DNA of 64,000 nucleotides, taken from assembly GCF_910588175.1 (NCBI RefSeq), contig NZ_CAJUQQ010000005.1; one strand, written 5' to 3'. This DNA comes from an uncultured Oscillibacter sp. Lineage in GTDB: Bacteria; Bacillota; Clostridia; Oscillospirales; Oscillospiraceae. The notes under the pieces were generated by a model. That model did no database searches and had not been told where the DNA came from. It was given only the letters and a program-made list of their open reading frames with translations. The position numbers were made by a program, and so were the translations under genes. This document shows positions 1-64,000 of the stretch, piece after piece; positions within the stretch are counted from its first letter, which is position 1, and each line of letters begins with the position of its first letter.

Positions 1-276
1 AATCTCCGCGGAGTGAAAGGCGGAAACAACCAGGAATTCCGCCTCCGGGTCTTCCAGCGCCCGGTCAAAGGAAAAAACCTCCAGCTCCGGCAAGGAGTTC
101 AGATGTCTCCCCTGCTTTCTGGGGTCATTGTCGCAGAAGCCGGAGGGCAGTACATGGTACTCGTTTTTCATCATCCGCGCCGCCAGCACCGTCTCCAAAG
201 ACGCGGGGCAAACATAGAGCCTTTTCCCATCCTTCAATTTTCCGGCAGTCATACTCAGGCAGTCTTTCAACATCAT
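1..276 (-). CDS. partial CDS (first 92 codons; the 3' end lies beyond the window start): uncharacterised enzyme, last visible gene of the flagellin-modification operon
   Basis: ATG at 274-276 has a GGAAGGAG RBS about 7 nt upstream and an ATGA overlap with the stop of 273-1499. The frame is open to position 1, so it is absent from the ORF track (no stop in window). The N-terminus KRLYVCPASLETVLAARMM...FCDNDPRKQG resembles the Rossmann-like leader module of neighbouring enzymes. Confidence 0.45.
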   Translation of the reverse strand, partial: MMLKDCLSMTAGKLKDGKRLYVCPASLETVLAARMMKNEYHVLPSGFCDNDPRKQGRHLNSLPELEVFSFDRALEDPEAEFLVVSAFHSAEI

Positions 277-1499
277 GTGGGTTCTCCTTCCTGCAATCCC
301 GATAGCATCTGTATGGTCTCCTCCAGCTTTTTAATGATACGGTCCAGCTTCTTTCTTGTGGCGGGAGAGCAGCGCAGCCCTTCCTTCCACAGCCACTTTC
401 GGTTATAAACCGAATGCTGAGCGATGAGCATATAACAAAGCCGCCTGCAAAATTCCATTCTCTGCTGATAATTCCGCAGGTTATCATACCTGCCGCTGCC
501 TTGATAGCGCATCAGCCCGTCAAACTTCGGGTGAAACACCAGCTGGGCGGCAAGAACCGCAACGGCTGCTTCATCCTGAACCGGCAGCAGCGCATGGGTA
601 AAATAGCTCTCCAGCCACCCGGCCAATACCGCTTGGGTATACTCGTACAGCGCTTGGTCCACCTCCCCATGCTTCCGGAGAAAATCCATCACAATTTCGT
701 GGGTGCTGTATATGGAATACCGCATCTTTCCCGGCCGCCGGCTCTGTTCCTTCGCTAAGGTCGCGTTTGCCATAATCGACGCATTGGTTCCGGGTCTCCG
801 CAGATATTGGAAGTATTTGTGAGACGTACCGGAGAGGACTCCCATGGCCCGGCTTTTGGAAAGAAGAAATAACGCCAGCAAGAGGTCCGCCGCGAATCTC
901 CCACCCACCATTTCTCTCAGAGCCCGCTCCTCCGTCTTATCCGAAGGAAACAGCTCCGCCCGATAGAGCTTCCCCCATGTCTCATTGAAAAAGGGTTTGT
1001 ACGTCATAAACCGGCTGGTAAACTGATCCTTTGGGATTACGAGATCTTCCTCAATCTGACGCCGCTTAATCAGGGTCCCCTCCCGCTCTCCAGCCTGCTC
1101 CTTCTGAATGATTTCCGTCCCGCAGGCCACAATGTCGAGATGATGTGTTTCCGCCAGCGTAACGCCGCGGTGAAAAAAATCCCGCTCGTATTCGTCGTCC
1201 GCGTCAAGGGCGCACAAATAACTGCCCGGAAAGCGGCTCGCCAATCCGCACATTGCATAGCCGGTCATCCCAACAAAGTTTACTTTCTTGTTCATCACAA
1301 CAAAGCGATTATCTTTTGCCGCGAAATTTTTGATTACGTCAAACGTAGCATTGGGGGCCGCCGCCGTATTCCGGTTCCCATTGGACAGTACAAAGCAAAG
1401 CCAGTTTTCATATGTCTGATCCAATACGCTCTGCATAGCGGCTTCAATTGTGCGCTCGCAGTCAAACGCCTGAATATAACAAATAACTTTTGCGCCCAT
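273..1499 (-). CDS. family 2 (GT-A) glycosyltransferase
   Basis: N-terminal GT2 signature ICYIQAFDCERTIEAAMQSVLDQTYENW...VLSNG and a DxD-like ALDADDEY. Confidence 0.8.
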   Translation of the reverse strand: MGAKVICYIQAFDCERTIEAAMQSVLDQTYENWLCFVLSNGNRNTAAAPNATFDVIKNFAAKDNRFVVMNKKVNFVGMTGYAMCGLASRFPGSYLCALDADDEYERDFFHRGVTLAETHHLDIVACGTEIIQKEQAGEREGTLIKRRQIEEDLVIPKDQFTSRFMTYKPFFNETWGKLYRAELFPSDKTEERALREMVGGRFAADLLLALFLLSKSRAMGVLSGTSHKYFQYLRRPGTNASIMANATLAKEQSRRPGKMRYSIYSTHEIVMDFLRKHGEVDQALYEYTQAVLAGWLESYFTHALLPVQDEAAVAVLAAQLVFHPKFDGLMRYQGSGRYDNLRNYQQRMEFCRRLCYMLIAQHSVYNRKWLWKEGLRCSPATRKKLDRIIKKLEETIQMLSGLQEGEPT

Positions 1500-1635
1500 C
1501 GTAATTTCACTCCTCCCGCTCTTTTCAATTTGCGGGCGCGGAACCTAAAAAGGTTCCTCATTCCATCCCGGTGCCCTGAGCCACATGTCCGCAAATCAAC
1601 GACCATTATATGGGGATATTTTCCCACCGTTCTTC

Positions 1636-2976
1636 TCAGGGCATTTGCTTATAGAACCTCTCGACCAGCCGGGCCTGCCGGATGCTGAAGGAATCCGGAA
1701 ACAATACTCCCTCTATCCCATTTTCCGCCAGCAGCTTTTTAAACCGAGCGACCTCAAAGATGGATCTGCGTTCGGTATACAGGTCCATCGTATGCAGATG
1801 GTCCTGGCTCAGAAGCAGTTCCGTCAGTCCCAGTTTCTTCAGCAGCTTGATCATGCCAAGGTAATCCTCTCTTGTCGTGTTGAAGCCGGGCATCACGATA
1901 TATTTTAAGATCACCCGGCCATTTTGGGCATATCTTCCGAGGTTCTCAACAACCTTGTCAAAAAAGTTAAAGCCCTTCATCAGAAGATAGCTCTCCGGCG
2001 TACCGGCATCCAAGTCGCACATGAGCTCGCTTTTTGGATTCTGCGCTAGGGCCTGGGCAATCCCTTCATTGTAAACGATGCAATTGGAGAGGAACTTATG
2101 CTGGTACTGCGGATGCTTCAGGGCAAAATCCAGCAGCTCTTTTCTCGCGGGAGAAACGGAAATCTCTCCTCCGGCGTATCCTATCCGCACATCAGGGGCC
2201 AGCAGGCCGCAGTCATCCAGATAGCGCAGGGTGGAGAAAAACAACTTGCCGTAGCCCTTCGCGTCATAGGGCAGTTTTTTCAGGTCTGTTTCTAAAACGC
2301 CGGAGCAATAAATGCATTCCGCGTTGCAATGGGCGGTAGCGGAAAAGTATACGTTTTTCAACCGGATCTCTTTTTCAACCGGGCGGTCCTCAAGGTGCGG
2401 ACAGTCGGCGCAGTAGGCGGGCACTTCGCCTTCCAAAGCCTTCTTATGGTAATGCCTCAGCTTTTCAACATAATTTTGAGCAATCTGTTCCGGCGGTGTG
2501 CCGGGCTCCAGCGTCTCCACATTAAAGGAACGGTTCTCTCCCCAATAGCAGCATTGAATGAAGGAGCCGCTCCCCAGCTGCGTGGTTCCAAACAGGCTCT
2601 CGCAGTAACATTTCGCAGAAGGCACGGTAACCCAATTTATAAAGCTCCAGTCAACAACACATGACTTCTCCACCCCGGCTGCCGTCAGGCTGGACACAAT
2701 CTCCGGGAAATCCTTTGTGTTGGAAATCGTAATGACAACCTTCAGCTCTTTGCCAAACGTATGGACCGCCGTGTCAATGGAGTAAATTGGAAGGGCTCCG
2801 AATTCCGTCTTCACCGTTCCCTGTTTATATTTATCTATGAACCCCACAATATGGATTCCTAAACGCCGGTAGGAGTCTACCACCATGCGTCCGATCAGTC
2901 CCGCGCCATAGCACAGCACTTTATTGGGAGCTTGGAAATCCTCCAGCCGCAGATTCTTCAGCTGCTCCTGTGTCAT
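1636..2976 (-). CDS. radical SAM enzyme with an N-terminal Rossmann-like module
   Basis: CxxxCxxC cluster motif in SATAHCNAECIYCSG. N-terminal VLCYGAGLIGRMVVDSYRRLGIHIVGFID. Extra Cys-rich stretch CYCESLF...QCCYWG. Confidence 0.7.
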   Translation of the reverse strand: MTQEQLKNLRLEDFQAPNKVLCYGAGLIGRMVVDSYRRLGIHIVGFIDKYKQGTVKTEFGALPIYSIDTAVHTFGKELKVVITISNTKDFPEIVSSLTAAGVEKSCVVDWSFINWVTVPSAKCYCESLFGTTQLGSGSFIQCCYWGENRSFNVETLEPGTPPEQIAQNYVEKLRHYHKKALEGEVPAYCADCPHLEDRPVEKEIRLKNVYFSATAHCNAECIYCSGVLETDLKKLPYDAKGYGKLFFSTLRYLDDCGLLAPDVRIGYAGGEISVSPARKELLDFALKHPQYQHKFLSNCIVYNEGIAQALAQNPKSELMCDLDAGTPESYLLMKGFNFFDKVVENLGRYAQNGRVILKYIVMPGFNTTREDYLGMIKLLKKLGLTELLLSQDHLHTMDLYTERRSIFEVARFKKLLAENGIEGVLFPDSFSIRQARLVERFYKQMP

Positions 2977-3167
2977 AGCGGCCTCCCCTCCAGCCGTGCG
3001 CGGCTGAAAGCGGGCCGTTGCTCACTGGTCTTTAAGAGGCGTTTTCTAAACGCCTCTTCCGTTCTCCCTTGGGGGAACGGAAAAATTTCATATCTCCTCA
3101 CAGCGATATCCTCCCCTTTTCTTCCGCCGCATTGCGGCAGCAGTATAAAGTGCTCTCCCAGCAGGAC

Positions 3168-3807
3168 TCAGTGCCGAACGATCATCACACTGTGGAACTC
3201 GTCCGCAACCGGAATGGGAATGATTCCGGCCGCGCCGCAAAATTCGTCCACCGCGCGTCCCGCTCCAACTCCAGAAAACCCATAATCATGCACAAAAATC
3301 ATCCCCATGCGTGCCATGCGGGGGTAGAAGTATTTCAAGCCCTCAAGAATCGGCGTATACAGGTCCGCGTCAATGGAGACAAACGCAAACCGGACATTCT
3401 CCCCCATCCCTTCTGTCGTATCGGGGAAATAGCCCTTCTTCACAACGCACTTCTCCGGAAACGGCATCCTGCTGAGTACGGTCTGCACGCTGGTATCCTT
3501 CACCAGCTCCTTGATCGCGGCCGCGTTTATTTTGGAAAGATCATATTGCCGGTCTGCCGCGATATCACGTCCGTCAAACCCTTCAAACGTGTCAAACAGG
3601 TACAGTGCGCTCTCTGGAAACGCCTCGTTGATCAGCCTCGTTGATCAGCCGCGCAAAATCCCCCCGGAAAACGCCCAGCTCCGCGTTCCGGTCTATACAG
3701 CCGACGATTTCCGCGCGGTCTCCAGTAAAGAGCGTCAAAACCCCCTCAAATCCTCCGCCAAGACCATATATAACCAGCTGTGTTTTTCTCATTGCTCTTA
3801 CCACCAT
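3168..3807 (-). pseudogene. TylF/MycF-type SAM-dependent O-methyltransferase, frameshifted by a 13-bp tandem duplication
   Basis: ORF fragments 3592-3807 and 3168-3503 join in frame with no stop if one copy of CCTCGTTGATCAG is removed. The restored sequence reads ...ELGVFRGDFARLINEAFPESALYLFDTFEGFDGRD...FVSIDADLY...MIFVHDYG...AVDEF, which are TylF-family motifs. Confidence 0.75.
3623..3648. repeat. perfect 13-bp tandem duplication CCTCGTTGATCAG x2 (not a multiple of 3)
   Basis: Read directly: 3623-3635 is identical to 3636-3648. It lies inside the methyltransferase reading frame. Confidence 0.95.
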
Positions 3808-3813
3808 ATTTGC

Positions 3814-4611
3814 TTACTTCTCCTGCTCCGCCGCGCCGTGGCGCGCCGCGGAATCTCCGCTTTTCCAGGTGCAGTAATGGCAGGATTTCCGGGGATAGTC
3901 ATAGAACCGTCGAATCGTCTCCCGCTTTTCCTCCCGCGTCGTGCTGTCGTGGAGTTCTACATAGTCCCCCCGGTTGGGTACGCAGACGCCCAGTTCCGAG
4001 AGAAAGAGCGAGTTGCTGCACCGGTGGAGCTTTCCGCAAAAGACATGCATATTCTCCAGCCGAACCTGCGCGCACTGGGCGGCCTGCCGCGTTACATAGT
4101 CGTCCGGTTCCAGCAGGTCCCGGCAGGCCGTGTTGTCAATCCAGCCGCCAAAGTGCTGGTCCCCGAGATCACCGTAATATTTTTTCAGGACATACTCTAT
4201 ATGATTCTCTTCCAAAATCGCGGCAAACCGGTCCCGGGCTTTGGAAAGGTCCCCATAATCGCTGATCATCACCTTGAGCTTCCTTCCATAGGACAGCAGG
4301 CTCCGCAGTTCCTTGTCCGTGGGGAGAACCGTGGCGTTGGTCTCGACAATCAGCCGGTCGAAGCGGCCGTCGTATTGCTTGCAGTAATCAAACACCTCAT
4401 CCAGGTGCTTATGGGTAAAAATTTCCCCGCCCACAAATTGCAGCCATTCGATGTGATCGAACAAGGCAAACAAGGCGTCAATATCCGCTTTCATCTCCTC
4501 CACAGAGGCTCGGGGCGGATTTTGAAAAGCCGGCATGTGGTTGGAACACAGCCGGCAGCGCAGAGTGCAGACAAAGGTAGGGACAATAGACATACGCTTT
4601 GTTTTCAGCAT
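3814..4611 (-). CDS. radical SAM enzyme (small, Cys-rich C-terminus)
   Basis: CxxxCxxC in PTFVCTLRCRLCSNH. Additional Cys pairs CGKLHRC and CHYC. Start chosen at ATG 4609-4611 (MLKTKRM), with GGAGGA 10 nt upstream; the track ORF starts at 4659 and would overlap the upstream gene by 32 nt. Confidence 0.7.
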   Translation of the reverse strand: MLKTKRMSIVPTFVCTLRCRLCSNHMPAFQNPPRASVEEMKADIDALFALFDHIEWLQFVGGEIFTHKHLDEVFDYCKQYDGRFDRLIVETNATVLPTDKELRSLLSYGRKLKVMISDYGDLSKARDRFAAILEENHIEYVLKKYYGDLGDQHFGGWIDNTACRDLLEPDDYVTRQAAQCAQVRLENMHVFCGKLHRCSNSLFLSELGVCVPNRGDYVELHDSTTREEKRETIRRFYDYPRKSCHYCTWKSGDSAARHGAAEQEK

Positions 4612-4627
4612 TTTAAACATTCCTCCA

Positions 4628-5629
4628 TCAAACCGCGTAGAGTACCGTCTCATCCGCAAGCATGCTGTGATGCCGTAAATACAGCTTATAATCCGGATGG
4701 CAGCTCAGAATGAAACTCGGGATTTCCCACATATCCTCCGGTTTGTGATACACGCAAATGGCCAGCTTGGGGCGCTGCTCCCGGATGATTCGCTCCGCGC
4801 CCCGGAGGGCCGCCAGTTCGGAGCCCTCAATGTCCATCTTCAGGAAGGTCACAGGACGGTTTTCCAGCAGGTCGTCCAGACGGCGGACCTCAATTTCAAT
4901 GTCTCCCGACTCCGAAACTCTTGCGCCGCCCTCGCTGCCCTCCTGCGGGTCAAAGCGCAGCGTTGTATTCTTATCATACGCTCCATAGGGGAACAGTTCC
5001 GCCTGGGGATAATCCCGCAAGCTTTCCCGCGTAATTTGAAACTGCTTGGGGTTTGGCTCGAGAACATACGCGTGGCCGTCCTCAAAATGCTTCAAAAAAT
5101 ATTCTGTCGTGCTGCCATCCAAGGCGCCTACATCGGCGAAGAACTCGCCGCGCATACCCGGGCACATCGTCCAAATCTCAAAATATTGCGGCTCTTGAAG
5201 ACAGTCGAAAAACGCGAAATCATATTTGATTCCATACCGGTCCAATTTTGCCCTGATTTCATGCTGCGCAAGTTCCTTGCCCACGGTGATCAGCACCATA
5301 TACTCCTTAAAATCCGGCAGCTTCAAAAACTCCTCAAAGGAAATAACCGGATATCCCTCCAGCATACCGGTCCTGTATGTGTCAATGAAGAAGGACGCTT
5401 TTATACCATTCTGCGCCGCAACCTGTCCGCCCTTTCCCGCGCCGTAAAAACATACTTTCGAGGTATTTCCATACTCCCAAGCAGACGAATTTCCCCCAAC
5501 TATCCAATTGATTTCCTCGTTCTCGTGAAAGAACGAGTACAACAGCCGGTGCTTATAAATTTTCCTGGACGTTTCATCCTGCAAAGCGTCGTAAATTTTC
5601 TGAAATTCTTCCGCGTCAGGCAGTCTCAT
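4628..5629 (-). CDS. FkbM-family methyltransferase
   Basis: FADVGALDGSTTEYF, YVLEPNP, FLKMDIEGSELAALRGA and AICVYHKPEDMWEIP are typical FkbM motifs. N-terminal VCFYGAGKGG...FFID module. Confidence 0.85.
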   Translation of the reverse strand: MRLPDAEEFQKIYDALQDETSRKIYKHRLLYSFFHENEEINWIVGGNSSAWEYGNTSKVCFYGAGKGGQVAAQNGIKASFFIDTYRTGMLEGYPVISFEEFLKLPDFKEYMVLITVGKELAQHEIRAKLDRYGIKYDFAFFDCLQEPQYFEIWTMCPGMRGEFFADVGALDGSTTEYFLKHFEDGHAYVLEPNPKQFQITRESLRDYPQAELFPYGAYDKNTTLRFDPQEGSEGGARVSESGDIEIEVRRLDDLLENRPVTFLKMDIEGSELAALRGAERIIREQRPKLAICVYHKPEDMWEIPSFILSCHPDYKLYLRHHSMLADETVLYAV

Positions 5630-6528
5630 ACAATATATTCTCCCATCCAGTCTTTTTCAAAATCCAAAATTTCCGGCGCGTTCAAAAACGCCTCCCGGTT
5701 GGCCCGGAGCTCCGCCTTCATGGCCGCCAGCTCCGTCTCGCAGCCCGGGATTTCCAGCCGGGTGATCTTCTCCACCATGGAGATCATAAAGGACCACTCG
5801 AAGTACCGCCACACCGCCCCGCTCTCCGGGAACAGGCCGCCCAGCCACTCCGTCCGCGTCCGGTAGGCCGTCAGATACTCCTCCAGCGTCTCCCGGTTCA
5901 GCAGGGAATGGTTGGTGGTCCAGGCGGAATTGTTGCCCTCGTGGCGGCGGAAGGTGTACTTGGGCAGGCCGTGATAGGCCACCCGCTTCGCCCCCGCCAG
6001 CAGCTTGTACATCAGGGCAATGTCGTCATAGCTCCCCTCCTCCGGGAAGCGGAGGTCCTCCGCCAGCTCCCGGCGGAAGAGCTTTGTGGGAAAGGCCATG
6101 TTGTACTTCTTCCGCCACATCAGCTCCACCAGGGCCTCTTCGGCGGTCATCACCTTCTTCTCGTCAAAGACCTTGTCCGCCGCGCCGCAGATGGCCACGT
6201 CCGCGCCGTTCTCCTCCAGAAGCGACCGCAGAAACTCCAGGAAATCCGGCTCCGCCCAGTCGTCATCGTCGATGAAGGTGATGTACGCGCCCCGGGCGGC
6301 GTCCAGGCCGGTGTTCCGGCCCGCGCCGATGTTGCCCCGCTCCCGGTGAATCACCCGGACCCGGGGGTCCCGGGCGGCATAGGAATCGGCGATTTCGCCG
6401 CTGCGGTCCGTGGAGCCGTTGTCCACGATCACAAACTCAAAGTCCCGGCAGGTCTGATTCAGAATGCTCTCAATGGCCTGGGAAACCAGGGTCTCCCGGT
6501 TATAGGCCAGCATAATGACGGAGATCAT
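5626..6528 (-). CDS. family 2 glycosyltransferase
   Basis: ISVIMLAYNRETLVSQAIESILNQTCRDFEFVIVDNGSTD...FIDDDDW. Start set at MISVIM (ATGA overlap with the rfbF stop) rather than the track start at 6615. Confidence 0.85.
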   Translation of the reverse strand: MISVIMLAYNRETLVSQAIESILNQTCRDFEFVIVDNGSTDRSGEIADSYAARDPRVRVIHRERGNIGAGRNTGLDAARGAYITFIDDDDWAEPDFLEFLRSLLEENGADVAICGAADKVFDEKKVMTAEEALVELMWRKKYNMAFPTKLFRRELAEDLRFPEEGSYDDIALMYKLLAGAKRVAYHGLPKYTFRRHEGNNSAWTTNHSLLNRETLEEYLTAYRTRTEWLGGLFPESGAVWRYFEWSFMISMVEKITRLEIPGCETELAAMKAELRANREAFLNAPEILDFEKDWMGEYIV

Positions 6529-7316
6529 CGTTCTTCCTCCCAAATCTTCCAGGGGGCGCGGCCGGCCGCCCACAGCCCCTCCAGCATTCCCTTGTCCCGC
6601 TGGGTGTCCATGCACTGCCAGAAGCCGGGGTGCTTGTAAATGCCCAGCTTCCCCTCCGCCGCCAGGGTTTCCAGGGGGCGGCGCTCCAAAACGCAGCCCT
6701 CGTTGGCGGAGAGATACGGAAAGACCTCCGGCTCCATCACCATAAAGCCGCCGTTGATCCAGCCGCCGTCCTCCTTGGCCTTCTCCCGGAAGCCGGAGAC
6801 CGTGGTCCCCTCCTCGTCCAGGTCCAGCACGCCGAAGCGGCCCCCGGGCTGGATGCCCGTCAGGGTCACCGTCTTTCCGGAGGACTGGTGCTGGCGCAAA
6901 AGCGCGTTCAGGTCCACGTCGCCGACCCCGTCGCCGTAGGTCAGCAGGAAGGGCTCCTCCCCCAGGTATTTCTGGACGCGCTTAATCCGCCCGCCGGTCT
7001 GGGTGTTCAGCCCCGTGTCCACCAGCGTCACCCGCCAGGGCTCCGCCACATTGGCGTGGACCGTCATCCGGTTTTCCGCCGAGAAGTCGAAGGTCACGTC
7101 GGAACGGTGCAGGTAGTAATCCGCGAAATACTCCTTGATGATGTGGCCCTTATAGCCGCAGCAGATCACAAAATCGTGGAAGCCGAAGCCGGAATAATAC
7201 TTCATAATGTGCCACAAGATCGGCTGTCCGCCGATCTCGATCATGGGCTTCGGCTTCAGGTGGCTCTCCTCGCTGATGCGGGTGCCCAGGCCGCCCGCCA
7301 GAATCACAACCTTCAT
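6525..7316 (-). CDS. rfbF: glucose-1-phosphate cytidylyltransferase
   Basis: MKVVILAGGLGTRISEESHLKPKPMIEIGGQPILWHIMKYYS..., about 263 aa. Start at MKVV (ATGA overlap with the upstream stop), not the track start at 7409. Confidence 0.9.
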   Translation of the reverse strand: MKVVILAGGLGTRISEESHLKPKPMIEIGGQPILWHIMKYYSGFGFHDFVICCGYKGHIIKEYFADYYLHRSDVTFDFSAENRMTVHANVAEPWRVTLVDTGLNTQTGGRIKRVQKYLGEEPFLLTYGDGVGDVDLNALLRQHQSSGKTVTLTGIQPGGRFGVLDLDEEGTTVSGFREKAKEDGGWINGGFMVMEPEVFPYLSANEGCVLERRPLETLAAEGKLGIYKHPGFWQCMDTQRDKGMLEGLWAAGRAPWKIWEEER

Positions 7317-8893
7317 TCCGTCTCCTCTCCCCATGCTTCCCGCAGGGCGGCGGCTTCCGGAAGGCCTCCGGCGCCCATCTCCTCCAGCTCCGCCACCAGT
7401 GCCCGGCACTCCTCCCGCCGGTTCTCCCGCCGGTACAGCTCCGCCAGGCGGAGCTTTCCAAACAGGAAGGCCGGGACCTGATTCTCCAGGGCCGCCAGGG
7501 TGAGGTACAGCCGGAGAAGCGCCTCCTCGCTCTTCACCGGTCCTCCCGCCGTCAAAAGCCCCGTCATCTGGTCCAGGGCCACCAGGCAGCCGCCGTTGAA
7601 AACCAGCCTGGCGATATCGTTGTGGTCCTGGAAAAACCGGGGGTCCTCCACCTGCCGCAGGGGGGAATCCTCCGGGAGGAGGCCGCGCAGCAGGCCGCCG
7701 GACCGCTCCGGCCGCTCCTCGGTCCGCGTCCGCTCCAAGAGCCGCCGGGCCAGGCCCTCCTTGTCGTTTCGAAGCAGGAGGCCGCGCAGCGTCTCATCCT
7801 CGGCGAACAGTTCCAATTGCGCTGGGGCGGTCACCGCCCCAGCGCAGTCCTGGGCCAGCAGGCCCAGGACTGTCCGCGCCGCCTCCACATCGGTAAGCCG
7901 GCCGTCCCGGAGCACTTCGCTGGCGATGTTCCACACGTAAGCGCACCACTTTTCCCGATCCGGACAGTCATAGGTCAGCGCCTCCATCGTCAGCGGATGC
8001 GCGACGATTTTGGCGCAGTCTCTCATCTTCTGATCGCCAGGAAGGGGGGTATGCCGCAAAACATCCAGGGTCGACAGCATTTCGAAGAGATGCCGTTCCC
8101 GCAGATAATCCTCCATGACATCCAGGACGCCATGACAGCGGAAAAATTCCTCAAGCCGCTGATGGAAGTAGAGATTGGACTCAAAATAGTTCTCAGAATA
8201 GCGGCGGGACAAGCTTGTCCCGTACTGCCGGTAATGATACGGGGCAAATTCGTTGATACCGATGCGTCGGCAATGGTCCGCGTAATTCAGCATCATCAGG
8301 GTATCGCTCCGCCAGTTCAATCCCCGTATCCAAATCTCCATGTTCTTGGGATCGCTCTCCGTCTCCAAAAACTTATCCAGGGGACGGAGACTCGCCCAAA
8401 GCGCCCCGGCGTAAGGCCCCGCCACGGGATAATTCCGGGCAAATTCCTCCAGGGTCAGAATCATGGGCGCGTCCAATTTCCGCAAAACCCGGGAGACCCC
8501 GTATCCGCTGCCGGGCGCCTGGTAATAGTTCACCGCCCCGGTCAACGCGAGGTCCAGATCGTTTTCCTCCGCGAAGGGCACCAGGCGCTCCAGATAGTCC
8601 AAATCCCACCAGTCGTCGGAGTCCAGATAAGCGAAGTATTTCCCGGTTCCCTCCCGGCGCACGGTGCCGTAAAGCAGATTGGGGACGGAACCGTTGACGT
8701 CGATATAGACCGGGATAATCCGCTTGTCCCGCTCCGCGTAGCTCCGGATGACTTCCCGGGTGTTGTCGGTGCTGCCGTGGTCAATCAAAATCCACTCAAA
8801 ATCCGTATAGGTCTGGTTCAGCACGCTTTCCACGCACTGCGTCAGATACTCCCCCGGGTTGTACGCCTGGGTATAGATGGTCACCTTCGGCAT
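7313..8893 (-). CDS. family 2 glycosyltransferase with a long alpha-helical C-terminal extension
   Basis: KVTIYTQAYNPGEYLTQCVESVLNQTYTDFEWILIDHGSTD...YLDSDDWW. Start at MPKV (ATG 8891-8893), with GGAGGTG 5 nt upstream. Confidence 0.8.
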   Translation of the reverse strand: MPKVTIYTQAYNPGEYLTQCVESVLNQTYTDFEWILIDHGSTDNTREVIRSYAERDKRIIPVYIDVNGSVPNLLYGTVRREGTGKYFAYLDSDDWWDLDYLERLVPFAEENDLDLALTGAVNYYQAPGSGYGVSRVLRKLDAPMILTLEEFARNYPVAGPYAGALWASLRPLDKFLETESDPKNMEIWIRGLNWRSDTLMMLNYADHCRRIGINEFAPYHYRQYGTSLSRRYSENYFESNLYFHQRLEEFFRCHGVLDVMEDYLRERHLFEMLSTLDVLRHTPLPGDQKMRDCAKIVAHPLTMEALTYDCPDREKWCAYVWNIASEVLRDGRLTDVEAARTVLGLLAQDCAGAVTAPAQLELFAEDETLRGLLLRNDKEGLARRLLERTRTEERPERSGGLLRGLLPEDSPLRQVEDPRFFQDHNDIARLVFNGGCLVALDQMTGLLTAGGPVKSEEALLRLYLTLAALENQVPAFLFGKLRLAELYRRENRREECRALVAELEEMGAGGLPEAAALREAWGEETE

Positions 8894-8897
8894 GGAC

Positions 8898-15854: not shown

Positions 15855-17435
15855 TCAGCCGAGCAGCTGCAGCACGCCCTGGGGAACAGCGTTGGCCTGG
15901 GCCAGCATCGCCTGAGCGGACTGGATCAGGATGTTGTTCTTGGTGTAGCTCATCATTTCCTCGGCCACGTCGGTGTCGCGGATGGTGGACTCGGCGTCCT
16001 GGATGTTCTCGGCCATGACGCTCAGGTTCTTCTGCGTGTGCTCCAGGCGGTTCTGGAGAGCGCCCAGATCGCCGCGGATGCCGGAAACATAGTTGATGGC
16101 GGACTTGATCACGCTGATCGCGGAGGCCGCGCCGTCCTGGGTTCCGATGTCGATGCCGTCAATGCCCATGGCGGCGGTGTGCATATCGCCGATGGAGACC
16201 TGCATCTGGTTGTAGCTGTCGGAGGTGTCGCCGATCTGGAGCCGCAGGGGGCTGCCGGTCTTGGCGTTTCCGGAGGCAACATCATATTTGTTGTTGGCGT
16301 AGGTGATGTTCAGGCCGGTCTTCTGGGACAGCTCCTTGGCAATATGCGCATCGCCGGTAGAGGTGGCCTTGATCACATTGATGGACTTATCCGTAATTTT
16401 CGCAATAGCGTCATCGTCCGCCGCGATCACAAATTTCTGGCCGTTGATGGTGAAGACGCAGTCCTCCAGCTTGCCGTTGCCCTCGCTCTTGGTGTACAGC
16501 TTGATAGCCGAACTCTTGAAGCTGATGGCGGGGTCCTTGGCGGAGGTCTTCACGGAGACTTCCTTGTTGGCCACCGTAGAGATGGTGTTGTTGGAAGTCT
16601 TGGTGATCTGGATGGAGCCCACCTGGGGAGCGTTGAGGCCCGCCACCTTCGCGTCGAACTGGATCGTGCCGTCCGCGGGAGTGGAGATGGAGAAGTCGTT
16701 GGCCAGGTTGCCCTTGGTCTCGTTCTTGATGATGGTGGCAAACTCCGTGGCGGAGACCGCAGAGGTGGTGGTCAGGTTGTACTTGGTGCCGTTGGCGGTG
16801 GTCACATAGGTCTTATCGCTGGAGACGGTCAGCTCCACATTGGCGGACTTTCCGTTGGTCAGGCCGATGGTGATGTTCAGCTTGTCGCCGGCCTTCAGCT
16901 GAGTGGCGTTGGCAGTGAGGGCCAGAGAATACTGACCGGCAACCGCGGCGGCCTCGTCGGTGACCAGGCTGGTCTTGAAGTTGTTGATGGAGACGCTTCC
17001 GCCGTCCTTGGACATGGAGCCGTCCAGCAGGTTGATGCCGTTGAAGTTGGCGGAGTCGGCAATCCGGTTGATTTCGGTCTTGAGGGCGTCGACCTCTTTC
17101 TGGAGGTTCAGGCGGTCCACGGGATCGTCATAGGTGCCGTTGGCGGACTGGGTGGCCAGGTAGTCCATGCGGTTGAGCATGTCCTGGATTTCCTGCATGG
17201 CGCCCTCGGCGGTCTTCACCAGGGAGATGCCGTCCTTGACGTTTTTCTGGGCGGCGTTCAGGCCGGTGATCTGGGCCCGCATCTTCTCGGAAATGGCAAG
17301 GCCCGCGGCGTCGTCACCGGCGCGGTTGATCTTGTAGCCGGAGCTCAGCTTTTCCAGGTTCTTAGACAGAGCGCTGGTGTTGGTGTTGTAGTTCCGGTAG
17401 GCGTTCATCGCCATAATATTGTGCTGAATACGCAT
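15855..17435 (-). CDS. fliC: flagellin (526 aa) with a large Ser/Thr-rich central domain
   Basis: Conserved N-terminus MRIQHNIMAMNAYRNYNTNTSALSKNLEKLSSGYKINRAGDDAAGLAISEKMRAQI and C-terminus TKNNILIQSAQAMLAQANAVPQGVLQLLG. Confidence 0.95.
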   Translation of the reverse strand: MRIQHNIMAMNAYRNYNTNTSALSKNLEKLSSGYKINRAGDDAAGLAISEKMRAQITGLNAAQKNVKDGISLVKTAEGAMQEIQDMLNRMDYLATQSANGTYDDPVDRLNLQKEVDALKTEINRIADSANFNGINLLDGSMSKDGGSVSINNFKTSLVTDEAAAVAGQYSLALTANATQLKAGDKLNITIGLTNGKSANVELTVSSDKTYVTTANGTKYNLTTTSAVSATEFATIIKNETKGNLANDFSISTPADGTIQFDAKVAGLNAPQVGSIQITKTSNNTISTVANKEVSVKTSAKDPAISFKSSAIKLYTKSEGNGKLEDCVFTINGQKFVIAADDDAIAKITDKSINVIKATSTGDAHIAKELSQKTGLNITYANNKYDVASGNAKTGSPLRLQIGDTSDSYNQMQVSIGDMHTAAMGIDGIDIGTQDGAASAISVIKSAINYVSGIRGDLGALQNRLEHTQKNLSVMAENIQDAESTIRDTDVAEEMMSYTKNNILIQSAQAMLAQANAVPQGVLQLLG

Positions 17436-17442
17436 AATGAAA

Positions 17443-17479
17443 TCTCCTTTTCAAATTCAGCGGCCGCTCATCCTTGCGG
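17443..17479 (-). promoter_or_regulatory. putative CsrA binding sites in the fliC leader (hairpin-loop GGA plus the SD)
   Basis: The leader RNA contains CCGC-AAGGAUGA-GCGG (17464-17479), close to the CsrA consensus ACARGGAUGU. It also has the SD AAAAGGAGA (17443-17451) just before the ATG. Confidence 0.5.
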
Positions 17480-17614
17480 TCCGCTCCGTGGGTCGCGCCG
17501 CCCGTGCTGGCCCATACCGGCCGGATGTGGGTCAGGCGTTTGGCGCAGGGGAGCCGGTGTCTTCCAGCCGTACGAGCCGGTTGTCCGGCGGGCCTCACAG
17601 CCCTTACACTAGGC

Positions 17615-17641
17615 ATATCGGCGTGTTTCCGGGAAAATTAA
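17615..17641 (-). promoter_or_regulatory. sigma-D/sigma-28 (FliA) type promoter of fliC
   Basis: The minus strand reads CTTAATTTT-N11-GCCGATAT. The -10 matches the Bacillus SigD consensus GCCGATAT, and TTAA lies 15 nt upstream. Position is about 180 nt before the fliC ATG. Confidence 0.8.
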
Positions 17642-17708
17642 GAGGGCCGGGAAAATTTTTTCGGAAAAGGCATTTCGGCAATTTCCAGACATCACCAGAC
17701 CCCCGGCG

Positions 17709-17737
17709 GCATAAGCCGGGGAAAACGGCGGATACTA
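17709..17737 (+). promoter_or_regulatory. forespore sigma (sigma-G/F) type promoter upstream of spoVT
   Basis: GCATA-N17-GATACTA compared with consensus GHATR-N17/18-CATNHTA. spoVT is sigma-G dependent in B. subtilis. Confidence 0.5.
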
Positions 17738-17790
17738 GCTTTTGCCAGAGCGACATAGAACCCATTACTTTTTCAAAGGAGTTTTTCGAT

Positions 17791-18333
17791 ATGAAAGCAA
17801 CAGGAATTGTGCGCCGGATCGACGACCTTGGCCGGGTGGTGATTCCCAAGGAAATCCGCCGCACCATGCGCATCCGGGAGGGGGACCCCCTGGAGATTTA
17901 CACCAGCCGGGACGGCGAGGTGATTTTCAAGAAGTACTCCCTGCTGGGCGGCGTGGAGGACTTCGCCGGACAGCTCTGCGAGACCATGAGCCGGTCCACC
18001 GGAAGCATCTGCGCCGTGACGGACCGGGACACGGTGATTTCCGTGGCGGGCGGCGGCAAGCGGGAGCTGCTGGGCAAGCGGGTCACCTCCGAGCTGGAGC
18101 AGATCATGGAAAGCCGCCGCATCTACCAGTACGACGGCGAGGGAAGCCCCATTCCCGTCTGCGACGGCACGGACAAGCTGGTGACCAACGTGGCGGCCCC
18201 CATCCTCTCCGAGGGGGACCTGCTGGGCATGGTGCTGTTTGTGGGGTCCACCCCCGGCGCCACCACCGGCGACACCGAGTACAAGCTGGCCCAGACCATC
18301 GCCGCCTTCCTGGGGCGGCATATGGAGGCCTGA
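17791..18333 (+). CDS. spoVT: stage V sporulation protein T (AbrB-family regulator with a GAF-like domain)
   Basis: MKATGIVRRIDDLGRVVIPKEIRRTMRIREGDPLEIY (SpoVT/AbrB swapped-hairpin N-domain), 180 aa, AAAGGAG RBS. The track ORF start at 17437 is rejected. Confidence 0.9.
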   Translation: MKATGIVRRIDDLGRVVIPKEIRRTMRIREGDPLEIYTSRDGEVIFKKYSLLGGVEDFAGQLCETMSRSTGSICAVTDRDTVISVAGGGKRELLGKRVTSELEQIMESRRIYQYDGEGSPIPVCDGTDKLVTNVAAPILSEGDLLGMVLFVGSTPGATTGDTEYKLAQTIAAFLGRHMEA

Positions 18334-18540
18334 CGCGCCCCGCGCGCATGGGAAACGGTCCGGAAGGGCCGTTTTCCGCCCCCTGGGCGGACAGCGGACC
18401 TTCCGCCTCCAGGCAAGAGACATCCTACAACGTTGACAGAAATCATATGTCTCAGGGCCTTGGATTTTGTCACATCCTCCATTGACAGCGGCCCCGTTCC
18501 GGGTGTACGCTTTTATGCAACAAAGGAATACGGCAAACGG

Positions 18541-18830
18541 CGTTGATGGAGAAAAGTACCGGCGGGCGTTCCGCTCCAGTGAGCGGGGGACAGTGCAAAC
18601 CCCGCGCAAAGAGCCTCCGGGAAGAACACTCCGTAGCTCCAAGCTGAACCTGGGCGGAACACTCTCCCTCCCCCGGCAGTAGGCGCGGCGAGTTGTGATC
18701 GTTACCTCACACGGGCTTGTTGGAGCCTTGAAGGTGACCGCCCCCGGTGAGACGGGGAGGTAAATCAGGTGGCACCGCGGATAGCAGCTATTCGTCCTGA
18801 ATGTTCAGGAGATAGCTGCGTTTTTATTTT
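18541..18830 (+). promoter_or_regulatory. T-box leader (probable Asn specifier AAC) with a terminator/antiterminator
   Basis: Stem I start TTGATGGAGAAAAGTA. AG-bulge/distal loop CCAGTGAGC...CAGTGCAAA. Specifier region GGGAAGAACAC. T-box sequence AATCAGGTGGCACCGCGG at 18763-18780. Terminator hairpin at 18784-18819 followed by TTTTTATTTT. Confidence 0.85.
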
Positions 18831-18869
18831 CCCAGACGGGAAAGCCATATCAATTCGGAGGTGCTTGTT

Positions 18870-20456
18870 ATGTGTTCGATTATGGGTTTTGAGAAAAAGG
18901 ACGTCACGCGGGAGGAGCTTCAGCCCTTCTTTGCGCGCACGAAATCCCGGGGGCCGGATATGTCCCGCGTTGTGGAAACCCCAACAGGGTGGCTCTGCTT
19001 CCACCGGCTGGCCATCATGGGCCTGACCCCGGAGGGGATGCAGCCCTTCCGGCTGGGCGGGGACTATCTGGTGTGCAACGGGGAAATCTACGGCTTCCGG
19101 CCTTTGAAGCGGCAGCTTCAGGAGCGGGGCTACTCGTTTCAAAGCGGCAGCGACTGCGAGATTCTGCTGCCCCTCTACCGGGAGTACGGCCTGGAGATGT
19201 TCGCCCGGCTGGACGCGGAATTCGCCCTGGTCCTCTACGACGGGAGGACGGATTCCCTCATCGCCGCCCGGGACCCCATCGGCATCCGTCCCCTATTCTA
19301 CGGATACGACCGCTCCGGCGGCATCGTCTTCGCCAGCGAGGCCAAGAACCTGGTGGGGCTGTGCCGGGAAATCCGCCCCTTCCCGCCGGGGCACTACTAC
19401 GCCGGGGGAACCTTCGTCCGCTACGCCGATTTTACCACGGTAAGCGAATACTGCCGGGACGACCGGGAGACTGCCTGCAAGCATATTCGCGACAAGCTCA
19501 TCGCCGGGGTCGACAAGCGGCTGGACGCCGACGCGCCCCTGGGCTTCCTCCTCTCCGGCGGGCTGGACTCCAGCCTCGTCTGCGCCATTTCCTCCATCGT
19601 CCTGGGGAAAAAGATCCGGACCTTCGCCATCGGCATGGACAAGGACGCCATCGACCTCAAATACGCCCGGGAGGCGGCGGATTACATCGGGGCCGACCAC
19701 ACCGAGGTCTATATGACCCGGGAGGAGGTCCTGGCGACCCTGGATGAGCTGATTGCCCTGCTGGGCACCTGGGACATCACCACCATCCGGGCCAGCATGG
19801 GGATGTACCTTTGCTGCAAGGCCATCCACGAGCGGACGGACATCCGGGTGCTGCTGACCGGGGAGATTTCCGACGAGCTCTTCGGCTATAAGTACACGGA
19901 CTTCGCCCCCAGCGGCGAGGAGTTCCAGAAAGAGGCAAAAAAGCGGGTGGATGAGCTTTACATGTACGACGTGCTCCGGGCGGACCGCTGCATCTCCGTC
20001 AACTCCCTGGAGGCCCGGGTGCCCTTCGGCGACCTGGATTTCGTGAAATACGTCATGTCCCTGGACCCCGAGATGAAGCGGAACACCTACGGCATGGGGA
20101 AGTACCTGCTCCGCCACGCCTTTGAGAAGGACCGCCTCCTGCCGGAGGGCATCCTCTGGCGGCAGAAGGCCGCCTTCTCCGACGCCGTGGGCCACTCCAT
20201 GGTGGACGACCTGAAAGCCTACGCCCAGGAGAAATACACGGACGGAGAATTCGAGGCCCTGCGGCACAAGTACGATTACCACTGCCCGCCCTTCACCAAG
20301 GAGAGCCTGCTGTACCGGGAGATCTTCGAGAAGCACTACCCGGGACAGGCGGCGATGATCCGGGATTTCTGGATGCCCAACAAGTCCTGGGCGGGATGCG
20401 ACGTGGACGATCCTTCCGCCCGGGCCCTGAGCAACTACGGCGCCAGCGGACAATGA
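18870..20456 (+). CDS. asnB: asparagine synthase (glutamine-hydrolysing)
   Basis: An N-terminal MCSIMG (Cys2 nucleophile) fixes the start at 18870. Motifs CNGEIYGF, SDCEIL and LLSGGLDSS (PP-loop). Confidence 0.9.
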   Translation: MCSIMGFEKKDVTREELQPFFARTKSRGPDMSRVVETPTGWLCFHRLAIMGLTPEGMQPFRLGGDYLVCNGEIYGFRPLKRQLQERGYSFQSGSDCEILLPLYREYGLEMFARLDAEFALVLYDGRTDSLIAARDPIGIRPLFYGYDRSGGIVFASEAKNLVGLCREIRPFPPGHYYAGGTFVRYADFTTVSEYCRDDRETACKHIRDKLIAGVDKRLDADAPLGFLLSGGLDSSLVCAISSIVLGKKIRTFAIGMDKDAIDLKYAREAADYIGADHTEVYMTREEVLATLDELIALLGTWDITTIRASMGMYLCCKAIHERTDIRVLLTGEISDELFGYKYTDFAPSGEEFQKEAKKRVDELYMYDVLRADRCISVNSLEARVPFGDLDFVKYVMSLDPEMKRNTYGMGKYLLRHAFEKDRLLPEGILWRQKAAFSDAVGHSMVDDLKAYAQEKYTDGEFEALRHKYDYHCPPFTKESLLYREIFEKHYPGQAAMIRDFWMPNKSWAGCDVDDPSARALSNYGASGQ

Positions 20457-20568
20457 ACGGCCCTTTCAAGGGAGAGCCCCTTTCCGGGGCCGAACTTTAG
20501 AAGTATTACCAATTGCCTTTGCACCGTTTTATGTTACCATATAGTCAGAAATTGAGGAGGAATGCCAT

Positions 20569-22656
20569 ATGAGTGCCACCTTACATCTTCCCGAGCTCTT
20601 CGGCAGCCGGGTCTTCAACGAGGAGACCATGAAGGACCGCCTCTCCCCCGCGTCCTACAGCGCGTGGAAACAGTGCGTCACCGAGGGCACGGCCCTGGAT
20701 ATCTCCACCGCCAACGAAATCGCCGAGGCCATGAAGCGGTGGGCCGTGGAACGGGGGGCCACCCATTTCACCCACTGGTTCCAGCCCATGACCGGCGTCA
20801 CCGCCGAAAAGCACGACAGCTTCATCAGCCCCACCGGCGGCGGCCGCATTCTGATGGAGTTCTCCGGCAAGGAGCTGGTCCGGGGCGAGCCGGACGCGTC
20901 CTCCTTCCCCTCCGGCGGCCTCCGCGCCACCTTTGAGGCCCGGGGCTACACCGCCTGGGACCCCACCTCCTTCGCCTTTTTAAAGGAGGGCTCCCTCTGC
21001 GTCCCCACCATCTTCTGCTCCTATTCCGGCCAAGCTCTGGACAAGAAAATGCCCCTCCTCCGGTCCATTGAGGAGGTCAGCCGCCAGGCCATCCGCATCC
21101 TCCGCCTCTTCGGCGACACCGAGAGCCGGAAGGTCATCGCCCAGGTGGGCCCCGAGCAGGAGTATTTCCTCATCGACAAGCAGCTCTACAACCGGCGCAA
21201 GGACCTGCGCATGACGGGCCGGACCTTATTCGGCGCCAAGCCCCCCCGGGGCCAGGAGCTGGACGACCACTACTTCGGCGCTATCAAGCCCCGGGTGGCC
21301 GCCTACATGAAGGACCTGGACGAGACCCTGTGGGCCCTGGGCATCCCCTCCAAGACCAAGCACAACGAGGTGGCCCCCTCCCAGCACGAGATGGCCCCCA
21401 TCTATACCGACGCCAACACCGCCTGCGACCAGAACCAGCTGGTGATGGAGGTGATGAAAAAGGTGGCGGACCGCCACGGCCTGGTGTGCCTCCTCCATGA
21501 AAAGCCCTTCGCCGGGGTGAACGGCTCCGGCAAGCACGACAACTGGTCCCTCTCCACCGACACGGGGAAGAACCTCTTCAAGCCCGGCTCCACCCCCAGC
21601 CAGAACGCCCGCTTCCTCCTCTTCCTGGCGGCCTTCGTCAAGGGCGTGGACGAGTACCAGGACTTCCTCCGCACCACCGTGGCCACCGCCGGAAACGACC
21701 ACCGCCTGGGGGCCCAGGAGGCTCCCCCCGCCGTCCTCTCCATCTTCCTGGGGGACGAGCTGAACGCCGTGGTGGAGTCCATCATCCAGGGCACCGAGTA
21801 CACCGACGCCAGCAAGAAAACCCTGGAGATCGGCGTGGACGTGCTCCCCGCCATCCGCCAGGACACCACGGACCGGAACCGGACCTCCCCCATGGCCTTC
21901 ACCGGCAACAAGTTCGAGTTCCGCATGCTGGGCTCCTCCCAGTCCATCTCCGGGCCCAACATCGCCCTGAACACCATCATGGCCGAGGAGCTCAAACAGT
22001 TCGCCGACGAGCTGGAGTCCTCCGCCGACTTCCAGGCCGACCTCCAGAAGCTGATCCGCCGGACCTTCACCCAGCACCAGCGGATCATCTTCAACGGAAA
22101 CGGCTACGACGGCAACTGGATTGCCGAGGCGGAACGCCGGGGGCTGGCCAACCTCAAATCCACCGCCGACGCCCTGCCCGCCTATGTCCAGCAGAAGAAC
22201 ATCGACCTCTTTGTCAAGCACGGCATCTACACGGAGGAGGAGGTCCGGGCCCGGTATGAGATCCACGTGGAGAACTACCGCACCGTCCTCACCATCGAGG
22301 CCAGCACCATGATCGACATGATCCGCCACGAGATTCTCCCTGCGGTCTCCAAGTACGCCGCCGACCTCTGCGCCCGGGCGGAGCGCAAGAAGAGCCTGGG
22401 TATTCCCTGCGCCTACGAGATCAATACGGCCCTGGGGATTGCCGAGATCACCGACAATCTGATGGAGGATTGCCGCGTCCTGGCCTCGGACCTGGAGGAC
22501 ATGCCCGCCGGGCCGGAGGAGGCCATGCGCTACTGCCACGACACCCTGATTTCCGATATGGGCGTGGCCCGCGCCTCTGTCGACGCCCTGGAAGTCCTCA
22601 CCGCTTCCGAGTATTGGCCCATGCCGGTATACTCGGAGCTGCTGTTCTCCGTGTAA
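20569..22656 (+). CDS. glnN: glutamine synthetase type III
   Basis: 695 aa. N-terminus FGSRVFNEETMKDRL...ATHFTHWFQPMTG and central NGSGKHDNWS are typical of GSIII. GAGGAGG RBS. Confidence 0.9.
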   Translation: MSATLHLPELFGSRVFNEETMKDRLSPASYSAWKQCVTEGTALDISTANEIAEAMKRWAVERGATHFTHWFQPMTGVTAEKHDSFISPTGGGRILMEFSGKELVRGEPDASSFPSGGLRATFEARGYTAWDPTSFAFLKEGSLCVPTIFCSYSGQALDKKMPLLRSIEEVSRQAIRILRLFGDTESRKVIAQVGPEQEYFLIDKQLYNRRKDLRMTGRTLFGAKPPRGQELDDHYFGAIKPRVAAYMKDLDETLWALGIPSKTKHNEVAPSQHEMAPIYTDANTACDQNQLVMEVMKKVADRHGLVCLLHEKPFAGVNGSGKHDNWSLSTDTGKNLFKPGSTPSQNARFLLFLAAFVKGVDEYQDFLRTTVATAGNDHRLGAQEAPPAVLSIFLGDELNAVVESIIQGTEYTDASKKTLEIGVDVLPAIRQDTTDRNRTSPMAFTGNKFEFRMLGSSQSISGPNIALNTIMAEELKQFADELESSADFQADLQKLIRRTFTQHQRIIFNGNGYDGNWIAEAERRGLANLKSTADALPAYVQQKNIDLFVKHGIYTEEEVRARYEIHVENYRTVLTIEASTMIDMIRHEILPAVSKYAADLCARAERKKSLGIPCAYEINTALGIAEITDNLMEDCRVLASDLEDMPAGPEEAMRYCHDTLISDMGVARASVDALEVLTASEYWPMPVYSELLFSV

Positions 22657-22688
22657 CGCCGTCTGCAAAAACCTCTTCCCCGCCTCCA

Positions 22689-22725
22689 AGCGGCGGCAAG
22701 GCCATGGCCTTGCCGCCGCTTTTTT
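22689..22725 (+). terminator. rho-independent terminator of glnN
   Basis: AGCGGCGGCAAGGCC-AT-GGCCTTGCCGCCGCT followed by TTTTT. Confidence 0.85.
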
Positions 22726-22735
22726 GCGGGTCACC

Positions 22736-22763
22736 TTAATTTTGGGAGGGGCCGTGCCGATAA
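22736..22763 (+). promoter_or_regulatory. sigma-D/sigma-28 type promoter
   Basis: CTTAATTTT-N12-GCCGATAA. It shares the 9-nt upstream block CTTAATTTT with the fliC promoter, and the -10 matches GCCGATAA. Position is about 105 nt upstream of 22868. Confidence 0.65.
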
Positions 22764-22867
22764 CATAAGTAAACAAAAAAATTTGGCAAGAGGGGAACCC
22801 TGGAGCAGAGAGCGCCTTTTTGTTTTGAAACCCTCTGTATTTTGTGATCACAAGGAGGACCGTAATT

Positions 22868-24016
22868 ATGTCCATGCCAACCATTCTGCCCTCGGGCCAG
22901 CTCCACCCGGACGCCCTCAAGGGTCCCTTTGTCAAACATATCAGCAGCAGCACCTCCGCTCCCGCAGGCGGACCCGGCGTGAAGGTATCCGGCGGCGCCA
23001 TGGCGGACCGCTGGAAAGCGGAGGAGAAACGCGTCAATGCATATTGGCGGGAGCACCGGGACGAGGCCATCGACCTGACGCCCCAGCTGAGCGGCAAGCG
23101 GGTGGATTCCTACGACGGCAAAACCGTTGTGGAAAACCAGGGCATGGGGCTTATTGTCGAGACCATTCAGCCCGGCGTCTTCACCGCCGAGGACGCGAAT
23201 AAATCCGCGGCCTCCGGCGGGGCTACCCATGGGTTCTTCTACCGCAAGACGGATTTCCTGTTCAGCGCCGCCCAGGAGTACACCGCCCTTGGCGAAAACG
23301 AGGTGTTCCGCCACCGCAATATCGACGATGTGAATTTTGTCCGGGACACGCTGGACTTTTTTACCAACGGAAATTACACCCAGGCGGACGTCAACCGCAT
23401 GCAGGATCAGATGACGGCGGTGGTTCGGGAGCTGGCCCAGCAGATGAAGGACGGCGGAGCGCCGGATTTGAGCAAGGTAACGGCCACCCTGACCGTGGGC
23501 GGCGGGGAGGTTTCCATTTCCCAGCTCTTGGAGATGCAGAAAACGGGGCGGGAGCTGTCGGAGTCCTTCAGCGGGATAACCTCCGGCTCCTTGACCGGCC
23601 ATAATATTGAGGGGTTCGCGAAAATGGGAATTGCAAAATCCCTGGGCAGCTATTATGGCCGCGATCAGGGAGCGGTTGGGCAGATGTTCTCCCAAGGCAT
23701 CGACCGGCTGTATGAAAAGGGCATGGCACAGCTTGAAAAGGCGGACGCCTGGGCGAAGAGCGTATCCTACGCCGCCGGAACCTCTGGCAATCGGGACGCG
23801 GTGAACACCGAACGGAACATCGCCGGTTTGTTTTCCAAGCTGAACACGGAAAGCAAAAGCGGCCTTATCCAGAGCTTTTCCTCCACGCTGGCCCAGGCAA
23901 GGGCGCTGGTTCAGCAGTATTGCAGTCAGTACAATCTGTCAACCTCCCATGTGGGCCTGGCCGGAGCCACGGCGGGGATTGAATCGTTCTTCCAGGCGTG
24001 GACGAATCAGCTGTAA
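22868..24016 (+). CDS. hypothetical protein (382 aa), probable flagellar-regulon member
   Basis: AAGGAGG RBS 7 nt before ATG 22868. No signal peptide or TM segment. Gly/Ser/Thr/Ala/Gln-rich. I recognised no family. Confidence 0.7.
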   Translation: MSMPTILPSGQLHPDALKGPFVKHISSSTSAPAGGPGVKVSGGAMADRWKAEEKRVNAYWREHRDEAIDLTPQLSGKRVDSYDGKTVVENQGMGLIVETIQPGVFTAEDANKSAASGGATHGFFYRKTDFLFSAAQEYTALGENEVFRHRNIDDVNFVRDTLDFFTNGNYTQADVNRMQDQMTAVVRELAQQMKDGGAPDLSKVTATLTVGGGEVSISQLLEMQKTGRELSESFSGITSGSLTGHNIEGFAKMGIAKSLGSYYGRDQGAVGQMFSQGIDRLYEKGMAQLEKADAWAKSVSYAAGTSGNRDAVNTERNIAGLFSKLNTESKSGLIQSFSSTLAQARALVQQYCSQYNLSTSHVGLAGATAGIESFFQAWTNQL

Positions 24017-24063
24017 ATTCCTCCGGACAGACGAACGTCTTCTTCCTTGGCGGCGAAACGAAA

Positions 24064-24094
24064 GGGACCCGGAGCGGATATGCTCCGGGTCCCT
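24064..24094. repeat. left copy of a duplicated terminator hairpin (target-site duplication of MITE copy 1)
   Basis: GGGACCCGGAGCGGATATGCTCCGGGTCCCT is identical to 24259-24289. Confidence 0.9.
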
Positions 24095-24256
24095 CAGGCT
24101 GTCGAAAATGTCTTTTCGCCAGCCTGAGCAAGTTTTTTGGACCTTTAAAAAGTTCCAAAAAACTTCTGATTGAAAACGAGAGAAACCCCTGATGGGTTTC
24201 TCTCGTAGCTCTTTTCCTTTCCGTTCCCTTGCGGACAGCACTTTTTCGACAAGCTG
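24095..24256 (-). mobile_element. 162-bp MITE-like non-coding element, copy 1
   Basis: Its reverse complement is identical by eye to 33710-33871. Imperfect terminal inverted repeats CAGCTTGTCGAAAAAGTG / CAGGCTGTCGAAAATGTC. Three internal hairpins. No ORF. Confidence 0.85.
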
Positions 24257-24258
24257 CC

Positions 24259-24289
24259 GGGACCCGGAGCGGATATGCTCCGGGTCCCT
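24259..24289. repeat. right copy of the duplicated terminator hairpin (TSD of MITE copy 1)
   Basis: Identical 31-mer to 24064-24094. It is followed by the TTCG that complements the CGAA upstream of the left copy. Confidence 0.9.
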
Positions 24290-24295
24290 TTCGTT

Positions 24296-24317
24296 ATGCT
24301 ATTCCTATGCTATTCCT
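24296..24317. repeat. 11-bp tandem duplication ATGCTATTCCT x2
   Basis: Read directly. It overlaps the stop codon of the small ORF 24310-24435. Confidence 0.9.
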
Positions 24318-24435
24318 TTGCCTTCGGCTTATACTGTTCCTCTCCGCTTTCGACGTACTTGATTAAATTAATAATCTCCTCCGCCGTCCACCCAGCGCTC
24401 TGCAGCGCCTCGATCAATCGAAAATTCTCCTGCAT
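24310..24435 (-). CDS. possible small protein (41 aa) downstream of yaaT
   Basis: MQENFRLIEALQSAGWTAEEIINLIKYVESGEEQYKPKAKE. GAAGGAGG lies 15 nt before the ATG (9 nt before an alternative GTG at 24441). Locally lower GC. No family recognised. Confidence 0.25.
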   Translation of the reverse strand: MQENFRLIEALQSAGWTAEEIINLIKYVESGEEQYKPKAKE

Positions 24436-24513
24436 GTTCACCGTTCAGTACCTCCTTCTTCTCCGTCCACAGCCCTTGTTCCAGCCGCTTGGCAATTCGG
24501 TCCTATCAAGTCC

Positions 24514-25731
24514 TCACTTGGGCGCGTCTCCGCCCTTGCCGCCGCCCCGGCGGCCGCCCCGGTAAGGCGGGCGGCGGCGCTTGTTCTCCCCGGCGGGGCG
24601 GTCCTCCCGCTGGTCCCGCTGGCCCTCCGGGCGGCTTTGCTGTCTGGGGGGACGGGGAGGCGGCCCCCCCTGTTTCTTGGGGGCCTGCTGAACCGGCGGC
24701 CCCTCGGGACGGGGGCCCCTCCGGCTCCGGCCGCCCCGGTGGCGGTGGCGGGGCTTGCCGTCCCCCTCGGTGCCCATCTTCTCCCGGCGGGGGGCCTCCG
24801 CCAGGTGGTCGTCGGTGTAATAGGAGGTGGAGAATACCGGCTGAATCAGCTCCTCCTCCTCCCGCTCCTCCACAAAGCGGGCGGTCCGCTCGGGAATCTC
24901 AATGCCCTCCCGGCTGCCCTTGCCGTTGCGCAGGACCTTGATCTCACAGGCGCGATAGGTTTTCAGGCTCTCCGGCGCGCTGTCCAGGCTGACCTTCACC
25001 CGCTCCCGCAGCAGCTCCACGCCTTTCACGTTGCCCGGCCCGTCGGGGGTCTGGACGAAGGACTCCGGCTTGGGCATCCGCTTGGCGGCGTCCTCATAGG
25101 CGTTCTGCTCGTACTTGAGACAGCACATCAGCCGCCCGCAGGTGCCGGAGATCTTGGTGGGATTCAGGCTCAAGTTCTGGGTCTTGGCCATCTTGATGGA
25201 GACGGGCAGAAAGCCGTCCAGGAATTGGGCGCAGCAGAACGGCCGCCCGCAGATTCCCAGGCCCCCGATCATCTTCGCCTCGTCCCGGACGCCGATCTGC
25301 CGCAGCTCAATCCGCGCCCGGAAGACGGAGGCCAGGTCCCGGACCAGCTCCCGGAAGTCCACCCGCCCGTCGGCGGTGAAGTAGAACACGATCTTGTTGC
25401 TGTCAAAGCCCACGGAGACGCTGACCAGCTTCATCTCCAGCCCGTGGTCCGCGATCTTGCCCTCGCAGATGTCAAAGGCCTCCCGCTCCCGCTTCCGGTT
25501 GTACTCCACCACCCGGAAATCGTTCTCCGTGGCCCGGCGGACAATGGCGCTGAGGGGCTTGACGATCAGCTCGTCCGCCACCTCGTGGTTCCCCTGGGTG
25601 CAGGTGGCAAACTCCAAGCCCTGGGCGGTCTGCACGATGACGTTCTCCCCCATGCGGACCTGGATGCCCCTGGGGTCGAAGAAATAGGTCTTGCTGCCGC
25701 CCCGAAAGCGGACACTGATGACTTCAGTCAA
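24514..25731 (-). CDS. yaaT: PSP1-domain protein YaaT/RicT with an Arg/Gly/Pro-rich C-terminal tail
   Basis: VISVRFRGGSKTYFFDP...GGLGICGRPFCCAQFL...GTCGRLMCCLKYE (PSP1 C-terminal Cys motif). Coupled to holB as in Bacillus. Confidence 0.9.
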   Translation of the reverse strand: MTEVISVRFRGGSKTYFFDPRGIQVRMGENVIVQTAQGLEFATCTQGNHEVADELIVKPLSAIVRRATENDFRVVEYNRKREREAFDICEGKIADHGLEMKLVSVSVGFDSNKIVFYFTADGRVDFRELVRDLASVFRARIELRQIGVRDEAKMIGGLGICGRPFCCAQFLDGFLPVSIKMAKTQNLSLNPTKISGTCGRLMCCLKYEQNAYEDAAKRMPKPESFVQTPDGPGNVKGVELLRERVKVSLDSAPESLKTYRACEIKVLRNGKGSREGIEIPERTARFVEEREEEELIQPVFSTSYYTDDHLAEAPRREKMGTEGDGKPRHRHRGGRSRRGPRPEGPPVQQAPKKQGGPPPRPPRQQSRPEGQRDQREDRPAGENKRRRPPYRGGRRGGGKGGDAPK

Positions 25732-26576
25732 AATAACTCCTCCAATTCAGCGGCCAGGGCCCCCAGCACATGGCCGGGGCCCACGTTATAGCCGCACTCC
25801 TGCCGGTAGATTTTCATGAGTTCGATTGCGCGGACAATCCGCGTTTTGCCCAGGCGCTTCCCCAGCTCCTCCGCCAGGGCCCGGTCCTCCGCCTCCCCGC
25901 CGTAGAGAACAACCAGCGCTTGGGAAAGCAGCGCCTCGCTCCGCGCCAGAAGGGCGCTCAGGTCCTCCCGGCTGAGCTTTTTCTTCTCCAGCCGCACCGC
26001 CAGCTCCGCCGCGCTTCCCCGCCGGCCCTTCAAAAGGCAGCGGCAGAGGGCCTCTCCGTCCCCCTCCGCCTCCCGGGGGGGCGGCCCGGCGGGATGGAGC
26101 TTCAGCTCCACGCAGCGGGACCGCAGGGTCCGGAGCACCGCCGCCGGGTTTTCCGCGCAGAAGAGGAAGGCGGCATAGGGCGGCCCCTCCTCCACCAGCT
26201 TCAGCAGGACGTTCTGGTCCTGCTCCGTCAGCAGGGCGCAGTCCGGAAAGAGATAGACCTTCCGGGCCCCCTCGTTGGGGCGGATGTAGGCGTCCCGCCG
26301 GACCTCCCGTATGGTTTCCACGGAGAGGAGCTTCCGCCCCTCGTCCCGAACGGTCAGCACGTCGGGGTGGATGTCCTCCCGGACCTTCCGGCAGGCGGGG
26401 CAGACGCCGCAGGGCCGGTCCTCCCCGGCGCACTGAAAGGCGGCGGCGGCGAAGCGGGCGGCCTCCAGCCGGTCCCCGGGGCCGGTGAAAAGCAGCGCGT
26501 GGGACAGCGCCCCCCGGGCCGCGGCGGCGCGGAGGCGGGAGAGGACGGGGTCCTCTCCTGGGCGGACTGGGGCCAT
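25728..26576 (-). CDS. holB: DNA polymerase III subunit delta'
   Basis: SHALLFTGPGD...CGVCPACRKVREDIHPDV (zinc module) and the synteny holB-yaaT. Confidence 0.85.
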   Translation of the reverse strand: MAPVRPGEDPVLSRLRAAAARGALSHALLFTGPGDRLEAARFAAAAFQCAGEDRPCGVCPACRKVREDIHPDVLTVRDEGRKLLSVETIREVRRDAYIRPNEGARKVYLFPDCALLTEQDQNVLLKLVEEGPPYAAFLFCAENPAAVLRTLRSRCVELKLHPAGPPPREAEGDGEALCRCLLKGRRGSAAELAVRLEKKKLSREDLSALLARSEALLSQALVVLYGGEAEDRALAEELGKRLGKTRIVRAIELMKIYRQECGYNVGPGHVLGALAAELEELF

Positions 26577-26686
26577 GGCGGGACTCCTTTCTCCCCGGCG
26601 GAGCCGGTATGATACCTTATGGAACCGATTGTATCACAAGACGTGAAAAAAAGAAAGCGGGGATTTTTGCGATTCCTGGAAGCCCC

Positions 26687-27697
26687 TCACTCCGCCGGCC
26701 AGAGGATGTCCCGGGCCACTGGCGTGTAGAAGAGGCGCTCCACCTCTCTCCGCTCCCGGGTCTGGCCCAGAATCCACATCAGCTTCGCCGCCACGGCCTC
26801 CGTGGTCATGTCATAGGCCTCCAGAACCCCCAGCTTGTTTTTCAGGTCGTGGCCCACGTGGTAGACCCCCACGTCGCTGCCCTCGTTTTCCACCTGGGTG
26901 GTGATCACCACGGTTTTCCCCGCCGCCAGGGCCTCGTCCACGCAGTGGTAGAAGCCTCCGGATTCCGGCAGGCCCCCCACGCCGAAGCTCTCGATAATCA
27001 GCCCGTCGTTCCGCTCCAGCAGATAGTCCGCCGCCCCCCGGTCCATGCCGGGCAGAAGCTTCAAAAGGGCCACCCGGGTGTTCAGCGCGTCGTAAAACAG
27101 CGGGTAGGCCCCGCAGTCCGGGCGGATATACCGGAGGAGCACACCGTCCCGGAGGATGCCGAGATAGGGATAGTTGATACTGGAGAAGGCCTGGAAGCTC
27201 TTGGACCGGGTCTTCTTGGCCCGGGTGCCGGGGATGACCTTGCTGTCGAAGACGATGGAAACCCCCGGCAGGTCCTCCGCCGCGCAGCGGAAGGCGTCGG
27301 ACAAATTCGTCTTGGAGTCCGTGGAGTCAAAGCCAATGGGCCTTTGGGCCCCGGTCAAAACGATGGGCTTGGGACTCCCCTGAATGAGGTAGCTCAGCGC
27401 CGCCGCCGTGTAGGCCATGGTGTCCGTGCCGTGGGTGAGGACGAAGCCGTCGTAGCGGCCGTAGTTCTCCCGGAGGCACCGGGTCATTTGCAGCCAGTGG
27501 CCGGGGCCGATGTTGGTGCTGTCCAGGTTCAAAAGCTGAAGGCAGTCCACGGCGCAGATATCCGAAATGCCGGGGACGTGGCGCAAAAGCTGCTCCGTGG
27601 TCAGCTCCGGGGCCAGGCCTCCCTCCGTCACCTCCGAGGCGATGGTGCCGCCGGTGCCGATGAGGAGGACGCGCTTTTTGTCTTTTGTGTGTGGCAT
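26687..27697 (-). CDS. ansA: L-asparaginase, type I
   Basis: VLLIGTGGTIAS (catalytic Thr motif), VLTHGTDTMAYTAAALS, IVLTGAQRP. Confidence 0.9.
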   Translation of the reverse strand: MPHTKDKKRVLLIGTGGTIASEVTEGGLAPELTTEQLLRHVPGISDICAVDCLQLLNLDSTNIGPGHWLQMTRCLRENYGRYDGFVLTHGTDTMAYTAAALSYLIQGSPKPIVLTGAQRPIGFDSTDSKTNLSDAFRCAAEDLPGVSIVFDSKVIPGTRAKKTRSKSFQAFSSINYPYLGILRDGVLLRYIRPDCGAYPLFYDALNTRVALLKLLPGMDRGAADYLLERNDGLIIESFGVGGLPESGGFYHCVDEALAAGKTVVITTQVENEGSDVGVYHVGHDLKNKLGVLEAYDMTTEAVAAKLMWILGQTRERREVERLFYTPVARDILWPAE

Positions 27698-27926
27698 GGA
27701 GAACCTCCTTGAAGCGGGGGATATAGCGGTTTTATTATAGGTGTTCCGAGACGGGCTGTCAACCGGCGGAAAACCGCCGGAGGGCCTCTCCGCCGCATAA
27801 TTCCCCGCTCCTTTGGGAATCCTTTTCCAGGGGGGCGGAACCGGCCGGTCCGCGGAATGGGGAAAGGCGATGCTTTATTATCAAAAATTCACAACGGCCC
27901 TTACAAATTGTTGTTTGAAATGATGA

Positions 27927-29065
<1,139 letters not shown>

Positions 29066-29089
29066 GCTTCGTCTTCCGACCGTCTTTCA

Positions 29090-29123
29090 GGCCCCGCCGC
29101 TTTCAAAGCGGCGGGGCCTTTTT
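29090..29123 (+). terminator. rho-independent terminator of gap
   Basis: GGCCCCGCCGC-TTTCAAA-GCGGCGGGGCC followed by TTTTT. Confidence 0.9.
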
Positions 29124-29132
29124 CGCCTTTTC

Positions 29133-29161
29133 TTGCGGAGCGTGCCGGGATCTGGTATAAT
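29133..29161 (+). promoter_or_regulatory. sigma-A promoter of the type I toxin mRNA
   Basis: TTGCGG-N17-TATAAT with an extended -10 TGG. Confidence 0.7.
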
Positions 29162-29206
29162 GGCTCTGCCGTCCTTTCTCCGTCCCGTAAGTGGGAAGGA
29201 GGTGAA

Positions 29207-29223
29207 TTCCATGGACGAAGTGA
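29207..29223. repeat. direct repeat DRa (TTCCATGGACGAAGTGA) covering the toxin start codon; second copy at 29350-29366
   Basis: 17/17 identity read directly. A second shared block, TTCTTGTC, is at 29232-29239 and 29371-29378. Confidence 0.95.
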
Positions 29224-29306
29224 GGAACTTCTTCTTGTCCGTCGGCGCGGGCGTGATCTCGTATTACGTCTGCCAATGGCTCGACAAGCAGCGCAAAGGA
29301 CGGTAA
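29211..29306 (+). CDS. 31-aa hydrophobic peptide, Fst/PepA1-like type I toxin
   Basis: MDEVRNFFLSVGAGVISYYVCQWLDKQRKGR has one TM-like segment and a basic tail. QWLDKQRK resembles YWLSRRNTK of PepA1 and the WL..K/R ends of Fst homologues. GGAAGGAGG RBS 7 nt upstream. It is below the ORF-track length cut-off. Confidence 0.7.
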   Translation: MDEVRNFFLSVGAGVISYYVCQWLDKQRKGR

Positions 29307-29379
29307 ACATGGGAAACCCCGGGGAGCTGGCACTCCCCGGGGTTTCATTTTCCATGGACGAAGTGAAATTTTCTTGTCT
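29306..29379 (-). ncRNA. predicted antitoxin sRNA (RNA II-like), convergent to the toxin gene
   Basis: It would start about 7 nt after the minus-strand TATAAT. Its 5' end, AGACAAGAAAAUUUCACUUCGUCCAUGGAA, is complementary to the toxin start-codon region through DRa/DRb. It ends at the shared terminator. The ends are approximate. Confidence 0.6.
29314..29345. terminator. bidirectional rho-independent terminator shared by the toxin mRNA and the antisense RNA
   Basis: AAACCCCGGGGA-GCTGGCAC-TCCCCGGGGTTT, a 12-bp stem with A/T runs on both sides. Confidence 0.85.
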
Positions 29380-29385
29380 GCTATG

Positions 29386-29415
29386 ATTATACCATAGCCC
29401 TTTCATGTTATGCAA
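29386..29415 (-). promoter_or_regulatory. sigma-A promoter of the antitoxin sRNA
   Basis: The minus strand reads TTGCAT-N18-TATAAT with an extended -10 TGG. Confidence 0.7.
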
Positions 29416-29449
29416 GCCGTAATTTTTTTATGCCGGCCGAAATTTTCTG

Positions 29450-29478
29450 TTGCCATTTGGGAAAGAATATAGTAGAAT
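29450..29478 (+). promoter_or_regulatory. sigma-A promoter of the SRP RNA
   Basis: TTGCCA-N17-TAGAAT. Confidence 0.65.
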
Positions 29479-29487
29479 AGCAAAAGC

Positions 29488-29626
29488 AGTCCTCCGCAGG
29501 CAGCTGCGGAGCCGGTCTCGCGCAATGAAGCTCTGCGAACCATGTCAGGCGGGGAACCGAGCAGCATTAAGCGGAATGTTTCATGTGCCGCGAGGCAACC
29601 GGCTCCGCAGCTGCGTGGGGAGGACT
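29488..29626 (+). ncRNA. ffs: signal recognition particle RNA (small, 4.5S-like, about 139 nt)
   Basis: Domain IV motif GTCAGGCGGGGAACCGAGCAGC...GTGCCGCGAGG parallels E. coli GUCAGGUCCGGAAGGAAGCAGC...GUGCCGGGAUG. The long terminal helix AGTCCTCCGCAGGCAGCTGCGGAGCCGGT pairs with ACCGGCTCCGCAGCTGCGTGGGGAGGACT. It has the classical position just upstream of dnaX. Confidence 0.85.
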
Positions 29627-29730
29627 TCCATTTCTTTCGGGAGGGAGCGCCCTCCCGCCGCGGGCCTGGGCGGCTTGAAAACAGGCGGACACGCTGAACG
29701 CTCCCAGAGGGAGGAAGGGGGAACCGGCCC

Positions 29731-31455
29731 GTGTATCAGGCGCTCTACCGCAAGTGGCGGCCCAAAACCTTTGCCGATGTCATCGGTCAGGAGCACATCA
29801 CCGAGACCCTCCGCCGCCAGGTGGCCGAGGGCCGGACCTCCCACGCCTACCTCTTCACCGGCACCCGGGGCACCGGAAAGACCACCTGCGCCAAAATCCT
29901 GGCCAAGGCCGTGAACTGCGAGGCCCCCGAGGACGGAGACCCCTGCGGCAAGTGTCCCTCCTGCGTGGGCATCGACAGCGGCGGCTTTCTGGACGTTTTG
30001 GAGCTGGACGCCGCCTCCAACAACGGCGTGGACCAGGTCCGGGCCCTCCGGGACGAAGCGGTCTACTCCCCCGCCAACGTCAAAAAGCGGGTCTACATCG
30101 TGGACGAGGTCCATATGCTCTCCACCGCCGCCTTCAACGCCCTGCTGAAAATTCTGGAGGAGCCGCCGGAGCACCTGATGTTTATTCTGGCCACCACGGA
30201 GCTTCACAAGGTCCCCGCCACCATTCTCTCCCGCTGCCAGCGCTTCTCCTTCCGCCGCATCCGGCCGGAGGACGTGGCCCGGCGGCTCCGCTATGTGGCG
30301 GAGCGGGAGCGCATCGACCTTCGCCCCGACGGGGCGGAGATTCTCAGCCGCCTGGCGGACGGCGCCCTCCGGGACGGGCTGAGTCTTTTGGATCAGTGCG
30401 CCGCCGCCGGAGGGACCATTGACGCCGCCGCGGTGCTGGACGTGCTGGGCCTGGCGGGCAATCTCCAGACGGCCCGGCTGATGGAGCTGATTTTAAACCG
30501 GGACGCCCAGGCCGCCCTGCTTCTGCTGGACGAGCTGTACAAGGGGGGCAAGGACCTGGGCGCGGTGCTGTCGGAGCTCTCCACCCTCACGCGGGACCTG
30601 CTCCTGCAAAAGACCGCCCCCAAGGGCGGCGCGGCCCTGCTCTCCGGCGGCTTTGACGCCGCCGTTCTGGACCGCCTGGGTCAAAACGTGCCCGCCGGGC
30701 GCTTTTTGCACCTGGCTTCCACCCTGCAAAAGGCCTCGGCGGAGCTGTACGCCAGCGTCAACCGCCGCCTGGACACGGAGCTGTGCCTTCTGCGCCTGTG
30801 CGACGAAAGCCTCTCCGGGGACCTGACGGCCCTGGAGGCCCGCGTCCGCCGCCTGGAGGACAGCCAGTCCGCCCGAACCGAGCTGGCCCAGCGGCCCCCG
30901 GCGGCTCCCCCCCCTCCGCCGCGTCCGGCCCCCCCAAGGGAAGCCCCCCAAGACCCGCCCCCCTGGGACGAGTCCCCCCTGCCGGAGGAGCCGCCGGAGG
31001 AGCCGGGACAGCGGGTCTACGACATTCCGGAGGAGACGCCGACGGAAGCCGCGCAAACGCCGCCCCCCGTCTCCAGAACCGGCTCCGCCGCTTCCGCCAA
31101 GCCCCCCAGCGCCGGAGCCGCTCCCGTCAAAGCCCCCAGCGGCGGGTGGTGGCGGACCCTGGCGGAGAACTGTAAGGGCCGCCTGCCCCCCATGTACCGC
31201 CCCTTCCTGGGCATGTGCACCGGCTTTCTGGAGGACGGCCTGCTGACAGTCTGCGCCCCGGACGAGCTGACCCTGGGCCGCCTGGACAACGACCGGGTGC
31301 GGGAGGCCGTCTCTCAGGAGGCGGAAGCCCTTACGGGCGGTCCGGTGCGGCTGACGTTCCGCGCGGGGGAGCCCCCCAAAACCTCTCCGGAGGAAAACCT
31401 GAAAAACCTGGTGGCCTTTGGCCGGCAGTTTGACAACATTGAAATCAAAGAATAA
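29731..31455 (+). CDS. dnaX: DNA polymerase III subunits gamma/tau
   Basis: YRKWRPKTFADVIGQEH...YLFTGTRGTGKTTCAKILAKAVNCE...CGKCPSC. GTG start. Pro-rich linker. Confidence 0.95.
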   Translation: MYQALYRKWRPKTFADVIGQEHITETLRRQVAEGRTSHAYLFTGTRGTGKTTCAKILAKAVNCEAPEDGDPCGKCPSCVGIDSGGFLDVLELDAASNNGVDQVRALRDEAVYSPANVKKRVYIVDEVHMLSTAAFNALLKILEEPPEHLMFILATTELHKVPATILSRCQRFSFRRIRPEDVARRLRYVAERERIDLRPDGAEILSRLADGALRDGLSLLDQCAAAGGTIDAAAVLDVLGLAGNLQTARLMELILNRDAQAALLLLDELYKGGKDLGAVLSELSTLTRDLLLQKTAPKGGAALLSGGFDAAVLDRLGQNVPAGRFLHLASTLQKASAELYASVNRRLDTELCLLRLCDESLSGDLTALEARVRRLEDSQSARTELAQRPPAAPPPPPRPAPPREAPQDPPPWDESPLPEEPPEEPGQRVYDIPEETPTEAAQTPPPVSRTGSAASAKPPSAGAAPVKAPSGGWWRTLAENCKGRLPPMYRPFLGMCTGFLEDGLLTVCAPDELTLGRLDNDRVREAVSQEAEALTGGPVRLTFRAGEPPKTSPEENLKNLVAFGRQFDNIEIKE

Positions 31456-31469
31456 AGGAGAACGACACC

Positions 31470-31838
31470 ATGGGTTACAGTGCCCGCCGCGGATTCACCA
31501 GCGGCAATATGAAGGCCACCGGCGCGCAGCGTCAGGCCGCCGTTCAGCAGCAGATCGCCCAAATGCAGGAGGCCATGAACGCCGCCCAGACGGAGGTGGA
31601 AAACCGCACCTTCACCGCCAGCGTAGGCGGCGGGGCCGTGGAGGCCGTGGCCAGCGGCAAGAAAGAGCTGACGGCCCTCACCATCAAGCCGGAGGCCGTG
31701 GACCCGGAGGACGTGGAGATGCTCCAAGACCTGGTGGTCTCCGCCGTCAACGAGGCCCTGCGCCAGGCCGGGGACGCCATGGACAAGGCCATGGACAACA
31801 TCACCGGCGGGCTGAACCTGGGGAACCTGGGGATTTGA
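31470..31838 (+). CDS. ybaB: YbaB/EbfC family nucleoid-associated protein
   Basis: Position directly after dnaX, size 122 aa, and motif FTASVGGGAVEAVASGKKELTALTIKPEAVDPEDVEMLQDLVVSAVNEA. Confidence 0.9.
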   Translation: MGYSARRGFTSGNMKATGAQRQAAVQQQIAQMQEAMNAAQTEVENRTFTASVGGGAVEAVASGKKELTALTIKPEAVDPEDVEMLQDLVVSAVNEALRQAGDAMDKAMDNITGGLNLGNLGI

Positions 31839-31843
31839 TCGAA

Positions 31844-31873
31844 GGGCGGGGCCGGGACGGTCCCGCCCTTTTT
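31844..31873 (+). terminator. rho-independent terminator
   Basis: GGGCGGG...CCCGCCC hairpin followed by TTTTT. Confidence 0.7.
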
Positions 31874-31884
31874 CAGGAGGTTTT

Positions 31885-33663
31885 ATGAAACGAATAAAAC
31901 GCCTTTGGGCGGCGGTCCTGGCCCTGGTTCTGCTGGCGGGCTGCGGACGGACGGAGCCCCTGCCCTACCCGGAGCCCGCCGCCTCGGAGCCGGGAAAGAC
32001 GGTTGCCTACGTCCCCCTGGACGACCGGCCGGACAACGTGGAGCGGGTGGTGTATCTGGCGGAATCCCTGGGCTATGCCCTGGCCATGCCGGAGAAGGTC
32101 CTGTACCGCACGGCCCTGGACGGCCAGCCGAAAAACTTTGACAGCCTCCAGCGGGGGGAGCCCTGGTCCCTGTTCACCTGGGTGCTGGAGCAGGAGGCGG
32201 CGGGGTGCGACCGCTACATCCTCTCCCTGGACCAGCTCCACTCCGGGGGGCTGGTGGCCTCCCGGTCTATGACCGGGTACGACATCGAGCTTCCCGGCGG
32301 CGGAACCGTCCAGATACACTCCATGCTGGAGCAGCTTTTGACGGCCCTCTCCGCCGATGAAAACAATGTGGTCTGGCTTTTGGACTCCGTCATGCGGCTG
32401 GCCCCCACCGTGGGCTACGAGGGGGGGACGCTGGAGGAATACAACGCCATCCGGGCCTTCGGGGCCCTGCCCCGGCGGACGCTGGAGGGAGACACGCTGC
32501 ATCTGGAGGCCATTGCCGAGAGTTACTGGTGGGGTCCTAATGGGGAAAACCTCCGTTCCCAGACCAGGGCGGAGGGCACCTATGAGGCCGCCCTCCGGCA
32601 CGTGCGTTCCCGGGACCGGAAAATGGTACTCTCTTATGTGGTGCAGGATACGCTGCGCAAACCCGGCTATGAGAACTTTCGCCTTTTAATCGGCATCGAC
32701 GACTCCTCCCTGGAGGACTGCATCCAGAAAAATGAGATCGCCTTCCTCCGCCGGGGCCTCCGGGCCGGGGAGGGGGAGGACGGGAGGCAGCTGGACTGGC
32801 TCCTCTCCGGGGTAGACGATCTGGCCTTCAAGGCCGTGGCCCGGATGTACCTGGACGAGACGGGCTGGCAGGGGACCAGCGTCATCGTCGATTACTTTGG
32901 CGATACCTACGACCAGCCCGCCTGTGAATACGACTTCCAGCCCCTATGGAAGATCGTGGAGGAACACAACCGGTTCTTCGATCTGCTCCCGTGCAACCAA
33001 GCCGCCGGAATGTATATTTTCATCCTGACCCAGCCCAAGGACGAAACGCAGAAGAGCGCATATATTGACCAGCTCCTCCGGGCGCTGGAGGGCAACCGGA
33101 AACAGCAGAGACCCACCATTTTGATCGACGCCAGCAACGGGACCTACGGCACGGCGGTCTACGACGCTCTGACCAAAAAGGCGGAGCTGGGCTGTCTCCT
33201 GGCCTACTCCGGCATGCTGGACATGGCCATCGTCACCGGCACGGCATTGAGCCACGGGGCCGCCCGGTACGCCGTCTTGAAAAACGGTGAGAACACCGAC
33301 GCTTGCGACCGGGCCTGGGCCCGGACCCTGGCGGACAGCGTCCTCAAGGACTTCTGCTACAAGGGCGTGGTGCGGAACGACCTGCTGACTTATATCCGAA
33401 ACGACCTGGGCGGGGACCCCAACAACTTCTGGTCCCCGGAGCTGGACCGGGAGGACCTGCTCCGCCGCCTGGAGGAAGGCATGGAGAAGGAGACCGCCCC
33501 CGTCATCCGCAATCTGGAACGGAGCTCTTTTCTCTCCTCCATCTCCCCTGACGGGGAAATTGATGAGCGGCATTGGGGCGGCATCGCCCTGGAGAACTAC
33601 CGCTTCCCCTGGGACCGGGCCTTTGAGATCGGCATGGACATCCGGCTGGGGGAGTTCCGGTGA
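31885..33663 (+). CDS. lipoprotein, DUF4127-like
   Basis: Signal peptide with lipobox LLAGC. The YVPLDDRPDN motif resembles the PLDERP signature I associate with DUF4127. The family call is tentative. Confidence 0.55.
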   Translation: MKRIKRLWAAVLALVLLAGCGRTEPLPYPEPAASEPGKTVAYVPLDDRPDNVERVVYLAESLGYALAMPEKVLYRTALDGQPKNFDSLQRGEPWSLFTWVLEQEAAGCDRYILSLDQLHSGGLVASRSMTGYDIELPGGGTVQIHSMLEQLLTALSADENNVVWLLDSVMRLAPTVGYEGGTLEEYNAIRAFGALPRRTLEGDTLHLEAIAESYWWGPNGENLRSQTRAEGTYEAALRHVRSRDRKMVLSYVVQDTLRKPGYENFRLLIGIDDSSLEDCIQKNEIAFLRRGLRAGEGEDGRQLDWLLSGVDDLAFKAVARMYLDETGWQGTSVIVDYFGDTYDQPACEYDFQPLWKIVEEHNRFFDLLPCNQAAGMYIFILTQPKDETQKSAYIDQLLRALEGNRKQQRPTILIDASNGTYGTAVYDALTKKAELGCLLAYSGMLDMAIVTGTALSHGAARYAVLKNGENTDACDRAWARTLADSVLKDFCYKGVVRNDLLTYIRNDLGGDPNNFWSPELDREDLLRRLEEGMEKETAPVIRNLERSSFLSSISPDGEIDERHWGGIALENYRFPWDRAFEIGMDIRLGEFR

Positions 33664-33682
33664 GCGGAACCCCAAAGAGAAA

Positions 33683-33709
33683 AGCCCGCCGTCTTTGGAC
33701 GGCGGGCTT
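33683..33709. repeat. left copy of a duplicated terminator hairpin (TSD of MITE copy 2)
   Basis: AGCCCGCCGTCTTTGGACGGCGGGCTT. The partner at 33872-33899 differs only in the loop (TTTGG versus TTTTAG). Confidence 0.85.
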
Positions 33710-33871
33710 CAGCTTGTCGAAAAAGTGCTGTCCGCAAGGGAACGGAAAGGAAAAGAGCTACGAGAGAAACCCATCAGGGGTTTCTCTCGTTTTCAATCAG
33801 AAGTTTTTTGGAACTTTTTAAAGGTCCAAAAAACTTGCTCAGGCTGGCGAAAAGACATTTTCGACAGCCTG
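33710..33871 (+). mobile_element. 162-bp MITE-like non-coding element, copy 2
   Basis: Same sequence as the reverse complement of 24095-24256. Internal hairpins at 33761-33789 (followed by TTTT), 33801-33836 and 33839-33873. Confidence 0.85.
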
Positions 33872-33899
33872 AGCCCGCCGTCTTTTAGACGGCGGGCTT
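33872..33899. repeat. right copy of the duplicated terminator hairpin (TSD of MITE copy 2)
   Basis: AGCCCGCCGTCTTTTAGACGGCGGGCTT followed by the original T-run. Confidence 0.85.
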
Positions 33900-33936
33900 T
33901 TTCATCATTCATCAGCGCCGGGACCCGGAAGGGCTC

Positions 33937-34677
33937 TTACAGCTGCTTGACGGTATAGTACACCGCCAGGGCAAACACCACAACGCCCAGCACCCACATG
34001 GCGTAGTAGGCCATCGTGGCGCTGAACAGGGCCACCAGCACCGCCGCGGCGGACAAAACGGCGGCGGCGTAAATGGGCATCAGGTCCGCGTCCGCGGGGA
34101 GCAGCTTTCCCAGCTTCTTGTTCTTCGCCAGCCAGCAGATGCCGCCCAGCAGAGCCACGTAAACCACGGACAGCACCTTCACAGGGATGCCCATGGTCAG
34201 GCTGCCGAACAGGCGGCGGCACACCCAAAGCACAATCATGGTCCCGCACAGCGCCGTCAGCGCCACGGAGCACTCCCGGTCATAGAAGGCCCAGATCACG
34301 GTCAGCACCATCGCCACCGGCACCACCACGCTGAGCAGCATCACGGCGGGCTCCACGTACACCCGGGCCAGAATGCTGCCCACGGCGAAGAACGCGCCCA
34401 GAGATGTCAGCGCCCAGCCCAGAAGGCGCTTGCGCTCGTCCTTTTTCCACAGCACGCTGAGCACCGCGCCCAGAACCAGCACCGCCGCCCCCAGGCCCGC
34501 GAAAATCAGCAGGCGGTCATACCACACCAGGGCCTCGGTCACCACGTCGCCATGGATGTAGTATTTGCGGAGGACCAGCAGATAGAACTCCGCCAGGCAG
34601 GCCGCCAGAAAGAAAACCGTCGCGCCATACAGGGAATTATCCCGCTTCATAGACTTTCCATTCGGATTCTTTGCCAT
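33937..34677 (-). CDS. polytopic membrane protein of unknown function
   Basis: 246 aa with about 7 hydrophobic segments. No recognisable family. Confidence 0.6.
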   Translation of the reverse strand: MAKNPNGKSMKRDNSLYGATVFFLAACLAEFYLLVLRKYYIHGDVVTEALVWYDRLLIFAGLGAAVLVLGAVLSVLWKKDERKRLLGWALTSLGAFFAVGSILARVYVEPAVMLLSVVVPVAMVLTVIWAFYDRECSVALTALCGTMIVLWVCRRLFGSLTMGIPVKVLSVVYVALLGGICWLAKNKKLGKLLPADADLMPIYAAAVLSAAAVLVALFSATMAYYAMWVLGVVVFALAVYYTVKQL

Positions 34678-34831
34678 TTATCAAGACCTCCAAGGTGTTT
34701 TTTTCTTTCCAATAAATGCCGGATTCCAGGGTCTCCGCCGACACGCTTAAATAGTATAACAGACTTTATTCGCTTTTGCAAGGCCCTTCCTGCCAGGTTT
34801 TTTATTTTTTCGCGGGAATTTTGGTTTTTCG

Positions 34832-34860
34832 TTGAGAAGCGCCCCGGGACGTGCTATACT
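34832..34860 (+). promoter_or_regulatory. sigma-A promoter upstream of apbE
   Basis: TTGAGA-N17-TATACT with an extended -10 TGc. Confidence 0.55.
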
Positions 34861-34894
34861 ATAGACATTCCATATTCAGATATGAGGGTTGTTT

Positions 34895-35995
34895 ATGAGG
34901 CGTCTTGCCATCTATGTGTCATTGCTCCTCCTGCTTCTCCCCGGCTGCGGCGCTCCCGTGGACCCGGACGAGGCCCAGGAGAGCATTCAGGTCCTCGCCA
35001 TGGACACCGCCATGCTCATCACCACCTATGGGGAGCGGTCCCCCGCCGCCGCCTATGCCTGTGAGGATACCATCCGGGACCTGGAGGCCAAGCTCTCCCG
35101 GACGGACCCGGACAGCGAGGTCTCCCGGCTCAACGCCGCCGGGGGAGAGGCCATGGAGGTCAGCGAGGATCTGGGTATCCTTTTGGAGCTCGCGAAATAC
35201 TACCGCCGGAGCACCGGGGACGCGTTCAACATCGCCATCGCCCCGGTGGTCTCCGCCTGGGGCTTCGCCGGGGGGGAGGAATACCGGGTTCCCTCCCAGG
35301 AGGAGCTGGACGGGCTTTTGGAGCTGGCTCAAGACGGCCCCATCTATCAGGGCCCCCAGTCTCACGGCGGCGCGGCCCGCTACTCTCTGGGCCCCGGGCA
35401 GGCCATTGACCTGGGGGGCCTGGCCAAGGGCTACGCCGCCGACAAGATTCTGGGAGTCCTCCAGGAGTACGAGGTGCCCCGGGCCAACATCAGCCTGGGC
35501 GGAAATGTGCTGGCCTACGGCGGCCGGCCCGACGGCGCCCCCTGGCGGGTGGGCATCCAGGACCCGGCCCGGGTGGGCGAGCCCAACGCCTTCGCCGGGG
35601 TGCTGGAGCTGACGGATTCCTTCGCCGTCACCTCCGGGGGCTATCAGCGGTATTTTGAGGAGAACGGGAAAACCTATCACCACATTATCGACCCCGCCAC
35701 CGGCTATCCGGCGGACAGCGGGCTGACCTCCGTCACCGTTGTCGCCGGTCTCGGAGAGGGGGACGGAAGCGGCTTCCCCGGCGCCATGTGCGACGCCTAT
35801 TCCACCGCCCTCTTTGTCATGGGGGAGGAACGGGCTCTGGACTTCTGGCGGGACGAAACGATGTGGGGCGGGCAGGGCTGTCCTTTCGACCTGGTACTGA
35901 TCACGGAGGACGGCCGGGTGGCGGTGACGGAGGGGCTGGCGGACCGCTTCACCCTGGACGAGAGCGGCGGCTATGCCTATGAAGTCGTTTCCTAA
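34895..35995 (+). CDS. apbE: FAD:protein FMN transferase (ApbE family lipoprotein)
   Basis: Lipobox LLPGC. Motifs SEVSRLN, FNIAIAPVVSAWGF, IDLGGLAKGYAADK, VTSGGYQRYF..GKTYHHIIDPATG. Confidence 0.9.
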   Translation: MRRLAIYVSLLLLLLPGCGAPVDPDEAQESIQVLAMDTAMLITTYGERSPAAAYACEDTIRDLEAKLSRTDPDSEVSRLNAAGGEAMEVSEDLGILLELAKYYRRSTGDAFNIAIAPVVSAWGFAGGEEYRVPSQEELDGLLELAQDGPIYQGPQSHGGAARYSLGPGQAIDLGGLAKGYAADKILGVLQEYEVPRANISLGGNVLAYGGRPDGAPWRVGIQDPARVGEPNAFAGVLELTDSFAVTSGGYQRYFEENGKTYHHIIDPATGYPADSGLTSVTVVAGLGEGDGSGFPGAMCDAYSTALFVMGEERALDFWRDETMWGGQGCPFDLVLITEDGRVAVTEGLADRFTLDESGGYAYEVVS

Positions 35996-36422
35996 GCTCC
36001 GGCCCACCGCCTGGGACGGGTTGGTGGCGCTGTGCGTGGTCCTTTTGGCCGCGGCCCTGGCCTTCTTCCAGTGGCGGGGTGAAACCGGGGACCTGACGGC
36101 GGTGGTGTCCGTGGACGGTACGGAGGTGGACCGCTTTTCGCCGGACGACCTGCTGGAAGGCCCCAGAACCTATACCGGCGGCGGCTATACCCTGGAGGTG
36201 GCGCTGTCCATAGACTATGAGCACCCGGCCTCAAGCGCCCTGCCCCCCTCCGGGCAGACCGGCCTCCGGGTGGCCGCCTCCGACTGCCCCACCCAGGACT
36301 GCGTCCACACCGGGACAATCACCAGAAGCGGGCAGAGCATCGTCTGCCTCCCCGCCCGGATCATCGTCCGGCTGGAGGGCGGGAAGGCGGAGGGCGGGGC
36401 CGTGGACGCGGTGTTAGGCTAG
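35973..36422 (+). CDS. NusG domain II-containing protein (DUF1312-like), membrane anchored
   Basis: N-terminal TM segment. C-terminus CPTQDCVHTGTITRSGQSIVCLPARIIVRLEG is typical of this family. It usually partners ApbE and the Gx transporter. Confidence 0.6.
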   Translation: MPMKSFPKLRPTAWDGLVALCVVLLAAALAFFQWRGETGDLTAVVSVDGTEVDRFSPDDLLEGPRTYTGGGYTLEVALSIDYEHPASSALPPSGQTGLRVAASDCPTQDCVHTGTITRSGQSIVCLPARIIVRLEGGKAEGGAVDAVLG

Positions 36423-36432
36423 GAGGCGCGGC

Positions 36433-36948
36433 ATGAAACTGACCACAAAACAGCTGACCCTCTGCGCCCTGCTGACGGCCATGGCCCTGGCGCTGAGCTA
36501 TCTGGAAAACCTGTTTCCCCTCTCCCTGGCCATCCCCGTCCCCGGCGTGAAGCTGGGGCTGGCCAACATCGTGACGGTTTTCGCCCTCTGGGCCCTGGGG
36601 CCGGGGCAGACGCTTCTGATTCTGCTGGCCCGGTGCTTTCTGGGCTCCCTCTTCGCCGGAAACCTGAACGCGCTGATCTTCTCCCTGCTGGGGGGGCTCT
36701 GCGCCCTGGGGACCATGGTCTTTCTCTCCCGGCGGCGGGGGCTGTCCCTGTACGGCGTATCCGTGGGCGGCGCGGCGGCCCATAACTGCGGGCAGATTGC
36801 CGCCGCCGTTCTGACCCTGGGCAGCGCCGCTCCCCTCTATTATCTGCCCGTTTTGCTGGCGGTATCCCTCCTCACCGGCGGATTGACCGGACTGGTCTCC
36901 GCCTGTCTGTTCCAGGGAGCGCGCCATACCGACTTGATGAAAGGCTGA
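36433..36948 (+). CDS. Gx transporter family protein (Hpre_diP_synt_I-like)
   Basis: LALSYLENLFP...VPGVKLGLANIV...GNLNALIFSLLGG...AAAHNCGQI; a membrane protein. Confidence 0.7.
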   Translation: MKLTTKQLTLCALLTAMALALSYLENLFPLSLAIPVPGVKLGLANIVTVFALWALGPGQTLLILLARCFLGSLFAGNLNALIFSLLGGLCALGTMVFLSRRRGLSLYGVSVGGAAAHNCGQIAAAVLTLGSAAPLYYLPVLLAVSLLTGGLTGLVSACLFQGARHTDLMKG

Positions 36949-36953
36949 GCGCG

Positions 36954-38012
36954 ATGGACAAGAAGGACAAAAAGGACGAAATCATCCTCCAGCAGTTGGA
37001 GGTCATCCAAACCCTGACGGAGCACAACCTCCGCCGGATGGGCACGGATTTCTGGGGTCCCCCGCCGGAGGAAAAGGCCCCCCAGGCCGAAACTCCCAAG
37101 GCTCCCGAGGCGGCCCCCAAGCCCCCGAACGCCTCCCAGGACCCGGGCGAGGCGGCGGAAGCGCCTCCCCCGCCGGAGAAGCTGGAGGACCTGCAAAAGG
37201 AGCTGGAGGGCTACATCGGCCTGGCCGCCGTAAAGCGGGAGGTCCGGAGCCTCATTGACCTGGTGAAAATCCACCAGCTCCGGGAGAAAAACGGCCTGCC
37301 GGTGACGGAGCTGTCCCTCCACATGGTCTTCTCCGGCAGTCCCGGCACCGGAAAAACCACCATCGCCCGGCTGATGGCCCGGATTTACCGCTCTCTGGGC
37401 ATCCTCTCCAAGGGGCAGCTGGTGGAGGTGGACCGGAGCGGCCTTGTGGCGGGCTACGTGGGTCAGACGGCGCTGAAAACCAAGAAGGCCGTGGAAAAGG
37501 CCCTGGGCGGCGTGCTGTTCATCGACGAGGCCTACGCCCTCAACGGCTCCACGGGCAGCGACTTCGGCCAGGAAGCCATTGACACCATCCTGAAAGCCAT
37601 GGAGGACCACCGGAACGACCTGGTGGTCATCGCCGCCGGGTACGCGGATTTGATGGACCGCTTCATCCACTCCAACCCCGGCCTGGAATCCCGGTTCAAC
37701 CGCTTTCTCCACTTCCAGGACTACACCCCGGAGGAACTGCTGGAGATCTTCAAAATGCGCTGCGGCAAGGGCTGCTATGCGCTGGAGGAGGAGGCCGAGG
37801 GCCTTGTCCGGGACCTCCTCCGGGACGAAAACCGGGACCCGGAGTCCTTCGGCAACGCCCGGGGGGTGCGGAACGTGTTTGAGCGTATCCTGGTCTGTCA
37901 GGCCGGCCGCCTGGCGGGACAGGAGAACGTCACCCGGGAGGATCTCCAAACGCTGACGGCGGCGGACGTGCTGGCCGCCCGGGGCCGGGAGACCCCGTCC
38001 CTGGGGGGCTGA
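36954..38012 (+). CDS. AAA+ ATPase, SpoVK/CbbX-like
   Basis: GLAAVKREVRSLIDLVKI...MVFSGSPGTGKTTIARLMARIY...GGVLFIDEAYAL...VVIAAGY. Confidence 0.85.
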   Translation: MDKKDKKDEIILQQLEVIQTLTEHNLRRMGTDFWGPPPEEKAPQAETPKAPEAAPKPPNASQDPGEAAEAPPPPEKLEDLQKELEGYIGLAAVKREVRSLIDLVKIHQLREKNGLPVTELSLHMVFSGSPGTGKTTIARLMARIYRSLGILSKGQLVEVDRSGLVAGYVGQTALKTKKAVEKALGGVLFIDEAYALNGSTGSDFGQEAIDTILKAMEDHRNDLVVIAAGYADLMDRFIHSNPGLESRFNRFLHFQDYTPEELLEIFKMRCGKGCYALEEEAEGLVRDLLRDENRDPESFGNARGVRNVFERILVCQAGRLAGQENVTREDLQTLTAADVLAARGRETPSLGG

Positions 38013-38057
38013 AGCGCGTTTGCCTCCAAACGCCCCCCTTCCCGGGTTCATAACACT

Positions 38058-38090
38058 CCGGACATTCCCGAAGAATGTCCGGCTTTTTTT
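38058..38090 (+). terminator. rho-independent terminator
   Basis: CCGGACATTC-CCGAA-GAATGTCCGG followed by CTTTTTTT. Confidence 0.85.
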
Positions 38091-38194
38091 GAAGAATTTT
38101 CCTCCTGCGGCCCGTATGGTTATTTGGGGCTTGACTTTTCGCGTCCCCGGATGTATCATTGCATTATTGAACTAGTGAAATGGAGGTCGTATTT

Positions 38195-39904
38195 ATGAAA
38201 ATGGCAAACAGCCTGCTCCGGCGGGCGGCGGGGCTGTGTCTGGCGGCGCTGCTGGTGGTCCCGGCCCTGGCGGCGGAGCCGCTGAGCGCCAAGCAGCGGC
38301 AGGAGGACCTGGATTTTCTCTATGAAAAGGTCCTGGCGGGCTTCCACCCGGACGCCTTCGCCAACACGCCGGAGAGCGAGTTCCTGGCGCTGAAGGCGGA
38401 GATCGAGGGACGGCTGGAGACCGTCAGCGGCACGGAATTCCTTCTGGACCTGATGCGCCTGGCGGCTCTGGTGGGGGACTCCCACACCTCCGTCTCCGTG
38501 GGGAGCGCGGCGAATTTCCGGGCCTATCCCTTCTCCCTGGTCCGGCGGGGGGAGAGCTGGTATCTCTCCGCCGCGGCCCCGGAGGACGAGGACCTGCTGT
38601 GCCAGGAGGTCACGCTTCTGGCGGGAAAGCCGGTGGAGGAGGTCATCGAGGCTTACGGAACCCTGTTTGCCTCCGACAACCCGGTGCACCTCCGGCGGCA
38701 GTTCCGGCAGGCCTGCAACGTGGCGGACATCTACGAGTACCTGGGGCTGGTGGAGGCCGGGAAGCCCCTGACCGTCACGCTGAAAGGCGGGAAGGCCCTC
38801 AGCCTGGCGCCCGTGGGCATGGAGGAGATGAACAAGCTGGAGATCGCGCGCATTGCCGGCCTCATCAAGGACCAGCCGGAGACGGCGGCGGCGGACGCCT
38901 ACTACTTCGCCAAGCCTCTGACGGAAGACGCGTACTACATTCAGTACAACACCTGCCAGGAGGCGGAGGACCTTCCCATGGAGGACTTCGCCGCCCTGGT
39001 GGCAAAGGATTTGAAAGCGGGGGACTACAGCCGGGTACTGCTGGACCTGCGGAACAACGGCGGCGGGTCCGACGGGGTGATCTGGCCCCTGCTTGAGCGC
39101 CTGCGGCTGGCCATGGACGGCGGCTGTGAGCTGGTGGGCCTCATCGGGGAGGGCACCTTCTCCTCCGCCCTCATCAACGCCGTGGAAATCCAGGAGATGG
39201 GCGGCGTGCTGGCGGGAGAGCCCGCCGGGGGCAGCGTGTGCCACTTCGGGGCGGTGAAGACCTTCCAGCTCCCTAATTCCAAGGTCCGGGGGCAGGTGTC
39301 CAGCAAGTATATTGACCTGAACACCCTGCTGGACGCGGCGGCGGGCCGGGGCGTGGAGGCGTTGGAGCCGGACGTGCTGGTATACCAAACCCTGGAAGAC
39401 ACGCTGAACGGCAAGGATACCACCGTGGACTGGCTGCTGGCCCACCCGGAGAAGCTGACGCAAAAGGCATTCCCCAACGCGCCCCTGACCCGGGGGCGGT
39501 TCATCGGCCAGCTTTATGAGGCGGCGGGAAGCCCGGATGTGGAAATCGGGGAGGAGCTTCCTTTCAAAGACAGCTTCGGCATTGAATGGTACCTCCCTGC
39601 CATGGCCTGGGCCAAGGAGCAGGGCATCGCCAAGGGCGGCGCGGAGGGAACCTTCTCCGCCTCCAGGCCCCTGACCTGGAAAGAAGCCGCCGTATTCCTG
39701 GGCCGGACGGCGGAGGCGCTGGACCTGAAACCGGACCCGGCGGCAAAGCGGATGGGCCCCGTCCCGGCGGCGCTGGGCGGAAGCCAGGACGCGGTGACCC
39801 TGGCCTGGGATCTGGGGCTGCTTCCGGCGGACGCGGACTTCACCGGAGGCCTCACCCGGGCCCAGGGAGAGACGCTGGCGGCGGCGCTGGAAGCCCTGCT
39901 ATAA
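38195..39904 (+). CDS. secreted S41-family peptidase with a C-terminal SLH-like region
   Basis: Signal peptide ...VVPALAAEP. LLDLRNNGGGSD (S41 motif). C-terminal FKDSFGIEWYLPAMAWAKEQGIAKGG..GTF is SLH-like. Start at ATG 38195, with GGAGG 8 nt upstream. Confidence 0.7.
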   Translation: MKMANSLLRRAAGLCLAALLVVPALAAEPLSAKQRQEDLDFLYEKVLAGFHPDAFANTPESEFLALKAEIEGRLETVSGTEFLLDLMRLAALVGDSHTSVSVGSAANFRAYPFSLVRRGESWYLSAAAPEDEDLLCQEVTLLAGKPVEEVIEAYGTLFASDNPVHLRRQFRQACNVADIYEYLGLVEAGKPLTVTLKGGKALSLAPVGMEEMNKLEIARIAGLIKDQPETAAADAYYFAKPLTEDAYYIQYNTCQEAEDLPMEDFAALVAKDLKAGDYSRVLLDLRNNGGGSDGVIWPLLERLRLAMDGGCELVGLIGEGTFSSALINAVEIQEMGGVLAGEPAGGSVCHFGAVKTFQLPNSKVRGQVSSKYIDLNTLLDAAAGRGVEALEPDVLVYQTLEDTLNGKDTTVDWLLAHPEKLTQKAFPNAPLTRGRFIGQLYEAAGSPDVEIGEELPFKDSFGIEWYLPAMAWAKEQGIAKGGAEGTFSASRPLTWKEAAVFLGRTAEALDLKPDPAAKRMGPVPAALGGSQDAVTLAWDLGLLPADADFTGGLTRAQGETLAAALEALL

Positions 39905-40002
39905 AAAGTGCCAGGGCCATGGAAAAAGGGCGGACACACAGGTCCGCCCCTACAGGGTGTTTTTCCGGAGGAAACGCGAAACATCCACGGCACACATGGG
40001 CG

Positions 40003-40039
40003 AAAAAAGGACCACGGGCTTTGCCCGTGGTCCTCTTTT
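40003..40039. terminator. bidirectional rho-independent terminator (ends the nifJ transcript)
   Basis: AAAAAAGGACCACGGGC-TTT-GCCCGTGGTCCTCTTTT. Confidence 0.8.
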
Positions 40040-40211
40040 GTTAAAAACTCTCCCGTCCTACGTCCCCCACTTTTGGGGCCCCCGCAAAATCCGCAGATTT
40101 TGTGGGGAGAGGAAGAACAAACGGAACGGCGTGAAGCCTGCCCGAAGGGCGGGATTCACAAAGTGCAGTTTGTTCTGACGAGGAGCCTGCTCCCCCTTGA
40201 AGGGAGGCGGA

Positions 40212-40283
40212 GCAAGGGAGCGGGCGCAGTTCTCGCCAGAGGCCGCAGGCCGGCGGCGGGAACGGAGCTTAGCGGACTTTGCG
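40212..40283 (-). repeat. REP-like structured 3'-UTR element, copy B (after nifJ)
   Basis: mRNA sense: CGCAAAGTCCGCTAAGCTCCGTTCCCGCC...GGCGAGAACTGCGCCCGCTCCCTTGC. It has the same flanks as copy A and the same 5-nt offset from the stop codon. Confidence 0.8.
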
Positions 40284-40288
40284 ACGCC

Positions 40289-43200
40289 TCAGGCGTACAT
40301 TTCCTTCAGCTTCAGCAGGTGCTGATAGCGGTCCATAGCCGCCTTCTCGTTGCGCTGGAACAGCTCGCTGGCCCGGTCGGGGAACTCGCGGGTCAGGCGG
40401 CTGTAACGGGCCTCGTTCATCAGGAACTCCTGATACCCGCCGGCGGGCTCCTTGGAATCCAGGGTGAACTTGGCGCCCTCAGCGGCGGGATTGAAGCGGA
40501 ACAGGTTCCAGTAGCCGCACTCCACGGCCTTCTTCATTTCCGCCTGGCAGTTCATCATGCCGCCCTTGATGCTGTGCATCTCGCAGGGAGAGTAGGCGAT
40601 GATCAGGGACGGGCCGGGATAGGCCTCGGCCTCCTGAATGGCCTTGAGGGTCTGGGCGGGATTGGCGCCCATGGCCACCTGGGCCACGTAGATATAGCCG
40701 TAGCTCATGGCGATCTCCGCCAGGGATTTTTTCTTGATCTCCTTACCAGCGGCGGCGAACTGGGCCACCTGGCCGATGTTGGAGGCCTTGGAAGCCTGGC
40801 CGCCGGTGTTGGAATAGACCTCGGTATCGAAGACGAAGATGTTCACATCGTTGCCGGAGGCCAGGACGTGGTCCACGCCGCCGAAGCCGATGTCGTAAGC
40901 CCAGCCGTCGCCGCCGAAGATCCACAGAGACTTCTTGGACAGGTATTCCTTGTCCTTCAGAATCTCCAGACACAGCTTGCAGGCGTCGCAGTCGCAGTAC
41001 TTCGCGCCGCTGTCCTTCAGCTCCTTGGCGTGGGCCTGGAACTTGGGCAGCTGGTCGCCGAAGACCTTGGCGGCCTCGGGGCTTCCCGTAAAGGCCACGA
41101 TGTCATCCACGGTCATGACGCTCTCTTCCAGGAGCTTCACATACTCGCAGGTGGCCTCCGCGTTGGCCTTGCCGTCTTCCATGGTATCCAGCCACTTCTG
41201 GGCGGCGTCCTTCAAGCCCTGGTAGGTGTGGGGCACCGCGATGAGCTGCTTGGTCAGGTCCGCCAGACGGTCGCGAATGGCCTTCTGGCCCAGATACATG
41301 CCCAGGCCGTGCTCGGCGTTGTCCTCAAACAGGGAGTTGGACCAGGCGGGGCCGTGGCCGGCCGCGTTGGTGCAGTAGGGAGAGGTGGCCGCGGGTCCGC
41401 CCCAGATGGAGGAGCAGCCGGTGGCGTTGGAGATATACATCCGGTCACCGAAGAGCTGGGTGACGAGACGGGCATAGCTGGTCTCGGCGCAGCCGGCGCA
41501 GGAGCCGGAGAACTCGAGGAGGGGCTTGTGGAACTGGCTGCCGGGCACCGTGTTGTCCTGGAGATCCTTCTTCTCGGCGACCTCGGCCACGCAGTAGTTG
41601 AAGACCTCCTGCTGCTTGGCCTCCTGCTCCTGGGCCACCATCTTCAGGGCCTTCTCGCCCTTGCGGCCCGGGCAGACGCCCACGCACACGCCGCAGCCCA
41701 TGCAGTCCAGGGGAGACACGGCGATGGTAAACTTGTAGCCCTTGCCCTTGCCGGTTTTGTCGATGACCTTGGCGGCGGCGGGGAGCTTGGCGGCTTCCTC
41801 CTCCGTCATGGCGAAGGGACGGATGGTGGCATGGGGGCAGACATAGGCGCACTGGTTGCACTGGATGCAGTTCTCGGGCATCCAGGTGGGAACGGAGACG
41901 GCCACGCCGCGCTTTTCATAGGCGGCGGCGCCCAGCTCGAACTGGCCGTCGGCGTGCTTGACGAAGGCGGAGACGGGGAGGCTGTCGCCGTCCATCTTGC
42001 CCACGGGGTTCAGGATGGTCTTCACCTGCTCCACCAGCTCCGGCTTGCCGGTCAGGGTGGTGGCGTCGGGGGTATCCTGGGCGTCGGCCCAGTCGGCGGG
42101 AACCTCGAACTTCTTATAAGCCGTGGCTCCGGCGTCGATGGCCTTGTGGTTCATATCCACCACGTCCTGGCCCTTTTTCAGGTAGGAGTGGGTGGCGGCG
42201 TCCTTCATATACTGGATGGCCTCGGCCTCGGGCATGACTTTCGCCAGGGAGAAGAAGGCGGACTGAAGGATGGTGTTGGTCCGCTTGCCCATGCCGATTT
42301 CTTTCGCCAGGTCGATGGCGTTGATGGTGTAGACCTGGATGTTATTTTGGGCGATATACCGTTTCGCCACGGCGGGCATGTGCTTGTTGACTTCCTCGTC
42401 GCTCCACTGGCAGTTGATCAGGAAGGTGCCGCCGGGCTTCACGTCCCGGACCATGGGGAAGGCCTTGATGATATAGGAAGGCACGTGGCAGGCCACGAAG
42501 TCGGCCTTGTTGATATAATAAGGAGCACGGATGGGCTGATCGCCGAAGCGCAGGTGGCTGACGGTGACGCCGCCGGTCTTCTTGGAGTCGTACTGGAAGT
42601 AGGCCTGGACGTATTTGTCCGTGTGGTCGCCGATGATCTTGATGGAGTTCTTGTTGGCGCCCACGGTGCCGTCGCCGCCGAGACCCCAGAACTTGCACTC
42701 GATGGTGCCCTCCGCCGCGGTGTTGGGGGCGGGCTTCTCCTCCAGGCTGAGGTGGGTCACGTCGTCCACGATGCCGATGGTGAACTGCCGCTTGGGCTCG
42801 GCCTTGGTCAGCTCCTCATAGACGGCGAAGACGCTGCGGGGCGGGGTATCCTTGCTGCCCAGGCCGTAGCGGCCGCCGATGACGGTGACGTCCGTCCGGC
42901 CCGCGTTGGCAAGAGAGGCCACCACGTCCACGTACAGGGGCTCGCCCAGGGAGCCGGGCTCCTTGGTGCGGTCCAGCACGGCGATCTTCTTGCAGGTGGC
43001 GGGGATGGCGGAAATCAGCTTGTCGGCGCGCCAGGGGCGGTACAGACGGACCTTGATAAGGCCCACCTTTTCGCCGTGGGCGTTCATATAGTCGATGACT
43101 TCCTCGGCCACGTCGCAGATGGAGCCCATGGCGATGATGACCCGATCCGCGTCGGGAGCGCCGTAGTAGTTGAAGAGCTGGTAGTCAGTGCCCAGCTTCT

Positions 43201-43954
43201 CGTTGACCTTGCCCATATACTTCTCCACCACGTCGGGCAGGGCGTCGTAATAGGGGTTGCAGGCCTCGCGGTGCTGGAAGAAGATGTCGCCGTTTTCATG
43301 AGAGCCCCGCATGTTGGGCCGCTCGGGGTTCAGCGCGTGCTTGCGGAAGGCGTCCACGGCCTCCATGTCGCACATTTCCTTCAGGTCGTCGTAATCCCAC
43401 ACGGCCACCTTCTGAATCTCGTGGGAGGTGCGGAAGCCGTCGAAGAAGTTCACGAAGGGAACCCGGCCCTCGATGGCGGCCAGATGGGCCACGGGGCCCA
43501 GGTCCATGACCTCCTGGACGTTGCCCTCGCAGAGCATGGCGAAGCCCGTCTGGCGGCAGGCCATCACGTCGGAGTGGTCGCCGAAGATGTTCAGCGCGTG
43601 GCTGGACACGGTACGGGCGGACACGTGGAACACGCAGGGCAGCAGCTCGCCGGCGATCTTGTACATGTTGGGGATCATCAGCAGCAGGCCCTGAGAGGCG
43701 GTGTAGGTGGTGGTCATCGCGCCGGTGGCCAGGGAGCCGTGGACGGTGCCGGAAGCGCCGGCCTCGGACTGCATCTCGCAGACCTTCACGGTGGTGCCGA
43801 AGATGTTTTTCTGACCGGCGGCTGCCCACTGGTCGACCAAGTCTGCCATGGGCGAAGACGGGGTGATGGGATAGATGCCCGCCACCTCGGTAAACGCGTA
43901 GCTGACATATGCCGCCGCGTTGTTGCCGTCCATGGACTTGAACTTTCTTGCCAT
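40289..43954 (-). CDS. nifJ: pyruvate:ferredoxin (flavodoxin) oxidoreductase
   Basis: 1221 aa. MARKFKSMDGNNAAAYVSYAFTEVAGIYPITPSSPMA. Two 4Fe-4S motifs, CIQCNQCAYVCP and CMGCGVCVGVCP. ThDP region GGDGWAYDIGFGG. Start at 43954 (AGGAGGT RBS), not the track start at 44038. Confidence 0.95.
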   Translation of the reverse strand: MARKFKSMDGNNAAAYVSYAFTEVAGIYPITPSSPMADLVDQWAAAGQKNIFGTTVKVCEMQSEAGASGTVHGSLATGAMTTTYTASQGLLLMIPNMYKIAGELLPCVFHVSARTVSSHALNIFGDHSDVMACRQTGFAMLCEGNVQEVMDLGPVAHLAAIEGRVPFVNFFDGFRTSHEIQKVAVWDYDDLKEMCDMEAVDAFRKHALNPERPNMRGSHENGDIFFQHREACNPYYDALPDVVEKYMGKVNEKLGTDYQLFNYYGAPDADRVIIAMGSICDVAEEVIDYMNAHGEKVGLIKVRLYRPWRADKLISAIPATCKKIAVLDRTKEPGSLGEPLYVDVVASLANAGRTDVTVIGGRYGLGSKDTPPRSVFAVYEELTKAEPKRQFTIGIVDDVTHLSLEEKPAPNTAAEGTIECKFWGLGGDGTVGANKNSIKIIGDHTDKYVQAYFQYDSKKTGGVTVSHLRFGDQPIRAPYYINKADFVACHVPSYIIKAFPMVRDVKPGGTFLINCQWSDEEVNKHMPAVAKRYIAQNNIQVYTINAIDLAKEIGMGKRTNTILQSAFFSLAKVMPEAEAIQYMKDAATHSYLKKGQDVVDMNHKAIDAGATAYKKFEVPADWADAQDTPDATTLTGKPELVEQVKTILNPVGKMDGDSLPVSAFVKHADGQFELGAAAYEKRGVAVSVPTWMPENCIQCNQCAYVCPHATIRPFAMTEEEAAKLPAAAKVIDKTGKGKGYKFTIAVSPLDCMGCGVCVGVCPGRKGEKALKMVAQEQEAKQQEVFNYCVAEVAEKKDLQDNTVPGSQFHKPLLEFSGSCAGCAETSYARLVTQLFGDRMYISNATGCSSIWGGPAATSPYCTNAAGHGPAWSNSLFEDNAEHGLGMYLGQKAIRDRLADLTKQLIAVPHTYQGLKDAAQKWLDTMEDGKANAEATCEYVKLLEESVMTVDDIVAFTGSPEAAKVFGDQLPKFQAHAKELKDSGAKYCDCDACKLCLEILKDKEYLSKKSLWIFGGDGWAYDIGFGGVDHVLASGNDVNIFVFDTEVYSNTGGQASKASNIGQVAQFAAAGKEIKKKSLAEIAMSYGYIYVAQVAMGANPAQTLKAIQEAEAYPGPSLIIAYSPCEMHSIKGGMMNCQAEMKKAVECGYWNLFRFNPAAEGAKFTLDSKEPAGGYQEFLMNEARYSRLTREFPDRASELFQRNEKAAMDRYQHLLKLKEMYA

Positions 43955-44046
43955 AAACTTACCTCCTGTAAATTTGCCGCCCGGGGACGGCAATCTCTCC
44001 AAGACAGAGGACCGGCGCTCTCTCCCGCCGGACCCCATGCGGTTCT

Positions 44047-44075
44047 ATTATAGCACGGCTCTTTCCCGGTGTAAA
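44047..44075 (-). promoter_or_regulatory. strong sigma-A promoter of nifJ
   Basis: The minus strand reads TTTACA-N17-TATAAT with an extended -10 TGc. Confidence 0.7.
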
Positions 44076-44138
44076 CCGCCGCTTTGTTATTTTTTGCACA
44101 AATTTTCCCAGGGATTCTTGGAGGGCAATCGATTCCGC

Positions 44139-44510
44139 TTACCAGACGAATACCGCGTGGAGAAAGAAATTCACCAGCAGGGTCAGTACAATCCCCGCCG
44201 CCGTCCCCGCGCCAATCAGCCACCACTTCAAAATCCGCTTTGCCTTGTTCACGTCCTGGTAAATGGAGTCCAGCTTTTCGCTGTTCCAATTCTTTTCCCG
44301 GACCTCCTGCACATCCACATCCCGAACCAGCGCGTCCAGCGTCAAGCCGAAGTAATCACTCAGGAGCACTAATCGCTGGAAGTCGGGATAAGACTGGGCG
44401 GACTCCCATTTGGATACCGTCTGCCGGGATACATGCAGCTCTGCTCCCAGTTCCTCTTGGGACAAGCCCCTGCTTTTCCGCAGGTCAATCAGTTTTTCGT
44501 TGAAATTCAT
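44139..44510 (-). CDS. XRE-family HTH regulator with a C-terminal transmembrane anchor
   Basis: LIDLRKSRGLSQEELGAELHVSRQTVSKWESAQSYPD (HTH_3), plus the C-terminal hydrophobic WWLIGAGTAAGIVLTLLVNFFL. Confidence 0.85.
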   Translation of the reverse strand: MNFNEKLIDLRKSRGLSQEELGAELHVSRQTVSKWESAQSYPDFQRLVLLSDYFGLTLDALVRDVDVQEVREKNWNSEKLDSIYQDVNKAKRILKWWLIGAGTAAGIVLTLLVNFFLHAVFVW

Positions 44511-44760
44511 GTTGCAGTCCTCCTTATATTGACGGGCCGTTCAGGCCGGGACCAGCATCTCGCGTTTCAAAACGTTCCGCAACCAACTTCTGTTGGAATT
44601 TTGTCAACTTCACTTAACATCAACACAATTTCTCCCGTTCTCCCAGCGGAAAATTCCCGTCCTCCTCATTCTCCGCTTTCCATTTCCCCCAATCTGTGGT
44701 ATCATGATCCCACAGAAACACAGCGGCGCTCCGCCGCTCCGCTTGCGGGAGGTAAGTCTT

Positions 44761-46278
44761 ATGGTGGTCACGGTGCGTTCCCTTGGCTTAAACGGCGTCT
44801 CCGGCTACGAGGTCAGCGCCGAGTGCTTTCTCTCCGGCGGGCTCCCCGCCTTCGACGTGGTGGGTCTGCCGGACGCCGCCGTGCGGGAGGCCCGGGAGCG
44901 GGTCCGGGCGGCGGTGAAGAACTGCGGGGCCAAGTTCCCCGTCAGCCGCATCACCGTAAACCTGGCCCCGGCGGGGCAGAAGAAGGCGGGTACCCTCTAC
45001 GACCTGCCCATCTTCGTGGGGCTTCTGGCGGCGGCCGGGGACCTCCCCGCACCCCCGGCGGACGCGGCCTTTGTGGGGGAGCTGTCCCTGTCCGGGACCC
45101 TGCGGAGCGTGGCGGGGGTTCTCCCCATGGCCCTGGCGGCGGAGCGGGCGGGGGTGCGGCGGCTCTTCGTCCCGGCGGACAACGCCGCCGAGGCGACGCT
45201 GGCCGGGGGACTGACGGTTTACGGCGTGCCGGATGTGGCGTCCCTGACGGCCCATCTCCGGGGGGAGAAGCCCCTCTCCCCCGCCCCGGCCTGGACGCCG
45301 GAGGAGGACGAGGCGGGCCTTTTGGACCTCCGGGACGTGATGGGCCAGGAGAACGTGAAGCGGGCCCTGGAAATCGCCGCCGCCGGGGGGCACAACCTTT
45401 TGATGATCGGCTCTCCCGGGGCGGGCAAATCCATGCTGGCGAAGCGCCTGCCCTCCATCCTGCCGGACATGCGCCGGGAGGAGGCCCTGGAGGCCTCCGG
45501 CGTGTGGTCCGTGGCGGGGCTGACGGACCCGAAGCGCCCTCTGCTGGCCCGCCGCCCCTTCCGCAGCCCCCACCACACCGTTTCCGCCTCCGCCCTCACC
45601 GGCGGCGGCCCCGCCATGCGGCCCGGGGAAATCTCCCTGGCCCACAACGGGGTGCTGTTTTTAGATGAGCTGCCGGAGTTCCGCCGGGACGCCCTGGAAA
45701 TCCTCCGCCAACCCCTGGAGGACGGGGAGGTCACCATCTCCCGGGCCGGGGGCACCCTGCGGCTCCCCGCCCGGTTTCAGCTGATCTGCGCCATGAACCC
45801 CTGCCGCTGCGGCTGGCGGGGCCACCCGGACCGGCGGTGCACCTGCTCCCCCCGGGACCGGGAGCGGTATGTGGAGAAGATCTCCGGTCCCCTGCTGGAC
45901 CGGATCGACCTCCATGTGACGGTGCCGTCGGTGGAGTACGAGGCCATGCGCCGCCGGGAGACGCCGGAGTCCTCGGCGGCGGTGAAGGCCCGGGTGGACG
46001 CGGCCCGGGCCATTCAGGCGGAACGCCTGGCGGGGTCCGGCGCGGCCTGCAACGCCCAGATCGCCCCGGCGCAGCTGGAAACGTTCTGCCGTCTGGACGC
46101 CGCCGGGGAGGCGCTGATGAAAAACGCCTTTCAGCGCATGGGCCTGACGGCCCGGTCCCACGACCGGATTCTCCGGGTGGCCCGGACCATCGCCGACCTG
46201 GACGGGGAGGCGGACATCGGGGCCGCCCACCTGGCGGAGGCGATTCAGTACCGGAACACGGATATTTTAAAGGGATAG
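44761..46278 (+). CDS. comM: YifB/ComM family Mg-chelatase-like AAA ATPase
   Basis: VSGYEVSAECF...GLPDAAVREARERVRAAVKN...MIGSPGAGKSMLAKRLPSILP...GEISLAHNGVLFLDELPEF...CRCG. Start at ATG 44761. Confidence 0.9.
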   Translation: MVVTVRSLGLNGVSGYEVSAECFLSGGLPAFDVVGLPDAAVREARERVRAAVKNCGAKFPVSRITVNLAPAGQKKAGTLYDLPIFVGLLAAAGDLPAPPADAAFVGELSLSGTLRSVAGVLPMALAAERAGVRRLFVPADNAAEATLAGGLTVYGVPDVASLTAHLRGEKPLSPAPAWTPEEDEAGLLDLRDVMGQENVKRALEIAAAGGHNLLMIGSPGAGKSMLAKRLPSILPDMRREEALEASGVWSVAGLTDPKRPLLARRPFRSPHHTVSASALTGGGPAMRPGEISLAHNGVLFLDELPEFRRDALEILRQPLEDGEVTISRAGGTLRLPARFQLICAMNPCRCGWRGHPDRRCTCSPRDRERYVEKISGPLLDRIDLHVTVPSVEYEAMRRRETPESSAAVKARVDAARAIQAERLAGSGAACNAQIAPAQLETFCRLDAAGEALMKNAFQRMGLTARSHDRILRVARTIADLDGEADIGAAHLAEAIQYRNTDILKG

Positions 46279-46404
46279 GGGCCTCCGCCAGATGAGCGGC
46301 CCGGAGGGGCGGCGTGGAGGGGCGTTTTCCCCGGCGAAGCGGCCATAAAAACAGGGGTCCGGAGGGGCCCCTTGTTTTTCTCTGCGGGTATGCGCAAAAA
46401 CCTG

Positions 46405-46434
46405 TTGACAAACCGGGGGCGGATATGCTATGCT
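46405..46434 (+). promoter_or_regulatory. possible sigma-A promoter of the tRNA-Ser pair
   Basis: TTGACA-N18-TATGCT. Confidence 0.4.
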
Positions 46435-46468
46435 GTAAGGCGTGTTCAAGAGACGGCGCCTTCGAAAT

Positions 46469-46556
46469 GGAGAGATGTCCGAGTGGTTGAAGGAACCGGT
46501 CTTGAAAACCGGCGGCGCGCAAGTGCCCGTGGGTTCGAATCCCACTCTCTCCGCCA
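46469..46556 (+). tRNA. tRNA-Ser (anticodon UGA), CCA encoded
   Basis: Acceptor GGAGAGA/TCTCTCC. Anticodon loop CTTGAAA. Long variable arm. T-loop GGTTCGAATCC. Confidence 0.9.
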
Positions 46557-46581
46557 ACTTTTCAAAAGTGAATCCGGATCT

Positions 46582-46674
46582 GCGGAAGTACCCAAGTGGC
46601 CGAAGGGGCTCCCCTGCTAAGGGAGTAGGCTGGATAAAACCGGCGCGAGGGTTCAAATCCCTCCTTCCGCGCCA
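46582..46674 (+). tRNA. tRNA-Ser (anticodon GCU), CCA encoded
   Basis: Acceptor GCGGAAG/CTTCCGC. Anticodon stem-loop CTCCC-CTGCTAA-GGGAG. Long variable arm. T-loop GGTTCAAATCC. Confidence 0.9.
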
Positions 46675-46678
46675 GCTC

Positions 46679-46747
46679 AGGAATTCCCCTTGCCGCTCCG
46701 TTTCCCGCCCCTGTGGGGCGGAAAACTGCGCCGGACGGGGAATTCCT
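46679..46747 (+). repeat. REP-like structured element, copy C (after the tRNA-Ser pair)
   Basis: Core GCTCCGTTTCCCGCCCCTGTGGGGCGGAAAACTGCGCC, enclosed by the inverted repeat AGGAATTCCCC / GGGGAATTCCT. Confidence 0.75.
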
Positions 46748-46754
46748 TCGCTTT

Positions 46755-46795
46755 CAGCCGTGAACCACGTTGTTGGGTTCACGGCTGATTTTTTT
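46755..46795 (+). terminator. rho-independent terminator of the tRNA operon
   Basis: CAGCCGTGAACC-loop-GGTTCACGGCTG followed by ATTTTTTT. Confidence 0.85.
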
Positions 46796-46890
46796 CGCCA
46801 CGCCGCTTCGCTTGTGGCGGGGACGGGAATCATCGTCGCCTGTTGATGGACGACTGCCCGACAATGCCCGGTAAGTTCCTCTTTATACGT

Positions 46891-47439
46891 TTATTCTAAT
46901 TCTAACCTCATATAAACAACTTCCTGAAATCCTGTCCATCGAGAACGAAAGCCTTTGGGATTTCTGCCATATTCAACAAACCCAGCTTTTTTATACATGG
47001 CTAATGCCCTTTCATTACCGGCGGCCACGCTCAGCTCCAGCTGGATATATCCCGCAGCCTTCGCGCATTCCATGCACGCTGCCGTCAATGCCTGTCCAAT
47101 CCCCAGCCCCCAAAATTCTTTCGCGACACTGATACCCAATTCGGCACGATGCCGCACCTTATATTTTTTCCCCACCGCTTCCAGCCCAGCGGTTCCCACA
47201 ACCGCGTGATCGACTATGGCAACGATTTCGACCTCATCTTTACTTTCAGTTTTCTCTTTCAGGAATTGGCTTTCCTGCATCGCGTCGAAGCTGTTCTCAT
47301 CCGGATAGGTAAGCAAATAATCCGTTTCTCCATGTGTCAAACGAACGTTATCCAATACAGCCTGTCCATCACTTTCCATTCCATTTCTCAAACAGCATTC
47401 CACACCGTTTTTTAACAAGAGCACTTTCTTATATTTCAT
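46891..47439 (-). CDS. GNAT-family N-acetyltransferase
   Basis: 182 aa. RAELGISVAKEFWGLGIGQALTAACMECAKAAGYIQLELSVAAGNERALAMYKKAGF (acetyl-CoA binding motif A). Start at MKYKK (47439), not the track start at 47685. Visibly lower GC than the flanks. Confidence 0.85.
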   Translation of the reverse strand: MKYKKVLLLKNGVECCLRNGMESDGQAVLDNVRLTHGETDYLLTYPDENSFDAMQESQFLKEKTESKDEVEIVAIVDHAVVGTAGLEAVGKKYKVRHRAELGISVAKEFWGLGIGQALTAACMECAKAAGYIQLELSVAAGNERALAMYKKAGFVEYGRNPKGFRSRWTGFQEVVYMRLELE

Positions 47440-47475
47440 CGGCGATACCTCACAAATCTGGGATTTTTCGAGTCG

Positions 47476-47504
47476 ATTATAGCACGGGGCTCCTGTTATA
47501 GCAA
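47476..47504 (-). promoter_or_regulatory. sigma-A promoter of the GNAT gene
   Basis: The minus strand reads TTGCTA-N17-TATAAT with an extended -10 TGc. Confidence 0.6.
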
Positions 47505-47575
47505 TGTGCTTTTGCCGAAACCGCCGAAGTCCTATCCCAGCAGCGCGTTCCTTAAAAAACAACCGCCCTTTCCCC

Positions 47576-47604
47576 TTGACAAAGGGAAAAGAGCGTGGTA
47601 AAAT
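47576..47604 (+). promoter_or_regulatory. sigma-A promoter upstream of rpoB
   Basis: TTGACA-N17-TAAAAT with an extended -10 TGg. The leader is about 160 nt. Confidence 0.65.
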
Positions 47605-47768
47605 AAAGCACTTATCGGCATCGGGCGAAATTCTTTCCGCTCCATGCCTTAACTGGAGTATAGCACATTTCCCAGAAGAATACAAGAGCAGGGCGAAGGG
47701 TTTTTAACAACCGTGCCCGGCGTGTCTCTATCCCCGCCGCCTGCGGCGGCAGAAAGGTGAATGTGAAG

Positions 47769-50700
47769 ATGGCCAAAGACAAGTATTACGGAAAGACCCT
47801 TCGCAAGAACTTCGCCCGGTATGAGGAAGTCGTTTCCATGCCGAACCTCCTGGAGATTCAGAAAACCTCCTACCAGGAGTTCCTGGACACCGGCCTCCGG
47901 GAGGTCTTCGCCGACGTGGGCGCGATCTCCGACTATCAGGGCAACCTGGAGCTGACCTTCATCGACTACAAGATGGACGAAAAGCCCAAGTACGACGTGG
48001 AGGAGTGCAAGGCCCGGGACGCCAACTACGCCGCGCCCCTCAAGGTCAAGGTCCGCCTGCGGAACAAGGAGACGGAGGAGATCAAGGAACAGGAGATCTT
48101 CATGGGGGACTTCCCCCTGATGACCCACTCCGGCACCTTCATCGTCAACGGCGCGGAGCGGGTGGTGGTCTCCCAGATCGTCCGCTCCCCCGGCGTGTAC
48201 TACGGCCACGAGGTGGACATCAAGACGGACCTGCCCATCCTCACCTCCCAGGTCATTCCCCAGCGGGGCGCCTGGCTGGAGTATGAGACCGACGCCAACG
48301 AGCTCTTCTGGGTCCGCATCGACAAGAACCGGAAGATTCCCGTCACCTGCCTCCTCCGGGCCATCGGCCTGAAGACGGAGCAGGAGATTCTGGACCGCTT
48401 CGGCGACGATCCCCGCATTGCGGCCACCCTGGAAAAGGACCCCTGCAAGTCCTATGAGGACGCGATGCTGGAAATCTACCGCCGCCTCCGTCCCGGCGAG
48501 CCCCCCACGGTGGAGGCCAGCGAGACCCTGGTAAACGGGCTGTTCTTCGACCCCCGGCGGTACGACCTGTCGGTGGTGGGCCGGTACAAGTTCAACAAAA
48601 AGCTCTCTCTGTGGCAGCGGGTCACGGGGCGGAAGCTGGCCTATCCCGTGGCGCACCCCGCCACCGGCGAGATTCTCTTCGACGAGGGGACCCTGCTGAC
48701 CAAGGAGGACGCCCGGACCCTGGACGACCTGGGCGTCAGCGACGTGACCATTGACGCGGACGGCGCGCCCCTCCGGGTCATTTCCAACGGCATGTGCGAC
48801 ATGAGCCGCTATGTGGACTTTGACCCCTTCGAGACCTGCAAGATCAAAGAGCGGGTCCGGTTCGACGTGCTCCAAGAGCTGCTGGGCCAGTACAGCGGCG
48901 AGGAGCTGATTGACCAGATCATCCTCCACAAGGACCAGCTGGTCCCCAAGCACATCATTGTGGACGACATTCTCACGTCCATCAACTATATGAACGGTCT
49001 GGCCCGGGGCATCTCCGTCAAGGACGACATCGACCACCTGGGCAACCGCCGCCTCCGCTGCGTGGGCGAGCTGCTTCAAAACCAGTTCCGCATCGGCTTC
49101 AGCCGGATGGAGCGGGTCATCCGGGAGCGCATGACCATCCAGGACATGGACATCGTCACCCCCCAGAGCCTCATCAACATCCGGCCCGTCACCGCCGCCA
49201 TCAAGGAGTTCTTCGGCTCCAGCCCCCTGAGCCAGTTCATGGACCAGACGAACCCCCTGGCGGAGCTGACCCATAAGCGCCGCCTCTCCGCCCTGGGCCC
49301 CGGCGGCCTCTCCCGGGAGCGGGCCAACATGGAGGTCCGGGACGTACACTACAGCCACTACGGCCGCATGTGCCCCATCGAGACCCCCGAAGGTCCCAAC
49401 ATCGGCCTGATCTCCTACCTGGCCACCTACGCCCGGATCAACGAGTACGGCTTCATCGAGTCCCCCTACCGGGCCGTGGACAAGGAAACCGGCAAAGTCG
49501 CCGACTCCATCACCTATATGACCGCCGACGAGGAGGACAACTTCATCGTCGGCCAGGCCGCCGAACCCGTGGACGAGAACGGCTGCCTGGTCAACGCCCG
49601 TATCACCGGGCGGCACCGGGACGAGATCGTGGACGTGGACCGGGAGATGATCGACTATATTGACGTCAGCCCCCGGATGATGGTCTCCATCGCCACCGCC
49701 ATGATTCCCTTCCTCCCCAACGACGACGCCAACCGGGCCCTGATGGGCGCCAACATGCAGCGTCAGGCGGTGCCCCTGCTCCGGCCCCACGCCCCCATTG
49801 TGGGCACCGGCATGGAGCACAAAATCTGCATCGACTCCGAGATCGTGGTCCTGGCGGAGGGCGACGGCGTGGTCACTGATCTGGACGCCCGCCATGTCAC
49901 CGTGCAGTACGACAGCACCGAGAGCAACCCCGCCCCCATCCGGGGAGAGAAGAAAACCTATAAGCTCATCAAGTTCCTCCGCTCCAACCACACCACCTGC
50001 ATCAACCAGCGCCCCATCGTGGAGGTGGGCGAGCGGGTCCACGGCCGGGGCGTCGGGCCCGACGGCCTGATGCGGGACCCCACCGTCCTGGCCGACGGCC
50101 CCGCCACCGAGCAGGGCGAGATTGCCCTGGGCCAGAACATTCTGGTGGGCTTCATGACCTGGGAAGGCTATAACTACGAGGACGCCGTCCTTTTGAACGA
50201 GCGCCTGGTCCGGGAGGACCTGTACACCTCCATCCACATTGAGGAGTTCGAGATCGACGCCCGGGACACCAAGCTGGGCCCCGAGGAGATCACCCGGGAC
50301 ATCCCCAACGTGGGCGAGGACGCCATGAAGGACCTGGACGAAAACGGCATTATCCGCGTCGGCGCAGAGGTCAAGGCCGGGGACATCCTGGTGGGCAAGG
50401 TCACCCCCAAGGGCGAAACCGATCTGACCGCCGAGGAGCGGCTCCTCCGGGCCATCTTCGGTGAAAAGGCCCGGGAGGTCCGGGACACCTCTTTGAAGGT
50501 CCCCCACGGCGAAAGCGGCATCGTGCTGGACACCAAGGTCTTCACCCGGGAGGGCGGCGACGAGCTGGGCCCCGGCGTGAACATGGTGGTCCGGGTCTAT
50601 ATCGCCCAGCGCCGGAAGATTCAGGTGGGCGACAAGATGGCCGGACGCCACGGCAACAAGGGCGTGGTCTCCCGGGTTCTGCCCCAGGAGGATATGCCCT

Positions 50701-51506
50701 TCCTGCCCGACGGCACGCCGCTGGACATCGTGCTGAACCCCCTGGGCGTGCCCAGCCGTATGAACATCGGCCAAGTGCTGGAGGTTCACCTGGGCTACGC
50801 CGCCCATGCCCTGGGCTGCAAGGTGGCCACCCCCATCTTTGACGGCGCCCGGGAGGACGACATTCAGGCCATGCTGGCCGAGGCGGGGCTGGACCCCGAC
50901 GGCAAGAGCGTCCTCTACGACGGCCGCACCGGCGAGCCCTTTGACAACAAGGTCACCGTGGGCTACGTCTACTTCCTCAAGCTCCACCACCTGGTGGACG
51001 ACAAGATCCACGCCCGTTCCACCGGCCCCTACTCCCTCGTGACCCAGCAGCCCTTGGGCGGCAAGGCCCAGTTCGGCGGCCAGCGCTTTGGCGAGATGGA
51101 GGTCTGGGCCCTGGAGGCCTACGGCGCGGCCTATACCCTCCAGGAGATTCTCACCGTCAAGTCCGACGACGTGACGGGCCGCGTCCGCACCTACGAGGCC
51201 ATTGTCAAGGGCCACAACGTGCCCCAGCCCGGCGTGCCCGAGTCCTTCAAGGTTCTGGTCAAGGAGCTCCAGTCCCTGTGCCTGGACATCCAGGTCCTGG
51301 ACGCCCAGGGCAATCCCATCGAGCTGCGGGAGGACGAGGACGCCATGGACACCTTCAACCTGGCCCGGATGGACGCGGACGACGAGCGCAGCCGCAGCGC
51401 CTATACCGAGGATGAGTTCCAGGAGTCCGGCTATGACATCGAAGACGCCCCCGAGGACGCCGGGGCGGACATCGGCGCCGATTTTGACGACGGCGAGGAC
51501 GAGTGA
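47769..51506 (+). CDS. rpoB: DNA-directed RNA polymerase subunit beta
   Basis: [26 protein letters not shown], and so on; unmistakable. ATG 47769 is preferred (AAGGTGA RBS); the track ORF starts at GTG 47757. Confidence 0.97.
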
Positions 51507-51552
51507 TGCGTTCGTTAAATAAATCCGGAGCAATGAAGGAGGAACGCGCAAT

Positions 51553-55395
<3,843 letters not shown>

Positions 55396-55397
55396 GC

Positions 55398-55437
55398 GAA
55401 AAACGCAAAGGACTCTCTCGAGTCCTTTGCGTTTTTT
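55398..55437. terminator. bidirectional rho-independent terminator (rpoC / deacetylase)
   Basis: AAAAACGCAAAGGACTC-TCTC-GAGTCCTTTGCGTTTTTT. Confidence 0.9.
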
Positions 55438-55438
55438 C

Positions 55439-56143
55439 TCAGCCCTCCCCGGTTCGGTACATGTGTCCCGGCTCCGGCCGGACGCCGTTGAGCCACAGCA
55501 GCTCCTCCACCGTCACGAACCAATAGCCCTCCGCCCGGAGCTGGTCCACCACCCGCAGCGCCGCGTCCACCGAGGTTGGATAAATATCGTGGAGCAGGAT
55601 GATGCTGTTGGGGGCCGTATTGTCCAGAATCGCCTGGGCCACCTTGTCCGCGTCCCGGCTCTCCCAGTCCCGGGGGTCCACGCACCATTTCACCAGCGGC
55701 ACGCTGAAATCCACGCTCTCCGCCACCTGGCCGTAGGGTGGCCGCAGCCAGTAGTCCCCGCCGCCCAGCAGCGTTTCCAGCGCCGTCTCCGTCCGGGCCA
55801 CCTCCTGGGCCGCCGCGTCCGGGAGAATGCCGTCCAGCCGTTGGTGGCTCCAGGTGTGGTTGCCGATCTGATGGCCCTCCTCCGCCATGCGGGCGACCAG
55901 TCCGGCGTTGTCCTCAATCTGCTGGCCGATGAGGAAGAAGGTGGCCTTGACTCCCCGCTCCTTCAAGCCGTCCAAAAGCCGGTCCGTGGTGCCCCGCCGG
56001 GGCCCGTCGTCAAAGGTCAGGGCCACGTACTTCTCCCCCGCCGGAATTTTCGCCCCTCCGTCCGCGGGCATTGCCTCTCCGCCCGGCAGGCACAGGGCGG
56101 CCAGAAGGGCCAGTATGAAAATTGGGACAATCTTCTTCACCAT
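55439..56143 (-). CDS. polysaccharide deacetylase (NodB homology domain), secreted or lipoprotein
   Basis: YVALTFDDGP...ATFFLIG...GHQIGNHTWSH (NodB motifs). N-terminal signal peptide with a Cys. Confidence 0.9.
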   Translation of the reverse strand: MVKKIVPIFILALLAALCLPGGEAMPADGGAKIPAGEKYVALTFDDGPRRGTTDRLLDGLKERGVKATFFLIGQQIEDNAGLVARMAEEGHQIGNHTWSHQRLDGILPDAAAQEVARTETALETLLGGGDYWLRPPYGQVAESVDFSVPLVKWCVDPRDWESRDADKVAQAILDNTAPNSIILLHDIYPTSVDAALRVVDQLRAEGYWFVTVEELLWLNGVRPEPGHMYRTGEG

Positions 56144-56213
56144 CGCGCAGTTCCCCCTTATTTATCCGGGGTTAGTATGCGCAGCTCTCCGGGGAATTTT
56201 ATTGGGAAAATCA

Positions 56214-56267
56214 CGAAAAGAAAGAGCGCTTTGTCATGAGCCTAGGTTCTCATGACAAAGCGCTCTT
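56214..56267 (-). terminator. rho-independent terminator after rplQ
   Basis: A 19-bp stem AAGAGCGCTTTGTCATGAG/CTCATGACAAAGCGCTCTT followed by a T-rich tract on the minus strand. Confidence 0.85.
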
Positions 56268-56277
56268 ATACGTGCTC

Positions 56278-56613
56278 TTACACCAGCTCAATCACCGCGG
56301 TCTCCGCGGCGTCTCCGCGGCGGACGCCAGTGCGGATGATGCGGGTGTAGCCGCCGTTGCGCTCCGCGTAGGTGGGCGCAATCTCCTTAAAGAGCTTTTT
56401 GCAGACATCCTCCCGGGTGATGAAGCTCATGGCCTGCCGGTAGGCGGCCAGGTCGCTCTTCTTGCCCAGGGTAATCATTTTCTCAGCCAGGGGCTTGATC
56501 TCCTTGGCCCGGGTGACGGTGGTCTCCATCTTCCCGTGGTCCAGGAAATCCGTGACCTGCTGACGCAGCATGGCTCTGCGCTGGTCAGAGGTCTTGCCGA
56601 GCTTACGAGGCAT
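56278..56613 (-). CDS. rplQ: 50S ribosomal protein L17
   Basis: [20 protein letters not shown]...ERNGGYTRI. Confidence 0.95.
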
Positions 56614-56664
56614 TTCGGTTTCCTCCTTACTTCTTATCGTTTCTCCCCGTTCCGGCGGGAACGG

Positions 56665-64000: not shown

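Follow-up and report, generated by a model that had tools for sequence, protein, structure and literature searches.

The methyltransferase gene at positions 3168-3807 of the window (the whole 64-kb stretch of DNA analysed here) is probably a pseudogene that has been hit twice, in which a real 13-bp tandem duplication came as the second lesion after a 366-bp deletion, and in which changes in repeat copy number would toggle between inactive forms. Both the 13-bp frameshift and the 366-bp deletion are seen when the window copy is compared with a 330-aa gene of the same species. The original prediction had presented the duplication as either the pseudogenizing lesion or the reversible switch of an otherwise intact gene; most likely, it is instead a second lesion in a dead one. 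The gene and its fragments are as follows.

3168..3807, minus strand: remnant of a TylF/MycF/NovP-type sugar O-methyltransferase gene, damaged at two sites compared with the 330-aa gene of conspecific strains
3623..3648: perfect 13-bp tandem duplication (copies at 3623-3635 and 3636-3648), an insertion of 13 bases that changes the frame
3592..3807, minus strand: 5' ORF fragment of 71 aa, whose last 13 residues, DQRGVSRERTVPV, are out of frame
3168..3488, minus strand: 3' fragment in the original frame, a 106-aa product according to gene callers

The duplicated unit, CCTCGTTGATCAG, occurs twice in perfect tandem, exactly as had been described. Tandem Repeats Finder reported a repeat at 3622-3650 (period 13, 2.2 copies, 100% match), a span wider than 26 bp because it takes in a G ahead of the repeat and CC behind it. 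These bases (G at 3622, CC at 3649-3650) bound the duplication with GCC microhomology, that is, two GCC triplets 13 bp apart. This repeat is the longest perfect tandem duplication within the 64-kb window, and none of 100 dinucleotide-preserving shuffles contained such a repeat. The duplication is a real, inherited lesion.

Repeat copy number sets the reading frame of the gene. The one-copy junction reads GCGCGGCTGATCAACGAGGCGTTTCC and is in frame, while the two-copy junction reads AACGAGGCTGATCAACGAGGCG and is out of frame. Removing one copy gives an uninterrupted ORF of 208 codons plus a stop; the open frame and the motifs quoted for it in the original prediction were borne out, and the predicted length of 209 aa had counted the stop. 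The repaired ORF matches Pfam TylF (PF05711) with 49.4 bits (cut-off 23) as well as Methyltransf_24, and it retains the SAM-binding glycine motif and the conserved acidic metal-binding motifs, with ELGVFRG (motif I), DTFEGF, and the metal-binding SIDADLY and VHDYG in place. Rescue of the two-copy form by translational frameshifting or as a split enzyme is unlikely, as a slippery motif is absent and no canonical start codon lies close to the break in the downstream frame, which yields the fragment at 3168-3488.

As had been claimed, the frameshifted TylF-like gene belongs to a flagellin-glycan island, of which three further features are used below.

15855..17435, minus strand: flagellin gene (Pfam Flagellin_N and Flagellin_C), heading the run of glycan genes
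4628..5629, minus strand: FkbM-type methyltransferase, a hybrid of two tandem paralogues with a crossover near nt 800
3034..3058: perfect hairpin just downstream of the methyltransferase gene, with an 11-bp stem and its loop at 3045-3047

Downstream of flagellin, and co-oriented with it, are an APS-kinase-like gene and a PEP-mutase fused to two nucleotidyltransferase domains. The same run holds an Fe-alcohol dehydrogenase, a thiamine-dependent decarboxylase, three family-2 glycosyltransferases, a sugar nucleotidyltransferase, an FkbM methyltransferase, and two radical-SAM genes, so that "flagellin-modification island" is a fair description. The FkbM hybrid takes its first ~800 nt from copy 1 and its last ~200 nt from copy 2 of a paralogue pair that is still separate in strains of the full-length type (L017-L025). 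In contig L010 the crossover lies elsewhere (near nt 1000), and this pair has therefore collapsed at least twice.

Other observations concern the surroundings of the gene. The PEP-mutase fusion, the decarboxylase, the Fe-alcohol dehydrogenase, and the APS-kinase-like gene, directly after flagellin at 8898-13613 (minus strand), form a phosphonate-biosynthesis set, and the flagellar glycan may thus carry a phosphonate group. A 670-aa ORF without a Pfam match, immediately after flagellin at 13624-15636 (minus strand), is a candidate flagellin glycosyltransferase or accessory factor. The radical-SAM genes at 1636-2976 and 3814-4659 (minus strand) flank the methyltransferase; in one of them, the N-terminal domain is PglD_N-like and resembles the N-domains of the neighboring methyltransferases, which suggests a shared targeting or oligomerization module. 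The 3-nt loop of the hairpin at 3034-3058 reads AGA or TCT, both orientations being present among strains and on several backgrounds, and a second hairpin in a sister species (L213-L217, near 3200 of L213) shows an AA/TT loop flip; these look like recurrent hairpin-loop inversions. Farther away, at 36840-44053, long ORFs (439, 435, and 1381 aa) had no Pfam match at E <= 0.001. Glutamine synthetases of mouse-gut Oscillospiraceae/Oscillibacter genomes share 91-94% identity with that of the window, and mouse gut catalogues were the source of several related contigs; the DNA comes from an uncultured member of the Oscillospiraceae living in the mouse gut.

The rest of the gene had been described as intact. 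This is not the case, as codons 44-165 of the conspecific 330-aa gene are missing.

3679..3685: junction of the 366-bp in-frame deletion (codons 44-165 of the 330-aa gene), with a single CTCCGCG left

At 90% identity, the repaired protein clusters with conspecific 330-aa forms (P0125, on 22-33 contigs, and P0132), which have the first 43 and last 165 residues in common with the window protein, carry 122 extra residues between them, and show a lone substitution, F/C, near the C-terminus. When the 330-aa form was used as the query of a protein-guided scan of GTDB representative genomes, no close copy was found, the best relative having 48% identity; the island of this species is thus absent from those genomes. 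In full-length alleles, a 7-bp direct repeat (CGCGGAG on the coding strand) brackets the 366 bp that the window allele lacks, and the loss is typical of deletions between short direct repeats. The junction, only ~30 bp from the duplication, was read by eye in L017, L001, and the window because MAFFT misplaced the 366-bp gap, and was then confirmed by an exact string search. All deletion-type sequences examined (17/17) carry the deletion, whether they have one copy of the 13-bp unit or two. Conversely, the full-length loci that cover the duplication site have one copy in 32 cases out of 32, and the duplication was not found on a full-length gene in our collection; we infer from this that the deletion came first. 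A three-copy allele was likewise not found in the collection, and the site is therefore no general hotspot.

The AlphaFold model of the 330-aa form (mean pLDDT 86.7) has three parts: residues 9-94 form a Rossmann-like domain at the N-terminus, residues from about 100 to 140 a low-confidence linker, and a methyltransferase domain follows, opening with a helix (141-156) and a strand (162-166). The helix, which holds R143, is modeled with 10-residue block pLDDT means of 88 to 97. Loss of residues 44-165 deprives the protein of its linker and first helix and of the greater part of both the N-domain and the first strand. Every one of 119 aligned homologs has residues at positions 140-165, with R143 invariant (119/119) and G161 conserved in 97%. 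A second alignment again shows R143 without exception (60/60), and G167, G171, D190, D264, D266, and D292 are invariant in 60 homologs. Coverage of the TylF profile decreases from positions 78-248 in the full-length form, which scores 59.9 bits against Pfam TylF, to positions 97-248 in the window form.

Foldseek matched the full-length model to MycF, NovP, SpnH, and CalS11 (probability 1.00), and a sequence search against the PDB found MycF, NovP, and SpnH. The gene resembles these metal-dependent sugar O-methyltransferases in its conserved SAM and acidic metal motifs. They act on antibiotic deoxysugars, whereas the gene studied here lies in a flagellin-glycan island; unlike them, its full-length version has an extra N-terminal C2185-like Rossmann-type domain, and the window copy lacks the helix and strand that precede motif I in a complete catalytic fold. 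The one-copy 208-aa form, the "ON" state of the proposed switch, is probably inactive, because the invariant R143 and the core helix were lost with the deletion. Conservation and the model thus argue against the functional in-frame product that would be expected of a phase-variable gene. An active minimal enzyme is conceivable, as the in-frame deletion keeps the catalytic and metal motifs, and the 208-aa form may be one.

The full-length alleles of the species are themselves highly variable at one place. Their linker is encoded by TTC-GGGGAGGGGGGG-AGC (Phe-Gly-Glu-Gly-Gly-Ser), which was surveyed at loci L017-L044 and L205-L212 (for example, L017:8403-8417). The following forms of this tract were verified at the DNA level.

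G4AG7, in frame: 10 loci
GGGTGGAG7 (TG insertion), +2: 8 loci
G10, -2: 4 loci
GGGGGGC (8-bp deletion), -8: 6 loci
G11, out of frame: 3 loci
G13, out of frame: 3 loci
G4AG8, out of frame: 1 locus
G9, in frame, 329 aa: 1 locus

For other tract lengths, the proteins were predicted and then looked up by exact sequence. G8, G14, G10 with Asp80, and G12 with Glu80 were found by exact protein look-up only, P0132 corresponds at the protein level to G12 with Asp80, and the G11 protein was found on two SNP backgrounds. The pure G run therefore extends from G8 to G14 in public data, and it is in frame only at G9 and G12. Besides the frameshift of the window, at least eight frameshift alleles occur at the G tract. 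The gene has more than ten natural alleles; most of these are OFF, and disrupted alleles make up the majority of contigs. Several tract lengths recur in independent studies and assemblers, while those seen on a single contig could be homopolymer sequencing errors. It should be noted that G or C runs of at least 7 are under-represented in the window (11 observed vs about 43 expected). The tract encodes residues 116-120, bordering the lowest-confidence segment of the model (pLDDT <50 at 120-125), and in such a linker one glycine more or less would be tolerated. In the sister species (L213-L219, 78% protein identity), a G7 run at the corresponding place in the linker splits the ortholog, which carries another frameshift close to its start; the gene is inactivated independently there.

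These alleles recall the flagellin glycosylation locus of Campylobacter jejuni, with its homopolymeric G/C-tract contingency genes such as Cj1295 (PMC3068675; reviewed in PMC8355987). In both cases, a modifier of the flagellin glycan has its frame set by the length of a G run, here G8 to G14 in full-length conspecific alleles. Unlike in Campylobacter, the gene belongs to Gram-positive gut Clostridia, which are of a different phylum, its tract falls within a linker between two domains, and the length variation is known here from allele comparison. We consider it possible, as a tentative reading, that this is a poly-G contingency gene whose G8-G14 run, in a disordered linker, switches flagellar methylation, and that the window lineage deleted the tract while its 13-bp repeat may flip. 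If true, such a Campylobacter-style poly-G switch would be undescribed in gut Clostridia commensals. The ON/OFF methylation of the flagellar glycan put forward in the original prediction is thus plausible for the species, with the G tract as the likely switch, but the 13-bp site is probably not that switch. The window allele, from which the G tract has been deleted, is no longer part of a mechanism of the Campylobacter type.

Loss of the gene might also have been selected in the mouse gut, for example by escape from antibodies or phages, the deletion and the duplication together making a "locked OFF" state in place of a stochastic G-tract switch. This is rather unlikely in our view. It would agree with the many independent inactivating alleles in one species and their majority among contigs, with the independent inactivation in the sister species, with the loss of the neighboring methyltransferase paralog through two different crossovers, and with the status of the Campylobacter G-tract genes as known contingency loci. 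However, the same pattern results if selection on a dispensable decoration is relaxed, all the more so with a mutable G tract, and once a gene is dead, a further lesion can arise without selection; the many OFF alleles fit selection or relaxed constraint alike.

Both copy states of the 13-bp unit were found in public assemblies, as had been suggested as a check. The 71-aa broken product is present on ~83 public contigs in 125 index blocks (NCBI, JGI, ENA, and Logan), which come from different assemblers and include SPAdes-style NODE contigs and Logan contigs. The one-copy protein that had been predicted exists exactly (P0001, 100% identity over 208 aa) on 6 contigs; these numbers are contig counts and not strain counts. 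The fetched contigs were all at least 96% identical to the window (16/16), and 15 of the 16 were at least 98.8% identical. Within the gene, the 13 bp are the sole difference between one-copy and two-copy contigs, bar one SNP in one contig, and no other degenerative change has accumulated across the compared contigs, which points either to a recent origin of both lesions or to some remaining conservation. An exact-pattern scan for the locus with one to three repeat copies had no match in GTDB representative genomes or JGI metagenome contigs, and these two sources consequently gave no genome-level comparison.

Three one-copy contigs have two-copy counterparts with identical flanks (0 SNPs): L001 with L015 and L016 (7.6 kb), L002 with L007 (7.1 kb), and L005 with L012 (2.6 kb). 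In nature, the duplication must therefore either have reverted or have changed backgrounds through recombination. The three twin pairs sit on different downstream haplotypes, the one-copy state being on at least three flank haplotypes. Among one-copy contigs, those that extend upstream have a derived background (5887G, 5366T, and the window-type FkbM hybrid), and the two-copy contig L011 has an ancestral-looking one, with both FkbM genes and upstream SNPs as in full-length strains. If there was no recombination, this pattern would imply an early origin of the duplication and at least one precise loss afterwards, and it fits what a repeatedly toggling site would give. Copy number is indeed discordant with the flanks in a four-gamete test, but SNP pairs in the same few kb show all four combinations too, so that recombination or mosaic metagenome assembly can explain the discordance without reversion. 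Recombination being an equally good explanation, we do not claim reversion.

The closest precedent for the 13-bp duplication is capsule phase variation in pneumococcus, where spontaneous tandem duplications occur in cap3A, cap8E, and tts (Waite et al. 2001, 2003; cited in PMC4022640). There, as here, a short perfect duplication within the ORF frameshifts a surface-glycan gene, the one-copy form restores the frame, and both states occur in populations. By analogy, the 208-aa one-copy enzyme would be active, and gain or loss of 13 bp would turn flagellar glycan methylation off or on. The natural occurrence of both alleles on identical flanks, the independence of copy number from flank haplotype and from the FkbM rearrangement, and the intact catalytic motifs downstream of the break are consistent with such a working reversible switch, which we nevertheless regard as improbable. 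In pneumococcus the one-copy allele is intact and active and switching was measured in culture, whereas the "ON" allele here lacks 122 codons, including the arginine and core helix found in all 119 homologs, and switching would have to be deduced from discordant haplotypes that recombination could produce. In addition, two-copy contigs far outnumber one-copy contigs (~83 vs 6), and neither a duplication on full-length alleles nor a three-copy form was found among the sequences collected.

That the duplication is an assembly or sequencing artefact, always a general possibility, can be dismissed with near certainty, as the identical allele is present on ~83 contigs from many samples and several assemblers, and as all of the two-copy contigs read as DNA (10/10) carry the duplication.

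We thus favor a pseudogene with two successive lesions. First, 366 bp would have been lost between the two CGCGGAG repeats, removing most of the N-terminal domain, the linker, and the helix and strand with which the methyltransferase fold begins. Slipped-strand mispairing between the 3-bp GCC microhomologies, 13 bp apart, would then have produced the 13-bp duplication and the frameshift. In principle this duplication could be lost again precisely, most likely toggling the gene between two inactive forms. Across the species, the gene has been inactivated many times, mainly via its hypervariable G tract, and the window lesion is part of this pattern. The collapsed FkbM pair and the doubly frameshifted ortholog of the sister species agree with such wider decay.

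The window gene should accordingly be annotated as a pseudogene with two lesions, and neither as an intact gene that was broken recently nor as a switch. If the G tract of the full-length alleles switches within clones, stochastic variation of flagellar sugars would reach from Campylobacter-like pathogens to abundant gut Clostridia and, if true, this would bear on how flagellated commensals meet host antibodies, innate recognition, and phages.

What the first reader, a model, noticed from the sequence alone, without database searches (positions are those of the whole stretch)
24064..24289. A 162-bp MITE-like element sits inside a rho-independent terminator with the entire hairpin duplicated on both sides (31-bp target duplication)
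The core 24095-24256 has imperfect terminal inverted repeats (CAGCTTGTCGAAAAAGTG / CAGGCTGTCGAAAATGTC) and no ORF. It also has three strong internal hairpins, one of them terminator-like. It is flanked by two identical copies of GGGACCCGGAGCGGATATGCTCCGGGTCCCT. The left copy retains the upstream CGAAA and the right copy retains the downstream TTTCG, and these two are complementary. The ancestral site was therefore one hairpin, CGAAAGGGACCCGGAGC-GGATAT-GCTCCGGGTCCCTTTCG, the terminator of gene 22868-24016. A target duplication of about 30 bp that coincides with the stem boundaries is far outside the 2-14 bp typical of IS/MITE families. It suggests structure-directed staggered cleavage at the base of a hairpin or cruciform. 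By carrying its own bidirectional terminator-like hairpins, the element would replace the function it disrupts.
Basis: partly seen in the sequence, partly recalled or inferred. Interest (0 to 1): 0.8.

Follow-up and report, generated by a model that had tools for sequence, protein, structure and literature searches.

The report
Small transposon that duplicates terminator hairpins
A 162-base non-coding mobile element, common in gut Oscillospiraceae bacteria, has jumped into the hairpin that ends a gene and copied the whole hairpin to both of its sides; this shows its unidentified transposase picks targets by DNA shape, a behaviour reported before only for a few insertion sequences.

Summary

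- **Anatomy.** A 162-bp element (24095-24256) lies between two exact 31-nt copies of a GC-rich hairpin. There are 2 extra bases (CC) at the right junction.
- **Second copy.** A 100% identical copy lies at 33710-33871 on the minus strand. It sits between two copies of a different hairpin.
- **Empty site.** A metagenome contig of the same species (L136) has identical flanks and one hairpin.
- **Family.** A scan of one genome per species returned 119 loci, essentially all Oscillospiraceae. In 45 of 87 scorable copies the element abuts a locus-specific duplicated hairpin of 20-43 nt (median 28).
- **Short duplications.** Among 22 copies without hairpin duplication, 9 have exact duplications of 2 bp or more, mostly 2-4 bp.

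It is therefore a miniature inverted-repeat element (MITE). It is most likely moved in trans by a DDE-type transposase with a short stagger. When that enzyme acts at the base of an extruded palindrome, it duplicates the whole palindrome.

No autonomous partner or transposase was found. The behaviour has a precedent in IS1630 of Mycoplasma.

Verdict: a real, recently active, apparently undescribed family of a known kind.

The parts
24064..24094 (+). Left copy of the duplicated target hairpin (31 nt: 12-bp GC-rich stem, loop GGATAT, plus one T). It is the terminator hairpin of gene 22868-24016 and keeps the upstream CGAAA.
   Evidence: Exact repeat. It is present once in the empty site L136.
24095..24256 (+). 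MITE copy 1, 162 bp, non-coding. Its terminal inverted repeats are CAGGCTGTCGAAAATGTC and the reverse complement of CAGCTTGTCGAAAAAGTG.
   Evidence: nhmmer E = 2.8e-29 against the family profile. It is absent from the same-species contig L136.
24095..24126 (+). Left-end hairpin. It consists of the left terminal repeat followed, after 2-4 bases, by an inverted copy of the same motif. This 32-nt unit also occurs alone elsewhere (L099, L030).
   Evidence: Fold. It is near-invariant in the family alignment, although the search pattern selected for it. A solo 32-mer in L099 is flanked by a 3-bp ACA duplication.
24130..24165 (+). Internal AT-rich palindrome (hairpin 2).
   Evidence: (D17). The structure is kept in 52 of 52 family members with 49 distinct sequences.
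24176..24206 (+). Internal GC-rich hairpin 3, scored terminator-like on the element's forward strand.
   Evidence: Compensatory changes occur across the family (GC/CG/AU at paired columns).
24238..24256 (+). Right terminal inverted repeat (GCACTTTTTCGACAAGCTG).
   Evidence: The family consensus is TTT(T/A)TCGACAGTCT(C/G).
24257..24258 (+). Two extra bases (CC) at the right junction. They are not in the target and are not shared with copy 2. Their origin is unexplained.
   Evidence: Identity between the two copies ends at 24256. The empty site lacks them.
24259..24289 (+). Right copy of the duplicated target hairpin. It keeps the downstream TTTCG T-tract and is scored as a terminator.
33683..33709 (+). 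Copy 2: flanking hairpin copy next to the DUF4127 gene (AGCCCGCCGTC-TTTG-GACGGCGGGCTT).
   Evidence: It is a single hairpin in the orthologous locus L129.
33710..33871 (-). MITE copy 2, 100% identical to copy 1, in the opposite orientation, between convergent genes 31885-33663 (+) and 33937-34677 (-).
   Evidence: (I1).
33872..33899 (+). Copy 2: second flanking hairpin copy (AGCCCGCCGTC-TTTTA-GACGGCGGGCTT). It has the same stem, and the loop differs by one substitution and one base.
   Evidence: The same loops are present in sister assembly L122.

Best explanation

**Shown.**
- It inserted recently into the terminator hairpin between two convergent genes.
- The insertion duplicated the complete hairpin, so that one copy lies on each side of the element.

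**Inferred mechanism.**
- The element is moved in trans by a transposase of the DDE type that normally makes a stagger of about 2-4 bp.
- This enzyme prefers palindromes that have extruded as a cruciform, or are otherwise folded.
- It joins the two 3' ends of the element to the 5' foot of each of the two hairpin arms. These two points lie close together in space whatever the stem length.
- After unfolding and gap repair, the whole palindrome (20-43 bp) is present on both sides.

**Inferred consequence.** Each flanking gene keeps a hairpin, and the outer copy keeps its T-tract, so the insertion should be nearly harmless. That would explain how the family reaches many copies in intergenic terminators and REP-like palindromes.
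For: **Window anatomy**
- Copy 1 has an exact 31-nt flanking repeat.
- Copy 2 is a 100% identical element between copies of a different hairpin.

**Empty sites**
- The same-species empty site L136 has identical flanks and one hairpin. Filled site = empty site + 195 bp.
- A related species has a single hairpin with the same stem at the copy-2 site.

**Family**
- The scan returned 119 loci from Oscillospiraceae-type genomes.
- In 45 of 87 scorable copies the left flank is repeated directly after the right end. Scores were 30 or more, against 26 for the best non-cognate control.
- The duplications are 20-43 nt (median 28). All fold as hairpins, with dG from -11 to -36 kcal/mol, and 22 pairs are identical.
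- More examples are L088 and L141.

**Short duplications elsewhere**
- Among 22 full-length copies without hairpin duplication, 9 have exact junction repeats of 2 nt or more, where about 1.4 are expected by chance. They are AT, GT, TT, AA, ACT, TAT, AAC, AGCA and one of 10 bp.
- The solo 32-mer in L099 has ACA.
- L101 sits in the loop of a long palindrome with only a 2-bp duplication.

**Targets and precedent**
- The targets share no primary sequence.
- The published cruciform model predicts whole-stem-loop duplication when the ends join at the 5' feet (PMC5678879, Fig. 13).
Against: - **No partner found.** No transposase or longer element with the same ends was found in the window, in 119 genome loci, in viral contigs or in metagenome hits. 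The enzyme class is therefore inferred, not shown.
- **No direct evidence of cruciforms.** Extrusion in vivo is not demonstrated. The region between convergent genes is expected to be positively supercoiled, which disfavours extrusion.
- **The CC bases.** The 2-nt CC at the right junction of copy 1 is not predicted by simple gap repair.
- **Exceptions in the family.** About half of the scorable copies lack a clean hairpin duplication. A few have different hairpins on the two sides: L053, L058, L070 and L142. These need secondary events such as decay or recombination between copies.
- **Loop differences.** The two hairpin copies of window copy 2 differ in the loop although the elements are identical.
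Confidence: 0.72

Rival explanations
1. The element is moved as single-stranded DNA by a HUH/Y1 enzyme (an IS200/IS605-type TnpA or a REP-associated RAYT). That enzyme would recognise hairpins folded on the lagging-strand template, and the second hairpin copy would arise during replication or repair.
For: The targets are hairpins, and some are REP-like palindromes followed by CTAC, the complement of GTAG. The element is itself rich in conserved hairpins, including a subterminal one.
Against: - IS200/IS605 elements and REPINs make no target duplication, have no terminal inverted repeats, and insert next to a fixed tetra- or pentanucleotide (established knowledge of the family).
- This element has terminal inverted repeats, short 2-4 bp duplications at non-hairpin sites and no shared target sequence.
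- No TnpA or RAYT gene was seen next to any copy.
Confidence: 0.1
2. The flanking hairpins belong to the element, or are the attL/attR core of a site-specific recombinase. On this reading the repeat is not a target duplication.
For: A 31-bp direct repeat is a typical size for an att core. A single copy taken alone cannot distinguish the two readings.
Against: Every copy has a different flanking hairpin. Empty sites contain exactly one copy of the local hairpin. No integrase gene is nearby.
Confidence: 0.01
3. The element inserted beside the hairpin with an ordinary short duplication. The hairpin was copied later by replication slippage, template switching at the palindrome, or selection for a restored terminator.
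For: Palindromes are hot spots for template switching. Loop flips and compensatory changes between the two hairpin copies show that such processes do act on these hairpins (L004, L034, L035, L051, L096).
Against: - The polymorphic, hence recent, insertion in the window already has a perfect 31-nt duplication abutting both ends, with no intermediate state.
- Twenty-two pairs are identical, and all duplications abut the element ends.
- A two-step route would have to recur in exactly the same form at dozens of loci.
Confidence: 0.04
4. Integration is carried out by a Cas1-like integrase, as in casposons or CRISPR spacer acquisition. Such enzymes attack both borders of a palindromic repeat and duplicate it.
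For: The outcome looks like repeat duplication during spacer acquisition: a roughly 30-bp palindromic unit duplicated around an insert (recalled knowledge; compare PMC5137440, listed).
Against: Those duplications have a fixed length and a defined target (14-15 bp for casposons, one repeat sequence for CRISPR). Here the length varies from 2 to 43 bp and the targets are unrelated. No cas1 gene is in the window or the loci.
Confidence: 0.02

Closest known systems
IS1630 of Mycoplasma fermentans (IS30 family)
   Same: [quoted passage not shown] The duplications are 19-26 bp, or 16-26 bp in strain M64. The IS30 family otherwise makes duplications of 2-3 bp (recalled), which resembles the 2-4 bp seen here at non-hairpin sites.
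   Different: IS1630 is an autonomous element of about 1.2-1.4 kb with 27-bp terminal repeats in an AT-rich Mollicute. The present element is a 162-bp non-coding element in high-GC Clostridia, its duplications reach 43 bp, and its transposase is unknown. Family membership could not be tested.
IS1272 / TnSha1 (IS1182 family) of staphylococci
   Same: It chooses hairpins, often confirmed transcription terminators, with no primary sequence specificity. A cruciform target model has been proposed for it. Some IS1272 copies carry an extra copy of the left end, which is loosely reminiscent of the doubled motif at the left end here.
   Different: IS1272 deletes part or all of the stem-loop and makes no duplication. 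The present element does the opposite, which corresponds to pathway b rather than pathway a of the published model.
Classical bacterial MITEs (Correia/NEMIS, RUP, ERIC, Chunjie, MITEAba12)
   Same: Small size, terminal inverted repeats, no coding capacity, many intergenic copies, nested insertions and size variants.
   Different: Those families make short duplications of fixed length, such as TA. The 2024 review of prokaryotic MITEs that was searched here (by term) yielded no mention of a family that duplicates hairpins.
Insertion sequences that target REP palindromes (IS1397, ISKpn1, some IS110/IS1111 members) and group IIC introns that insert after terminators
   Same: They prefer extragenic palindromes or terminator stem-loops as safe sites (PMC1525189 and PMC1702495, listed; details recalled).
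   Different: Those elements insert inside or just after the palindrome, with no duplication or one of 3-4 bp. They use sequence-specific or RNA-guided recognition. None duplicates the whole palindrome.

Membership tests
MITE (non-autonomous DNA transposon) | Small size (tens to a few hundred bp) and no coding capacity | tested here: met
   The element is 162 bp. No ORF passing a codon-position G+C filter falls in the core. Family members are mostly 158-165 bp.
MITE (non-autonomous DNA transposon) | Terminal inverted repeats | tested here: met
   15 of 18 positions match in the window. The family consensus is (C/G)AGNNTGTCGA(A/T)AAAG at both ends.
MITE (non-autonomous DNA transposon) | Many dispersed copies with flanking target duplications, and presence/absence polymorphism | tested here: met
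   Two copies in the window and 119 or more loci in other genomes. Duplications are documented.
MITE (non-autonomous DNA transposon) | An autonomous insertion sequence with matching ends that supplies the transposase | tested here: inconclusive
   None was found in the window, in 119 genome loci, in 3 viral loci or in 5 metagenome loci. Complete genomes of the hosts could not be searched.
IS30 family, IS1630-like | Duplication of palindromic targets of variable length and sequence | tested here: met
   45 locus-specific hairpin duplications of 20-43 nt, compared with 19-26 bp for IS1630.
IS30 family, IS1630-like | An IS30-type DDE transposase and IS30-like terminal repeats | not testable with these tools
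   No transposase gene is linked to the element, and no library of IS ends is available.
IS1182 family, IS1272-like | Hairpin or terminator targeting without sequence specificity | tested here: met
   compared.
IS1182 family, IS1272-like | Replacement or partial deletion of the stem-loop and no target duplication | tested here: not met
   The stem-loop is kept and duplicated.
IS200/IS605 derivatives (PATEs) and REPIN/RAYT elements | No terminal inverted repeats, no target duplication, insertion next to a fixed short sequence, and an associated Y1 transposase | tested here: not met
   Terminal repeats and duplications are present. The targets are unrelated in sequence. No such gene is nearby.
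Group IIC intron or another described structured RNA | A match to a curated RNA family | tested here: not met
   No Rfam match reaches a family threshold on the element or on its long variant.

The most novel reading that the evidence does not exclude
The family is mobilised by a transposase that specifically recognises four-way (cruciform) DNA junctions in living cells and belongs to no group known to do so. The hundreds of natural insertions would then be a record of which palindromes extrude in vivo. The conserved internal hairpins would be functional parts of the transposition complex or of an RNA made from the element.
Probability: 0.15. Interest if true: 0.8.

Novelty: new member of a known kind. 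Interest (0 to 1): 0.6.

Why it matters
- **Evidence for shape-based targeting.** This is an unusually clean natural data set showing that a transposon can choose targets by DNA shape. There are dozens of unrelated hairpins, each duplicated exactly to its own length, alongside ordinary 2-4 bp duplications made by the same element elsewhere. There is also a same-species empty site.
- **Biology.** The data suggest how a mobile element can spread through terminators and REP-like palindromes of abundant human and animal gut bacteria without destroying them. They also bear on the old question of whether short palindromes fold in vivo.
- **Annotation.** Doubled terminators around a 160-bp insert are a signature of this family. 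The element breaks short-read assemblies of Oscillospiraceae, since several copies lie at contig ends.
- **Possible use.** The responsible enzyme, once found, could serve as a structure-directed integration tool.

Tried and rejected
**Searches for an autonomous partner (nothing found)**
- I looked for pairs of end motifs 400-4000 nt apart in all loci. This found only a MITE with a nested insert of about 260 nt (L061) and two adjacent copies (L088).
- Hairpin direct repeats 260-7000 nt apart turned out to be REP copies around housekeeping genes.
- All-against-all BLAST of the loci for IS-like repeats found only orthologous genes.
- ORFs next to truncated left ends look like ordinary genes by their sequence (an ABC-type permease, a glycoside hydrolase, a peptidase, an RNase J-like protein, an ornithine carbamoyltransferase-like protein), not transposases.
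- The gene map of the window shows no transposase.
- The first 50 kb of the Vescimonas fastidiosa replicon pMM35_02 has none.
- Plasmid pSE-12228-03, fetched to obtain an IS1272 protein as a seed, has none.
- A short-query BLAST of the left end against plasmids found only Vescimonas copies and chance hits.

**Collection scans of limited yield**
- The window-specific 20-mer gave 0 hits in viral contigs.
- The single metagenome scan returned only 5 loci.

**Other negative results**
- Rfam gave no family for the element.
- The first literature search was too loose and returned nothing useful.
- The IS1630 paper itself (PMC94219) is not held. IS1630 is therefore cited through two papers that describe it.

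**Ideas rejected**
- Hairpins as part of the element or as an att site: rejected because of flank diversity and the empty sites.
- The second hairpin copy as an inverted copy: most loops are in direct orientation.
- The element supplying a replacement terminator: both hairpin copies survive.

Full report
**1. What is in the window**

The sequence reads as follows:
- The gene ends at 24016.
- ...GGCGGCGAAACGAAA follows, then the hairpin copy GGGACCCGGAGC-GGATAT-GCTCCGGGTCCC-T (24064-24094).
- Next comes a 162-bp core, from CAGGCTGTCGAAAATGTC to GCACTTTTTCGACAAGCTG (24095-24256).
- Two bases, CC (24257-24258), follow the core.
- Then the same 31-mer again (24259-24289), followed by TTCGTTATG.

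The 31-mer occurs exactly twice in 64 kb, with none expected by chance. The core folds into three strong hairpins (z = -7.8). It matches no Rfam family.

A second copy of the core, 100% identical over 164 nt, lies at 33710-33873 on the other strand.

Read along the element, copy 2 is flanked by AAGCCCGCCGTC-TAAAA-GACGGCGGGCT on one side and AAGCCCGCCGTC-CAAA-GACGGCGGGCT on the other. An A-tract lies outside one copy and a T-tract outside the other. This is a different hairpin, duplicated in the same way.

Both copies lie between convergent genes:
- Copy 1 lies between 22868-24016 (+) and 24310-24441 / 24514-25731 (-).
- Copy 2 lies between 31885-33663 (+) and 33937-34677 (-).

**2. Empty sites**

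I looked up contigs that encode exactly the PSP1-domain protein of 24514-25731. This returned two contigs with the filled site (L134, L135) and one, L136 (ENA ERZ14499306), whose intergenic spacer is 195 bp shorter.

L136 reads ...GGCGGCGAAACGAAAGGGACCCGGAGCGGATATGCTCCGGGTCCCTTTCGTTATGCTATTCC.... This is one hairpin, with flanks identical to the window base for base. The insertion is polymorphic within one species, so it is recent.

Filled minus empty = 162 (element) + 2 (CC) + 31 (second hairpin copy).

For copy 2, sister assembly L122 (99.87% identical over 7.8 kb) is also filled and has the same two loops. A related species, whose DUF4127 protein is 83% identical, has a 95-nt spacer. That spacer holds a single hairpin, AAAAAGCCCGCCGTC-CACA-GACGGCGGGCTTT.

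**3. The family**

A diverged relative in Vescimonas fastidiosa replicons showed which part of the left end is conserved. I scanned one genome per species with TGTCGAAAAWGTCTTTTCGCC. Essentially all hits are Oscillospiraceae-type isolates and MAGs: Dysosmobacter, Oscillibacter, Neopoerus, Faecousia, 'Avoscillospira' and others.

Results for the 87 copies with enough flanking sequence:
- In 45 copies, the last 20-43 nt before the left end recur immediately after the right end. Scores were 30 or more, and the best of the non-cognate controls was 26.
- Every duplicated segment is a different GC-rich hairpin, with dG from -11 to -36 kcal/mol. The median length is 28 nt.
- 22 pairs are identical, 19 differ (mostly in the loop), and 4 have loops that are exact reverse complements of each other.
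- Most duplicated units span the palindrome to within a base or two (dot-bracket ends). Where A- and T-tracts extend the palindrome, as at window copy 1, the borders lie near the edge of the GC-rich stem.
- After the outer copy, 31 of 45 have four or more T in the next 8 nt, as terminators do. Some targets in 'Avoscillospira' are REP-like palindromes followed by CTAC.

Variants also occur:
- Tandem element-hairpin-element arrays (L004, L045).
- An internally deleted 73-nt element that still has a 26-nt hairpin duplication (L105).
- A 32-nt solo left-end unit (L099, L030).
- Nested small insertions.

The metagenome scan with the window's own subtype added L141, a new site with a perfect 19-nt hairpin duplication.

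**4. Copies without hairpin duplication**

Twenty-two full-length copies lack a hairpin duplication. Nine of them have exact junction repeats of 2 nt or more: AGCA, AAC, ACT, TAT, AT, GT, TT, AA and one of 10 bp. Three more have near-matches. About 1.4 would be expected by chance.

Other informative cases:
- The solo 32-mer in L099 is flanked by ACA.
- L101 sits in the loop of a long palindrome whose uninterrupted form is seen in L068, and it has only a 2-bp duplication.
- L046 and L048 sit at one foot of a hairpin, with 3-bp and 2-bp duplications.

The same element therefore makes short, ordinary duplications in ordinary DNA and palindrome-length duplications at palindromes.

**5. How it most likely works**

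*Shown:*
- It is a mobile, non-coding element with terminal inverted repeats.
- It inserts into unrelated palindromes.
- It leaves the complete palindrome on both sides.
- The duplication is present in a recent, polymorphic insertion.

*Inferred:* the enzyme is a DDE-type transposase supplied in trans, with a natural stagger of about 2-4 bp.

A fixed enzyme cannot span 20 to 43 bp of B-form DNA. So the two attacked phosphates must be brought together by folding of the target. The base of an extruded cruciform does exactly this.

Joining the element's 3' ends at the 5' foot of each hairpin arm, followed by gap filling, copies the whole palindrome. Joining at the 3' feet would delete it. This is the model drawn for IS1272 in PMC5678879, Fig. 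13, pathways b and a.

The present element behaves as pathway b. IS1272 behaves as pathway a, with no duplication and the stem-loop lost.

Because the hairpin survives on both sides, and the outer copy keeps its T-tract, both convergent genes keep a terminator. The inner copies are followed by only one T. Some read-through into the element is therefore plausible, but this is inferred and was not measured.

**6. Internal anatomy**

- The left end is a hairpin made of the terminal repeat and an inverted copy of it.
- Next come an AT-rich palindrome of 13 or more pairs, a conserved TGATTGAA-like spacer, a GC-rich hairpin, a pyrimidine-rich stretch and the right terminal repeat.
- Hairpins 2 and 3 are kept in all 52 aligned members, although 49 and 42 distinct sequences occur. 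Compensatory changes are present.
- The role of these hairpins is unknown. Protein binding, DNA folding during transposition and an RNA function are all possible.

**7. What was not found**

No transposase or longer relative with these ends was found anywhere I could look. The enzyme class therefore rests on the duplications and the terminal repeats. This is the main weakness of the mechanistic claim.

**8. Comparison with what is known**

[quoted passage not shown] Its duplications are 19-26 bp (PMC2853133; reference title and M64 data in PMC3317919).
- **IS1272 / TnSha1.** This element shares hairpin and terminator targeting but deletes the stem-loop.
- **MITE review.** A term search of the 2024 review of prokaryotic MITEs yielded no mention of a hairpin-duplicating family. 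My other searches found none either.
- **IS1182 family.** From memory, unverified here, ISfinder lists duplications of 0-60 bp for this family. Two papers cite a review as saying that some of its members target palindromes.

I therefore file the element as a MITE, with all testable criteria met and the partner not found. It works like IS1630, but membership of the IS30 family or any other transposase family is untested.

**9. Unexplained points**

- The CC at the right junction of copy 1.
- The loop difference between the two hairpin copies of copy 2, although the two elements are identical. Copy 2 may be the older site.
- The four exact loop flips and one compensatory G-C to A-T change between paired hairpins. 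These fit template switching or stem-mediated inversion at palindromes, but whether they arise at insertion or later is open.
- A few copies with different hairpins on the two sides (L053, L058, L070, L142).

**10. Verdict**

The element is real, recently active and widespread in gut Oscillospiraceae, and as far as I could find it has not been described. Its defining behaviour has a published precedent, so it is a new member of a known kind rather than a new kind.

Noticed in passing
window 24257-24258: Two bases (CC) sit between the right end of the element and the right hairpin copy. They are absent from the empty site and are not shared with copy 2. They may be donor-flank carry-over or imprecise repair.
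   Followed up: partly
L004, L034, L035, L051 (flanking hairpins); L096: In four loci the loop of one hairpin copy is the exact reverse complement of the loop of the other (for example TCCAT and ATGGA). In L096 the two copies differ by a compensatory G-C to A-T pair. This suggests inversion or template switching at the palindromes.
   Followed up: partly
L010, L011, L025, L111 (same orientation); L029, L036 (inverted): A mini-insert of about 43 nt (GGCCCAGGCCAGCTTCTCTTGCCCTTCGGGCAATTCACCTTCA) is nested inside hairpin 3 of some family members, in either orientation. This looks like a second, even smaller mobile unit.
   Followed up: no
L099 1288-1319; L030: The 32-nt left-end hairpin (terminal repeat plus its inverted copy) occurs alone as a 'micro-element'. 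In L099 it is flanked by a 3-bp ACA duplication.
   Followed up: partly
L061 2601-3038: A family member carries a nested insert of about 260 nt with its own inverted ends (GGTTGACAAGGGCA ... TGCCCTTGTCAATC). This is probably another MITE family.
   Followed up: no
L138, L139 (IMG/VR contigs); L088 5736-5950: Longer variants (about 215 nt in L088 and 435 nt in L138/L139) have the same ends, but the AT-rich palindrome is replaced by a GC-rich structured module (GGAGYAGGAATACACCGT...GTTTCCCC). In L138 and L139 the variant lies between a terminase-like gene and a possible replication gene (assigned by eye) of a phage- or plasmid-like contig. L137 and L088 carry different variants at the same site.
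   Followed up: partly
L124, L126, L128, about 3296-3312 (L124 coordinates): In a sister species, the hairpin orthologous to the copy-2 target is cut after its 5' arm (AAAAGCCCGCCGT|TTGTTAGG) and is followed by about 1 kb of unrelated DNA. The 3' arm is nowhere in the locus. This is a different rearrangement at the same hairpin.
   Followed up: partly
L046, L055, L063, L064, L119 ('Avoscillospira' and relatives): Many target hairpins in these genomes are REP-like palindromes followed by CCTAC (the complement of GTAG) and recur within loci. The element therefore uses REP-type repeats as well as terminators.
   Followed up: no
L142; L053, L058, L070: Some copies have different hairpins on the two sides. 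In L142 the two hairpins share only the outer 7-bp stem (AGGCGGC/GCCGCCT). Possible causes are recombination between copies or insertion between adjacent terminators.
   Followed up: no
window 18534-18802; 29509-29608; 46469-46671: A T-box leader lies upstream of the asparagine synthetase-like gene. A small SRP RNA lies upstream of dnaX, which explains inverted repeat I3. Two tRNA genes are also present.
   Followed up: no
L017, L026, L022, L079 and other loci: Several family copies lie at or within a few bases of contig ends. This suggests the 160-bp repeat breaks short-read assemblies of these genomes.
   Followed up: no

Follow-up and report, generated by a model that had tools for sequence, protein, structure and literature searches.

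Loci resembling the par/Fst type I toxin-antitoxin system have already been described as ubiquitous in Firmicutes, Clostridia included, and an Fst-like sequence from Clostridium bolteae appears in Fozo 2010. In the par locus of plasmid pAD1 of Enterococcus faecalis, convergent promoters with a shared hairpin terminator between them drive RNA I, which encodes the toxin Fst, and the antisense RNA II; a pair of direct repeats is transcribed in opposite directions, so that the 5' end of the antisense RNA pairs with the translation initiation region of the toxin mRNA, a stem sequesters the Shine-Dalgarno (SD) sequence, and the toxin of about 30 residues has one transmembrane helix and a charged tail. 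An antisense RNA encoded 3' of the toxin mRNA, clear of the ORF and interacting outside the overlap has been described only for Fst/RNAII and for SprA1/SprA1as of Staphylococcus aureus, whose toxin PepA1 (PDB 4B19) belongs to staphylococcal pathogenicity islands and is known for secretion and haemolysis. In loci of this type the overexpressed toxin is harmful, and the antisense RNA that neutralises it is less stable than the mRNA. Not all par loci have a YUNR U-turn motif in the loop of the toxin-RNA terminator. Peptides of the Fst/Ldr superfamily carry a Trp between the transmembrane helix and the charged tail, and P/D/S/T-xxx-G(C) within the helix. Other type I systems with small transmembrane toxins include those of Clostridioides difficile (CD2517.1-RCd8, CD2907.1-RCd9 and others; NCBIfam model NF047374), which are located in prophages and mobile elements, and Ldr/Rdl of enterobacteria.

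Analysis of the window, the whole 64,000-nucleotide stretch of DNA that was examined, indicates that, in the high-GC (62%) chromosome of an uncultured gut Oscillibacter, the interval from gap to the SRP RNA gene contains a small membrane-peptide gene and, convergent to it, a gene for an antisense RNA. We consider it quite probable, judging by sequence, that this locus is a par/Fst-like type I toxin-antitoxin module; comparison with other loci strongly supports the toxin-antitoxin interpretation. The module appears to be part of a large, unannotated branch of the known par/Fst family that extends across gut Firmicutes, plasmids and prophages. Its site is syntenic across Oscillibacter species, where inheritance of the module is vertical. 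E. faecalis has a chromosomal par locus, EF0409, that likewise occupies a conserved intergenic site between housekeeping or metabolic genes, but it is flanked by mannitol PTS operons and belongs to the PxxxG clade. The features of the locus and its surroundings are as follows (window coordinates).

29065: 3' end of gap
29089-29125: terminator of gap
29133-29138, plus strand: -35-like box of the toxin promoter, TTGCGG, matching TTGACA at 3/6 positions
29153-29161, plus strand: extended -10 box of the toxin promoter, TGGTATAAT
29168-29352, plus strand: toxin mRNA as predicted, comparable to RNA I and some 185 nt long, its ends placed from the -10 box and from the hairpin with T-run
29169-29177, plus strand: 5'-end arm CCGTCCTTT, pairing with AAAGGACGG at 29295-29303 in a candidate 5'-end-sequestering helix
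29178-29201, plus strand: stem-loop CUCC-G-UCCC-GUAAGU-GGGA-A-GGAG that sequesters the SD sequence in the minimum free energy (MFE) fold
29198-29202, plus strand: SD sequence GGAGG, 8 nt before the ATG
29207-29223, plus strand: direct repeat a, toxin copy, spanning the start codon and codons 2-5
29211-29306, plus strand, stop codon included: predicted toxin ORF of 31 aa, MDEVRNFFLSVGAGVISYYVCQWLDKQRKGR
29232-29239, plus strand: direct repeat b, TTCTTGTC, toxin copy, codons 8-10
29308-29379, minus strand: predicted antitoxin (antisense) RNA, comparable to RNA II and about 72 nt long given an end at the hairpin
29313-29346, no strand assigned: GC-rich palindromic hairpin common to both predicted transcripts, with a 14-bp stem and the 6-nt loop CTGGCA
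29350-29366, plus strand: direct repeat a, downstream copy, template of the antisense RNA
29371-29378, plus strand: direct repeat b, downstream copy
29386-29394, minus strand: extended -10 box of the antisense promoter, TGGTATAAT
29410-29415, minus strand: -35-like box of the antisense promoter, TTGCAT, with an 18-nt spacer, matching TTGACA at 3/6 positions
29509-29608: SRP RNA (Rfam, 73.9 bits)

Every element named in an earlier note, made from the letters of the window alone, was found, with small corrections. The 31-aa ORF, the ribosome-binding site, the exact 17-nt repeat TTCCATGGACGAAGTGA and the second shared block of 8 nt are all as that note had given them, and when up to three mismatches are allowed TTCCATGGACGAAGTGA still has only its two copies in 64 kb, against 0.10 expected. 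Both proposed promoters contain the -10 and -35 boxes claimed for them, with -35 boxes that are weak, and the spacers of 17 and 18 nt hold as hexamer-to-hexamer distances, each of which includes the TGG. A generic promoter scan called neither promoter in the window, owing to the -35 boxes, which both match TTGACA at only three of six positions. The motif TGNTATAAT has six sites in the 64-kb window, where 0.22 would be expected by chance, and is so rare there that two convergent TGGTATAAT boxes 233 nt apart are no chance pattern. The hairpin stem, given earlier as 12 bp, consists of 14 perfect pairs. Its description as a bidirectional terminator is borne out on the plus strand, the only one on which a terminator was called, and is only partly supported overall because the minus-strand tail after the hairpin, UUUCCCAUGUUUA, is U-poor; this weak U-tract also leaves the 3' end and length of the antisense RNA uncertain.

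We propose that a sigma-70-type extended -10 promoter drives an mRNA of about 185 nt for a 31-aa single-helix membrane peptide, and that a convergent promoter of the same extended -10 type, lying 233 nt further downstream, produces a short antisense RNA. Since transcription from the latter would run backwards across the direct repeat, the first 30 or so nucleotides of the antisense RNA would complement the toxin mRNA from -4 to +28, start codon included, and since both RNAs carry one palindromic hairpin their loops would be complementary as well. Given termination at the hairpin, the antisense RNA predicted from the sequence (29379 to about 29308) clears the end of the ORF at 29306, and the predicted sense/antisense overlap comprises only the hairpin region of roughly 40 nt. 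The RNA-RNA pairing anticipated in the earlier note is reproduced by duplex prediction, in which the 5' tail of the antisense RNA and the 5' region of the toxin mRNA reach -39.5 kcal/mol, compared with -15.6+/-2.8 for shuffles. Such pairing would block ribosome access to the toxin mRNA; when the supply of antisense RNA falls, the peptide would be made, insert in the membrane and, if it is toxic, arrest growth.

Intramolecular structure may contribute to silencing. Pairing of CUUUCUCC with GAAGGAGG, proposed earlier, can be seen in the MFE fold, where CUCC:GGAG encloses an inner stem, UCCC:GGGA, and the stem that hides the SD sequence would keep free toxin mRNA poorly translatable. In this window alone, the effect is not above that of shuffled 5' UTRs (probability that the SD sequence is unpaired 0.25, versus 0.31 for the shuffles; not significant); across the family, the corresponding values are 0.19 and 0.31, and the probability is lower than in shuffled 5' UTRs in 55 of 67 loci (p=1e-7). 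A helix linking the 5' end to the 3' part of the coding region possibly adds to silencing: CCGTCCTTT and AAAGGACGG form a perfect 9-bp inverted repeat that is paired in the MFE fold of the toxin mRNA. Across the family this helix finds modest support, with at least 8 nt in 9/39 loci and 0/39 controls; the Oscillibacter sequences do not vary there and hence give no co-variation.

The predicted structure of the peptide is a single helix (residues 2-30, pLDDT 87.9), in which S10-VGA-G14 lies within the transmembrane segment and W23 is followed by LDKQRKGR, a charged C-terminus after the hydrophobic helix. Together with about 360 clusters of relatives, the peptide forms a family with the consensus F-L-S-V-x-A-G-V-x-S-Y-Y-I-C-K-W-L-D, for which Pfam, NCBIfam and Rfam hold no model and whose members the databases name solely 'hypothetical protein'; a full-text literature search for the family motif strings returned nothing relevant. 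The pattern [PDST]xxx[GASN]-x8-WL occurs in 140/156 family peptides and the strict [PDST]xxxG-x8-WL in 87/156, with the spacing of Fst and PepA1. The Trp is nearly invariant in family alignment A2 and stands at position 23 in 95 of the 140 peptides that bear the signature.

None of the curated models of Fst, Ldr and C. difficile toxins was matched above its cutoff. The window peptide matched none of NF033608 (type_I_tox_Fst), Pfam Fst_toxin and Ldr_toxin, and reached 12.9 bits (E=0.11) with NF047374, the C. difficile model, for which the cutoff is 60 bits. Among 40 family members, 6 matched NF033608 (best E=0.012) and 5 matched Ldr_toxin (best E=0.013), all below threshold, and 22 matched NF047374 weakly, through the hydrophobic segment (best E=1e-4). 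A family profile search of the PDB yielded nothing, even at E<=10. Because the family HMM scored Fst and PepA1 at about 0-1 bits, a profile-profile comparison calibrated with shuffles was used. With hhalign, the family aligned to Fst plus PepA1 without gaps over 31 columns (score 24.5, local probability 86.7%, P=4.4e-6), the template alignment being shallow, with 8 sequences in 2 subgroups; the score was exceeded by 0/200 column shuffles and 1/200 core-only shuffles, and the reversed template scored 8.7. The signature and the profile-profile similarity support classification of the peptide as a divergent, putative toxin of the Fst/Ldr superfamily.

The Oscillibacter locus resembles par of pAD1 in the respects listed above, the two transcripts, the pairing of the antisense 5' end with the toxin translation initiation region and the SD-sequestering stem being predictions here and the hairpin being called as a terminator on the plus strand only. 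It differs in having SxxxG rather than PxxxG, Trp where Fst of pAD1 has Val, a strongly conserved YY[IV]C[KQ]WLD block, an ATG rather than a GUG start, a weak U-tract on the antisense side and a location on the chromosome rather than on a plasmid. The earlier note had likened the tail of the peptide to those of Fst/PepA1-class toxins; it is basic, as in PepA1, and not acidic as in Fst of pAD1. In an ungapped alignment from Met1, P10-xxx-G14 and W23-L24 of PepA1 fall on S10-xxx-G14 and W23-L24 of the present peptide, although identity is about 16-20% and no Cys follows the Gly here. The predicted placement of the antisense RNA, 3' of the mRNA and off the ORF with its interaction outside the overlap, is that of SprA1/SprA1as. 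The C. difficile toxins also come from Clostridia and have a small N-terminal transmembrane helix and a charged tail, but they are 34-59 aa long with Lys-rich tails, compared with 31 aa here; the overlap between their antisense RNAs and the 3' end of the toxin mRNA measures 131 nt or more, compared with the roughly 40 nt predicted here, and no direct-repeat mechanism has been described for them. Ldr toxins similarly have a Trp after the transmembrane helix and then a charged tail, but their antisense RNA faces the 5' end of the toxin mRNA, in a hok/sok-like scheme of regulation with a leader ORF. Rfam models of antitoxin sRNAs gave no match at gathering score, with permissive matches far below the cutoffs, as is to be expected given how little DRa and DRb are conserved from one par locus to another.

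The par-like reading put forward in the earlier note has gained from comparison, in which each element recurs in orthologues and in the wide family and the repeat co-varies with its own toxin start. Direct repeats, whose presence in homologous loci that note had made a test of its reading, do recur there: an exact repeat of the toxin start region beyond the stop codon has a median length of 12 nt in 83 non-redundant loci and reaches at least 10 nt in 68 of them, while in reverse-complement, upstream and shuffle controls the length stays close to 7 nt, with 10 nt attained in about 1 of 80. The sequence of the repeat is unique to each of the 83 loci. A perfect minus-strand TATAAT follows within 41 nt of the repeat in 46/68 loci, where the plus-strand figure is 2/68 and the background 0.02; this statistic was restricted to perfect TATAAT because a looser test gave a high plus-strand control in AT-rich DNA. 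Hairpin stems of at least 8 bp are found in 39/68 family loci and 3/68 controls, and in 32/68 loci an A-rich tract that would give the antisense RNA a U-tail precedes the hairpin. Predicted duplexes between the antisense tail and its own toxin mRNA have a median energy of -40.8 kcal/mol, versus -19.9 for non-cognate pairs; the cognate mRNA is the best predicted partner in 47 of 56 loci, and the cognate duplexes span -10 to +22 around the ATG, with the start codon paired in 93-98%. Of the family loci, 80/83 have an SD-like sequence (median spacing 8 nt). The peptide motif is conserved at the amino-acid level while synonymous sites vary, a pattern that marks purifying selection on the peptide. 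Most members have a basic C-terminal tail, about 18% an acidic one. The loop of the window terminator, CUGGCA, holds CUGG, an instance of YUNR; family-wide this motif is not enriched (10/44 loops, about 7 expected) and so, unlike in par of pAD1, is no feature of the family.

Orthologous loci, referred to here by number, show the same elements in varying states of preservation. Among them, both -10 boxes are invariant, with TATAAT in that of the toxin promoter, the toxin -35 box is kept as TTGCGG or TTGTGG in six orthologous modules with varying spacers, and the antisense -35 box is kept as TTGCAT or TTGCGT. In L019, L020 and L021 the downstream copy of repeat a has changed along with the toxin copy; in the first two, GAAGT in the toxin has become GCTTT and the downstream copy GCTAT. 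L021 has the same layout with an unrelated repeat sequence in a different genomic context, and its minus strand carries a perfect TTGACA-N17-TGCTATAAT and a truly bidirectional terminator. The hairpin stem of L012 contains compensatory changes, and in L012 and L017 the loop is inverted, which places a YUNR motif on the antisense RNA. Two toxin/repeat mismatches in L012 and L013 are uncompensated, and neither the hairpin nor one half of repeat a survives in L018, so that in some lineages the module may be in decay.

Between Clostridia and Lactobacillales, SYYICKWLD, the juxtamembrane motif, hardly changes. This hints at a specific partner, and could mean that the locus encodes an antisense-tuned small membrane protein with a specific physiological role, such as modulating a membrane complex, rather than a toxin or addiction system. 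Vertical inheritance at a syntenic site across Oscillibacter species would suit such a role, to which we give a small but real chance. It accords poorly with the Fst/Ldr signature of the peptide and with the predicted tight, multi-layer translational silencing, which is typical of toxins, and with where the family recurs: copies adjoin rep genes on small plasmids, one of them a tetracycline-resistance plasmid of Streptococcus suis, are also found on plasmids of M. gnavus and L. salivarius, occur on integrative elements, in prophage lysogeny modules and beside a prophage integrase, and are multiple in some contigs.

Two other explanations concern the antisense RNA and the repeats. Rather than stopping at the hairpin, the antisense RNA could read through its weak minus-strand terminator over the toxin ORF and act mainly through a long perfect duplex cut by RNase III, leaving the repeats a secondary role. 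The tail UUUCCCAUGUUUA and the terminator called on the plus strand only would allow this, and the C. difficile RNAs, whose toxin model 22 of 40 family members match weakly, overlap by at least 131 nt; yet a read-through antisense RNA would not need the repeats and the cognate start-codon complementarity that are conserved family-wide, A-rich tracts precede the hairpin in 32/68 loci, the terminator of L021 is well bidirectional, and there was no match to C. difficile phage at E<=1. We regard read-through as improbable. Very improbable, in our view, is the idea that the arrangement is functionless, having arisen by chance or being what is left, in a dead state, after the 5' end of the peptide gene underwent partial tandem duplication. 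The downstream repeat does resemble a truncated gene start (MDEVKFSCLL*), and the deletion in L018 falls between short CATGG repeats; against this, the layout recurs with different repeats in 68 of 83 highly diverged loci, a strand-specific promoter adjoins the repeat, both -10 boxes are invariant among orthologues, and purifying selection acts on the peptide.

On the preferred reading of a par/Fst-like toxin-antitoxin module, carriage by plasmids and prophages indicates that the family probably helps to maintain mobile elements in gut Firmicutes, and its likely role there is post-segregational stabilisation. Peptides with YY[IV]CKWLD span Oscillospiraceae, Lachnospiraceae, Clostridium, Lactobacillaceae and Streptococcus, on chromosomes, plasmids and prophages, and members turn up frequently in gut metagenomes of humans and animals. 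It is conceivable, and we advance it only tentatively, that these peptides constitute a distinct, uncatalogued major Fst/Ldr branch, one that might rank with the commonest type I toxin-antitoxin families in the gut microbiome of mammals. If so, the near invariance of the juxtamembrane motif would speak for recognition of one particular conserved target in the cell, and not for unspecific damage to the membrane. So strongly conserved a motif offers a handle on the target of Fst-type toxins, the prototype included. One intergenic oddity in an uncultured Oscillibacter stands for some 360 clusters of an Fst-like module that protein and RNA family libraries do not recognise. A curated protein HMM combined with an architecture rule (hairpin, locus-specific repeat, convergent -10 box) would permit their systematic annotation, and the many predicted cognate-specific RNA pairs amount to a natural set of orthogonal antisense regulators.

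Several candidates met in the course of the searches were discarded. The top match of the exhaustive HMMER search (P0009, 3733 aa with 17 short stretches) is a repeat artefact, and two matches from Streptomyces (L022) and Nannocystaceae (L023) agree only in QWLDKQRKG, inside larger high-GC ORFs. The homologue search was seeded with an in-frame 57-aa version of the ORF. This version and one of 48 aa, which gene callers often pick, were rejected as the toxin ORF because their start codon (ATG, 29160) overlaps the -10 box, the SD sequence serves the ATG at 29211, and the extension is unconserved beyond close relatives. Gene callers frequently assign the wrong start codon to genes of this family.

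Analysis of the intergenic region between gap and the SRP RNA gene finds the promoters, ribosome-binding site, ORF, hairpin, both repeats and convergent minus-strand promoter claimed in the earlier note present as it described them, laid out as follows:

29065: end of the gap ORF
29089-29125: gap terminator
29133-29138, plus strand: -35 box of the toxin promoter, TTGCGG, weak
29153-29161, plus strand: extended -10 of the toxin promoter, TGGTATAAT, perfect, 17 nt beyond TTGCGG
between this -10 and the ORF, plus strand: 5'UTR of the predicted toxin mRNA, about 43 nt
29198-29202, plus strand: Shine-Dalgarno sequence GGAGG
29207-29223 and 29350-29366: repeat a, TTCCATGGACGAAGTGA, two exact copies
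29211-29306, plus strand: predicted toxin ORF of 31 codons, product MDEVRNFFLSVGAGVISYYVCQWLDKQRKGR
29232-29239 and 29371-29378: repeat b, TTCTTGTC, two exact copies
29313-29346: GC-rich hairpin with a 14-bp perfect stem
29386-29394, minus strand: -10 of the antisense promoter, TGGTATAAT
29410-29415, minus strand: -35 box of the antisense promoter, TTGCAT, 18 nt upstream of the -10
29509-29608: SRP RNA (Rfam match), with dnaX next

The stem had been given as 12 bp, two fewer than are found, and the promoter spacers of 17 and 18 nt hold in length, with the correction that both count the TGG. Both -10 boxes are perfect; the two -35 boxes agree with the consensus at just 3/6 positions, which is why a generic promoter scan does not call these promoters. 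The hairpin, proposed to be a bidirectional terminator, is called as a terminator on the plus strand, and its minus-strand side is without a good U-tract. TGNTATAAT occurs 6 times in 64 kb (0.22 expected), the 17-mer TTCCATGGACGAAGTGA has just two copies in the window when up to 3 mismatches are allowed, and the 64-kb window holds one copy of the peptide family.

The best-supported reading of this sequence is a par-type type I toxin-antitoxin module, in which an antisense RNA would be transcribed backwards across the repeats and hairpin, the free mRNA would be held poorly translatable by intramolecular structure, and loss of the antisense supply would allow the peptide to be made and to act at the membrane; the sequence comparisons show its elements, how these are conserved and co-vary, the cognate specificity of the predicted pairing, the constraint on coding and the carriage of family members on mobile elements, and transcript ends, translational block, toxicity and role are what we infer for it. 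According to the T1TAdb paper, Fst/RNAII and SprA1/SprA1as alone combine an antisense RNA located 3' of the mRNA with an ORF that it does not overlap and an interaction that takes place outside the overlapping part; the same three features are predicted for the window module. Type I systems of C. difficile differ from it in toxin length and in their long 3' overlaps.

Public assemblies yield at least 53 blocks in which exactly this peptide is called, all with the gene order asparaginase, gap, peptide, SRP RNA, dnaX, ybaB and DUF4127, and a scan of GTDB species representatives, which names the host as an uncultured mouse-gut Oscillibacter, found the module at the same site in four further species-level relatives. 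Six orthologous modules, when aligned, keep both -10 hexamers unchanged, differ in their promoter spacers, and carry compensatory changes in the hairpin stem (GAAACCCC.../...GGGGTTTC versus GGGCCCCCC.../...GGGGGGCCC). In one Oscillibacter lineage (L019/L020), the toxin has GCTTT and the downstream copy GCTAT in place of GAAGT, and GAAGCTTC is common to both copies; in two other orthologues (L012 and L013), two mismatches between toxin and repeat are uncompensated. Codons 10-31 show 5 synonymous changes versus 1 non-synonymous change among orthologues, whereas for codons 1-9, beneath the repeat, the counts are 1 versus 7; the contrast between 5:1 and 1:7 argues that the peptide core is under purifying selection and that the start region evolves jointly with the predicted antisense template.

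In the orthologue L018, from one species-level Oscillibacter genome, 46 nt are deleted between two short CATGG repeats (approximately 2600-2640; columns 234-279 of alignment A3). The hairpin is lost entirely, as is repeat a over its first half, but the toxin ORF is untouched and so are both promoters; the module may be decaying, or the deletion may be an artefact of MAG assembly. The 6-nt hairpin loop is CTGGCA in the window (29327-29332) and the exact reverse complement, TGCCAG, in the close relatives L012 and L017, the stems of which are identical to that of the window or compensated; the reversal, which looks like inversion of a palindromic hairpin by template switching, places the YUNR-like CUGG on the antisense RNA instead of the toxin RNA. 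The window loop has the YUNR motif CUGG, and YUNR loop motifs are not enriched in the family.

When the toxin start region (-25 to +45) was compared with the 200 nt past the stop codon in 83 non-redundant loci, the longest exact direct repeat had a median length of 12 nt and reached at least 10 nt in 68 loci, versus medians of 7 for reverse-complement and upstream controls, of which only about 1 in 80 reached 10 nt, and a mean of 6.6 for shuffles. The repeated sequence differs from locus to locus. A perfect minus-strand TATAAT lies no more than 41 nt past the repeat in 46 of the 68 loci, mostly 6-11 nt away (plus-strand control, 2/68; background, 0.02 per window scanned), and the stretch separating stop codon from repeat contains a perfect stem of 8 bp or more in 39/68 loci versus 3/68 controls. 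Three plasmid loci and L021, a Clostridia MAG locus in an unrelated genomic context, show the same layout with sequences of their own. In L021, which derives from rabbit gut, a direct repeat of about 80 nt flanks the module (approximately 2380-2460 and 2745-2825) and contains the antisense promoter's -35 box together with a promoter on the plus strand, TTGACA-N17-TA(C/T)AAT; an unrelated 31-aa ORF (MARLMFGLIKTILPLVNPIRALHSRPPLLSR) comes after the second copy, which hints at tandem small-gene cassettes.

Pairing was also assessed free of conditioning on the repeat, with the first 40 nt of the antisense RNA predicted at the 56 of 83 loci that have a perfect minus-strand TATAAT: median energies were -40.8 kcal/mol with the locus's own toxin mRNA versus -19.9 for non-cognate pairs, and the best partner was the cognate in 47/56 loci. 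The paired zone runs from -10 to +22, including the start codon in 93-98% of loci; the tail duplex in the window has -39.5 kcal/mol versus -15.6+/-2.8 for shuffles. In the MFE fold of the predicted mRNA, CUCC (29178-29181) pairs with the GGAG of the Shine-Dalgarno sequence, with an inner stem UCCC:GGGA, and the 5' end (29169-29177) is joined to the last codons (29295-29303). Shine-Dalgarno accessibility is 0.19 family-wide versus 0.31 with shuffled 5'UTRs (lower in 55/67 loci, p=1e-7); in the window alone it is not significantly different from shuffled 5'UTRs. The 5'-to-3' helix is modestly enriched (9/39 loci versus 0/39 controls).

AlphaFold predicts the peptide to be a single helix (residues 2-30, pLDDT 87.9). 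Codons under the conserved YY[IV]CKWLD block vary synonymously (Leu by five codons, Lys 36/35) and a Shine-Dalgarno-like sequence is found in 80/83 loci, indicating that a translated product is under selection. The published Fst/Ldr signature, a Trp conserved between the TM helix and the charged C-terminus plus P/D/S/T-xxx-G within the helix, is borne by the window peptide (S10-xxx-G14, W23) and, in relaxed form, by 140 of 156 family peptides; PepA1 of S. aureus has it at identical positions (P10, G14, W23, L24), and the spacing in Fst is equal. HMM-to-sequence scores of the family against Fst and PepA1 were nil and curated toxin models gave no match; profile-profile comparison with a shallow template alignment of bona fide Fst and PepA1 gave an ungapped match of 31 columns (score 24.5, local probability 87%, P=4e-6), exceeded by 0/200 column-shuffled and 1/200 core-only-shuffled templates. 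We conclude that the family is a divergent clade of the Fst/Ldr superfamily. Net charge of the C-terminal tail is basic in 84/113 members and acidic in 20/113 (for example ...KWLDGDE and ...KWLDEEE), a split that parallels PepA1 (basic) versus Fst of pAD1 (acidic) and could signify opposite membrane orientation or different targets inside one family.

When 1.84 billion cluster representatives were searched exhaustively with HMMER, 366 matched at E<=0.001, either as 27-33-aa peptides or as mis-called ORFs that are longer and have the peptide at the end; one, the top-scoring P0009 (3733 aa), was rejected as a repeat artefact, a giant repetitive protein whose G-T-Y-Y-Y-C-like repeat matches profile positions 16-26 seventeen times. 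The consensus is M-x(4-5)-F-[IL]-L-S-V-x-A-G-V-x-S-Y-Y-I-C-K-W-L-D, then a short tail, basic as a rule. No Pfam or NCBIfam model matches the family at cutoff, members carry no specific name in public sources ('hypothetical protein' or nameless), and the motif strings were not found in searchable full-text literature. Gene callers frequently give an ORF of 48 aa (29160-29306, from ATG 29160) or 57 aa (29133-29306, from TTG 29133), as in called proteins P0001-P0007; ATG 29160 overlaps the -10 box and the extension would translate the 5'UTR, and many family copies in public protein sets are therefore mis-started.

In metagenome contigs, chiefly of human gut, pattern scans located at least 472 loci of the family, and in IMG/VR viral contigs 96, one of them near a repressor and with a serine integrase about 560 nt away. 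Another 22 plasmid records, all unannotated for the family, carry members in Mediterraneibacter gnavus, Waltera, Clostridium perfringens, Ligilactobacillus salivarius, Streptococcus suis, Mogibacterium, Lactococcus raffinolactis and uncultured bacteria, with replication genes adjoining those copies examined in detail. GC content of family loci ranges from 0.25 to 0.65. On the 8.3-kb S. suis plasmid NZ_KX785329.1 (L186), a member with the complete repeat, hairpin and convergent -10 layout lies beside the rep gene, with the mosaic tetracycline-resistance gene tet(O/W/32/O) about 700 nt away; this member is a candidate stabiliser of a resistance plasmid. Two family peptides are joined in one frame in P0010 (78 aa) and P0011 (100 aa), and several contigs (L027, L034, L040, L079, L142, L165) carry two different copies 1-1.3 kb apart; thus, tandem or multi-copy arrangement is common in other taxa.

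Par-like loci have been described as ubiquitous in Firmicutes, with Fst homologues in hundreds, and Fozo et al. (2010) described Fst-like sequences in Clostridiales, including one from Clostridium bolteae; part of the clade may already have been seen there. New here are the recognition of this Oscillibacter locus, the delimitation of a large clade with a sharply conserved motif that libraries are without, and computational evidence, drawn from across the family, that supports the par mechanism.

Rfam matches in the window other than the SRP RNA are a T-box leader (18534-18802; 94.5 bits, just over its gathering cutoff of 93) and a pair of tRNA genes (46469-46553 and 46582-46671), all unrelated to the module, and no others. 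Within 29450-29632, the small-SRP model spans 29509-29608, and flanking sequence lengthens its helix by pairing AGTCCTCCGCAGGCAGCTGCGGAGCCGG (approximately 29489-29516) with CCGGCTCCGCAGCTGCGTGGGGAGGACT (approximately 29604-29631), which gives a probable SRP RNA length of about 145 nt. The antisense promoter has a divergent neighbour at 29450-29478, the promoter TTGCCA-N17-TAGAAT.

Follow-up and report, generated by a model that had tools for sequence, protein, structure and literature searches.

The closest described relatives in behaviour of the element reported here are IS1272 and TnSha1, two members of the IS1182 family that insert into terminator hairpins without sequence specificity (PMC4923244). 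Both delete the stem-loop partly or wholly and leave no duplication, a process termed 'stem-loop replacement' (PMC4923244, PMC5678879). The same papers relay from Siguier et al. that some IS1182 members target palindromes, without detailed data (PMC4923244, PMC5678879). Our search of the full-text literature returned no detailed published account of whole-hairpin duplication in the IS1182 family. The family is reportedly listed with variable direct repeats of 0-60 bp, in ISfinder and by Siguier et al. in 2015. In a 2024 review of MITEs in prokaryotes, hairpins and IS1182 go unmentioned, and terminators are raised only as a role that MITE transcripts might play, not as insertion sites (PMC10969869).

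Other mobile elements also home to extragenic palindromes near gene ends, among them the insertion sequences of REP palindromes (IS1397 and ISKpn1, and the IS110/IS1111 members ISPpu9/10) and the REPIN-RAYT system (PMC1525189). These elements recognise one specific repeat family, insert into the loop or at a defined position, and make a short duplication or none, whereas the MITE described here takes any GC-rich hairpin as its target and duplicates the entire hairpin.

This MITE family is previously undescribed. It resembles the staphylococcal IS1272 and TnSha1 in that terminator and other hairpins are chosen by structure and that the same hairpin receives repeated insertions in both orientations (PMC4923244, PMC5678879). 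It differs from stem-loop replacement in the outcome, since IS1272 removes the hairpin whereas the MITE keeps it twice. IS1272 is also autonomous, 1.9 kb long and encodes a transposase of 548-569 aa, whereas the MITE is a non-coding 162 bp. IS1272 can carry a duplicated terminal repeat (IS1272L), which recalls the extra copy of the terminal inverted repeat (TIR) at the right end of the MITE.

Two identical copies in an Oscillibacter contig

The window analysed here is a stretch of 64,000 nucleotides from an uncultured Oscillibacter sp. (contig NZ_CAJUQQ010000005.1). A preliminary description had reported a second, sequence-identical copy of a short element in the terminator of a DUF4127-like gene, with the whole hairpin doubled around it (27/28 bp), the two halves unlike in the loop only, and both unrelated in sequence to the hairpins around the first copy. 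The features concerned are these:

33710..33871, plus strand: MITE copy 2, 162 bp, non-coding, identical to the reverse complement of copy 1
24095..24256, minus strand: MITE copy 1, identical, in inverse orientation
33683..33709: left hairpin copy (TSD) of copy 2, 27 nt, loop TTTG, AGCCCGCCGTCTTTGGACGGCGGGCTT
33872..33899: right hairpin copy of copy 2, 28 nt, loop TTTTA, AGCCCGCCGTCTTTTAGACGGCGGGCTT, with the original T-run after it
24064..24094: one copy of the copy-1 hairpin, 31 nt, AGGGACCCGGAGCATATCCGCTCCGGGTCCC, an exact 31/31 direct repeat
24259..24289: the other copy of the copy-1 hairpin, 31 nt, with 2 nt (24257-24258) between hairpin and element end
31885..33663, plus strand: DUF4127 gene (PF13552), whose terminator was hit by copy 2
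33937..34677, minus strand: convergent 246-aa gene, which shares a bidirectional terminator with the DUF4127 gene

Comparison within the window bears out the second copy: 33710-33871 (plus strand) and the reverse complement of 24095-24256 agree at 162 of 162 positions, so that the cores are fully and not just nearly identical, and the identity reaches 164 nt (33710-33873 / 24093-24256), 2 nt past the 162-nt core. Each of the 26-nt ends of the element occurs exactly twice in the window when up to three mismatches are allowed, against no matches in 100 shuffles. The stems around copy 2 match and the loops alone differ (TTTG versus TTTTA), as had been described, with an A-run before the left hairpin and a T-run after the right one. 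Set against the exact 31-nt repeat of copy 1, these hairpins are indeed unrelated to it in sequence. The DUF4127 assignment is likewise upheld by the PF13552 match. The hairpin lies between this gene and the 246-aa gene on the opposite strand and is therefore a shared bidirectional terminator, which serves the convergent gene as well. Both window insertions sit between convergent genes. At copy 1 an extra GG (24257-24258, read in element orientation) separates the left hairpin copy from the element end; it is absent at copy 2 and in most family members, and the junction varies by 0-3 nt.

The element is non-coding over its full 162 bp, the ORFs that overlap it all being spurious. Its TIRs are imperfect, 14-17 bp long and conserved across 58 aligned copies, with the family consensus GAGACTGTCGAtAAAG ... 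CTTTTTCGACACGCTG and, in the window copy, CAGCTTGTCGAAAA ... TTTTCGACAGCCTG. Its parts, given for copy 2, are:

33710..33723, plus strand: left TIR, CAGCTTGTCGAAAA, which agrees with the reverse-complemented right end at 12/14 positions
33760..33790: internal hairpin 1, GC-rich, 13 bp stem, terminator-like on the minus strand of the element
33801..33836: internal hairpin 2, A/T-rich, a near-perfect palindrome
33840..33871, plus strand: right-end fold-back, in which an internal TIR-like copy, CAGGCTGGCGAAAAG, pairs with the right TIR, TTTTCGACAGCCTG

The right-end fold-back, which occupies the last 32 nt and forms 11 pairs, is nearly invariant in the 58 copies and is the most conserved part of the family. 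RNAalifold, run on a MAFFT alignment, recovered this fold-back alone and missed the internal hairpins because subfamilies with different stems were misaligned; for the internal hairpins we used per-sequence folding. By that method hairpin 1 has a mean dG of -22 kcal/mol, compared with -9 kcal/mol in shuffles, and hairpin 2 one of -17 compared with -4 kcal/mol (53 distinct sequences). The structure of both is conserved, and their stem sequences differ among subfamilies. No Rfam 15 family matches the element, either in the window at the gathering threshold or in four related loci at E<=1.

Elsewhere in the window, the Rfam matches at the gathering threshold are a T-box leader, a bacterial small SRP RNA and two tRNAs (18534-18802; 29509-29608; 46469-46553; 46582-46671). 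A repeat search also found a GC-rich pair of 80-90 nt at 15783-15861 and 40204-40295, whose two copies share 83-88% identity and lie 24 kb from each other in the same orientation, and which may be another small repeat or leader element.

Contigs that encode an identical 246-aa protein were gathered, and they present four kinds of allele at the DUF4127 terminator. The empty allele (L134, from a mouse-gut metagenome) encodes, besides the identical 246-aa protein, the same DUF4127 protein over the part of the gene covered, and it has a single hairpin, AAAAGCCCGCCGTC-CAAA-GACGGCGGGCTTTTT, in an intergenic region of 83 nt as against 273 nt with the element. Doubled hairpins therefore do not pre-exist at this element-free orthologous locus, and the presence or absence of the element is polymorphic at exactly the DUF4127 terminator site. 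Allele A (the window, L133 and L137) has the loops TTTG and TTTTA. In allele B (L135 and L140) the same element lies within a repeat that is perfect over 28/28 positions (TTTTA/TTTTA), and a different SNP is present immediately upstream. Allele C (L136, L138, L139 and L141) has a variant of the element, with four substitutions, inserted in the opposite orientation into the same hairpin, with the loops CAAA and TAAAA. Across strains, the DUF4127 terminator hairpin is thus occupied in both orientations.

Orthologues with 88-89% identity offered no clean empty site, the locus being rearranged there. In L128-L132, whose DUF4127 proteins are 88-89% identical, only the left arm of the terminator, AAAAGCCCGCCGT, is left about 20 nt downstream of the stop codon; unrelated DNA comes next, with a histidine-kinase gene. 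This half-terminator indicates that the hairpin has also been the site of some other rearrangement or insertion.

Hairpin duplication across the element family

Plasmids of Vescimonas fastidiosa and a phage-like contig from the human gut supplied divergent relatives, at about 70-75% identity, and the phage-like contig too has a doubled hairpin, of 30 nt. A scan of one genome per species with the conserved right-end motif GGCGAAAAGACnTTTTCGACA gave at least 119 loci, nearly all of them in Oscillospiraceae (Oscillibacter, Dysosmobacter, Avoscillospira, Faecousia, Neopoerus). The element is multi-copy in many Oscillospiraceae, and many matches of the scan lie at contig ends. Three copies (L024, L043 and L068) are in a MAG labelled Bacteroidaceae bacterium isolate H07636-L1_cleanbin_000025, which reflects either mis-binning or a wider host range; the other hosts among the matches listed are Oscillospiraceae or Clostridia.

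Longer variants of 205-436 nt, also non-coding, are in some cases nested insertions and in others carry GC-rich structured inserts. Five of them (L005, L006, L150, L091 and L096, 218-336 nt) have hairpin 1, hairpin 2 or both replaced by GC-rich, apparently structured inserts that are common to several contigs (for example GGGACTGCGCCCGCAGGCGCGTTTCGGAGCG...); the inserts of L005 and L006 gave no Rfam match at E<=1. In the 398-nt copy L043 one MITE sits in the internal hairpin of a second MITE and is flanked by a 33-bp duplication of that hairpin, and the 436-nt copy L068 has a different inverted-repeat element nested within it. At the other extreme, L083 is a 40-nt mini element made of the left TIR and the right fold-back, and L036 is a solo right-end hairpin. 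A different repeat (...TTTTGCCTCATACGAAAGTTATAAAAGGGCGGGAATACTGTAT) adjoins MITE ends in three loci of Candidatus Avoscillospira stercorigallinarum (L035, L108 and L110). In L110 it stands on both sides of the MITE in inverted orientation and occurs again 4.5 kb away, and it could represent one end of another mobile element.

Among the matches listed, 91 copies have enough flanking sequence for comparison, and in 43 of these a direct repeat of at least 21 bp adjoins both ends of the ~162-bp element. All but three of these long repeats (40/43) are clean, whole GC-rich hairpins of 21-43 bp (mean 30), and the hairpin sequence is different at each of the 40 sites. The terminator-hairpin targeting proposed in the preliminary description is thereby supported by 40 independent sites in other genomes. 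The two repeats are identical in 17 of the 40 pairs; 16 of these 17 have asymmetric loops, and the duplications are therefore direct, not inverted. We measured the palindrome span by a strict Watson-Crick walk, RNAfold edges being confounded by pairing between A-run and T-run, and repeat length correlates with this span across the 40 pairs (r = 0.71). In 34 of the 40 pairs the 5' and 3' repeat edges lie equally far from the stem base to within 2 nt, which centres the duplication on the hairpin's dyad axis. About two-thirds of the sites resemble bidirectional terminators in having A-rich sequence on the 5' side and T-rich sequence on the 3' side.

The other 48 of the 91 copies are without a full duplication and have a hairpin at one end only, hairpins that differ between the ends, or short duplications that are not hairpins. 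A few non-hairpin sites have duplications of 7-10 bp, such as ACAATCA and TCATGCAAGC. This combination of long repeats at hairpins and short ones elsewhere agrees with palindrome insertion with variable repeats of the IS1182 type.

The loop difference seen in the window recurs at other insertions, since differences are confined to the loop in 9 of the 40 repeat pairs. Three of these nine are exact loop reverse-complements, and a fourth exact flip, in L039, comes with a stem mismatch; family-wide, exact flips thus number 4 of 40 pairs (L039 included), and loop-only substitutions 5 of 40. At copy 2 in the window, the left loop (TTTG) corresponds exactly to the reverse complement of CAAA, the loop at the empty site, and alleles A and C have the same two loop types in opposite orientation. 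No single inversion turns allele A into allele C.

The preliminary description had offered error-prone fill-in and later drift as possible origins of this difference. Allele B and the TTTG/CAAA complementarity favour a later change and speak against an obligatory fill-in error: allele B, which demonstrates that a perfect repeat can result from insertion, makes the loop difference probably a later change or a product of recombination, and its different upstream SNP further suggests that allele A is a recombinant. The simplest reading is that the loop flipped at a later time by way of the short inverted stems and that alleles recombined. Short inverted repeats are known to let the loop between them flip after insertion, chloroplast hairpins being one example. 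The competing view is that TTTG/TTTTA arose during insertion itself, when a gap able to form a hairpin was filled in with errors or with a template switch; it seems to us doubtful but deserves consideration. It would suit the window, where the cores are 100% identical yet the 28-nt repeat differs at two positions, and it would suit the pairing of a CAAA-type with a TAAAA-type loop in both allele A and allele C. A switch between complementary gap templates would, moreover, yield flips of the kind that recur among the loop-only differences and in L039. The evidence that weighs against it, besides known loop flipping, is that allele B carries a perfect repeat at the same insertion, with a SNP that points to recombination, and that 17 of the 40 pairs are perfect.

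Proposed mechanism and candidate transposase

We consider it probable that the element is a non-autonomous MITE, mobilised in trans by an IS1182-family DDE transposase that captures extruded or distorted palindromes and thereby duplicates whole hairpins. Such a transposase would hold two scissile phosphates a few bp apart, which on ordinary DNA would result in duplications of 7-10 bp. Were it to capture a palindrome that is extruded as a cruciform-like structure, or distorted symmetrically in some other way, the feet of the stem would become neighbours, and the stagger along the sequence would equal the whole palindrome. The two 3'-OH ends of the element would then attack both strands at the palindrome's 5' foot, and repair of the two single-stranded gaps would copy the whole hairpin to both sides.

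A published cruciform model of the IS1272 type has the stem-loop removed through attack at the 3' feet; in a variant drawn there as an undocumented possibility, attack at the 5' feet duplicates the stem-loop (PMC5678879, Fig 13). The MITE family behaves like this 5'-feet-attack variant. We tentatively extend the proposal to a reading that we hold to be less likely than not: the transposase might capture a four-way-junction-like cruciform, in the manner of a Holliday-junction resolvase, so that duplication length would read out the palindromes that extrude in living cells, the recurrent exact loop flips would be scars of a template switch between the two complementary gaps under repair, and hairpin duplication by the MITE family and hairpin deletion by IS1272 would be two polarities of one reaction. 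Spacer integration by CRISPR Cas1-Cas2 is similar in outline, with strand transfers at the borders of a palindromic unit and gap repair that duplicates the unit (the CRISPR repeat). Casposons leave a target duplication of about 14-15 bp. The MITE differs from CRISPR and casposons in having no cas1, array or leader, and in a duplication whose length and sequence are not fixed; the comparison is meant as a geometric analogy, not as membership (for casposon integration see PMC5137440).

Several points weigh against capture of palindromes by an IS1182-family enzyme. Capture as a cruciform would require stems of 10-15 bp to extrude in vivo, and positive supercoiling, as expected in the space between convergent genes, would work against this. 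A full duplication is lacking in about half of the copies, and IS1272, the characterised member of the IS1182 family, deletes the hairpin instead of duplicating it. In addition, about 0.85 Mb of host loci, IMG/VR and close protein relatives yielded no autonomous element or IS1182-like ORF.

Searches for a partner took several routes. The right-flank hairpin, sought up to 6 kb upstream, gave longer non-coding variants only, and TIR pairs 0.5-4 kb apart across all loci were neighbouring MITEs only; no multi-copy ORFs were found among the loci. Copies without a detectable left end were considered as insertion sequences and rejected, being truncated or mini elements. Scans of IMG/VR with the 16-nt TIR returned matches that are nearly all due to chance, and no partner. 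The IS1272 transposase had no Oscillospiraceae match by tblastn in 1.7 Mb of gathered sequence, and a protein search from the GC-rich IS1182 element L251 gave no partner, with Lachnospiraceae relatives dominating among the matches listed. The annotation of the first 50 kb of the Vescimonas plasmid pMM35_02 has no transposase.

As no autonomous partner was found, we compared element ends instead, and it is from these that we infer the assignment to the IS1182 family. The IS1182 seed for this comparison came from fabI plasmids, aph(3')-IIIa plasmids having yielded none. IS1272, whose end on the S. epidermidis plasmid pAMT2 reads GAGTCTGGGACATAAA, has ends that start GAGTCTG (from L215), where those of the MITE start GAGACTG or CAGGCTG. 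Six more plasmid-borne and about 20 IMG/VR elements of the family have ends of the form G[AG]GGCTGT..CA.AA, among them GAGGCTGTGACATAAG, GGGGCTGTCGCACTAA, GGGGCTGTCTCAAAAC and CAGGCTGTGTGAAAAC, with TTCTGTTGAAAAAGT for ISCfr1. The MITE ends GAGGCTGTCGATAAAG, GAGACTGTCAAAAAAC and CAGGCTGTCGAAAATG fit the IS1182-family end consensus G[AG]G.CTGT..(C)A.AA, and the terminal G[AG]G.CTGT motif is present in about 20 of the 27 IS1182-family ends read. Thus the MITE and the family (ISKpn6, ISCfr1, IS1182 and others) have a common terminal motif, G[AG]G.CTGT...AAA. Matching ends together with hairpin targeting make IS1182 the best candidate for the transposase family, which we favour by a modest degree; the link is drawn from the ends and the behaviour of the element.

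The full-length IS1182-family elements sampled from IMG/VR (L223-L254) lie mostly between a left A-run and a right T-run with no doubled hairpin, as expected after replacement of a terminator stem-loop. At L221 the inverted repeat of ISCfr1 runs on into the flanks (GGCCGATT / AATCGGCC), as if the element had inserted within a palindrome.

The same hairpin-duplicating MITE might instead be moved by a transposase outside IS1182, whether IS6-like, of the IS4/IS1634 type, of the IS1202 group or of an undescribed family, a reading that we hold to be improbable though well worth weighing. The lack of a partner fits it, as does a blastn-short comparison of 58 MITEs with 33 IS1182-family loci, in which similarity beyond the terminal 10-16 bp did not rise above chance. 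The TIR core CTGT[CT]G.AAA also resembles the ends of the IS6 family (IS257, IS26), and the ends by themselves therefore do not fix the family. Long duplications have been reported for IS1634 and IS1202, and those of the IS4/IS1634 type are intrinsically long and variable. The duplications of the IS1202 group (24-29 bp) and of IS6 (8 bp), however, are of fixed length, whereas those of the MITE range over 7-43 bp and track the hairpin (r = 0.71). The motif common to the MITE and most of the IS1182-family ends read further favours IS1182, as does the fact that sequence-independent hairpin targeting has been documented for IS1272 (PMC4923244, PMC5678879).

Two further readings would do away with a DDE transposase or with the duplication itself. 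Single-stranded transfer by an HUH (Y1) transposase (IS200/IS605, its palindrome-associated derivatives, or REPIN-RAYT), landing beside lagging-strand hairpins, would be in keeping with an element that is rich in hairpins up to its extreme right end and with the copies that have a hairpin on one side only. We nonetheless regard it as very improbable, since the clear TIRs of the MITE and its direct, variable-length target duplications are both foreign to IS200/IS605; nor did we find a conserved tetra- or pentanucleotide 5' of the left end, a fixed flanking motif, or, in the window and four related loci, a match to the omega-RNA or HEARO families of Rfam. The view that the two hairpins are pre-existing tandem terminators, a local duplication or parts of the element, with no target duplication, draws on nothing more than the bare appearance of two hairpins, and we give it practically no weight. 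It is refuted by the single hairpin of the empty allele, and the two window sites have unrelated hairpins around identical cores, just as each of the 40 other sites has a hairpin sequence of its own.

Consequences for the host and significance

Terminators made of an outward-facing hairpin and a T-run survive the insertion, beyond the element, and each of the convergent genes first meets a hairpin with just one or two T's and then the element. With the proximal hairpin deprived of most of its U-tract, the element is probably carried on the 3' UTRs of the convergent genes, unless the proximal or internal hairpins terminate transcription. An element of this kind probably lengthens the 3' UTRs of convergent genes; it duplicates their terminators, and it could be mistaken for tandem terminators or small-RNA genes. 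It also matters for the annotation of gut Oscillospiraceae in that it breaks assemblies, many copies being at contig ends.

The choice of target by DNA structure is poorly documented for DDE transposons, and for IS1182 the evidence comes from a handful of staphylococcal insertions that destroy the hairpin. Here the hairpin is preserved twice in dozens of natural insertions, so that the cut positions relative to the stem can be read. The MITE family, which is probably related to IS1182, turns structure-dependent hairpin targeting into whole-hairpin duplication. It therefore offers a ready set of substrates for the study of whether short terminator palindromes are extruded in vivo and how they are recognised by a transposase, and the natural insertions of the element record how a transposase picks its target by the shape of DNA, not by its sequence.
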